Source: Atractiella rhizophila (lineage: Eukaryota). Taken from it: a stretch of DNA of 42,644 nt. The number at the start of each line of letters is the position of its first letter. Position 1 is the first letter of the stretch. The DNA lies in NCBI GenBank assembly GCA_021432655.1, contig MU271575.1:1-42644 (forward strand), given 5' to 3'. The notes under the pieces were generated by a model. The model was given only the letters and a program-made list of their open reading frames with translations. It did no database searches and was not told the origin of the DNA. This document shows, in pieces, positions 1 through 42,644 of this stretch. Position numbers and translations under genes: made by a program.

Positions 1-540
1 CTACAGGACCATTCACGGCCTTCTTGTCCCCTATTTTCGATACAGATAAGTAAGTATCGGCACCTCTCCTGGAGAAGAAAAGGAGGGACGGACCTGTCAC
101 CTATTTAGATGAAATTGGGAATGATCAGCTAAAATTTTGTGCAATGGTCGTGGAAAGAATATGACGCACATCTCACTCTACGTAGTCTGTTCCCAAGAAA
201 GTCATGTTATTACTTCTCACTTCTATTTGAACTTAAGAAGACGGAAGAGGAGAAAAGACGAACCTGCAACTATCGCATGCCTGGCTCGCTATACCACCCA
301 ATTTATTCCATAGGTCTATTAAGTAAGAGCTGGCTTACCCTACGCGTCGAACACGGTTAACTTGAGCCCAAAAAAAGACAGCGATAAGGAGAAACAAAGA
401 CAACTCACTCTCACCCTCTTCTTCCCCGCTTCCGCCTGAACGGGCAATGGCGCCTGTACCGACACCTGACGCTGTCCTCCCGGGCCAGGGGGAGGCCTAA
501 TCTGAGGTGCAGGTGCTGGTGGTGGTGGAACCTGAGGCAT
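1..540 (-). CDS. Zn(II)2Cys6 (GAL4-type) transcription factor, N-terminal part; gene continues beyond the left edge
   Basis: Splicing exons 540-409, 339, 288-264, 186-170, 100-94 and 30-1 (GT-AG introns 340-408, 289-338, 187-263, 101-169, 31-93) gives MPQVPPPP...AGKKRVRASQACDSCRLRRVRCDRGQEGREWSC, i.e. Cx2Cx6Cx10C preceded by a basic patch. ATG at 540 is the only in-frame ATG of ORF 340..768; a more upstream exon cannot be excluded. Confidence 0.85.
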
Positions 541-1188
541 GGATCGAGGTGCGGGAAAGGGTCGTTCAGAGGAAGGGCCGACGAATTTTCTGGTCAACTT
601 CCTCGACACGTCCGGTCCGTGCACTATCCCAGCAACTTCCCTCGATGTTTTTTTTGTGCCTTGGGATTGTTGTTTGGGCACAGATGCGCTTGTGCGGTCG
701 ACACTGATTCTCTTGGGATTTCGATGTCGTTGTTCCCACTTTGTGGAAGAATTCAGTTCGCGGTGCACTTAGATCACTTCGAGTTCATTTCGGTGAGCTT
801 AGGAGGGACAGTTATTATTTACGCCATGCACGCCATTCTCAGCACCTCAGGAATGAGTACTAGTGGGTGGAGGCTCCTCAAATCAAGTAACGGGGAAGAA
901 AAAGAAGATTTATTTCGCCATCTCCTGGTTGAAGTAGAGAGGAGAAAACCAGTAAAGGATCATAGTAATCATAGGTCGATGATGGGGGAGGGGGAAGGGC
1001 GATGAAATATGAAGTTCTTCTTTTATCAATCAATCAATCCATCAAATCCTCATCTCATTTCCATCTCTCTCTCTTTCCCCCGCCGCCTCTCTTCTTCCAA
1101 TTCCACCAGCACAACCCCTCACTCCTTTTCAATCTACTAGCCAGATCACTCAACACACCAGAAAAATGGTGAGAAAAGACTTACACGC

Positions 1189-3308
1189 TCACTGACCTTC
1201 CGCAGGCCTCCTCGAATACTCATCCAAAACAGCCATCGCCTCCCTGACCTTCGCATTGAGAGCATTGGGATCCTCCACCAAACTAAGAAGTTCAGCGTTG
1301 TCCATCTCCAACAGCATACCAGTGATCTTGCCGGCTAGCTCAGGCTGAACCTCTTGAATCTTTGGATACAGATTCTCTCCCAGGATTTGCTTGTGGTCAG
1401 CGGGATTAGCTGCCGCCAAAGTAGCAGCGATGGCAGACTGCTGCGGAGGGGGAAGGGTTGCTCCAGGTCCGCTAGAAGGAGAAACGGGCTCTCCATTCGC
1501 TCCGCGTCCAGGGGGCTTGCCAGCATAACCGCCACGAGCAGCAGCTGCTCCTCGTCCTACTCCATTCACTCCTCCACCACGAGGTCCAGTCCCAGTCACG
1601 CCAGGTCCACCGCGACCGCGACCGGCAGCAGGTCCAGCACCGGGAGGGAAGGGAGGCATGTTGTATGGCATCGGGGGAGGATATTGGGGTCGCCCACCTG
1701 GACCCGGTGGCATCCTTGCGCCAGGTTGACCTATACCGACACAGATGGTTAGTTCTATTCTTGGCTCAAAGAAGGAGGGGATTAAAAAACGGAGAAATCT
1801 AACCTGGGTACATCGCCCGACCACCTGGAGGAGGATACGCAGGAGCACCGTAGTACATGGGATGAGGGTTCATGTAAGGGAGGCCAGGAATACCAGAAGC
1901 GGCCTATTAAACCAACAGAAGGTTAGCCAGAGCTCAGGCTCAAAATGGTAGCAAGGGAAAACGCACGAGCTGCTGGTTCCTAAGTTGATTCCTCTGCGCA
2001 ATCTGCGCCTCCAGCTGCTGTTTCCTCACATCCTTCCTCTGTGCAAGCGACACGTATAGGGGTTTCGTTCCAATCATCTTTCCGTTCAACTCGTTCACCG
2101 CCTTCGTCGCTTCGTCGGGGGCAGAGAAACAGACGAAGCCGAAACCTTTCGAATTTCCCTTGTCGTCCTCCATGATCTTTGTCGAAGTGATCGTTCCGTA
2201 TTTCGAAAATTCGGCTTCGAGTTTCTCCTTCGTCCAGTCGTCGTCCATATTCTTGATGTAGAGGTTAACACCTTGATACTTCAAGGTTTTCTCGTATTTC
2301 TGCTGTTCATAACTCCTCCTCAAATCTTCCTCCCTCTCGCTCTTCTTCTGGGCCCTCGTGACAAACAGCTCCTTCCCTTTGAATGGTTTCTTATGCAAAT
2401 CATCAACCGCCCTCTTCGCATGCTCGTGATTCTCAAAATTTACGAATCCAAATCCCTTGGACTTTCCTTCTTCGTCTCTCTGAACGATTGCGGAGGTAAC
2501 AGGTCCAAAAGCCTCGAAAAGCTGTCTGAACTCTTCATCGGTTGCCTCCGGGTCGATCTCCTTGATGTACAGATTCGTAAACCTCGACCTAATCTCGTCA
2601 ATCTTTGCTTGCCTCTCCCTCTTGGGGATATGAGGGCCGACAAAGACGACTTTATCGTTGAGAAGCATGCCATTGACCCTCTCGATCGCCTCTTGTGCAG
2701 CCTCAGCAGTGTCGTAGTGAACGAAACCGTAGCCTTTCGATTGGCCTTGATCGTCAACAGCGACTTTGCAGGAGAGGATGTTGCCGAATGCGGCAAAAGT
2801 GTCGTGAAGAGCCTTGTTGTCGATATTCTCATCAAGGTTCTTAATGAAGATGTTGCCAGCAGAGGTCTTGCGCAGAGAAGGGTCGCGTTGAGACCACATG
2901 ATCCGGCAGGGTTTATTCTTGATTAAGGAGTAATTGAGCTGTTCCAGAGCGCGTTCACCTGCATCGAACACGTGGAATTAAACTCTCATTTCGCGAACTA
3001 AAAGAAGACATACTGTCGCCAGAACCAACGTAGTTAACATAGGCGTACCCCAAACTCCTCCTCGTCACCGCATCCCTGCAGACACGAATGCTTGCCACTT
3101 GCCCAATCATCGAGAAGATTTCGTAAAGCATCGCTTCGGTGACAGTTGGGTCCAACTCTCCAACATAGAGCGAAGTTCCTCCGGGAGAGGTCGGGACAGC
3201 CGGAACTTGTTGAGGAGGGGGAGGAGGCATGTGAACGGGAACACCGTCAGCTTGGGGAGGGTAGGCACCTTCGGATGACGGCATAGGAGGAGCGACTTCA
3301 GCAGACAT
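1189..3308 (-). CDS. PAB1: Polyadenylate-binding protein (4 RRM + C-terminal MLLE/PABC domain)
   Basis: RRM motifs [66 protein letters not shown] motif [11 protein letters not shown]. Introns 2959-3013, 1904-1966 and 1731-1803 join the ORF pieces in frame. Confidence 0.97.
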
Positions 3309-3744
3309 TTTTTCGATTTTCGAATATGGTTTAGTCGACGGAGACGTTCGTGAGCGTTACTGAGTTTCTAGAATGCGAGTCGGCAACAATGCGTATAACA
3401 ATGAAGGAGAATGGGGGAGGACAACAAAGGGACGGCGCGCACGGACCAACCCAGGAACAACAATGCGGGGGACGGGAAAAAGTGGCGACGACTCACATTC
3501 TTTAACCCAGATAAAATCTACTCTGTAAAGAGGAGTGCAGCCTTCGGATTTCTGGACAGAATCGAGGGCAGAGGAAAGAGGAAGAGATGGATTTTAAGAT
3601 TTTAGAGGATTGATTGATTTCTTCTTTTCGCCCCGTTAAAAAAGGTTTTCTTGATTTTTTTGGCTGAGGTTTTCGAATGAACCAGGATCAAAGAGCGAGA
3701 GAACTGGATCTGAAGATATCTGAACCTCGTTTTATGGCTTTTTG

Positions 3745-5928
3745 ATGTTTTTCGAGACTTCGAAGATAAAAATTCGACAACTCTTGGTGGTCGAGAAAAA
3801 AGGGGACACGCCTCCGATTCTCATCAACCTCATCAACTCTGACACAATTCCGCCACCAGCAAGCGCAAGCTGGGCAGAAAACGACGAGATGATCATATTT
3901 ACCCCGCCAGGTGGCCCTCCCGAGTCTCCCAACCCAATTCCTGACCTACTCCCCGACCTCGCATCCACAGAAGTCACAACAAAGCAGCTGACCAAGTCGT
4001 CGAAAGCCGCCAAGTATCGATACGACAAAGAATGGGATCATACCTTCACTTGGAGCTCAGTCAAGCACTTCCATGTAACTAGTGTTGATGATGGGTGCGT
4101 TTCTCCTTTTTAAACTAGTTTGCACTTTGGAGAGAAGGAGAGGTTCACTTCCATTACATTTCTGTAACTATTCCCCTTCCTAGCTGCAAGTAGCACTGTC
4201 GAATCATAATGTGGATGTTGTTCGTATCTCCTTGAAAGCAAGGAGCAGGACGACTCTACCCGCTTAACTTGATTTGATACAGGAAGACACCTCCTCATCA
4301 TGTGTGGACAAGAGGACTAATGTTTATTGACTTTGAATTCAGCTGTCTGAGCTAGGCCTTTCCTCTGGTTTCTTCTATTAGCATAGCATTCATCTTCACT
4401 GTGACATCGAACCATTTCAGCGAGAGTGCATATCTTTCAAAGTGCTGTGACTCTTTTTTGTCCTTAACTGTGTTCCGCTGGTGAAATCTTGGTTTGACAG
4501 AAAGTAAATCGATATTGTTTCTTTGTTCTTAGCAAAGTCCCATTTTACGTGTTGCCTCCTTTCAATCTACAACGCAATTTCTCCCTGCGAATCAATTCAA
4601 TCCTAATTTACGCATTATTTTTCCACACTCAATATTGGTCAACGTGCCTATTGGATTCGTCATGCAGCAAAGTCACCAGATCCGTCATAACGAAGTAGGA
4701 GCATGATGTAGCAACCAATCTTGCCTTGGGACTCTTGCCAGTTCTTTCCTATGATACTCCTTCGTCTCCTTCGCATAATCTAAGGAGGGTATCGGTTTGC
4801 GTCTCCATAGCATTTCTACATGCATGGACGTAAGTCTTTAACGGAGAAGTATAGCTGTGGAGTTTGTGCTGGAGATGAGTGAACTCTTTCAGGAGCGCTG
4901 TCCGTGCCCACAACGACCGATTCACAAGAGTTCTGTGTGCAAAGCTTTACACTCGGTTTGACTGTCATCTAGTTCTTGTGTTTACTCAATTTACCTCGTT
5001 TCTTATCATCTTCTTAACTAACATTATCATTAGCAAAGTGCACCAGTTCCACGCCCCCCTGTGCCGCAGCATCTCTGTCTTTCATGCACCTGCCTTCCCA
5101 CGTCTGCGACCGACTGTACCGTCGAATCTACCACCTTCTAAACAAGCGGCTTTCCGACGGTGGCTCGAAATCAGACAGATGTATGAGCTGAAGTCTCCAT
5201 CTTGGATGAACAACTGCTACGTCTCCTTTTGGTCTGGTTCCTCGGACTCTACCGTATACGCCTCTTTCAAGGAAGCTTTCCGGGATAGCATATTTTCAGC
5301 ACGCTTTCAGAAGAAGCAGGAGACAGAAGAGGGAAAGGAGGGAAAGATGGTCCTGGTAAAGCAGGAAACTCCAAAATTCAAAATGCATCGACATCCTCCA
5401 CTACGCGATCCATCATTCCCTCGCATTGGAGGGGATGTGGCAGCCACCAATTTCGAGCCATTCAGAGAAGTTTACTACATTAGAAGCTTTGGCGCCATTG
5501 CCGCTTACCCGCCAACGGTGGTGCACTACTTTGGGGAGAAGTTCTTCCTCCCTGGTTGGAAGGCATTGAGCGAGTTTGGCACAAAGGAGTTTTGGATTGG
5601 GGAGAGCGGCGGAGGGCCGGAAGAGGGCAAAAGGAAACCGATGTTGCAAATCTACAAAGATATTGGTAGTCTGGTGCGCATTTTTCTTGATTGGCTCAAC
5701 CTCAATCTCACCCGCTGTCAGGCAATGGAGAAGTTCAACCCAAACTCTATGGACTCTTTTCTCACCCAAGCTAGGGAAGCTCAGAATCAAGCCTTCGAAC
5801 AGCGAAGAAAGCAAGAGAAGCGCGAGCAAGATCTGAAGCTGATTCAAGAAGAAAGGGAGAGGATTGTGGCGGAAAACAAGAAGCGAGATCAGGAAGAGAA
5901 ACACGGTAACGCTAAGCCTCCAGCTTGA
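3745..5928 (+). CDS. Hypothetical protein, multi-exon; 5' exons unresolved; C-terminal coiled coil
   Basis: Long protein-like frame ~5033-5928 with an in-frame 48-nt GTGCGC...CAG intron (5674-5721) and a charged helical tail; open frame 3745-4094 and several splice-like signals in between that I could not join unambiguously. Confidence 0.5.
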
Positions 5929-6152
5929 GCTTAATTGATTTTGTTCGTTCTATTTCGCTATTCTGTACTTGTGCAATATCATTGAGGTTTTTGCTAGACC
6001 TCATCTGTGTCATATGATTCCTCAAAGTCCAACTGACGGTCTATGTCATTTTCACTTTTCTTCATGGTCTCATGCCACTATCGCACTCATTCAAGTACAC
6101 ACCCCATCCACTGTTTTCTCCCGCCACCCCCTCAGAATTCTCCTATCTCTCC

Positions 6153-8239
6153 ATGCTGTCTTTTGTGCTCTTGTTCCCTCTTGCACAAGGATCCCGTCAT
6201 CCCTCCGGCCGATCCTCTCAACGGCTGCACAGCTCCCTTGCTGGCCCGCCAAATGAAACGTTGGTCTTCCCCACGTCTCGGTTTGGACATGCTACTTTCT
6301 ATATCCCAGAAGAAAAAGTCATTTATTACGTTGGTGGTCACGATTCTCCGGACCATCAGGTTGACTTCTTCTACCTCGACCATTCAGATCAGCACCATTG
6401 CACTATTCCTCCTCCCCCTTCCCACATTTCTTCCTCCGCGTATGCAATTTCAGAAAGAGGGGATCTGTGGACCATTGGCGGGACCTGGGCGAACTGTTCT
6501 GAGGATCGACCTTGGGGATACGTTTATAAGCCATCTATCCGAGAATGGGTTTCTGTTCCACGGTGGAGAAGCGAGACGCGAAGAATTGGAGCGCAGGCAG
6601 TATCACGGCACGGGAAGATTTATGTTTTCGGTGGATTCGAGGATCATAGCACATGCAGCGGAGGAGGGCCAGCTGGGTATCCGTTCATGGATATTTGGAC
6701 GGAGAGAACTGGCACGGCGCGTCGCATTGCAATGTCGAGGAGCGATCTCCTATTGCCTCACTGTACACCATTAAATGGGCGCGCTAGGGGACGGCAATAC
6801 CCCATCAACCCGAAGCTATTAGAGAGACACCAAGAACTGGTTGATGCCTCGAGAAGCGATTATTCAGCGAGTGTAATTGGAGGGAAGCTTGCTTTCCTTG
6901 GAGGTGTGACACCTGGTGGAGAGCTGGTCAGCATGGAGATTGTCTTGTTGTTCGACACTGTCAAGGAAGAATTTTCATCGGAGGTTTGTTTGACCTCTAC
7001 CATTTGCTCCTGCCTTCAGTTCTAATGTTTAGACAGACGATCTCATGCTCCTCTACCTGTCCACCTCCAACACGCGGTCATGCCTCCGTCGTGCTTCCTT
7101 CTGGACGGATCCTCGTCCATGGTGGCCTTTCTTCCTCCTCCGTTCCTCTTTCTACTATGTACATCCTCTCCCCTCCAGATCCCTCACGTAACGCAACGCT
7201 GTTCACTTGGCGTCAGATCGCGTCCTCTTCGCTCATCCCTTCCCCTTCTCGAGCCTTCCATTCTGCTGTCCTACTTCGTGGTGACAATGAAACGGCAACC
7301 ATAGTATTTGGTTTTGGGCTGGATGCGAGCAAGAAAGGAGCGGAGAAAGATTTATGGATTTTGAGGGGGAATGAAGCTGAGGATCGCTGGGAATGGATGG
7401 ACGCGCGATCGTTCCTGGCCGTCCTCGGAGGTTCGACGTCTAGCCAGGAAAGCGACCTGCTTACAGCCAGCGTTCCCGTTGTCGTGCTTCCTACCACACG
7501 ATCAATCCCTGGCAGCTTGACGGCCGATTCCACTCGTTCTATTTCTGCGCCTTCGCTTTTATCGTCCACTTCCAGTGGATTGACCCTCCCTACTTCCCCC
7601 GCCGTTACCAGTATTCCTTCAGCGACCGCTTCTTCGTCCCCGACAAACACATCTTCCACTTCCTCCTTTAGCTCCACACCAGCGGGGGCAATTGCCGGTA
7701 CCATTGTTGGTGCAGTTCTCGCAATGTGTGCTGCTGGAATCCTTCTCTTTGTCCTCACACGGCGACGAGGCGGTTCCACCCCCCCAGCGCCGCATTCAAC
7801 ATCTAACACTTCCCTTTCGGGCAAATCGCATGCCTCTCTCCTCCAAGAAATACTCTCGGACTCACCATCTCATCTCGATCCTCGTCTCGATTCTGGAGAA
7901 ACAGGCTTCGTCGTCCTCCGTCCTCCAGTCGCCCCTCTCATTACCATTTCGCGGCCGCCCGCGTCGTCTGATGCAGATGGAACTATTGGAAGCGCACAGT
8001 CTATTCGATATCTCACTCCACTATCAGTTTCTAAACCTGTCGATATCGATGAGGAGCAGGAACGATTGAAGACAATGGTCGCGATCCCCGAGAGCTTGAG
8101 ACCACGAAGTCAACTAGTCGTGAGAAACTCGACAGCAGGTGAACCCACGCCAATGAAGATTCGATGCCCTGCGGATGAGTGTCTGGAGCGAATTGATATT
8201 GACGAGTTTGGACGAGCTTATGTTGTGCCAGTCTTTTGA
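6153..8239 (+). CDS. Kelch-repeat (galactose oxidase-like beta-propeller) single-pass membrane protein
   Basis: Signal-like start MLSFVLLFPLAQG; kelch motifs IYYVGG, LWTIGG, IYVFGG, LAFLGG, ILVHGG, IVFGFG; Ser/Thr-rich stalk; TM helix GAIAGTIVGAVLAMCAAGILLFVL followed by RRR. Intron 6984-7036 (GTTTGT...CTAAT...CAG) joins the two ORFs in frame. Confidence 0.88.
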
Positions 8240-8353
8240 ACGTCTTTTAACGAAGCTTGCTCAGTTTTATTCGTGATGTAAAAAAAGTATTGGATGAATG
8301 GTCAGAATTACAATTACATGGGCTGGTGTGAATATCTCAATAAAGGGACCCTC

Positions 8354-9428
8354 TCAACTTGTTTCCCACCTCTCCCCCGCTTCCCACTCTTTAATAAACT
8401 TACCTACCCGTTCCCTAGTCCTCTCTCGCCCTTCACTTCTCCCAAAAGCCTCCACAAACTTCCCTTCAGGATCCATGAGGTAGAAGAAGATGCTGTGGTC
8501 GACCAGGTAGTCGTCACCTGGTTTCGCTGTTGGAGGAGATGAGAAGTAGACTCTGTAGCCTTTGCAAGCCGTCTTGATGTTTTCGTAGGAACCTGTCAGA
8601 CCGATGATGGACGAGTGGAAATCTCTGAGATATGCGTCAATAGCTTGTGGTGAGTCTCGAGCAGGATCGCAGGTTATGAACAGTGGGGTGATCACTGTGC
8701 CTTGCTTTTCACCTGAAATTCCTTCAATGTCAGAAAAGGCGAGAAAAGCTGTGCTCACGTGTATAATCTACAATATGGCCCATTTTATCGAGTTCTTCAG
8801 GGCAAATATCAGGACAGTTGGTGAAGCCGAACTGTTCCGCCAAGAACAGGTTCAATACATACGAACAACTCTGGACATAGGTTCGAAGGAACTCACATAG
8901 ACCAATGACCATTTCCCTAGCATATCCTTGTCGGTATATTGATTCCCTTTCGTGTCCACCAGCTCGAATGGACCTCCAAGGTTTGGTCGTCCCATCCGTT
9001 TCGGCGCCATCTCTTCCCCTGCGTCACGGTCAGCATGCGTGCAAAGAAGGCCGACAGGGACAACACGAACGCTTTCGCTCTTCTATCTTCGACTTTTCGT
9101 TCTGGAAATACAGGAAAAGTCCAGCGCCTGTGCCCAAGAAAATAGCCAGCGCTTTGAAGTTGAACACCTGCATTGTCGTTTAGCCAGGCCGAGTTTGGGA
9201 TGATGGACGCACTCCAAGCGTTGAACGCGCTCTGTAAACCTGTCCATCCGCTGTTGAACTCCCTTTCGAAGACTTACCGTCCGACGAAGGAGGAGGGGGA
9301 GAACTGGACGACTGTGTGGGGAGAGAATACGGACGCCGGCAAGCAGTGAAAGAAGGAGAAAGGAGCACAGACTGTCGAGTGGAGCACCTGCGTACTGCAT
9401 TCGAAGTAATTCGAGCAACAAACGCCAT
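8354..9428 (-). CDS. SCO1: SCO1/SenC mitochondrial copper chaperone for cytochrome c oxidase
   Basis: Arg/Ser-rich presequence MAFVARITSNAVRR; TM segment VFNFKALAIFLGTGAGLFLYF; LGGPFELVD; FGFTNCPDICPEEL (CxxxC); FITCDPARD; DYLVDHSIFFYLMDPEGKF. Introns include 9168-9212 and 9019-9070. Confidence 0.96.
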
Positions 9429-9872
9429 AGCAGCTGCAAGTATTGGGCAAGTGGGGTGACTTTTCGGAAGGTGGTCTGAAATTTCTTTAGTTTCTAGGTC
9501 AACACCAACTATACTGTTATCCGAAATATTGGAATGTTTCCCTTCAGCTGCGCAAAAACAGAGCGACGATTGTTCCAAGACAAGGGAGTAGCCAGGTTCG
9601 TCTAACTAGACCTGTCCACTTTGTCAGGGTGCGCTTGTAGGATCCATAGACAACACCATCAATGCTCTATGTTTGCCTTGCCAAAAGTTTGCGCAGCGCG
9701 GAGCTGAGTCCCTGCAGCACACAGCCCGCATTTCCGCTGCTGGTGTTTACGAGCAAATTACGTCATGCAAGAGTGACATAAAAGTGGGCAATCCACATCA
9801 TTTCTCTTCTCAAACGAGCTATACCTCCCATCACATCCTTAACGATCTTAACGTCCATTCACGAACCCAGCA

Positions 9873-10192
9873 ATGGCCAAAGCAACGTTGAACCAGCCTT
9901 CCTCCGCTCTCAACACTACCATTCCACAACCACCTTCTCCCTCGTACTCTTACAAACCAAAAATGTCAATTCCGTTACAGACAAATGACGGTGGAGAATG
10001 GACGGAGCGTAAAGGGGAGGGAAAGCAGGATGCTGAGGTGATGAGGCTGCGAGGAGGTGCGTTTTTCGCTGGTTCTTTGCTTGGGTAAAAGGTTTTGATC
10101 TTTCCATGGTGTTATTCATCATCATAGGCTGTATTCCTTGTCCCGATGGTAGCGTGTGCTACATTATTCCATGCTGTTGTCCTTGTCCGTAA
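9873..10192 (+). CDS. 82-aa microprotein: disordered N-terminus, MRLRGG, then a 20-aa Cys-rich tail (CIPCPDGSVCYIIPCCCPCP)
   Basis: Exon 1 9873-10056; intron 10057-10127 (GTGCGT donor, TTGAT branch-like, first downstream AG = CATAG); exon 2 10128-10192 ends TAA. The spliced tail has 7 Cys in 20 residues, which is unlikely by chance. Confidence 0.8.
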
Positions 10193-10624
10193 AAAAGAAT
10201 GGAATGTCGTGTAAAGGGGCGGACAATTGGTTTTGGTTCAAGTGTATGAGTGTACAGTACATGTATTGGGTTAGTAATTCACAATATGTAAATCTCCGTT
10301 GTTGTCTGTTGAATACAGTAAGATGTGTATCTCGTTCAATAACACTTCATTGCGCTACCAACATGGAAGCTATTTCGTGTCACGGACCTGATTGACTGCC
10401 AGCCATTCCACAATACGCAATGTTTGCTCTTGTGTATTCGCGACTGTCGTTTACACTCTTTCGTCATAGTAGACAAAAGAAAGTGAGTAGAGTTACAGTA
10501 ACATTCTACAAGAGTATTCAATCTTCAAGTCCTTGAACAACTGTAGGTTTTAAACAACGTTCCATTCTATAACAAAATAAACGACGGACAATCCAAAACC
10601 AAAACGAGAGGATAAACCACAGGA

Positions 10625-11516
10625 TCACAACTTCTTAGGACCGTATTTCTTCGTATCCCATTCCTTTGGCGGACTGACCTTCTTCATCAACAAACCGTCG
10701 ACCTGTTCAACATCCAGAGAGAAGAGTTTCTTGAAGGCTGATTTGCTGAGGTCAGCCCATGGACCTGAACAACCTAATATCTCCAATAAGAGGTGATGGG
10801 ACGGGTTACAAATTACGCACTTGCGCACATGTCCACGACGCGAACGAGGACCGATTTCTTGCTTTTCGGATCTGTTAGTGTGATGAAGGTACCACAGTCT
10901 GGTCCATCTATCCGTACTCGTCAGAACAGCAAGTGTAGATGAGGGAAGGAGCAGCGCACTCTTCCAACCGAGAGTCACGGCAGCAATCATCGAAGAATCG
11001 GTCGGTTGCCATTTTGATTGCTGCCAGCAGTAAGGGTTGCGAAGATTTTGACCAGAGTACCTATAATATGAGTTGTCTATTGATCAAAGACTGCTCGAAT
11101 GTTTAACGAAAGGTTTACCACGTAATCCTTGATTTCACGACGGCTCCGTTCATCACATCCGAGGCTCTCCTCACCAGCGTCCTCAGCATCGACTTCTTCC
11201 TAGCAATCGACCTCGCGACGGGGGAGTGACTTTCTAGGCTTTCAAATTCGTCCATAAGGCCATACTGAAGTTCGCGTCCGTCGTAAGAAACAACGCCGTC
11301 ACGTTGGAGAAGCTCTTCGTCGTGCGAGGATGCATTCGAAGTAGACGCAGGCACAGTGAAAAGAGCGGGAGAGGGCTCATCATGCACCATCAATCCGAAA
11401 TTGACGAGGATACCATCCTCCGCGAAGCGACTTTCTTCGGACGTTGCTGGTGACGATGTAGCCGCAAAGGAGAAGACGGCCAAAGAGAATAAGGGTAGCG
11501 CAGATAGAAAAACCAT
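10625..11516 (-). CDS. Secreted RlpA-like double-psi beta-barrel (expansin/loosenin-like) protein
   Basis: Signal peptide MVFLSALPLFSLAVFSFAA. After removing 3 introns (first 11061-11118) the C-terminal domain reads ITWYSGQNLRNPYC...MIAAVTLGWKNGPDCGTFITLT...VLVRVVDMCASCSGPWADLSKSAFKKL, the typical DPBB pattern. Confidence 0.85.
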
Positions 11517-11955
11517 TTTGGGATATCGCTACTGTATACCGACCGGAGAGCTGAGAGGACTTGGAGTTCTGGCGCAAGAGGAACTATTCCAGCTTCAATC
11601 AGAGGCTGTTTATATCACTGTTAAATTGGATTCTTACATTATCATCATGGGAGCTCCAAGACTGTTACCGCAAAGGTTCCAACACCCTACAGACGGAACA
11701 TTTGCGAGTGCTCCGCTTCCGATCCATTTATGTCCTCCGCACGGCCGTCTCGCGATGTCTCAGTCAGCAAACTTGCGTGTGAATTTGGTGTAAAAGCGAA
11801 ACGAAGCGAAGGGCGACAAAACGGACTGGTGACCACCCTTGCCGTGATTGCAACGCTCCTTCTGGTTCTGGTGTATCTTTCAGGCGTCACGTGCAATAGT
11901 GGAGAATCAGCTTACCTGCCAATCCGTAACCATGAACTGATATAAGCTTGACCGT

Positions 11956-13291
11956 TCAGACAACGCAGCATCCAGCCTTCTGATCTTTCTGCAGTTCGCT
12001 CTTCCCTCTACTACTGATGTTCCTTTGCTCCATGAGCGTCGCATATCTCCTAGCATCAGACTCCACCTTCCTTCGCTCACTAGCAATCCATTCCTCTCTT
12101 CGCCAATCGTTCAGTGGCTGAGCTTTCTCTTCGCGAAGTCGTCCATTCCATTCTGCTTCGTAAGTCAATATAATCTCCATCAGTGGTTCATCTTTCGCTC
12201 GTAATCGCCACTCAAGACTTGAAAGCATGGAAAGTTCCATGCCGTTTACTTCGGAGAGGGAAAATATAGTGGAAGCGATAGAGAAACTTTGATTCGTGTA
12301 GCAGTTGTCAATTCTACGCGCAAAGTTATCAATAGAAGCGGAGGGGACCATCCGAGACGCTCACGAATATTTAGAAGCGAGAACCAAGGAGGTAAACACT
12401 GTGCATATTACTTAGATCATACGGGGGATAGGCGGGAAACACATACGCAGTCGATGATGGAAAAAGTTGGGGGTAGGCTTTATAGCGTCGACATAATGTG
12501 TTTCGCTGAGCCGACGTAGGAGATGTAAGGCGTGGAATATAACTGTATCAGGAATAGCTGTGCGGGCTAGGATTCGTGCCTACGTTATGTTTAGAATTGG
12601 GATACAGGGAATGCAATGACGCACAAGCCAAGGAGCAATAGCAGGCTCCTCCTCTTCTGAGTTCTTCAAAATAAATGTGTCGGAAGGTGCGCTTGGTGAT
12701 TCCACATCATCCAGAGGAAACAAGCAAGTGACGCTCTCCTCTGCAAATAAACAGATATCTATTCCTCCCTTCATGTTAAAAATCCAACTCAGGACAAAGG
12801 ACGATTACCTTTCCTCCCGTAGTATTCTGTACGATACAGCATCTTGACAAATTCTATCGATCGTTGATCTGCCTTAATCGCCTCAAGATCAGCGTCCAGG
12901 TCCAGGAGCCATGAATGACCCACCACATTGATTACCAGATATGTATATATGGCACTCCCCCCAAGTTTCCGCCGGAGTGCTTTCGGATGAAAGAATCCAC
13001 AACGCAATCCTTCGGCGTAGGCATCCGGAGGGTCTTCCGATGTTGTCTAAGTTATGAGGTTATATAATGCAATCCACCTCCCCGGCAAGGAGACTTGGGA
13101 GGATCAAGAGAATGTAAGTTTATCCCTTGCCGCTCCCGGGCACGAATGCCTGCGGGCGAGCAGATGATATAGAGCGCGCTTTTACGAAGGGGACCGAGGA
13201 ATCCCTGTGAAGGTGCGATACACATACTGTCAAGTTCTAGTGTCGAGAAGAGGGCCGAGGGCAAGCGGCGGAGGGCTTCCTTCATCCCCAT
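11956..13291 (-). CDS. Pho85-type cyclin (PCL/Pho80 family) with C-terminal CCVV
   Basis: Spliced cyclin box ARILARTAIPDTVIFHALHLLRRL...HHRLLFTSLVLASKYSIDNCYTNQSFS...FSLSEVNGMELSMLSSLEWRL. The 3' half is well supported; 5' exons above ~13000 and the start codon are uncertain. Confidence 0.8.
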
Positions 13292-14140
13292 TTACTGAGG
13301 ATAGCTGTGCGCCCACTCTCCAAGCGGGACGGTTATGGAGGTCACTTCTGGTTATGATGGCCCCATGACAAACAAGATATGGGCTTCTTTCACCCGAGCT
13401 AAAGAATTGTGATATAGTTGCTCACCAATCTGAGGAGAGGAGACCAAGAAACTACCAGCCTAGATCGTTTTTGGTCTTCATGACTAAGGGATGACAGGAG
13501 TCTGACAGAGGCAGAACCTAGCGTGAACGAAAGACAACAGAACTCAAACTTTTAAAGTGAGGCCAAGAGTCGAGGCGGTGGCTCGACATTTTTAAATCCC
13601 TAATTTAGATGTTATGGATGCTGTTTTATTTTATCTTCCAACTTATTATTTTTATCTGTTGAATATTTACAGCTCAAACAATTCTTTTTCTGGTGCAGGG
13701 AGCTACAACGACCTTCTTTGTCGTCGGAACGAGCGCGCATGGGAGAAAATCGAAGGTCTGGTCTCCGAAAGTAGCCTCACTTCTCGCAAGCTCAAAACTC
13801 CTAATGTGCACTCTGCTTTTTCCTTCAATAGTGCTCACATGTGGGCAAGGCCCGTCTGATCGAGTCAAAGGAAGTGAAATCCAGAAAATCAGCTGGGCAG
13901 AAAAGTTTGGCTCCTTTCTACACAAACGAGGAAGGTTGTCTACGAATCAGGAAATGGGAGAGATCTCAATTCGCATAGATCTAAATGCTTGAATGTAGCG
14001 TGGTAGAGATTGTCAGATGAGACATCTCCAACGCGTAGACCCGTCGTGGAAATCCTTTCATGACAGCACTGCTGACGCTTCATGAAGACATAAAGGCACT
14101 TCTCATCTAGGACATTGAGAATCAAAGGCAAGTCAGAACA

Positions 14141-14567
14141 GTGAAAGCCGCCATACTTCCCACAATCCTATCGCCTTTCGTTTGTGGTGCGCTAGTCCTC
14201 GCACCTCCTTATGCACGAGAGATCTCTCGAGAAGCGTAGATATCTCGGTGACTGTTCAGATTATCAATTCGTAGTGAGTAGAATTCGTAATAAGCTCATC
14301 ATGCAGTATCGCAACACGACATACATTTTGCGCGTTCTTTATTTTGTTATCAGCTTCGCAGCTTTCTGGGGTGATCAGAGAGTTTAATTTACGAACCCCA
14401 ATGTAGGGCCGCGCTACAGTCATTACTCTAAGTACAATCCTGTGCCTGCCGGCTTGCCCATTAACACTGTTGTGAGTGGTCTGATCTGCCTTTCGAACAT
14501 TTTTGTCCTAACGATGCAGATGGCCCAGTTTGCGATTAACCTCCGTCTTCCCGATAACGGCTTCTGA
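14141..14567 (+). pseudogene. Possible remnant of a small secreted protein gene
   Basis: Canonical intron 14472-14519 (GTGAGT...CTAAC...CAG) joins PRYSHYSKYNPVPAGLPINTV to MAQFAINLRLPDNGF*. The upstream signal-like stretch KAAILPTILSPFVCGALVLA starts at GTG, and a LEKR lies in a shifted frame. Confidence 0.25.
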
Positions 14568-15511
14568 GAAAGCCCAGACTTGGATCATTGAAATGAGTAT
14601 ACTATCAATGGATTTCCCGGGAAGCTTGTGCGCATCTCCATCACATTTGCTGTAGGGGTAATCTATAACAACACGGCACAGAGACTGGGCTTGTCCCCAG
14701 GCTGGGACGTCGAAATGACGCGTAGTGGTGAAATTTATATTGAAGACTGCTATATTGTGGATGAGTGTACGTGTTCAATGGTCTGTTTATTCGCCCCATC
14801 ATGAGGGAACGCAGTTGCGTGCAAGGTTCTTTGCAATCCTGGTGAATGTTGATAAGTAGGAAGAGACAATCTATCCACTGGTTCGTTCTTCCCATAAATG
14901 GAATTCAGTCAAGGTATGCTATTCGAGCCCTTTCTTTGCGGCCCGGAACATTCAGAGGTGAAGCAAGCACAAACCCCTTCCTGCAGACATCACTCACAGG
15001 GACCTAGCAAGTGTGATCCAATCATCCAACTGTCAACCCTCCTTCACTCTTTACGCTCCTTTCCTTCGTAATATAGTCAGCAACTTGTCCCACAACCCAG
15101 CCAAAAGAACAGGGAAATAAAAAAGGTTCCGTCCTCCGACCCAATGGCAAATATCGGGCAAATAGGTGGAGCAACTGGAGTCAAAAATGAACGTTTGGAG
15201 TGAATGGTGTTGCAGTGATTCGTTGTTCCCTCTTTTGGGAAGCATCACCCTCTCCTTTCCTCATCTCCAACCTTCCACGTCAGTGGGATATGAATGTCAT
15301 TCTTTGTCACGGTTTACCATGAAACCATCCCACAAACCAACCACAAATCCCTAAGAATGGATAAACGATAAATAGGTAGTTACAAAGTAATCTGTAGAGT
15401 ATATGGCGCGTATGATCGAGGCATAAAAACGAACACAAATGGCGGGTAAATCTCAAATACACTTCCGATATACAAAGTTAAGGAATTCAAATTCTATGCA
15501 AGGAGAAGCGA

Positions 15512-17447
15512 TCAGTTCCCTTGATACGAAGACTTCTCGTTAATCGTGAGGGCATGTGGGACGGTGTATTTGTCGTTAGGTGCAACCGAGTTGGTGCCAT
15601 AATCAATATCGATGTCTTCAGATGGTATGTGGTTCGGGAACTTGGGGAGCTGGCCAAAATGCTACGTTAGTATCGCTTATGTGGAAATGCAGAAAATTTT
15701 ACATCGACGTGAGTTGCTGAAGAGAGAAAGAGTCAGATGAGGGCACGAAAGATGACATGAAAACACACTAGTTTCCGTTCGCACTTGCACACCGCCTAGT
15801 TCCAAGTCATCCTACGCAGAAAACGTCAGGATCGAATTTTAGCCAGAAGAGGTAACATACCCTCTTCCTGCCTGCAACACGCCCTGTCTTGTGTGTCTGG
15901 CCCGTCTGAGAATTTGAAGTCGTCATCCCGTGCGCCCGGACAATATGCTTCCTAGTGTTGATGACATACATCATCGTCACCTATCCAGACTTCAGCCTTG
16001 CTTCCTTGAAACTTCCAAAAACTTACTGCATATAACCTAAATGTCGATTTAGAAGCGATGGTGTAAGCACACTATACAATAAGTAGAGGAGGATTACAAA
16101 CCGAGGAAGGGCTTGATTGAAAATCTGTGATGTAAGGTTTTGAGTACCATCATATGCTTGAGAAAATGCTGCAGAAAACCGACAAATGAGAAGTGTCAGA
16201 AGATCTACGGTTATACACGTACCGAGATTGATGATAGCAAAAATGGCTGGGGGTATCGCGCATTGAACAGCTAGTTTTGTGAGAGCAGATAAAACGTTGT
16301 GAGTTCTGAACCGCAGTTTCTGCTTAGCTATCCCGTTCACAGAAAAGGAGAGCTTACTGAGGCATGACATTCTTTTTTGTCTTTAGAAGAGAATATGCGG
16401 TGGCAGCCGCTATAAGGACATCCCTTCAATGGCGTCAGACAACAGGAAGGAACGGGGGAGAGAGAAAACACACGTAACGACAACACCAGCGTAATGTCCA
16501 GCGTACCACGATGCGATGTGAGTGAAATCGGCTGCCGCGATATTTCGAGTCTGAAAGGAGTATTAGTATTAAACCTCTGAGCAGCATCAAATTTCGTACC
16601 GCAACACAGACAAAAATGAAAGAAAATGCTAAGACGGCCGATATCGACACCACAAAGATCCACGAGAGGTACTTCCACTGCCTGCTGACGATGTACAACC
16701 TAGTGGCCCTCTGAGCTAAAATTTCGAGTTCCTCTGAAGAGGACAAACCGATAAATGAGATAAATTTGAACATATGCTGAAGTGGCGGCGTCCTATGGGT
16801 TGCTTTAGTTCACAAGGGTAGTGCGTAGTGGGTGAGCCAACGTACAATGAGCGTGAAGCCTATTTGCCACCATACACTGCATATCGTGAGCTTGATTGGC
16901 AAGTAGGTGGGACACGCACGTGTATGAGAGGTTGATGGCCCCTGGCAGATCCGTAAACCACAAAACAAACTACGTTGGGGGACATTGTGTTAGACTGGCG
17001 AGTGAAGGATAATGAAGCCTAACCTGGATATAATTTGTGGCTGGCAACCACATCAGCCAAATCATCCCACATCAAATGAGGAAAAGACGAACCAGCTGAA
17101 TGTATTGTTTTTAAAAAGTGAACGACACCCAAACCATAGACGACTGACTTGAACCACAACTTGTCGTCCTTATAATACGTGAAATATGACCATTGCTGAA
17201 ATGCCGGTCAAACCCAAGGCCTCATACCGTTCATGGGAGCGACTAACCTGTGATACAAAAATGCCGTAAAGAATCATGTCGATGATCAGACCGATCATCT
17301 TCAAATCAGGTCAGCTCTGTCGATGAAACTGAAGCATGTTAGACTTGCCCATGGTCCTACCTTTCTTCTTCAGCCAGACTAGACTTAGGTTCGAAGGAAC
17401 TGCTCACCCAAAAGGTCTACTGCCATCTTGTACTCCTGCTCCGTCAT
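15512..17447 (-). CDS. Multi-pass membrane protein, DUF6534-like basidiomycete family (paralogue 1)
   Basis: Spliced N-terminus MTEQEYKMAVDLLGPWMIGLIIDMILYGIFVSQQWSYFTYYKDDKLWFK; later LTKLAVQCAIPPAIFAIINL and LPRLYAVTMMYVINTR; tail DDLELGGVQVRTET. More than ten introns, with an 8-nt exon (17349-17356) followed by a GC-AG intron. Confidence 0.8.
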
Positions 17448-20011
17448 GTTTGGTGAATGGTAAGGCATCTTGATTGACTGTCGATCTCTCACCCACCGCA
17501 GTGTCGTCTGGGTAAAATTTGCTTTCGTGAGACCTGAGCTCTTTTATGATCTCAGCCATGTTTGGTCGTCCGGGAGCATAGCAGCGTTGATTGAACAAAA
17601 CAACCGGGCCATGCGTGGACGGAAGGGAGCAGAGATGTGGGTGGAAACCGAAATCGAGAACGAGCCAACGGTGCCAGATATCCGCAGCTACGACGGCAAA
17701 AGCTCTGATCCCATCTCAGTTCCTGTGTTTTCGTCATCGAGCGAGTCCGGAATGTTTATGACCGAAAGCCTGGAAGCTGAGTTGGAGCTCTTGGAGGATG
17801 GAATTCGATGGAATACTGGAAGGTCAAGAAAGTTCTTACGGGTGAGTTACCAGGCGTCTCCCGCTTTCCTGGACGCGACTCAAAAGGGCAGAAGTTTCAG
17901 AAGCCTGAGCACGAATATTCCATGCGTAGCGACAACTGTTGCTTTCGTCGCTTCCTCGGCGCTCTGAAGAAGTGGAAACAAGCAATACCGTACGCTTGAT
18001 ACCGCAGGCAGGCGTACGTTGCCAAAGTCGTCCGACTTCTTTATTAAATTTGGGACTTGAAATGTGTCCGTGGGACCAGGTACTCCCTCTCCCTTTTCCA
18101 AGCAGAGGTATCAAAGGTAGCGGTTAACTAGTAATAGACGAACCAAGTCCCTTCTTATTCCTGCTATCGTACAACTGCCGTCCCCAAATTTTAAGGACTC
18201 TAAAATACAGCATTTAAACTGGATTGAAATATAGGTAGGTTAATGACGAAAAGACGATCGAACGGATCCTCCAATTAAGAAAAAGAAAGAGCTGAACGTT
18301 GAGTCAGATCGAATTGTCCTTGAGGGTGAGATGATGTGAGGCTGAAGGAAGGTGCTTGCGATGCTGCATAAGTGGTTAGAGGGCTGAATTTTCTCGCTCG
18401 ACATGATGGTGATCAATCGATGGAGCGACTGGGTAAAGCTGAAGGATTGCACTGAACGACTGTGATTGTATGAGCGACTGCGTGACGGGTCGTAGTAGTG
18501 TTTATCGTGTCGAAGAAGGACTGAACGGAGCACTGAAGACTTGCGTTTCTCCAAAAGTAGGCCGACAACTCAGGAAGCCATGGGATCCTATTCCCTATAA
18601 TTTGCCCCGTTATACGCCGAAGCGTCCTACAAAACCAAGTTAAGGACATAACACCTCAGTTGAAGGAAAGGGTACGCACCACCCAACTCGACTGATCCCT
18701 GCTGCCATCCCTCCTTCTCACAGGCGCTGGAGGCGGGGGACCGGGTGGAGGGGCGAAGGTGACGTTCCCTCGCGAAGCGGGAGGGACGTTCCCAAACTGT
18801 TGTTGGAACTGCTGTCCTTCCGCGCTGTGTATCCGCTGGGATCCATGCCGGTTCAAGCCTCTCGCACGATTAAGGATCGAACGTCCGCGTCCAAAGTTCC
18901 CTGCAGCCGCCATGGGTGGTTGCCGCTGTTGAGTTTGGTAAGGCGAGCGACGACGTCCGAAGAAGATACAACGGAGGCAGGAGAAGATGGTAAGGAGGAC
19001 GATAATGCCAGCTACGACTGTGACCGGAATGGCAATTTCTGTTTACACATCGAAATGTCAACAATCGATCACCGGAATTTCAAGATAAGGGATAGTGAGC
19101 ACGTACGCAAATTCTGCGTATACCACCCCTTCGCGACATCCAACCAATTTCCTTCTTTACACTTCCCACTTTGACAAGTTCCCGCATACCCACATTCCGT
19201 TCCATCTCTGAAATTGGACTCGAGGAGAACACAATCGCTGTTTGTGTCAGGGTCGGCACAAGTGACCTGACAACTGCTGCTCGTCCTCCCAGAACAACTC
19301 TTCGTAATCCCCAGGCTTCCACCTTGAGCAGCACACTGCTGATCCCTGCTCGTACACAACCCGCTCGCACACTGTAATCCACTACCACACGACGTCTTGT
19401 CCTTCACAAAGGTATCCTCTGGACAGGTGGCATTGAATCCAGTGCAAGTCTCAGCAATGTCACACCGGCTGTCGATCGATGGACGACAGACTGTACCGTT
19501 CGAAGCGAAGGCGCAGGAATCAGTACAGCATGCGCTATTCAATGGATCGCAGACGGAAGATGAGGTGAAGCGACAGGTAGAGGAATTGCAACATGGGCTA
19601 TCGACTCCGCCTGTGTCGCAGTCTTCTCCCGGTTCAACGATCCCGTTACCGCATTGTTGGAGAGAGAGCGTCGTGCGAGATCCGGGAGGAGACAGACAGG
19701 TGGTATTGAGCGAGTTTGAGATCGTGGAGCCTTTCCATTCAATCCAGATCAACATCCCAGCTTCCCACATGGACAGTTGACAAGAGAGAAGGGAAACTCA
19801 CAAACATTCCCAATGCTACACTGACTGAAGCTCGTCACATTCTGCGTACTAACGGGCGACATGATGAAGGCGTCATTAGCGTTACAGGTGCTGGTGGTGA
19901 GAGGACAGCAACTCTGCGTGAGTGTACAACCGTCCGTGCAGTCGTGGATGGCACCAAAATTGTGTCCAACCTCGTGCGCGACGACCTGCCACTCATTCCT
20001 CGTGATGGCAG

Positions 20012-21305
20012 CTCCTCTTCCGTCTCCTCATCCTCAGCCTCTCCATCCTCCACTCTTCCACACCCACATCTTCTCCCCTCCTCCTCTTCTCATACCTGTC
20101 TAAATGAGCCACATGTTTAACCTCCCTCCCTTGCTCTTTCCAACTACCCTCAATGCTCAGTCCTTCATCCCAATCACCCACTCCCTCTCCAGGATGAGAA
20201 ACCACGATCCTCGCCCAACCCTCTTCATCAGATCTCCACAACCCCACCTCTTCCTCCGTCTCCCACACCATTCTTTCTTCCTCTTCTCCGACGCCAAAAG
20301 AAGCAACATGTCCCTCAAAAACCAAAACGTGCTCACGAGAAAGCCATCGCACTTCTTCGTACCCCACAGAAGGATCTAAAGGATCCAAGACCCGCGTGAC
20401 GCTCTTGATGCCTCCGATGTGAGAGGGAAAGAACCCTTCCGTCGGTTTCAGGGAGAGGACGGTCGTTCGTCCTTCGGTGGGTAGGTGGAAGGAGAGGAGG
20501 AAACGGGAGTCATGCGCTATCTCGAGGGGGTGGTCGGAAAATGGTGATGGTGAGGATGACGAAGAAGAAGAATAAGATGAAGAAGATGGGAGATGGCGGA
20601 TGGATAGCGAGGATGAGGACGGATGATGGATCCGCCGGAGGGGTGGAGGAGCGAGGGAGGAAGAGAGGACTGGGAGGAGGAAGTCGAGGATGAGTAGGAG
20701 GGATAGTTGCATCTCCCTTCCTTTATGCTATTGGATTGGATAGATGAAGGGGATAGCTGGACTGGGAGAAGAAAGGAAGGCTTATCAGCACCCGGCCAGC
20801 GCAGCAGCACGTCCTCCACCCTCTCACATCCGCACTCCTCTCCGATGCCGACGGGGGGAAGGAAAGAAAACGCTCACCTCTTCTCTATTGCAATAAGCCA
20901 AAGCGAGCTTACAGCTCCACAATAAGTAGGGTACGATGTCGACCGCCAAGCCTTCCCGGTGACGGGTTGCACTTGCTGAACAAGCACGACGTGCTCTACG
21001 CTCTGGACGATGGGCGATATCGTAAAAGCCAGTAAATTAGAAATAGAAGTCGCTCTGCGGCTCCACTATGCTATCCTATCCAACCGAACGCTTGACTGTT
21101 GCAGATACTTGTTGATGAAGTTGTAAGTATCGACGGGTATCGTGTGCTCGAATGGAAGGCGCAGGGAGAGAGGCGATGTGAGAGAAAGTGAAAATGAAGG
21201 GGAAAGGGAAGGGGCAGAGGCAGAAGAGCGCAGAAGAGAAGGCAAGGTGCTGCTGGTCGTTGAGCGAGTGAAGCCGAGGGGCGGATGCATGAACATACCG
21301 ACGAA
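20012..21305. repeat. Direct repeat copy 2 (~1.3 kb): ADAM upstream region, 5' UTR and first ~233 codons
   Basis: Near-identical to 21901-23198 (offset 1889 in the CDS, 1893 upstream of a small indel); 6 amino-acid differences in the shared coding part plus synonymous changes. Confidence 0.97.
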
Positions 21306-21523
21306 ACCAACGAATACCGTCATTCTTTCCGCTTTGGGGCAGCCAGTTGTGGAACCTATCGAGCCTATAAAGTTGCCTGAGACGCCCGATCCACCTGAGA
21401 TGTCCCCTTGTCGTTTACGGAGGGAGGAGGAGGGTGAGAGTGAGAAATCGAAGGGGGGATACGCTGGTGGATACGATGGATCACGCATGGCGCCGAGGGC
21501 CAAAAACTGGTCTTCAGTCGCGC

Positions 21524-21815
21524 AGCTCCTCTCCTTGAGTTGTGTCGTCTCGCCACCATCGCCGGGCCCCACACCCTCCCAACCAGTCGAAGGTCTTATA
21601 TCCCCATCCGTATCTTGAGAGCTCCTCTTCCTCGATGCCGTCGTCTCACCACCATCGCCAGGTCCAACACCTTCCCACCCGGTCGATGGTCGTATGTCCC
21701 CGTCGGTGTCTTGCGAGCTCCTCTGCCTAAATTTCGAGCTCTCACCACCACCACCACTGCCATTGCCGGGTCCAACGCCTTCCCAACCATTCGACGGTCT
21801 TATATCTCCCGTCGC
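21524..21815 (-). repeat. Three tandem coding repeats (~96-bp period) in the ADAM prodomain
   Basis: GDIRPS(N/T)GWEGVGPG(N/D)G occurs three times; the plus-strand motif agctcctct recurs at 21524, 21620 and 21716 (96-nt period). Confidence 0.92.
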
Positions 21816-21900
21816 GTCGCCATCCTTATCCTTATCACAATCCGCGTCCGAATAAACGACCAATCCCTCCTCCAGTTCTCTAATCGCCCAATCCTCTCCA

Positions 21901-23198
21901 CTCCTCTTCCGTCTCGTCATCCTCAACCTCTCCATCCTCCACTCTTCCACACCCACATCTTCTCCCCTCCTCCTCTTCTCATACCTGTCTAAATGAGCCA
22001 CATGTTTCACATCCCTCCCTTCTTCTTTCCAACTACCCTCAATGCTCAGACCTTCATCCCAATCACCCACTCCCCCTCCAGGATGAGAAACCACGATCCT
22101 CGCCCAACCCTCTTCATCAGATCTCCACAACCCCACCTCTTCCTCCGCCTCCCACATCATTCTTTCTTCCTCTTCTCCGACGCCAAAAGAAGCCACATGT
22201 CCCTCAAAAACCAATACGTGCTCACGAGAAAGCCATCGCACTTCTTCGTACCCCACAGAAGGATCTAAAGGATCCAAGACCCTCGTGACGCTCTTGATGC
22301 CTCCGATGTGAGAGGGAAAGAACCCTTCCGTCGGTTTCAGGGAGAGGACCGTGGTTCGTCCTTCGGTGGGTAGGTGGAAGGAGAGGAGGAAACGGGAGTC
22401 ATGCGCTATCTCGAGGGGGTGGTCGGAAAATGGTGATGGTGAGGATGACGAAGAAGAAGAATAAGATGAAGAAGAGGGGAGATGGCGGATGGAGAGCGAG
22501 GATGAGGACGGATGATGGATCCGCCGGAGGGGTGGAGGAGCGAGGGAGGAAGAGAGGACTGGGAGGAGGAAGTCGAGGATGAGTAGGAGGGATAGTTGCA
22601 TCTCCCTTCCCTTATGTTATTGGATTGGATGGGATAGATGAAGGGGATCGCTGGACTGGAAGAAGAAAGGAAGGCTTATCAGCACCCGGCCAGCGCAGCA
22701 GCACGTCCTCCACTCTCTCACATCCGCACTCCTCTCCGATGCCGACGGGGGAAAGGCAAGAAACGCTCACCTTTTCTCTATTGCAATAAGCCAAAGAGAG
22801 CTTACAGCTGCACAATAAGTAGGGTACGATGTCGACCGCCAAGCCTTCCCGGTGACGGGTTGCGCTTGCTGAACAAGCACGACGTGCTCTACGCTCTGGA
22901 CGATGGGCGAGATCGTAAAAGCCAGTAAATTAGAAATAGAAGTCGCTCTGCGGCTCCACTATGCTATCCTGTCCAACCGAACGCTTGACTGTTGAAGATA
23001 CTTGTTGATGAAGTTGTAAGTATCGACGGGTATCGTGTGCTCGAATGGAAGGCGCAGGGAGAGTGGCGATGTGAGAGAAAGTGAAAATGAAGGGGAAAGG
23101 GAAGGGGCAGAGGCAGAAGAGCGCAGAAGAGAAGGCAAGGTGCTGCTGGTCGTTGAGCGAGTGAAGCCGAGGGGCGGATGCATGAACATACCGACGAA
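21901..23198. repeat. Direct repeat copy 1 (~1.3 kb) of the ADAM 5' region
   Basis: Near-identical to 20012-21305; the copies are separated by 595 bp of unique prodomain sequence (21306-21900). Confidence 0.97.
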
Positions 23199-24906
23199 CC
23201 TTCAACAACCGCAACAACCAACCGCGTACTGCTTGGATATGGGTGGATTAGGATGTAGCTCAGATGGAAGCGAGCTGTGGGTTGGCAGGTACGGACTGAG
23301 GAAGTTATTTTCTCGATTGCCCGTTCAAACTGTCGTTCCAGGTCTGCCCTCTCTTCAACATCAAATGATTGATGACAGACTTGATGGACAAGTGGATCGT
23401 TTTCAAGTGAGACATACACTTTATGATTAGGTTGTCCAATTGCTGACAGCTTCCTCGGTCCACGAAAGCAGTTGATTTTACCTGCGGACTCATGCCATTG
23501 ATGTTGGCTTTAACAATACGATGTTGCGGAGACCACAACCCTTGCCATTGATTGCTATCAAATGTTTGGTGTTGCAACAATCCTCTGTAGTGTCCTTGGT
23601 CCGTGCTACTTCCTTACAGGGCAAGCACGTCCAACCAGCCATTATCCGTCCAAACTGTTTCTTAATGCGAAAGGATGTATCGCTCGCTCTACCTTCTCCA
23701 ATGTCTGCTCGAGAATCGGGAGGCTCCTTCCGAGATTAATGCCTTATGGATGGAAGTTGTACCAACTGTAATTTCTGAAGGGTGGGATTTGCTTCTGTGA
23801 GCTCGTACAATATTTTGTTAACCTCATGAAAGTGCGCAACAAGTGTGCCTCCCATAATCGTCTCACATTATACAATCTGGGCTCAATGAATTAACAGCAA
23901 CGCAGCGCATATTCTCTTAAACACATGCTTTTCAAAATAACTTGTACGGTCGTTATCAACCCACTTGCTTGCTTTATTGGTTGCCTCCACGTTGTTGATC
24001 AAATTTGACTGGCCCATTCAAGTTGGAAACTGGAGTTAACCAAAGTGAAGCTCCCTTGAATCCTCGCATAAGGGATTCAGGACCTTTTAACGCGGAAAAA
24101 AAATGCTCTTTTTTTACTTGCAGAATGCCAACGTCGTCACCTTCCATTTTTCTCAGCTGTCTCGTGTTGCAGTCGATAGATGTAAGAAATCAGAAAGAGT
24201 GTCTTGGGTGTATGCCCAGTCGGTTGTACAGTGCCTGAAAGATATGCCGCGCTGGCCCTGGTACTCTAGGCTACCAGTTCTTGCACTCGGTTAGGTGGCG
24301 TAGGAGCTGAGTTGCATTGGCTTGCGAAGCTGATCAGCCCAAAATGGAGCACTGTCTCCTTCGTTTGGCATGTTACGCGTAAGAGCTTAAGGGCCGTGTA
24401 CACGGAGACGATCACCTTTCTCTCCACCTCCTTGCTTGAGATCAACTCTTTTCCTTTTCACCCCTGCAATTAACATTGCTTTGTGCATGTTTCTCGCTGT
24501 TAACAGGTTCTAGGAATCCTCGCACATGGGAAGTTTCACTGCCCACAAACCTTGCGACTGTGCTCTCCATTGCATGCAACTCTCGCCTCGCTTGGACGCT
24601 TCCCAAAACTTTTCCGTTCCTCATACTTTTCCTTCGACTGCGCACAGGGGCAGTGTGGTCCTTGGATGGAGATGCCAAACTCGGGATCGTGAGCAGATTG
24701 GGTGATCATCTCTCTTCCCATCTCCAATCCTCACGTGGCCACTCTACGAGGCGAGCACGAGCCATCTGGATGCTCATTGAAAAGCTGTCCACGATGAATT
24801 TGAAGGATCGGAGTTCCCCAGTGGCCAATAAGGTTTCAGCCGTATCCGTGTCGAATTTTCGCTCCACAGTTGGGAATGGCTGAGAAGAGAAACGCTGGAC
24901 CAACAT
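23190..24906 (-). pseudogene. Probable degenerate multi-exon gene of unknown function
   Basis: ORFs 24706-24906 and 24442-24678 are in the same frame, split by one TGA; further protein-like pieces at 23305-23580 and 23200-23419 with splice-like signals; no recognisable domain. Confidence 0.3.
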
Positions 24907-25813
24907 CTTTTGCTCTGCAATCAGCTGAGAGATATTCCGTCCTGGAATTCAAGACGAGTCTTGATTTGCGAATCGCTCAAAAGCCACCGATTTTCGGTGG
25001 CCGTACACTTTTGCACAGTCACTGATCCTAGCAGAAAGAGGAAGTGCAAGAAATAGGACTGGATTATCCGATTATAAAAGCAGGCGTTAAAATGGCTTGG
25101 AGTATCATATCATATCAAGCAAGTTTGAAGTTTTCTTCAGTTCATCATGTCTCCTCCCAATTCTCCTCCCAACAGTGAAAAGCTCACGGTATATGCACGC
25201 GGATACTACGTCTTCTTTTGTGTTGATGGTGCGTCGTGCTGATTCCACAACGCATGCTGTCTCCTGACCAAGAGTACAGACATGTGGCTCAAAGGAATAG
25301 TCCATTGCACCACAGTGAGAATCACTGAATATGAGGTCTGTAGCTGCTCACACATTTTTCAAATAACTCACTTTGAGTTCGCCAGATCCTACAAGAAGGA
25401 ACGAATAAAATTTTTACTGTGGCTCGCGATGACCTGAGACTGCAGGTGAGCTTTTCGTATCTCCCTTCCGACTTGGCCTCATCTGGTCTGATTCACAGTC
25501 TGAGAAGCGCTTCCTAAACTACTATAGGAAGACCTAATTTTTTTGCCAGAATCATTTTGCATTAAACGCTCATATCCCTTCATTGTCTTTCATACATCCT
25601 CAATATGGAACAGGTTTGCATTCTGGCTGTCCTTACATTTCCAACATTATTTCATCGATACCCCACTTCATTTATATCCAGCTTTCACAATTCATCAGCT
25701 TTTCGCATTTGATGTCCTCATTGATCTATCATTACAAGGTTCATTCCAATCACATTTATGTCCATGCGCTTCAGCAGTAGTACAGGAACAAGTTTTCTTG
25801 CCATGCAGCACTG

Positions 25814-27490
25814 TCACTCTTGCACATAATTACCTGAAATGTAACTCATTAGGTCAACGATATAGTAAAAGGTGAGTAATGAATACTAACCGGGGAACAC
25901 TCCTGACTTCCATTCAGCTTACCCGTCCACCAATCCTCTGTACTATCCGTCCTTGTCACCAGTTCGATTTTATCACCCGCCTTAAAGCTCAAATCCCCGT
26001 CCGCTTGCGCTTCAAAATCGTAGAGCGCAGTAACATACACCTTTGCAGCTGGCGGCGGTGGCGGCTTTGGTTTGAGAGCTGGAGGAGGAGGCGGGGCGCG
26101 CTTTGTACCAGTCGCTCCAGTAGTGCTTGCAGCAGTATATGGTGGAGGCGCCGTAGCGGTGGACGCTGACCGAGATATCCCAGCAGCACCGGCTGATAAC
26201 GTAGAGACGCCAGAAACAGATCGAGATGGAGCTGGAGAGGTATCGGCAGAGGACACTTGACGGGCATTTTGCATCATCCGAGCTACTCCATTCATCAGCT
26301 ATCTTTCCACAACTCGAGATTCATTCTTACCGGTGCTAACAAACCGTTTGGTAATGTTCATGTTATCGAGCTGAACAGCAGCATCCCCGAGTTTCTGACG
26401 GTATGCATCATCGATACTGACAGAGAGGTCGATCATGTTCTCATTGTCGACGAAACCTTTAAGTTGCTCAAGCATGTTGTAGATCACGTTGAGCTGCATA
26501 TAGTAGAAAGATGTGAAGAGAGGAGAGATGAACGCCTGAGTGTAGGAGAAGAACTGGGGAAGCTCAGTCTTGAGCAGACTATTGTGATGTTCATATTCTT
26601 GAGAGGCTTGCTCGTAATCTTGTTCAACCTGTATTGAAAAGATCTTAGGGCATGCTGTGGAGGCAAGAAGATGTAGTTTGCCTTGAAGAGGTTCTTCTCG
26701 TCGTTCAGCGTCTTTTCTTTCTTGTCCCGCAATTTAGTATAACTATTGTTGTGCCGATCGAAATCCACCAACTGCAACCGGCTCAATCAAACCCTAGATA
26801 GTACAGCAAAGAGCTTACTTTATGATCCCTCTTCGTTATGGCCTTCCTGATCTTCTTACAAATCTCCTGATATTCCTTCAAAGGTGCCAAAATTCGTGTA
26901 TCGATAAGCTCGATCTCCGGGAGGACACTCTGCTTCAAACCTTCCATAATTGTGTTGTAGTTGTCGATGTTTTTCAGTGTATCAGCAGCTTGAGGGTGCC
27001 TCGAAGTAAGAGCGCTTAGTGATTCGGAACTATCCAGAGGCGAGAGAAGGACCGCAAATACGGCAGCGAAGTCGCTTTGCGAGGACATCATGTCTATTGC
27101 TTGGCGTCAGCTAGGCGTGGGCACAGAGGGCAATCGGACTGTTGACAGCATCCCGAAAAGCAGTAGAGTCTTTGATCAACTTGTTCGAATAATCTTCGAT
27201 GGCCGTAAACTTGCGATTGAGCTCACTGCACACAAGCACGATATGTCCCTTGTTCCGGCGGAGGAGAAACAACGCACTTGAATTCTGCATCAGTTGACTC
27301 TGAAGTGCGCCAATAATCAATCATAAGCCTCTTCCCACTCCCAAGAAACATCAAACACACTGGACGACATGCCCACTTTGCTGGTGAGCATGTGGGGAGC
27401 CCTGCATCCATCCGTTTGCAATCAGCTATGGCCGAATAGATATGACAGAAAGGAGACGCACCGCTGGATACTCTTTAGCATTCCCTTCAT
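25814..27490 (-). CDS. RVS167: Amphiphysin-like BAR-SH3 protein (Rvs167/Hob1); apparent 1-nt frameshift in the last SH3 strand
   Basis: [20 protein letters not shown] start; BAR helices ([35 protein letters not shown]); Pro-rich linker; SH3 [26 protein letters not shown]...WWTGKLNG; terminal GVFPG|NYVQE* lies in a shifted frame. Confidence 0.93.
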
Positions 27491-27864
27491 CTTGTAACAA
27501 TGATATCAATATGAATGTCCTCCCAGTCCCCGAATGGGTGTTGCAAGAGAAAGGTGATGACCCTGACCCTATTGTCGCAAAAATGCCAGACAGACAAACT
27601 TGAAACTACAAATCGAAGGTGAGTGGTTAGCTGGTAGAGCTCAGAGCAGAGAGCAACTCGTCCAAGCGAAATGACACAGGTGGATGGGATATGACTGAAG
27701 GTGTTTCCTTGACACTTCTTATCAGTAAGCTGCCCACCTATTGTTCATTTTCGTATAACATATTTCGATGGAAGAGCAGTGTAAGTGCTAAACTCAGTAT
27801 AGAACGTTTGAGATAAAATTTTGTTCAATATTATGCGAAGCTGTTTCGGAGAGACTTCATCCTT

Positions 27865-30649
27865 TCATTCCAAGGTGTCGAACTCCTCCTTCTCTTGGTC
27901 CCAGCCGAGCACTGTTGGACTGTGTCCTGGAATGTTAGAAACCTGGGAGTTGGGAAGTTTGAAAGTCGTACTCTATGGACAAACCTTGCAAAAAGGCACC
28001 GATAGACCATTCTTTCTTCTCTCCGCTTTCTTCTGCTGCAGCTTCTCTGTCCTCATCCTCACTACTCATAACAAAGTCAGTACAGTCTTGAGCTTCCTTC
28101 TCCATTCCATTCGCCCTCGATTCCTTCACATTGCTACGTTTGAGACTGGCAGCAAATTCGGCCTCCATCTTGTCGAGGTTATCTTCTTCTTCTCCCTCCT
28201 CCTCCTCCTCCTCCTTCGCGTCAGCTACCGCCCCTCCGTCGATAAAAGGGTCATCCCAGCTCTCCCATCCCCAACCGCTTCGGAATGAAGGAAATGAGGT
28301 AGATTGCCGTTGGGCAAATCCCCATGAAGTGGAGAATGGATTTGCGGCTGGATTGGGATTGGAAGGATCCAATTGGATAGAGTTAGAGTCGGATGTGTTC
28401 GCTTGTGCGTGCGAAAAGAGTCGTTCTGCTGCCGTACTGCGGCAAAAGACATTAGTCCATGTCAAAAATGCAAAGGAAGGAAGTACATCGCACACTCTCT
28501 CCACTTATCCCGATATTTCCTCAGCGCGAAATCGGATTCCCGTCCATTTGTCGCATTCGCCTTGTGATACTTGACAGCCTGGCGCAAAAGTAACAACCTT
28601 TTCTCCAACTTAACGAGTTCTGCTGCCGGAGATGGAGCTGCCGCTGCAATTCCTCTTCTCACTGGAGTTTTGAAACTCGTGGTGACAATTGTTTTCCGTC
28701 CAGGAGACGTTGAGCTCTCGATCTTGATCTTCTTCGCTGGAGGCGTCGAGAATCGTGATGTTGAAGTGGTGGCTGGAGGTTTCCGTGACTTGGAAGAAGT
28801 TTGAAGCCCCTTCAGCGGCGTCCGGAATGTTGATGCTTTCGGTTTATCCGGCGTCTTCATCGTGGCGAGAGTCTGATGACGAGAAACAAGCGGTGGAGAA
28901 CGTTCCATGTCTACGTCCTCATCGATGAACACGTCCGTTGCTTTACGCTTTCGAGGCGGCGAGGGAGGAACGGGGATCGTTGGAGGGTGCAAGGACCTGC
29001 TGGAAGTTGAGAATGCTCGTTTAGGAATGCGGTGTCCAGTGGAAGACTAAGGTGCTGTTTCGTAAGTCACTGTGCTGGAGTTGGAGAGGACGCACCAAAG
29101 CTATCTCTTCCGAGTCCCCACTAGTACCGCTGACCGAGTCGCAATGAAGCGTTTCTAGAGTTAACCGACTCTCTGGCCTAGTTTCTCGTTTCGCCGCGCC
29201 ACTGGGGACACCTCCGCCCACAAGCTCTCCTAACACAAGAGTTTGCAAAACGCCTGTAGCACCTTCAGAAGCAAGCCTATCTACTTCCTGTCCGTCTTGC
29301 TTATCCACCATGTCATCCAGGAATCGATCCTCTCCCTGAAACAATGAGTTGTCGGGACCACCGACCTCATTGGTCCCTTCGACAATGCCTTGTTCGACAA
29401 TGCCTTGCTCCCCTCGGTCCATGACTTCAAAGTTCATGAAGTTCACTCCAGCCATTACTGAATCAGAGATTGTTTCATCCTGCACCTCAACGTCTTCTTG
29501 GATTTCGGAACAAGGAAGCTCATCAATCAAGGCGGTGGTTTGATCGTCAACCCTCGCAGAAATAGGCGTTTCTCGAATGGCAGGAAAGGAAGAGCAACCG
29601 TTTTCAAGACAACCTGTGTCCAGTCCTGAAGATTCCATTTGGCTTGTTCGGCTTGGACCTTCGCTCCTATTGCTCAGAACCTTCTTTCCCCCTGTTTCCA
29701 CAAAATGCATCTTCGTCCGAAATTCATCAACGTCCTTGGTTGTCGAGGTTGTTTCTAAGCGTTTGAAAGGGGAGAACGCTAATAGCTGAGTTGACAGAAA
29801 AGGGTTTGGACATTGCGAACACGAGGTCGGTTTTGGAGCGGGAACAGCGAATGCGGAAGAATTCTTGGGAAAGCATTCACTGGCGCGCTCATTCGTATCT
29901 GCCACAGTTTCCCGAACAGCTTCCTCCAGTTCACTGATCGATTTGACATTGCTGAATGACGAGACAGAAGGCATCTTCCTGGCAAATGGGGGAGCGGAGG
30001 TAGCCCGCCAGTGTGAAGCTAAAGAAGCATGTTTTTGGTAGGTGACCAGAGGAGGGCCGTCAGACATGGAAGCCACGAGCTTGAGGCGAGTGTGCTGGTT
30101 TGCTGATCCTTTTTCGCCCTCCATTCCACCAGCAGTTGCAGAGGAATGAGCGACAAAACCTTTCTGTTCCTGTGCCTGTGGAGCAGAAGCGTGCGCTCCA
30201 GCATGATCTGAAACGGTGGACTGGAAGACATCTCGATCTTGATCCGCAACCTTGAACCCGAGCGATGCTCCATGTGAGGACTGAGAAGTTGGTGTTGTTT
30301 GAAGGGGAGATGGGGGCAGGGCTTTCCCATCGTCGCGCTTCGATTCCACGGTCCCATCCTCCAAAACGCTTGCTGCATCGCTACGCATACTTCTCAAAAC
30401 CTCCTCGACCCTATCTAGTCGCTCATTCAACTCCTGTTCCTCTGCGATAGTCAACTCTCCTTCTTCCACGTTGAAAACCATCCCCAAATCTCTAGTGGCG
30501 TTTATCCATGTTTTAGCTGCTGTACCATTGTGTAGCGCACTCGGAGGGGCAGAGGACGCGCGCTCAATAGAACTTGATGAAGGAAATAGTGTTCGGAACG
30601 CTAGAGACGGAGAAAGAGACAAGAAACGCGTCTGAGTATGAGAAGCCAT
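27865..30649 (-). CDS. SFR1: Sfr1/Mei5-like Swi5-dependent recombination protein with a long low-complexity N-terminus
   Basis: C-terminal motifs LEKRLLLLRQAVK, KWRE...AAERLF, WGW and WSIGAFLQGLSIDPTVLGWDQEKEEF match the Mei5/Sfr1 pattern. Intron 29047-29095 (GTGCGT...TAG) joins the 544-aa ORF to the downstream exons in frame. Confidence 0.72.
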
Positions 30650-31637
30650 CTTCACCCAGAATCAATTTGAGCTTCTTAGACAAATATTTCTTACCCAACG
30701 TCAGACTACCGGGGAGAATATTTTAAACTGTGCACAAGACAAACAGGTTCTTGCTTTTATGGCAGCATTGAGAGTAGAATATATGTGCGCGATTTCTTTG
30801 AAGTACGCGTCTCCCCTGAGCACGTGACTGCGGAAGTAAAACAAACCCAGTCCATCAAAGTTTGATGTTATGTTACAGTATGGATGGAACTGATTGAATA
30901 TCTCACCCTGCCTCACTGATACATGACTGTTTTCGACGGCTATCATTGATGATAGAGGAGGAATAATGCAGCAGTGAGAGTTTATCCAGTGACACGGAGA
31001 TTTGCAGGAGAGGGAACCTGATTCAGAGGAAAGTCATGATAAGTAGCTCCCTTGGTTATTACCCGTTACCAGGCGCCGTGTGTATGCGCCTGGCAGGTGA
31101 ATTGGTGTTTATTGCTTTTAAGCAAGTAGTTCGAGTGGCATGTCCATGGATTGCTCATATCACAGATTCCCATTGCCGGAGGTTCAACTTCCTTTATGCG
31201 AACTCGCCGCAGCATTGTGAACTGTGATCGCAAATGCAAATTGCAAGAAAGACCCAGCGCTCAGCGCTGATCTGTCATCTTTTCCGGTCCTACTGGACCA
31301 CTCCTATCCTGCCTTTTCAGACCTTCACATCATTTTCAGCACTCATCGATCAAATTAACCAAATGCCGATATCGATGTTGAAAGCCTCAGTCACGGAAGC
31401 ATACAACTTGAAAGACATCAGTGCTTGTTCCCCGTGGCTCTCCCTCAAACGGTAAAGTTGCCCACAGGTTGCAGTGTATGCATCACGCCGTCCTTAAGCA
31501 ATTGCAATATTTGTTACATGTTTGACCTTCTTTGGTAGTGATACATAAATACGAGGAGCGTGAAAGCAATGAGGAGTCGTTCAGAAGGATGCGACACCAG
31601 AAAATGGAAGACAATTTCGCGAAGGAAAGAAAATCAA

Positions 31638-32182
31638 TCAATTGTCGCTGCCATCGTGGGGAAACTTCGCATGAAGCCTCGCTGGATGCTCTTTCACCTG
31701 TTGAAGAGCATGAGGGAGAGCTCCATCTAATGGCAAAGAAGGCACGTACAGGATAGACCTCTCGCTGCGAAGCTGTCGGTGCATCAACGAGATTGCCCTC
31801 TGCATCCCTCTGCGCTCCACTCAACGACAGCCCTTACGCAATCAAAGAGAAAACGAACGTATTTGTATTTAAACGCAGAAATTTTATCCTTGATCCTATC
31901 ATGTTCCTCTCCATCTTTCGCTTCCCACGGATGGACCGCCGGCGCGAAGTGCTTCTCAGCTGTGTTGCTATACCAGCCTTTGCCAGTAAGGAAGTACCCG
32001 GCTCCTAGGAAGACTGTGCCCATGATGAGAGCGAGTGGGAAGACTGCAGGATCACGTCGAGCCGCATTCTTCAAGTTTTGACCGCCTTTGAAACCGCGAA
32101 ATCAGTTATGAAGTGACAGAGTGATAGGGAAAGTCAGACCTTTGTTGTAGTTGGCTGCTGTGCGAGCGGCAGGGTCTGACAT
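31638..32182 (-). CDS. Small single-TM protein, NDUFA4/MLRQ-like
   Basis: Four exons give MSDPAARTAANYNK-GGQNLKNAARRDPAVFPLALIMGTVFLGAGYFLTGKG...HPWE...FKYKY-RDAEGNLVDAPTA...-VKEHPARLHAKFPHDGSDN*; the DPxxxPL-TM-PWE-FKY pattern fits the family. Confidence 0.6.
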
Positions 32183-33189
32183 TTTGATGGTTCGCGTGTT
32201 CAATCGCTTACTATTGGATGCTGTTGAGGATGGAATAGTTGAGGGCAGGGAGACTGCTTTTATATGAGAAGGTCAAGAGCCATTAAAATGCGGTGACGTG
32301 AATGACATCATGGTCCATGAATGACGATTCGTTCGTACACTGTGTACGCGTTGGTCAGCCGGAACTTGATCGGACCTCAGGCTCAGCTTGAGCAGCCAGA
32401 ACTGGATTTCTGGGGGAAATGTTGACGAGCGTTGCAGACGCTGAGGAGCTGAAGACGCCAAGAAAATCTGAAAGGTGCGAGACGATCAGTTAAGAATGAT
32501 TAAAGAGAGTCCTCCGTATTACTTCGAACTTTCAAACTTTTTCATGTTTGCGCTCTCTCTTCATGTCCTGGGTCACACTTCACGTTCTCCAACCGTCTCC
32601 CCGACTGGATTGTTAGCTCCGATTCTCACTCGATTGCGATCGCCCAAGCTGAGATTCATAGTGCCGCCTTCTAGCTTCAGAAAGCTCGCCGTTCAGTTCA
32701 ATATTTCTTTAATGTCTGAGGAGTTATCGCTTTCGGCTCGGGACATGACATATTGAGGCTGATGGATCCCACACACGGCCTTCCGAGTGCTTCTGTTCCA
32801 ACAAACTCAATGCTTTTCCTGAGTGCACTGCATTCACGATCGCGCCTCTCAATCGAGATCTTTTTCTCCCCTTCCTGTGTCTCCTTAGCAATTAGAAACA
32901 CGTTCTTCCGACTGCTCCGCTCCTCTATCAATAAACTATAATCCAGGCGGATCAGATTGAAGCCGTGCTCATCCTTCGTCAGCTCATTCAAGACGACTCT
33001 ACGATACCAGGAGAAGCGGGGTTCAGATGAAACTACCAGAGGCGAGGAGCGCCATGGGTAAGAATTACACGAAGAATGTGTCATGTCCCTTGTTGCGACG
33101 TCGAGCCGTGTTGGATTTAAAAGAGTGATGACCCAGTGACCATTATCCCACTTATTTTTTTCTTCAAGATGCCTTATCGCAGCGAGCTT

Positions 33190-34931
33190 ATGAGCGATGA
33201 CCAGTATCATATCGTACGCAAATCCTTGGGAGCTACATGTTGTTTGCTGAATAGCTTACAGGCGGTCTATCTCATTGGGCCGTGGCTTGTTGGTGGGTAC
33301 ATCGAGATGATTCTGTTTGGGGTACTTCTTGCCCAGGTGTGTTCGATTCAGGGTCACCCAGTGGGATGCTTATCGAGCCTTAGTTCTATGCGTATTATAA
33401 ATTCTATGCCGACGACATGATAGGTACCTATTTTGTTTATGCGCAGGAAAAAGTTGACCACCCGATAGGCAATAAATTACTGGTGTCTGGCTTGGCTCTC
33501 ATCCAAGTCCTAAAATCGATCCACACATTGTGCGATGTCTAATTCCCATGAGCTGACCTAACATGCGGTTTACAGTGCAACCGTTTGGATTGAAACTATC
33601 TTGTTTTTTGGCGACTACGACGGGTCTACCTCCCTCTCGTACAAGTGGGCATCTCTGAACCTTCGAGGGTATTTATTCTGACATTCCTCAAGATCGTGGT
33701 GGCAAGGAGGTTTCCCATTAATCGTGTGTTCTAATCATTGAGAACACGCTCATGCTAAGCTACTGAAACAGGACGCATCATGTTGCCTATGTAAGCCCGC
33801 TTTGGCGCACGACACAACACTTATCGCGGCCGATCAGATGTCCAAATGTATTACGTTTATCGACTCTGGGTGATCTGCCGTCGTTGGTGGGTGGTAGCAC
33901 CAATCGTAGCACTCATCACCTTCTCATACATATCCATCTGCCTCGGAGTGAGCACCCTGTACTCTCTAAACAACCTGGCTGATTGATTATAGACACATTA
34001 CATCTTCGCTGAGGCCTTCACGAAAATTGGTCCCTGGTGTTTGTCTTCTCCGGAGCATCATGATGGCCCGATGTTCGCTGAGAGAATCATGAACAGTCGC
34101 TTCACATTTTTCCACCGTTTTCGCTAGCGACGTTTTCATCTCGGGTGCCACTGCCTTCTTTCTTTTGAGGACTAAGAAGACTGTCCTCCCCGAGTGCGTG
34201 TTGCCATAGCTCAAAATCTGCTGATTGATACTTTGAAGGACCTACGATCTTCTTTACCATTTGGCAAAATTATCGATTCAATGCGCTGTTCCGGCTTCCT
34301 TGTGTGCTTTACTCAACCTGGGTAAGATCCCGAATATTTGTTGAGTTGACATTCACCTAATGGTTTAGTGTTCTCGCAGATCTATGATTCCAACTACTTG
34401 ATATCAACAGCGTTCAATATGCAGCTCCCGAAGTTGTACGCCATATCGCTGAGTGAGTTCCTTTCCCTGTCCAACGGCGCAATGTTTCATTGATGATCTT
34501 CCCCTACAGTGTACATCGTAAGCGGTTCCCGGAGAAACTATGTGGAATGCCCAGTAACACAAACGGGTTAGCTAAACACCAGAAAATCAATCGTGAGGAG
34601 CCATGGTACCAGTAACTCTGATTCGAGGACGGGGAGGTCAGCGGTCAAAGCTCGCAAAACTACTAGGGTCAGTGTCTTCCCTCTCCTGCATCAGCAATCC
34701 TGATTTATAAATCAGCTTGGTGACCTCGAACTCTCGGGTGTACGAATTCACACGGAAACCGTTACTCATCACGACCAGACTCATGACATTGACGTTCGTA
34801 TTCCCTCAAGCAAGAGTGATGACTAAGGCCACGTCCAACAGCTACGCAGAGTGCAGACGGTCCAGGTGGCTGAGACAGAATCTCAGCGAGAGAAAAATCA
34901 CGATACCATTTCCCTTCAGGAGGAGAAGTGA
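33190..34931 (+). CDS. Multi-pass membrane protein, DUF6534-like family (paralogue 2)
   Basis: Spliced MSDDQYHIAVYLIGPWLVGGYIEMILFGVLLAQ...YVQMYYVYRLWVICRRWW...DVFISGATAFFLLR...LPKLYAISLMYILNTR...DLELSGVRIHTET, colinear with the gene at 15512-17447; many micro-exons. Confidence 0.82.
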
Positions 34932-35317
34932 TAAAATGCTCGTTTCAGCTAACTTTATATAACGCTTGTGTTTTGGGCTCATTCTTTCACGCAATTAGTA
35001 GTATCTCCATATCATCGTGATAAAAAAATCCGTTGCAATCATCATATTGAATTCCTGGTGTTGCAGGGGTCAATGCGGGTATTCTTAATTTTAGTCACGT
35101 GATTCTTAACACAGGAATCATTCGAGTTGGAGCTTCTTTTAAGTGCAAAAGAGTGTAGGATATATTAGCAACTTAAAAGTAAGCAGGAAACACCTGTCAA
35201 TGTTTAGTAGTTTGGTGGGTAACTGAAACTAACAATTCCATCTGGCAATCTAACACACACAACACGATAAGTAATGGATCAAGCCCTCTCCCGAGGTCTA
35301 CGTAAGTCCTTTTGAGC

Positions 35318-37620
35318 TTAAGCTGCCACAGGAGCAACATGGTTGTCAGCCTTCTCTTTCTCGCTGTCAGCGGACGAGGCAGCGTCATTGGCAGCAGTAG
35401 GGATTCCGTAGTTAAGGTATCCAGCAGCTTCCTGCCTCTCTTGAAGATCAATCATGTCTGCATCCCTGCCAGTGGTCTCAGGGAGGATCAAAGTGGCAAT
35501 GGCACCGAGGATGGAGATTCCGAAGAAGATCTATGCAAAATCAGCCCTCGATCCTGAGAGTTGGATGAGGAAAAAGAAACTCACCCAAAGAACCTTGTCA
35601 GTTCCGATCTTAGCGGCCCAGGTAGCGAATCCCAAAGACGAAAGGACCGCTCCGAGCTTACCACATCCAGCGCTCAATCCGTGTGCGAAACCACGGACAC
35701 GGGTAGGGTAGACTTCGGCAGGAATGATGAAGGTGGTGGCATTAGCACCTGTTCCCGATTGTCAGAACTAGCAGCCAATTATGTGCAAGTAGATCATACC
35801 AAAGTTGAAGAAGAATTGGAGGAAGGCGAAGCAGACGACGAAGGCGGCAGGCTTGGATTTGAGGGCATGGAAGTCTCCAGCGACGATTCCGAGGAAAAGT
35901 GCCTCAAGGAGGAAACCGAAAAACTGGATGTTCTTCCTTCCGAGCTTCTCGATGAGCAACATCGTGGCGTAGTATCCAGGGAGGAAACCAGCTGCGGTGA
36001 TCTGTCGCACTCTTGTTAGAGCGAATGAGGTGAATACAAGGAGACGTACGATCAAGTTAGCCTTGGTGTTATCGTATAGGAATTGCCAGGGCTCCTTGGA
36101 CTTGTTTAGGCCGATAGCGGTGATGACAATGGATTGACTATTGGGGACAAACTCAGTAGGAATCCCGTATGCAGATAAGAAACGAACTTGAGGTTGATAC
36201 CATAAAAGGTAATATCAACGAGAAACCAAGTAGCGGTTGTTCCAATGAGAGTCTTCAAGTGCCTCCATTCCGAGAAGTAGACAATCTATCGAGAGTTTAC
36301 ATTTGAGTCGTAAGATCGAAAGGGAAGAAAGGAAAGGCGTACGAACTCCTTCCATGCCTCGCTCTTCGCAGCAACAGCTCCTTTAGTTCCCAGTCCAGTC
36401 TCGGTATCGTTGGTCTTAGGAGCGATAATTTTTTCTTCCTCCCGCCTCTTCAACAGAGAAGGATCCTCCCTGAGAGCCTGAGTTTGACATCAGTCCGCTA
36501 TCCTCTCCGCGAACGATTTACTCACCTGAGCGTTCTTCCACTTGGCGGATTCCGCAAGCGTCAACCTCTGGTAGAGCGTACCGAGACATGGCACAAGGAC
36601 AAGACCGACGATGATCCTCCACACGGCATTGAATTGGCCATATTCTCCTCGACCCTGAATCGCGGGCTTGAAAATGGCGAGAACGACAATAGAAACAATT
36701 CCAGCGGCAAAGTTACCCCACCCCTGCATGGAGAAGATGAAACTAGGCGTTTCTTTCGATTAGATGGTTCTTAGCACAGGGATCAAGAAGTGAAGCGCAC
36801 CTAAGCATGACACCTCTCCTGCGAAGGTTGGCACGGTCAGAAACGACGGCAGCAGACATCGGATAATCTCCTCCAATTCCAATACCCATCACAACACGCC
36901 ATATCGTGATCCAGGTGAAGACAGAGGTGGCGGAGCTGAAGTTAGGTGTTGCCACCACCAAAATGGTACCGATCATGAGGATGATAAGTTCCTTCCCGTA
37001 GACAAATTTACGCCCGAAAACATCTCCCAGAAGACCAAAACCGATTTGTCCGGGAACACATCCCAACTAGGTGCCAGTTTAGGGAAAGTTTCCTCAAGCG
37101 GGAGGAAAAAGGACAAACATTTGCAGCAGCCTTAAGCACTACATGTCGTGAATCAGAATTGAAGGACTTGCTAAACACAGGGACGCACCTCCTCCGTCGA
37201 GAACAATGTTAGGGATAGTACCGGAGAGCTTGTGGTTGTATCTGTAATTGAGGATGGGAATGACACTTTATCCAGTGAAGTTTAGTGTGCATCAACATCT
37301 TTGAAAGTACAACCCACAGATTGATAGAGAACAGATCGTAAGCATCGATAAAGAAACCTGTTTTGAAATTCAGCCGCTGGGCCTCTTGGCAAGGAGGGAA
37401 AGGGGGTTCTGGTAGGGAACGTGCCTGTCGAAGCAATGAGGAGGAGCTATTGCCAAGCCCAAAACCCCATCAGTATAAAAGCACGGCAATCAAGGCAAAT
37501 GCTCACCTTGGCTTCATTCCAAGTCACCCTCCAAGAGGGCGAGTTTCTATCTTTCTCCTCGTACTGCACCAATTGTCCAGGTTGGACATCCTCATAAGCG
37601 TCTTCGACCTTGAAAACCAT
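35318..37620 (-). CDS. PHO84: MFS inorganic phosphate:H+ symporter (Pho84/PHT1 family)
   Basis: [73 protein letters not shown] signatures; multi-exon, including a GC-AG intron at 37358-37424. Confidence 0.95.
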
Positions 37621-37789
37621 CTCGACTACTCGGTATTTGGAGTGGGAGTTGGTGGTATTAGGGAGTGAAAAGGAGAGAACCTGGGAGGGCTGAGAGGTGG
37701 ATTCATTTCATCGAAAGGCACTAGCTTTTATGGAGGGCTAATGGTGCGCTAAATTTAGAGAATTGTCAGTATAGCGAGGAAGAGAGTCG

Positions 37790-38448
37790 AACGTGCCGCC
37801 TTCATCAACTACCATCAATGATGGAATGCTTGTTCCGATTACTTGGCACGATTCGGTTTAACCTCTGGTGCTGGTTCACCTAGAAATGCATCAGACATCG
37901 ATGCGTCAGACATCCTTGAAATGAATGGGCAAGGCCATAAACTGTCGCTGTAAGCTCAATAATCCAGAGGGAATGAGCCTTGCGTTTCGTTTCACTGACT
38001 GTTGGGGTCTAAGTGAAGAGGCACGTTCTCTCCCCTGCCCTGCCACCCCAACATTCAACATGTGCTTCTTCTCCAAGAGTTTACTCCCAATTCATGAAAA
38101 TAGGCCTCTCGTTCTTTGACTCGGGCGACGGGATTGTACACATCTTGCCAAGAAGAATTCTGACAACCGAATCGTCGCTAGAGTTGACTGACATTGAAGT
38201 AGTGATCCTAATTGCTGGCACTCAGAAGTCTGAACATCTCTGAGAACGGCTGTCTTCAGTCTACCGAAGGTTACCGTAGCAGCTTTGTTTTCAGTTACGA
38301 GCGAGCGAGCAAGATGCGAGATATTGCGATAGCTGCCAAAATCAGCCAGAGTGCTGCAGGGCGGAGGGAAACGGATGCAACTTCATCTGCCATCCGGAGC
38401 TGGCGATTTGCCACCTGTTGCCACAGTTCTTTTCTGCAACGCCACGTT
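37790..38448. promoter_or_regulatory. Three CACGTT E-box-like (Pho4-type) sites upstream of PHO84
   Basis: CACGTT at 37790-37795 (minus strand), 38022-38027 and 38443-38448; two are GCACGTT. CACGTG/CACGTT are the established Pho4 sites in yeast. Confidence 0.45.
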
Positions 38449-39576
38449 CTCTAGCACTGTCCCCGTGAAGTCGTGCTGCAGGTCTGCAAAGCAGTACCGA
38501 CTGTAGCAGAAGAGAACCTGAGAAATGCACAAGCGACCAAGTAGAAGTACTGCAATGCTGCTATTCTTCTAATTCTGATTCATTACTGATTCGTTACTGG
38601 GATGCCTCATGAATTATTGCAGAACATAGCCTCATGCTTAGCAAACGCGCTAAACTTTGCGACGTTAACGTTTTAGTCCAATGGTTCAAGGGCAATCCAA
38701 TCTACGAGTCTTATCTGTGAGTCTTCCGGGTCAGTTCAGTTGGCCGTTCAAATCCGTACATCACGCCAGCCTTTGGACGAGATGGTAAGCTTTGGCGCCA
38801 ATTGCTTTCAGCTGATTAATACTAGCGAGGAATAGGCCAGCCGATTGCCCCAAGGGTATGCGTCCATTGTTTATTTCGTTCAGCAGCAATTTTGTTACCG
38901 AACTCAATGTCTAACGCGAGTTAAGGAGAGTGAAATGTCACTATCGCGCCTGCCCAACCTTTCTATGAGCATAACCCGTCGCCAATTCTGAATTCGACAA
39001 TGCTTCGATTGGTCACTTCTTGGAATTAACCAACTCCCAATAATCCGATTAGGAGCCTCAAATCTGACTGATCTGCAATATTCAGCGTCGTTGTATCATT
39101 CCAGCTCCAAAAGCTTTAGGAAGAGCAAACACATGTTCTCGTGTCTCACAGCAGTTACACTATACCACGGATGTAATCAACATTGTGTCTACTGAGAACG
39201 TTTAAGAAATTAAAACAAAATAAAGGCGAGAATGTCGTGGATCCATCACGTGATTCGCGACTTACACATGACCACTGCGAGTCAACTGACTCCTCTTCTT
39301 TCGTTCTCGTTGTTAACATCCATCATATCTTCTTGCCTTCTCTTCATCAGCCTTCTCTTCCCTTCCGTCTCTCAGCGTATTCTCCTCCTGCAACGTGCTC
39401 AAGACGTTGACAGTTCCGGTGCTGGGGTTTACGACTTGAGAACGTCACCGCGTTTTTGCCCCCTTTCCTTATCATCGTTATCAAGTCGCGTCATCCTCTC
39501 CCCGCTTCCCAAGAACGACGTCAACCACCCTCCAATTCTCCCAACGTTCTCCAAAGAGTCCTCATTGCTAGGAGCC

Positions 39577-40177
39577 ATGTCCAGTAAAGCGCAAGCAGTT
39601 CCAACGAACCAAGGTCTAACTACACGCCTCCCTTCGAAGAAACAACTGCTTGGAAATCCCTCCAAGGTTAAATCTGGTCGGAACGGCGCTCTTCGAGGCC
39701 ATGGAGCGAGGAAGGGGAGGGGAGTGGACTTGTCCGTTGATTCTGAAGAAGAAGGAGACGTCGCAGAGGGTATTACGGCCAGCGTGGAGGAAGGTGCGGA
39801 GAAGGGTGGGAGAAGGACGACAGTGTTAGGCGGAGTGCGAATCAGGGTGGTGAGGGACAGTACGTCTGCCTTTCTTTCCTTCTTCTGTCTTCCTGCTCCT
39901 CGTGATGTCCGCTGACCTGCGTTTACTTGGTGCAGAGAGGGAACGGACTCTAGGAGGCTTCGAACTCGTCGCTCCTCCCAATAAACGCGTCATCGCTCTC
40001 GCGGACAACCTGAACGAGAACGAGAACGTGCCGAAGGTTGTCAGTGTCAATCTGAAGGGAATGGTTCAGGAGGAAGAGGATGGGTGGGATCTTCTGGAGG
40101 AGTTCGAGTCAGAGAAGGAAGTGGAGAAGAAGAAGACATGGAGCGAGATTGTGAGAGAGTCGTCCGTGAGCAAGTAA
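39577..40177 (+). CDS. Hypothetical protein (basic N-terminus, acidic C-terminus ending KKKTWSEIV)
   Basis: ATG at 39577; intron 39860-39935 (GTACGT...GCTGAC...CAG) joins the two ORFs in frame. Confidence 0.75.
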
Positions 40178-40576
40178 TTGCTCCTCAATCCGCATTTTTC
40201 TTGGTCTTGCATTCGAGGCAAAGCATTTCATGAAACACGGAGTTCTGTTTGCAGTTGATAATCAAAGTAATTGCGTTTCATTATTCGATTCTTGTCTTAC
40301 TATTCTTCTTGTTTCCACATTCTATTCTAGTGGTTCAGTTATCAATAAATCTAATACTCATACTACTCATATCTAAGTTGAATTTTTCGTTGAAGTGTTC
40401 GTTTTCGTTCGAGTGGACTTATCTCATTTCTAATTACGTTTACCATTACCATAAACCAGATATAAGACAATTACTGTTCAAGTTTGAATCCAATGTACAT
40501 TTTGTAACATTAACTATCAGAAGAAAACCGAAAACGCAGCATGAACATCAGCAGATGGAAAACACATAATCACTGT

Positions 40577-41462
40577 TCAAACTGCGGCAACAGTGAACCC
40601 GATCCGTCTCCCTTCGTCCTGACAGTGTCCAACAACATCTGCGTAGGTTTTCTTCTCTCTTCCTTCCACCGCCTCTTCCACAATAAGGTCCCACTCTTCT
40701 CCGTCCCCAAAGTCTGATGGAAGATCCTCCCACTCCTCATCGTCAAAGCGTGACGACGAAGACGCATCAACCGGCCTAGCCATTCGGCGTGCCACTTTGT
40801 GGTTTACAAGAGAGGTCAGATCAATTTTGTGTCGATGAGCAGGGTGGAGCTCACGTTTGAATTTCACAGGTACGCTCCACACGTCTTCCTTCTCCTTCGC
40901 TTCCAGCTCCTCCCAGACTTCTCCTTCGGGGTCATCGCCGCATCCTCCCCAAATACAATCGCAATCTGGCCGACCTTCATGCCTGTAGATCCTCTCGTCC
41001 AGTGCCTGCTGCTGTTTCTCTTCGTCCGCAGTTTCAACATCTGCCGTACCTCTAAGCACTCGAATCTTATCCCCTCCTCTGTCTTGGGAGTAATAACGGT
41101 GCCACCTCCTATCTAATCCCAAGGGCTTACGAGGAAGTACACTGGATCCTCTGCGCGGACCTCTAGTCTGATAACACAGTTTAAAGTGCGATGTGAAGGA
41201 TGGAGCGAGGAGGAGAGAACGTGTATGCGCTTCCAAAGCCTTGTCGATGCGGGAAGGAGCGATGGGTCGGGAGAGAGGGTGCGGCGCGTTCAGATCCGGA
41301 AGAGGCTGATAGTTTCGTGCTCGCAATGCTTCGTGTGCTTTATGATCATCCTGTAGAATCAATCACTTAGGAGACTCTGAGATAGAAGGAAGAAGGAAGA
41401 CGTACCTTGGCTTTCAGCCGCTGTTCACGGATCCGGTTGGTGGTTTTGAACGTCTTGCCCAT
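40577..41462 (-). CDS. Hypothetical protein (basic N-terminus, CDC-x4-C cluster, acidic C-terminus with EKKTYADVV)
   Basis: MGKTFKTTNRIREQRLKAK exon, intron 41351-41405 (GTACGT...CAG), then the long ORF to 40577. Confidence 0.78.
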
Positions 41463-42194
41463 TACTACTGAACGGCGACTGGAGAGCTTTTTGATGAGAA
41501 TGAGAACTGCAAGACGACAATCAGTTTTTATGAGTAGAGACGAGTCAACAAGCGAGTCAGGCCCACCGAGAAGCGAATCACCTTGTGTCAATTTGTTTGG
41601 GAAAGCGGAAGCCCCGGCTTTGAACGAGAACGAGGAAACCTAGGAAACAATAGCAGATAAGTTGCTAGCAGACTGCATGACTCTATAGAGTCAAAACAAC
41701 GAAACATACACAGCATGTACCATCTCATCCGTTAGATCTGCGGCAAAAAGTAATCTCATCAGGACGCCCAACAATAATGATGTTGAAGTCAGTGTTGTGA
41801 GTGCATAGGCGCATACACTGGCAACGAGGATGCCAGTGCAGAAATCGCTACTATCATGATCATCTCTGCATCCATGCATGGAAAATGATGCTCTGCATCC
41901 CGTTTCGCGTTCAAGCGCTGTTAGATAATATCTCATCAATCAGATGTGAATTGCTCAGATGGGCATGCCGCGAGCAAGTGAGCAACGAAGGAAGGCGAAC
42001 GTTGGGCCAGTATCTCGTCTCAAACGAAAGGCATGCCTACAGATAACACGAATTTAGGGAGCAAAGTAGGGTTGTGGGTGGGAACGTGCAACCCAGAAAG
42101 CAGGATAACAACGTCATAATTGATCGCTCTGCTCGTAAAAAACGACGATTCCACTGCCAGGATCTAGTCATCAAGCCATCGATACCGCATAAAC

Positions 42195-42644
42195 ATGTCG
42201 CTCTACAAAAACACGCTTTCCCGTGTCGCCAAATCCTCCTCCTCCCCGCCGACGCCTACGAAAGGCAAACGACCCATCAACTTGCCAGATTTCTCGTCGT
42301 TATATCTCAATCCTGAAGTCGAACAGGAGAAACGGAAGAAGAGGATCGAGGATCTTGAGAGGGAGGAAGAGCTTGTGGCGTTGAGGAGTGTGCCGGGCAC
42401 ACCTGGTAATGGTACGATTCTCCCTTTCACGGTCATTATCTGTTTTTGGAACCGGATGAAGGATTGAATAGCTAATGGGTTCTTCGCTCTTTTTTATGCG
42501 ATAGGTAGCAGGCCATCTAGCCCTACAAAGAAGGGGCGGAAGAAGAAAGCGTCTGAGACGAGCAGGGATCCACTGGTCAGATTCCCAGAAGAAGTCAAAA
42601 GTCGCATCTTCCTCCTCGTCGATGACGTCCCAACCCTCAAGAAG
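42195..42644 (+). CDS. F-box protein, N-terminal part; truncated by the window edge
   Basis: Intron 42412-42504 (GTACGA...GCTAAT...TAG); exon 2 ends in the F-box-like DPLVRFPEEVKSRIFLLVDDVPTLKK. Confidence 0.75.

Follow-up and report, generated by a model that had tools for sequence, protein, structure and literature searches.

Exons of a single nucleotide are already known from plants and fungi. In Arabidopsis APC11, one coding base lies between two spliceosomal introns, is needed for the reading frame, and was missed by annotation (PMC4674806). The same paper, by Guo and Liu, proposes serial removal of the two introns, leaves the order undetermined, and cites a 9-nucleotide exon of potato invertase for which the downstream intron is removed first. 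Downstream-first removal is also reported by Insplico, for 58% of SRRM4-dependent microexons (PMC10250204). Plant VPS55 has a 1-nucleotide exon, with intron-retention isoforms in some lineages (PMC8831610). Among fungi, Fusarium CYP621A has an AG-G-GT core, SRA support and wrong gene models (PMC12940212), and long-read annotation of the basidiomycete Coprinopsis cinerea lists 13 such exons in 13 nuclear genes (PMC12230235). Trichoderma Xlr2 has a micro-exon, missed by gene models, inside its Zn2Cys6 domain (PMC11121469). Finally, stwintrons, of types [D1,2] and [A2,3], are fungal complex intervening sequences, removed in two ordered steps by intron definition (PMC5587772). The locus described here resembles the named systems in the features given, with ordered removal proposed for it.

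An earlier note on this locus described one-nucleotide exons as very rarely documented, with APC11 as its example. The example holds, but the wording understates the record, given VPS55, CYP621A and the 13 published Coprinopsis exons. Our own conclusion is that a single G, at position 339, is very probably a coding exon of one base, ordinary and mainly constitutive, flanked by two short canonical spliceosomal introns.

Structure of the zinc-cluster gene

The window, meaning the whole stretch of DNA analysed, is 42,644 nucleotides of contig C396 from Atractiella rhizophila, a Pucciniomycotina basidiomycete (51.5 Mb assembly, 1998 contigs). A transcription factor gene of the Zn2Cys6/Fungal_trans type has its 5' end here, at positions 540 to 1 on the minus strand. 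The first 800 bases of the window have two near-identical copies, on C689 (99%) and C501 (98%), and one diverged match, on C2, which is a paralog. Since the locus is present in three near-identical copies (98-99%), and many Zn_clus matches are pairs or triples of identical score, the assembly probably holds uncollapsed haplotypes. The gene leaves the window at position 1; the C689 copy extends past this edge and provides the whole gene. A protein search with one long frame of the C689 copy returned two deposited A. rhizophila proteins, corresponding to the C689 copy and the C2 paralog, and both contain Fungal_trans (PF04082); this middle domain scored 34.8 bits, against a cut-off of 23. The upstream neighbour, at 1189-2977 on the minus strand, is a poly(A)-binding-protein-type gene with three RRM matches and an MLLE domain.

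Reading the minus strand, coding exon 1 (409-540) begins with an ATG at 540, encodes a proline-rich start and a basic stretch, and ends in phase 0. It is covered by RNA contig 18, and its methionine is also the start of the deposited protein of the C689 copy. Intron 1 (340-408, 69 nt) has a GTGAGT donor, a TAG acceptor and a branch-point-like TTAAC 17 nt from the acceptor; it is retained in RNA contig 17. If it is retained, the acceptor TAG is an in-frame stop, ending the product at 66 aa. The one-nucleotide exon (339-339) follows. This G is the first base of an Ala codon, four residues before Cys1, and is supported by an RNA junction and the paralog. With TAG at 342-340 and GTAAGC from 338, a canonical acceptor and donor surround one base. 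Intron 2 (289-338, 50 nt; donor GTAAGC, acceptor TAG) is known from an RNA joint.

The remaining exons in the window are also small. Joints are given in L005 positions, on the C689 copy; subtracting 8450 gives the window position. The 25-nt exon (264-288) encodes Cys1 and Cys2 and is bounded by two RNA joints; it is also 25 nt long in the paralog, with 17 of 25 bases identical. Intron 3 (187-263, 77 nt) corresponds to an RNA joint from L005 8636 to 8714, which skips 77. The 17-nt exon (170-186) reaches the first base of Cys3, is defined by an RNA joint and a loose contig end, and is absent from the deposited model. Intron 4 (101-169, 69 nt) is placed from the sequence and from this second loose end, behind L005 8482, which we read by eye as joining the 7-nt and 17-nt exons. 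The 7-nt exon (94-100), of equal size in the paralog, and intron 5 (31-93, 63 nt) are each placed from sequence and RNA. Exon 6, with Cys4, starts at position 30 (1-30 in the window), and its remainder was taken from the 99% identical C689 copy.

All five introns are GT-AG. Joining 540-409, 339, 288-264, 186-170, 100-94 and 30 onward gives an open frame, and the six cysteines are complete once C689 sequence beyond the window edge is added (C-x2-C-x6-C-x5..16-C-x2-C-x6..9-C). This zinc-cluster call uses the pattern and a profile of 33 homologs rather than Pfam PF00172. Judged in this way, the spliced product is a Zn2Cys6 (GAL4-type) transcription factor, for which DNA binding is predicted. The earlier note had proposed a zinc cluster assembled from micro-exons. 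Its boundaries and coordinates are all present in the sequence, and the assembly is supported.

The gene has 14 joint rows in the RNA contigs. We kept 11 and dropped three, namely two that repeat a kept intron with variant edge letters and one wrongly placed over the 7-nt exon. Lengths of the 11 kept introns are 50-77 nt. Hence, adjacent introns of 69 and 50 nt fit, while a single intron of 116-134 nt would be an outlier. The RNA-verified donors are mostly GTNCGY-like, and all 11 have G at +5. Separately, in 4 of the 14 introns of the gene (L005 6230-8858), the stretch 5-45 nt from the acceptor lacks an NTRAY branch-point-like word.

We considered motif rarity as proof of the one-nucleotide exon and rejected it. 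The window has 4 instances of the word YAGNGTRAG, where 4.35 are expected, so the motif alone is not above chance. At this particular place a chance site is less likely. When both introns must be at least 40 nt, the strict site arises in a fraction of 0.0011 of 20000 shuffles of a 120-nt stretch. For the looser YAG-N-GTNNG the fraction is 0.025, and for AG-N-GT it is 0.15. The equivalent stretch of the C2 paralog gives 0.0031 of 20000 shuffles for the strict site and about 0.025 for the looser one. YAGNGTRAG is also found at 27777-27785 (plus strand) and 30902-30910 (minus strand), with no clear flanking exon structure or micro-exon context.

Protein context was rejected as proof in the same way. 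Three single-intron alternatives, removing 408-281, 414-281 or 404-289, are also in frame. Of 93 retrieved proteins, 33 have the full zinc cluster, and a profile was made from these. The single-intron forms score 53.2 (408-281), 52.6 and 50.5 bits against this profile, and the one-nucleotide form, at 50.8 bits, is third of the four. The suggestion that the one-nucleotide exon alone supplies the usual context of Cys1 is therefore unsupported as an argument. At each of -5, -6 and -7, 23 of 33 homologs have lysine or arginine; the one-nucleotide form fits -5 and -7, the 408-281 form -5 and -6, and these positions are not decisive. Hence, with the motif at chance level and profile scores alike, sequence alone does not choose among the four in-frame forms. 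The decisive evidence for the one-nucleotide exon is the RNA and the paralog.

RNA across the one-base exon

Three runs contain part of the gene and were aligned to the C689 copy. The 5' end is covered by one of them, X3; the others, X1 and X2 (shares 0.10 and 0.06), miss the junction. Note that RNA support thus means one run, from one study and one condition, as assembled contigs and not reads. X3 is judged to be RNA from its contigs, which skip introns of the gene with canonical ends.

In X3, intron 338-289 is precisely removed. The joint, from L005 8738 to 8789, skips 50 letters bounded by CT..AC, and occurs in 2 contigs with a depth of 236. A loose contig end then reaches exon 1, and the 12 letters before L005 8854 correspond to window positions 273-284. 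If this end is free of gaps, five letters must lie between 284 and 409, namely the remaining four of the 25-nt exon plus one. Among five splice models, the one-nucleotide model alone yields the loose end without a gap, and the full gap table of the RNA contigs has no gap at the exon-1 junction. Note that the identity of the five letters, placed on 404-408, is deduced, and that the loose end is one contig, for which depth is not given. Excision of intron 408-340 is likewise deduced from the mature junction, while that of intron 338-289 is seen directly as a joint. The contigs thus read exon 1, one extra base (deduced) and the 25-nt exon in a row, which is what the earlier note had said a junction across 409/288 should contain, and its proposal of a probable exon at G339 is supported.

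The same junction bears on readings that dispense with the exon. The first has one long intron, from a donor at 408, 414 or 404 to an acceptor at 289 or 281, with AG-G-GT being a chance intron word. Consistent with this, the motif is at chance level across the window, and the deposited protein follows 408 to 289. Against it, the 338 donor is used in RNA, and none of four such models gives the junction; these include the three in-frame forms that the earlier note had named as able to overturn its proposal. Moreover, the 404 donor has no G at +5, which all 11 RNA-verified donors have, and the deposited 408-289 model has to skip another exon as well and is left without Cys1-3. This reading is largely refuted, and we regard it as highly improbable.

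A second reading nests intron 338-289 within a larger intron, 408-281, the outer one being spliced to the CAG at 281. The protein would be in frame and three residues shorter. This form has an open frame, scores slightly above the one-nucleotide form, and explains where contig 18 ends as well as the joint at 338-289. It cannot, however, yield the loose end, in which window 281-284 lies next to exon 1, and the Ser-Gln codons at 288-281 are kept in the paralog while the introns have diverged. We consider the nested arrangement very unlikely. The acceptor at 281 is 9 mRNA bases downstream of the 340 acceptor and in frame after removal of intron 2. Its product may be a minor isoform, with none among the RNA joints of the runs examined.

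In the third reading, the extra G is supplied by a non-canonical cut that removes a single intron (407-289 or 408-290), or it is an untemplated base. There is a G at 408 and at 289 too, and the mature sequence alone cannot name the source. Set against this, such a cut needs TG-AG or GT-TA ends, while two canonical introns lead to an identical product, and excision of one of these is observed. The chance that this reading is correct is close to negligible. Our preferred reading is still that G339 is a one-base exon.

Other contig features concern the copies. Contig 18 ends at L005 8858 (window 408), which fits spliced and unspliced forms that share a G after exon 1 and part company one base further on; its unbroken run is a weak hint only. 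In their variants, contigs 17 and 18 match the C501 copy and not the window copy. The loose end stops beside a difference between C501 and the window, at 272. This suggests that the junction is common to both variants.

One other splice word was noted. After removal of intron 338-289, a GC-donor-like word (339 plus 288-284) lies directly behind the 340 acceptor, and its use would lose the 25-nt exon. Splicing of this kind was absent from the X3 contigs, and the word is not kept in the paralog.

The paralog, related genes and their annotation

In the C2 paralog, a phase-0 intron (48 nt) is followed by a lone G, a second intron (61 nt), and exons of 25, 17 and 7 nt, in an open zinc-cluster frame. 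Alignment of its first two introns with those of the window is no better than for shuffled sequence (79 and 174 of 1000 shuffles reach the score). Introns 3 and 4 do align (0 of 1000 shuffles reach it), and intron 5 is borderline (41 of 1000). Hence, the acceptor-G-donor arrangement and the exon sizes of 1, 25, 17 and 7 nt are kept despite diverged flanking introns. Note that the one-base junction of the paralog is predicted from sequence; in its intron 2, only 3 nt separate a branch-point-like CTGAC from the proposed acceptor, and a CTGAC so placed would also go with an AG further on. Across the two introns, the C501 copy differs by 5 substitutions, none of them in AG-G-GT. An X3 contig with a loose end at L005 8075 continues into C2 paralog sequence, which suggests that X3 contains the paralog as well.

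A genome-wide pattern for the arrangement matched 4 places, which are the three copies and the paralog, and a reversed control matched none; the pattern was built from these two genes and tells us just that no third gene has the exact form. A looser pattern gave 6 matches, against 4 for the reversed control, and three of these are copies of this gene. The match on C210, and one of two near-identical matches on C14, proved on reading not to be zinc-cluster genes.

Of five other family genes inspected in the genome, the paralog is the one that has the arrangement. In three, the basic cluster and the sequence to Cys1 lie in one exon, and another has a different intron, with its upstream part not resolved. 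Given this distribution, introns 1 and 2 were probably gained in the ancestor of the gene pair, by two insertions or by the split of one intron. Protein searches found close relatives in A. rhizophila only; 92 wider matches have no genomic context. A metagenome scan for orthologous loci retrieved 4 loci from 329 candidates, none of them a usable ortholog of another species. They are intron-less bacterial-type genes, which we take to be acylase-like, with just a short peptide in common, and were set aside.

In the deposited protein of the C689 copy, 408 is joined to 289, G339 is skipped, the 25-nt exon is read out of frame, and the 17-nt exon is dropped to regain the frame. The protein is left without Cys1-3, and Pfam finds no Zn_clus in it. 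This accords with the earlier remark that gene finders miss one-nucleotide exons. The deposited protein of the paralog begins downstream of the zinc cluster. A family gene on C169 (L014 1652-1900) encodes a complete zinc cluster in three exons, and its deposited protein, P0003, starts after it. Altogether, among five deposited family proteins examined from this genome, the complete cluster is missing from three (P0001, P0002 and P0003), though encoded in the DNA, and is present in P0004 and P0035. Hence, surveys of intron-rich basidiomycetes probably undercount their zinc-cluster factors.

Splicing order and comparison with known systems

We suggest that introns 408-340 and 338-289 would be recognised by intron definition and removed serially, the downstream one first. 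Loss of intron 338-289 would fuse the G to the 25-nt exon, making an exon of 26 nt. Intron 408-340 would then leave second, and at no time would the spliceosome have to bind the two sides of a one-base exon together. G339 itself preserves the frame for the DNA-binding domain and would be kept by selection on that frame. The order is suggested because an intermediate with intron 2 out and intron 1 in is listed, and the reverse state is absent. In contig 17, intron 2 is out, 38 letters of intron 1 remain, and introns 3 and 4 are also retained. The X3 contigs, which drop rare forms and in which one-base overhangs are hard to place, show no joint where intron 1 is gone and intron 2 remains; this absence is thus weak evidence for the order. 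So, of the two intermediates that had been proposed as worth seeking, one was seen and the other is not listed. The G was probably joined to the 25-nt exon first.

Two known kinds of complex splicing were rejected as descriptions of the locus. A recursive splice site is a zero-length exon, where AG is directly followed by GT and no base is kept. Here, one base lies between AG and GT and is retained in the mRNA. Nor is this a stwintron, since intron 408-340 keeps an intact donor, branch-point-like word and acceptor, and all three lie outside intron 338-289.

If the exon is real, intron 408-340 might also be a regulated switch. Retention, or skipping of the G, would give stop products of 66 aa or 56 aa and turn the factor off, much as in Trichoderma Xlr2. 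Both events end the frame before the zinc cluster. Thus the earlier statement that skipping would lose the DNA-binding domain is correct, 408-289 stopping after 56 residues. RNA retaining intron 1 does exist, with a summed contig depth of 1537 at one place inside it, and Xlr2 offers a precedent in a sugar-dependent 20-nt microexon of its Zn2Cys6 domain (PMC11121469). Conversely, that depth sums overlapping contigs and is unusable as a retention share, and contig 17 retains introns 3 and 4 too, so it looks like a plain intermediate. No skipped (409-288) joint occurs among the X3 contig joints, which cover one condition and cannot show absence. The splicing switch raised in the earlier note thus gained no skipped junction, and we think regulation of this kind unlikely.

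A stricter version makes the order an obligatory gate. The downstream intron would have to leave first and the upstream one would be slow to go; by adjusting retention of this upstream intron, with the TAG acceptor as in-frame stop, the cell would switch the regulator on or off. This is unlikely. If true, a DNA-binding domain would be under the control of a regulated exon of one base. Our preferred account remains that of a mainly constitutive exon.

How, then, does G339 differ from the systems described at the outset? APC11 is a plant gene, its base is an A, and it has been tested by mutation, whereas G339 rests on RNA contigs and sequence (PMC4674806). VPS55 is also from plants, and proteins are described for both of its forms, while in our gene the frame stops if the intron is retained (PMC8831610). 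The Xlr2 exon is 20 nt and carbon-regulated, and G339 is known from one condition (PMC11121469). In stwintrons, unlike here, a splice signal is interrupted by another intron; in our gene, one base stays in the mRNA (PMC5587772). CYP621A encodes an ascomycete P450, in which the base is the middle one of a Gly codon, within a motif of fixed length, in at least 20 orthologs (PMC12940212). G339, by comparison, is in a basidiomycete transcription factor, is the first base of its codon, lies in a variable stretch, and is known from two paralogs only. Coprinopsis cinerea is an Agaricomycete, and its 13 genes are unnamed in the text consulted, so they may include zinc-cluster members (PMC12230235).

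One-base exons are already known. Our literature search, mostly open-access and at title level, and with the Coprinopsis genes unnamed, found none in a Zn2Cys6 gene or in Pucciniomycotina. Within the literature searched, G339 is the first found in either. The short list of such exons thereby gains a nuclear, transcript-supported entry that comes from a third fungal lineage and a new gene family. At 69 + 1 + 50 nt, the locus is also a compact natural substrate for studying the removal order of two introns one base apart, a question open since the APC11 paper.

What the first reader, a model, noticed from the sequence alone, without database searches (positions are those of the whole stretch)
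9873..10192. Microprotein with a ubiquitin-type RLRGG tail fused to a 7-Cys peptide: candidate DUB-released peptide system
Seen: hidden by an intron, the product is 82 aa, ending ...KQDAEVMRLRGG|CIPCPDGSVCYIIPCCCPCP*. The intron splits the second Gly codon, so the Cys peptide is essentially its own exon. There is no ubiquitin fold and no signal peptide upstream, only a P/S/T-rich disordered leader. Known: RLRGG is the ubiquitin C-terminus, which deubiquitinases cleave after GG in ubiquitin precursors. Inference: the gene may be a precursor that borrows DUBs as a processing protease, releasing a 20-aa peptide with N-terminal Cys (metal-binding, palmitoylated CYSTM-like anchor, or RiPP-like core) and a leader ending in free GG that could be conjugated or act as a DUB decoy. 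I recall similar uncharacterised sequences in other basidiomycetes but cannot verify this here.
Basis: partly seen in the sequence, partly recalled or inferred. Interest (0 to 1): 0.85.

Follow-up and report, generated by a model that had tools for sequence, protein, structure and literature searches.

The report
Conserved fungal RLRGG–cysteine-tail microprotein
This is a real, spliced and transcribed 82-residue fungal protein from a large unnamed mushroom-phylum family that always places a ubiquitin-like R-x-R-G-G motif directly before a cysteine-packed tail, most likely a fatty-acylated membrane anchor; whether it is cut after GG is untested.

Summary
The ATG is at 9873 and a 71-nt GT..AG intron (10057-10127) splits Gly62. 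The 82-aa product is letter for letter the deposited Atractiella rhizophila model. In 4 of 4 public runs laid, contigs skip exactly this intron.

The predicted conservation is also real. A profile search finds 236 relatives, and every named one is from Basidiomycota. Of 127 sequences inspected, 93 have RLRGG and 123 have R-[LIMV]-R-G-G, always followed by Cys and a 17-21-aa tail with 4-10 Cys. Codons vary freely, so the constraint is on the peptide.

- No ubiquitin fold exists (AF2 pTM 0.17), whereas the known DUB-processed precursors read here carry one.
- The exon boundary at GG|C is not conserved.
- The leader has its own conserved blocks.

The architecture resembles CYSTM/CYSPD palmitoylated tail proteins. 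Even so, 0 of 102 members hit Pfam CYSTM, and the tail cannot be a TM helix.

My best reading is an S-acylated, membrane-tethered disordered microprotein (about 0.45). GG-directed cleavage stays open (about 0.2), since ZUFSP-type DUBs do cut bare RLRGG peptides.

The parts
9838..9872 (+). Minimal 5' UTR
   Evidence: cDNA-like contigs begin at 9838-9864 (table 8). No ATG lies upstream of 9873 within them.
9873..10056 (+). Exon 1 coding part: M1 to the first base of the G62 codon. It encodes the P/S/T-rich disordered leader.
   Evidence: AF2 gives no secondary structure.
10044..10056 (+). Codons for R58-L59-R60-G61 plus the first base of G62 (the R-x-R-G-G motif)
   Evidence: Conserved in 123 of 127 relatives as R-[LIMV]-R-G-G. 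Codons are free among 29 distinct DNAs.
10057..10127 (+). Intron, 71 nt, GTGCGT..ATAG, phase 1 within Gly62
   Evidence: Skipped in contigs of 4 of 4 runs. Also absent from the deposited model.
10128..10189 (+). Exon 2 coding part: the last two bases of G62 plus the 20-aa tail with 7 Cys
   Evidence: No listed difference in any of the 4 runs across this stretch (tables 3 and 4).
10190..10192 (+). Stop codon TAA
10193..10284 (+). Minimal 3' UTR
   Evidence: Contigs end at 10244-10284. All listed substitutions and indels of the exon-2 pieces lie here, at 10196 or beyond.

Best explanation
The locus encodes a genuine, transcribed 82-aa microprotein. It belongs to an unnamed family found across Basidiomycota.

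**Family layout**
- An intrinsically disordered, P/S/T/Q-rich cytosolic head. In Agaricomycotina it carries two short conserved blocks, YPPxAH and QP-x(4-6)-M-S/T.
- A polar linker of about 14-18 aa.
- An invariant C-terminal module of about 25 aa: R-[LIM]-R-G-G-C-[IV]-P-[CL]-P-[DNG]-G-x-x-C-[YWF]-I-I-P-(I/L-P)-C-C-C.

**Most likely mechanism (inferred, not shown)**
- The protein is not secreted.
- The short hydrophobic I-I-P-I-P stretch and the R-x-R basic pair bring the tail to a membrane.
- DHHC palmitoyltransferases then S-acylate several of the clustered cysteines.
- The uncleaved protein is thereby tethered by lipid rather than by a TM helix, with the disordered head facing the cytosol. 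Yeast CYSTM/CYSPD proteins Cpp1-3 behave this way.
- R-x-R-G-G is then a conserved recognition or hinge element next to the anchor. It could additionally be a regulated cleavage site.

**Shown:** the gene, the splice, transcription, family-wide peptide-level conservation, and the absence of a fold, a signal peptide and a TM helix.
**Inferred:** lipidation, membrane location and function.
For: **The gene is real**
- Gene and splice.
- Across the four near-identical strain contigs, all listed changes in the exon-2 pieces lie 3' of the stop. The tail-coding stretch shows none.

**The family is real and constrained at the peptide level**
- 14 phmmer hits among 1.84 billion representatives.
- 236 profile hits. 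Named ones span many Agaricomycete orders plus Dacryopinax, Mixia and Atractiella.
- Tails are always at the extreme C-terminus, 17-21 aa long, with 4-10 Cys. 63 of 102 end in CCC.
- All six Arg codons are used in the motif.

**Resemblance to CYSTM/CYSPD**
- The Atlas nearest cluster by features scores 0.92 with 189 shared features and is auto-named a CYSTM-domain protein.
- UniRef gives 3 of the 120 listed proteins that name.
- Yeast CYSTM tails are membrane-bound by palmitoylation and are not TM (PMC10840359, abstract and Discussion).

**The tail cannot span a membrane as a helix**
- It has 2-5 prolines, and the longest Pro-free run is 7-10 residues.
- The median KD19 is 1.31.
Against: - 0 of 102 intact members match Pfam CYSTM PF12734, even at E<=10.
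- Two defining CYSTM features are absent: the TM helix and the acidic residue after the Cys patch.
- The Atlas score for the tail alone is only 0.80, which is a lead only.
- A lipid anchor does not by itself explain why R-x-R-G-G, C-I-P-C-P and D-G are nearly invariant across the whole phylum. Palmitoylated tails usually tolerate much more sequence drift (general knowledge).
- No lipidation, localisation or metal data exist for any member. Four literature searches were blank or irrelevant: the motif strings (2 papers held 'RLRGGC', neither about this family by title and abstract start), locus tags, LRGG cleavage phrases and a CYSTM/fungi search that listed no paper on this family.
Confidence: 0.45

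Rival explanations
1. The protein is a precursor cut after R-x-R-G-G by a ubiquitin-tail-specific cysteine protease, such as a ZUFSP-type, UCH or other DUB. Cutting releases a 17-21-aa peptide that starts with Cys, which may then be lipidated or bind metal. It also leaves a leader ending in free diGly. This model is compatible with later S-acylation of the released tail.
For: - R(-5), a hydrophobic residue at -4, R(-3), G and G are exactly the ubiquitin-tail determinants. They are kept in 123 of 127 sequences, and GG-C is kept in 127 of 127.
- The constraint is on the peptide.
- ZUFSP-family cores, including fungal Mug105, cleave RLRGG-AMC through two acidic residues that pair with R-x-R. They do not need the Ile44 patch (PMC8776766 passages).
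- Tail length is tightly bounded at 17-21 aa, as expected for a defined product.
- One Dacryopinax model (P0117) also diverges right after RLRGG, which hints at a second lineage with an exon boundary there.
Against: - No UBL fold precedes the GG, whereas the DUB-processed precursors FAU, SDE2 and TUG have one, with USP1 described as comparable (PMC8013793 passages).
- Conserved leader blocks argue that the leader is more than a disposable pro-piece.
- The exon boundary at GG|C is not conserved.
- No fused UBL form was found. Only one marginal longer hit appeared, at E 0.0099, and this is weak evidence.
- The 127-of-127 count is partly circular, because the profile contained the motif.
Confidence: 0.2
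2. The Cys tail is a metal-thiolate site for Cu(I), Zn or Cd. The protein would act as a metallothionein-like or chaperone-like buffer, possibly at a membrane.
For: - Invariant C63 and C72 and nearly invariant C77, plus a C-x-x-C, form a 20-aa Gly/Pro-rich loop.
- AF2 places a single beta-bridge between residues 65 and 71 around the P-D-G turn. This is knuckle-like, but confidence is low.
- CYSTM relatives have been linked to Cd, Cu and Mn tolerance (PMC2804304; abstract of PMC10217909).
- The divergent neighbour here is an SCO1/SenC copper-chaperone gene.
Against: - The SCO1 adjacency is not seen beside any of the 38 related loci.
- The second Cys of the C-x-x-C is replaced by Leu in 13 of 102 members.
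- The tail has a conserved aromatic residue and an I-I-P-I-P hydrophobic stretch, which is unlike classical metallothioneins (recalled).
- No Pfam metallothionein family hit any of the 102 members at E<=10.
- The JBC authors note that palmitoylated cysteines would be unavailable for chelation.
Confidence: 0.2
3. The gene is a RiPP-type or pheromone-like precursor. Its Cys core would be tailored by dedicated enzymes and exported.
For: It has a leader-plus-core layout with conserved leader blocks and a short invariant core.
Against: - There is no signal peptide, no repeated cores and no CaaX end. Endings are mostly CCC.
- No tailoring-enzyme genes lie nearby. The ORFs that Pfam named within about 10 kb are PABP, Kelch, SCO1 and a disintegrin/ADAM-like protein. 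Many other flanking ORFs had no Pfam hit.
- No window neighbour recurs beside the 38 related loci.
- An invariant core across a whole phylum is unlike the diversifying cores of RiPPs (general knowledge).
Confidence: 0.05

Closest known systems
CYSTM / CYSPD proteins (Pfam PF12734; yeast Cpp1/Ybr016w, Cpp2/Ydr210w, Cpp3/Ydr034w-b; S. pombe Uvi15; plant PCC1, CDT1)
   Same: - Small size (60-150 aa).
- A disordered P/Q-rich cytosolic head with YPP-type motifs.
- A conserved Cys-rich module at the extreme C-terminus with 3-4 consecutive Cys, and no signal peptide.
- The yeast members are held on the membrane by S-acylation and not by a TM helix.
- The Atlas nearest neighbours and 3 UniRef names carry this label.
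   Different: - 0 of 102 members hit PF12734 at E<=10.
- The tail is proline-broken and cannot form a single helix.
- No acidic residue follows the Cys patch.
- The invariant R-x-R-G-G-C-I-P-C-P-D-G segment is not part of the CYSTM definition that I read.
- A profile-profile comparison could not be run, because no CYSTM reference sequences could be obtained from the tools.
Ubiquitin-fusion and UBL-diGly precursors processed by DUBs (ubiquitin-ribosomal fusions, FAU, SDE2, TUG; USP1 autocleavage)
   Same: - A diGly preceded by an R-x-R ubiquitin-type tail, followed by a C-terminal extension.
- Cleavage would leave a diGly-ended N-fragment and a new N-terminus, as described for those proteins.
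   Different: - No beta-grasp/UBL fold lies upstream.
- The leader is 44-66 aa in most members and is disordered.
- Cleavage has not been shown.
ZUFSP/ZUP1-family DUBs (including S. pombe Mug105), as a candidate processing enzyme class
   Same: They recognise the R-x-R-G-G pentapeptide itself and cleave RLRGG-AMC efficiently. This matches the residues conserved here.
   Different: - This is an enzyme family, not a relative of the microprotein.
- Its presence in Atractiella or other family-bearing fungi could not be checked, because no fungal genome is held.
- The paper says Mug105-type minimal enzymes occur only in a narrow fungal lineage.
C-terminal Cys-cluster palmitoylation anchors such as yeast Yck2
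   Same: These are cytosolic proteins ending in consecutive Cys that need palmitoylation to reach the membrane. GFP-Yck2 is the positive control in the JBC paper; further details are recalled.
   Different: Those anchors sit on folded kinases and lack any R-x-R-G-G or C-I-P-C-P-D-G element (recalled).

Membership tests
CYSTM (PF12734) | Significant match to the Pfam CYSTM profile | tested here: not met
   P0003 has no family at E<=10. 0 of 102 intact family members hit PF12734 at E<=10.
CYSTM (PF12734) | Module always at the extreme C-terminus of a small protein | tested here: met
   102 of 102 intact members end 17-21 aa after the GG.
CYSTM (PF12734) | 5-6 Cys, including a patch of 3-4 consecutive Cys | tested here: met
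   Tails hold 4-10 Cys (mode 7), and 63 of 102 end in CCC. P0003 has CCC at 77-79.
CYSTM (PF12734) | The Cys lie in a single C-terminal TM alpha-helix | tested here: not met
   The tail has 2-5 prolines, and the longest Pro-free run is 7-10 residues. Median KD19 is 1.31. AF2 predicts no helix. The helix criterion is itself disputed for the yeast members.
CYSTM (PF12734) | Conserved acidic residue after the Cys-rich helix | tested here: not met
   The listed three-residue endings contain no D or E, and proteins stop at the Cys patch.
CYSTM (PF12734) | Pro/Gln-rich disordered cytoplasmic head | tested here: met
   Leader composition, AF2 with no secondary structure, and the YPP and QP blocks.
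CYSTM (PF12734) | N-terminal beta-strand element with conserved hydrophobic residues | tested here: inconclusive
   AF2 predicts no strand. A conserved V/I-x-x-QP block exists, but its conformation is unknown.
CYSPD (palmitoylated CYSTM as redefined in yeast) | S-acylation of the tail cysteines is responsible for membrane binding | not testable with these tools
   This needs acyl-biotin exchange, hydroxylamine release and localisation, as done in PMC10840359.
Ubiquitin/UBL-fusion precursors cleaved by DUBs | Beta-grasp (ubiquitin-like) fold immediately before the diGly | tested here: not met
   AF2 with 89 sequences gives pTM 0.17 and no helix or strand. There is no Pfam hit and no PDB sequence match at E<=10.
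Ubiquitin/UBL-fusion precursors cleaved by DUBs | Ubiquitin-type tail R-x-R-G-G | tested here: met
   RLRGG in P0003. 93 of 127 are exact and 123 of 127 are R-[LIMV]-R-G-G.
Ubiquitin/UBL-fusion precursors cleaved by DUBs | Endoproteolytic cleavage after GG | not testable with these tools
   No DUB sequence of a fungus was available for a complex prediction, and no proteomic data were found.
Fungal metallothioneins | Match to a metallothionein profile, with a C-x-C-rich and aromatic-poor sequence | tested here: not met
   No metallothionein family appeared among the Pfam hits of 102 members at E<=10. A conserved aromatic residue and an I-I-P stretch are present. Metal binding itself is not testable here.
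Fungal RiPP precursors (dikaritin / MSDIN / borosin types) | Signal peptide with repeated Kex2-flanked cores, or adjacent tailoring enzymes | tested here: not met
   No N-terminal hydrophobic region and a single core. The Pfam-named neighbours are PABP, Kelch, SCO1 and a disintegrin-like protein. No neighbour of this window recurs beside the 38 loci.

The most novel reading that the evidence does not exclude
A phylum-wide family of non-UBL microproteins uses a bare ubiquitin-tail pentapeptide (R-x-R-G-G) as a processing site for a ubiquitin-tail-specific protease, for example a ZUFSP-type DUB. Cutting would release a 17-21-aa peptide with an N-terminal Cys that is multiply acylated or metal-binding. 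It would also leave a diGly-ended leader that could act as a C-degron, a ZnF-UBP ligand or a DUB decoy. This would be the first cellular (non-viral) use of DUB specificity on a substrate without a ubiquitin fold. An even bolder variant is that the invariant Gly-Cys bond undergoes an N-to-S acyl shift, which would give a self-activated glycyl thioester.
Probability: 0.2. Interest if true: 0.85.

Novelty: new variant of a known kind. Interest (0 to 1): 0.62.

Why it matters
- The family is large (236 database proteins at E<=0.01), old (shared by Pucciniomycotina and Agaricomycotina) and transcribed.
- It has no Pfam model and no literature that I could find, and it is often mis-annotated at its intron.
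- It gives a clean natural test of two questions. Can a bare ubiquitin-tail motif direct DUB-type cleavage in cells? How do proline-broken Cys clusters anchor proteins?
- If the protein is simply a palmitoylated tail protein, it widens the CYSTM/CYSPD concept to a form that no profile currently detects. It also supplies a sharply conserved motif to mutate.
- Transcript-like contigs of it turn up in many plant-associated sequencing runs, so it may also matter for the endophytic lifestyle of Atractiella.

Tried and rejected
- **Pfam on the exon pieces and the whole protein**: nothing at E<=10.
- **PDB sequence search with the family profile**: nothing at E<=10.
- **Window's own genome**: not held, so paralogues, DUBs and DHHC genes of Atractiella could not be searched.
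The profile-profile test against CYSTM was therefore dropped.
- **Six-frame scan of the window for paralogues**: none. LRGG occurs 3 times in six frames, and only this one lies before a Cys tail.
- **Longer or fused forms**: one marginal 974-aa hit (E 0.0099, F-box protein). I treat it as chance or a model fusion.
- **SCO1 adjacency as a functional clue**: rejected as conserved linkage, because none of 10 window-neighbour ORFs hits any of the 38 related loci. Many of those contigs are short, so this is weak evidence.
- **Atlas search with the tail alone**: best score 0.80, a lead only.
- **Atlas structure hits**: meaningless for a disordered model with pLDDT 0.25.
- **Literature searches:** the motif strings returned 2 papers holding 'RLRGGC', neither about this family by title and abstract start. 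Six locus tags and LRGG internal-cleavage phrases returned no papers. Supplements were not opened and bioRxiv supplements are closed, so expression tables listing family members may exist unseen.
- **Earlier scan notes**: nothing.
- **P0007 (1645 aa) and P0013 (1157 aa):** dropped before the counts. I judged them low-complexity matches from the table alone (long proteins whose best match does not reach the tail) and did not inspect them further.
- **Depth and number of holding runs** (24 rows, 18 studies): not used as a measure of expression or habitat.

Full report
**1. The observation**

The sequence is as described. An ATG at 9873 opens a frame that reads ...KQDAEVMRLRGG and, if unspliced, ends in AFFAGSLLG* at 10088. 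A second frame downstream encodes the 20-residue tail with seven cysteines, followed by TAA at 10190-10192.

A 71-nt intron (10057-10127, GTGCGT...ATAG) joins the two frames. It splits the Gly62 codon into G at 10056 and GC at 10128-10129.

The spliced 82-aa product is identical to a deposited model: hypothetical protein BT69DRAFT_1286740 of Atractiella rhizophila (Pucciniomycotina, Atractiellomycetes). Its contig is 42,644 bases, the same length as the window.

**2. Transcript evidence**

A word-index search found 24 run rows from 18 studies that hold 0.20-0.39 of the sampled words. I laid four of these runs, from four studies. One is on record as metatranscriptomic RNA. The other three are guessed or unknown in kind.
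- All four (4 of 4) contain a contig of 211-385 nt that skips exactly 71 nt with GT..AG ends. The joint is reported at 10054/10126 with 'cut +2', which is 10056/10128.
- No contig covers the bin 10065-10095.
- Contigs span 9838-10284. The mRNA is therefore short, and 9873 is its first AUG.
- The contigs are 95-99% identical to the window, so they come from related strains.
- In the pieces carrying exon 2, every listed substitution or indel lies at 10196 or beyond, 3' of the stop. None lies in the tail-coding stretch.
- One run (X8) has two non-synonymous changes in the leader, at 9900 and 9906.
- Contigs cannot give expression level, and I make no such claim.

**3. Relatives**

phmmer against 1.84 billion representatives gave 14 hits at E<=0.001. 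I dropped two long proteins, P0007 and P0013, which I judged to be low-complexity matches from the table alone.

A profile of the first 12 sequences then found 236 proteins at E<=0.01 among 3,282 candidates, of which 120 were listed. Every named record is from Basidiomycota:
- many Agaricomycete orders;
- Serendipita, Tulasnella, Rhizoctonia/Ceratobasidium and Exidia;
- Dacryopinax (Dacrymycetes);
- Mixia osmundae and Atractiella (Pucciniomycotina).

All are 'hypothetical' or 'uncharacterized', except three UniRef names that read 'Cysteine-rich transmembrane CYSTM domain-containing protein'. The 116 unlisted hits were not seen.

**4. The motif**

I inspected 127 sequences: the listed hits plus cluster members, minus the two dropped.

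| Pentapeptide before the Cys | Count of 127 |
|---|---|
| RLRGG | 93 |
| RIRGG | 21 |
| RMRGG | 8 |
| RLDGG, RQRGG, RVRGG, RPRGG, PLRGG | 1 each |

- All 127 have G-G-C-[IVLF]-P-[CL]-[PG]. This is partly circular, because the profile contained the motif.
- The 102 intact members end 17-21 residues after GG with 4-10 Cys, and 63 end in CCC.
- In an alignment of 89 members the invariant columns are P29, R60, G61, G62, C63, P65 and C72. At 90% or more are P9, Q28, M35, R58, P67, G69, I74, P76 and C77.
- Among 29 distinct DNA versions of the motif from metagenome contigs, all six Arg codons, six Leu codons and all four Gly codons occur. Selection therefore acts on the peptide.

**5.

*(a) The exon boundary is not a family feature.*
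- Twenty-two of 25 aberrant database models diverge right after C-[IV]-P-C-P into 'V...', which is read-through of a GT. Two (P0006, P0017) diverge after ...IIP into 'VS...', and one (P0130) does not fit either pattern.
- In DNA, 27 of 39 motif occurrences in 38 metagenome loci regain a canonical tail when a 44-67-nt GT..AG intron directly after that Pro is removed. One is intron-less, and 11 were unresolved by my simple script.
- The scan pattern required R-x-R-G-G-C-x-P-x-P to be contiguous, so it could not find GG|C introns.
- One Dacryopinax model (P0117) that fuses two tandem copies diverges right after RLRGG in its first copy. A GG|C boundary may therefore exist outside Atractiella.

*(b) The leader is not featureless.* QP-x(4-6)-M occurs in 100 of 102 intact members and YPP in 53 of 102. 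The conserved Met lies mostly 14-18 residues before the R-x-R.

*(c) There is truly no fold.* AF2 with 89 sequences gives mean pLDDT 62.6, pTM 0.17 and no helix or strand, with only a single beta-bridge between residues 65 and 71. No signal peptide is present.

**6. What it resembles**

The Atlas nearest cluster by language-model features scores 0.92 with 189 shared features. It is auto-named a CYSTM-domain protein and has 534 members, mostly from Ascomycota. A true PF12734 cluster ranks 12th at 0.78. With the tail alone the best score is 0.80, a lead only.

The CYSTM paper defines the module as follows (PMC2804304, parts 1-2 of 3, i.e. all of its main text):
- a beta-strand element;
- a variable linker;
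- a C-terminal TM helix with 5-6 Cys, including 3-4 consecutive, followed by an acidic residue;
- always at the extreme C-terminus, behind a P/Q-rich head.

The yeast study shows that Cpp1-3 are held on the plasma membrane by palmitoylation, are not TM, and depend on Akr1 and Erf2 (PMC10840359, abstract and Discussion).

This family shares the head, the position and the Cys patch. It differs in three ways:
- 0 of 102 members hit PF12734, even at E<=10.
- The tail has 2-5 prolines and no Pro-free run longer than 10 residues. Median KD19 is 1.31.
- Nothing follows the Cys patch.

I therefore file it as working like a CYSPD protein and not as a demonstrated CYSTM member.

**7. The DUB idea**

*For:*
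- The conserved positions are R-5, hydrophobic -4, R-3, G and G. These are the ubiquitin-tail determinants.
- The ZUFSP paper reports that ZUP1-family cores, including fungal Mug105, cleave RLRGG-AMC well through two acidic residues that pair with R-x-R, independently of the Ile44 patch (PMC8776766 passages).

*Against:*
- The same paper says many other DUBs do not act on that peptide.
- The DUB-processed precursors named in PMC8013793 (FAU, SDE2, TUG, with USP1 described as comparable) carry a UBL before the diGly.
- No longer, UBL-fused form of this family turned up. There was one marginal hit at E 0.0099, which is weak evidence.

Cleavage and lipidation are not mutually exclusive.

**8. Context**

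The ORFs that Pfam names near the gene are listed below. Many other ORFs had no Pfam hit.

| Coordinates | Strand | Pfam-named neighbour |
|---|---|---|
| 1192-3356 | - | Poly(A)-binding protein |
| 6018-8236 | + | Kelch-repeat protein |
| 8357-8767 | - | SCO1/SenC exon; the gene is transcribed divergently from the microprotein gene |
| 19072-19797 | - | Disintegrin/ADAM-like protein |
| 25852-26733 | - | BAR-SH3 protein |

- No DUB, DHHC or tailoring enzyme is present.
- None of ten window-neighbour ORFs hits any of the 38 related loci, so the SCO1 adjacency looks incidental.
- No paralogue lies in the window.

**9. Verdict**

| Reading | Probability |
|---|---|
| Uncleaved, multiply S-acylated, membrane-tethered disordered microprotein of the CYSTM/CYSPD kind | about 0.45 |
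| GG-directed processing | about 0.2 |
| Metal-thiolate tail | about 0.2 |
| RiPP-like precursor | about 0.05 |

No paper on the family was found. Supplementary tables were not examined.

Noticed in passing
window 8357-8767 (-), with further upstream ORFs to about 9605: An SCO1/SenC copper-chaperone exon (Pfam E 1.3e-23) belongs to a gene transcribed divergently from the microprotein gene, so the two may share a promoter region. None of the window's neighbour ORFs recurs beside the 38 related loci.
   Followed up: partly
window 1192-3356 (-): A poly(A)-binding protein gene with several RRM_1 domains and a C-terminal MLLE domain, split by introns.
   Followed up: no
window 6018-8236 (+); 19072-19797 (-); 25852-26733 (-): A Kelch-repeat protein, a disintegrin (ADAM-like) domain protein, and a BAR plus SH3 (Rvs167-like) protein. 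None has an evident link to the finding.
   Followed up: no
L036 2172 and 2711; protein P0117 (Dacryopinax): The family occurs as tandem duplicates in some fungi. L036 carries two copies about 540 nt apart. P0117 is a gene model that fuses two tandem copies, and its first copy diverges right after RLRGG, which hints at an intron at GG|C as in Atractiella.
   Followed up: partly
proteins P0106-P0131: About a fifth of database models of this family (25 of 127) are mis-predicted. Most read through the short intron after C-[IV]-P-C-P, so the Cys tail is lost from the annotation. This may be one reason the family has gone unnoticed.
   Followed up: yes
family alignment A2; proteins P0010 and P0068: There are two subtypes. 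In 13 of 102 members the second Cys is replaced by Leu (C-I-P-L-P-N/G-G-G-R/T-C). Both subtypes coexist in Schizophyllum commune.
   Followed up: partly
family alignment A2, column of M35; window about 9963-9968 (M31-S32): A nearly invariant internal Met-Ser/Thr follows a QP block (100 of 102 members). It could be a second initiation site giving a product of about 40-50 aa, or a binding motif. This was not tested.
   Followed up: no
window 9900 and 9906: One run (X8) carries T>G and G>A. Both are non-synonymous changes in the leader (S10A, A12T by my reading of the codons), while the tail is unchanged in all four runs.
   Followed up: partly
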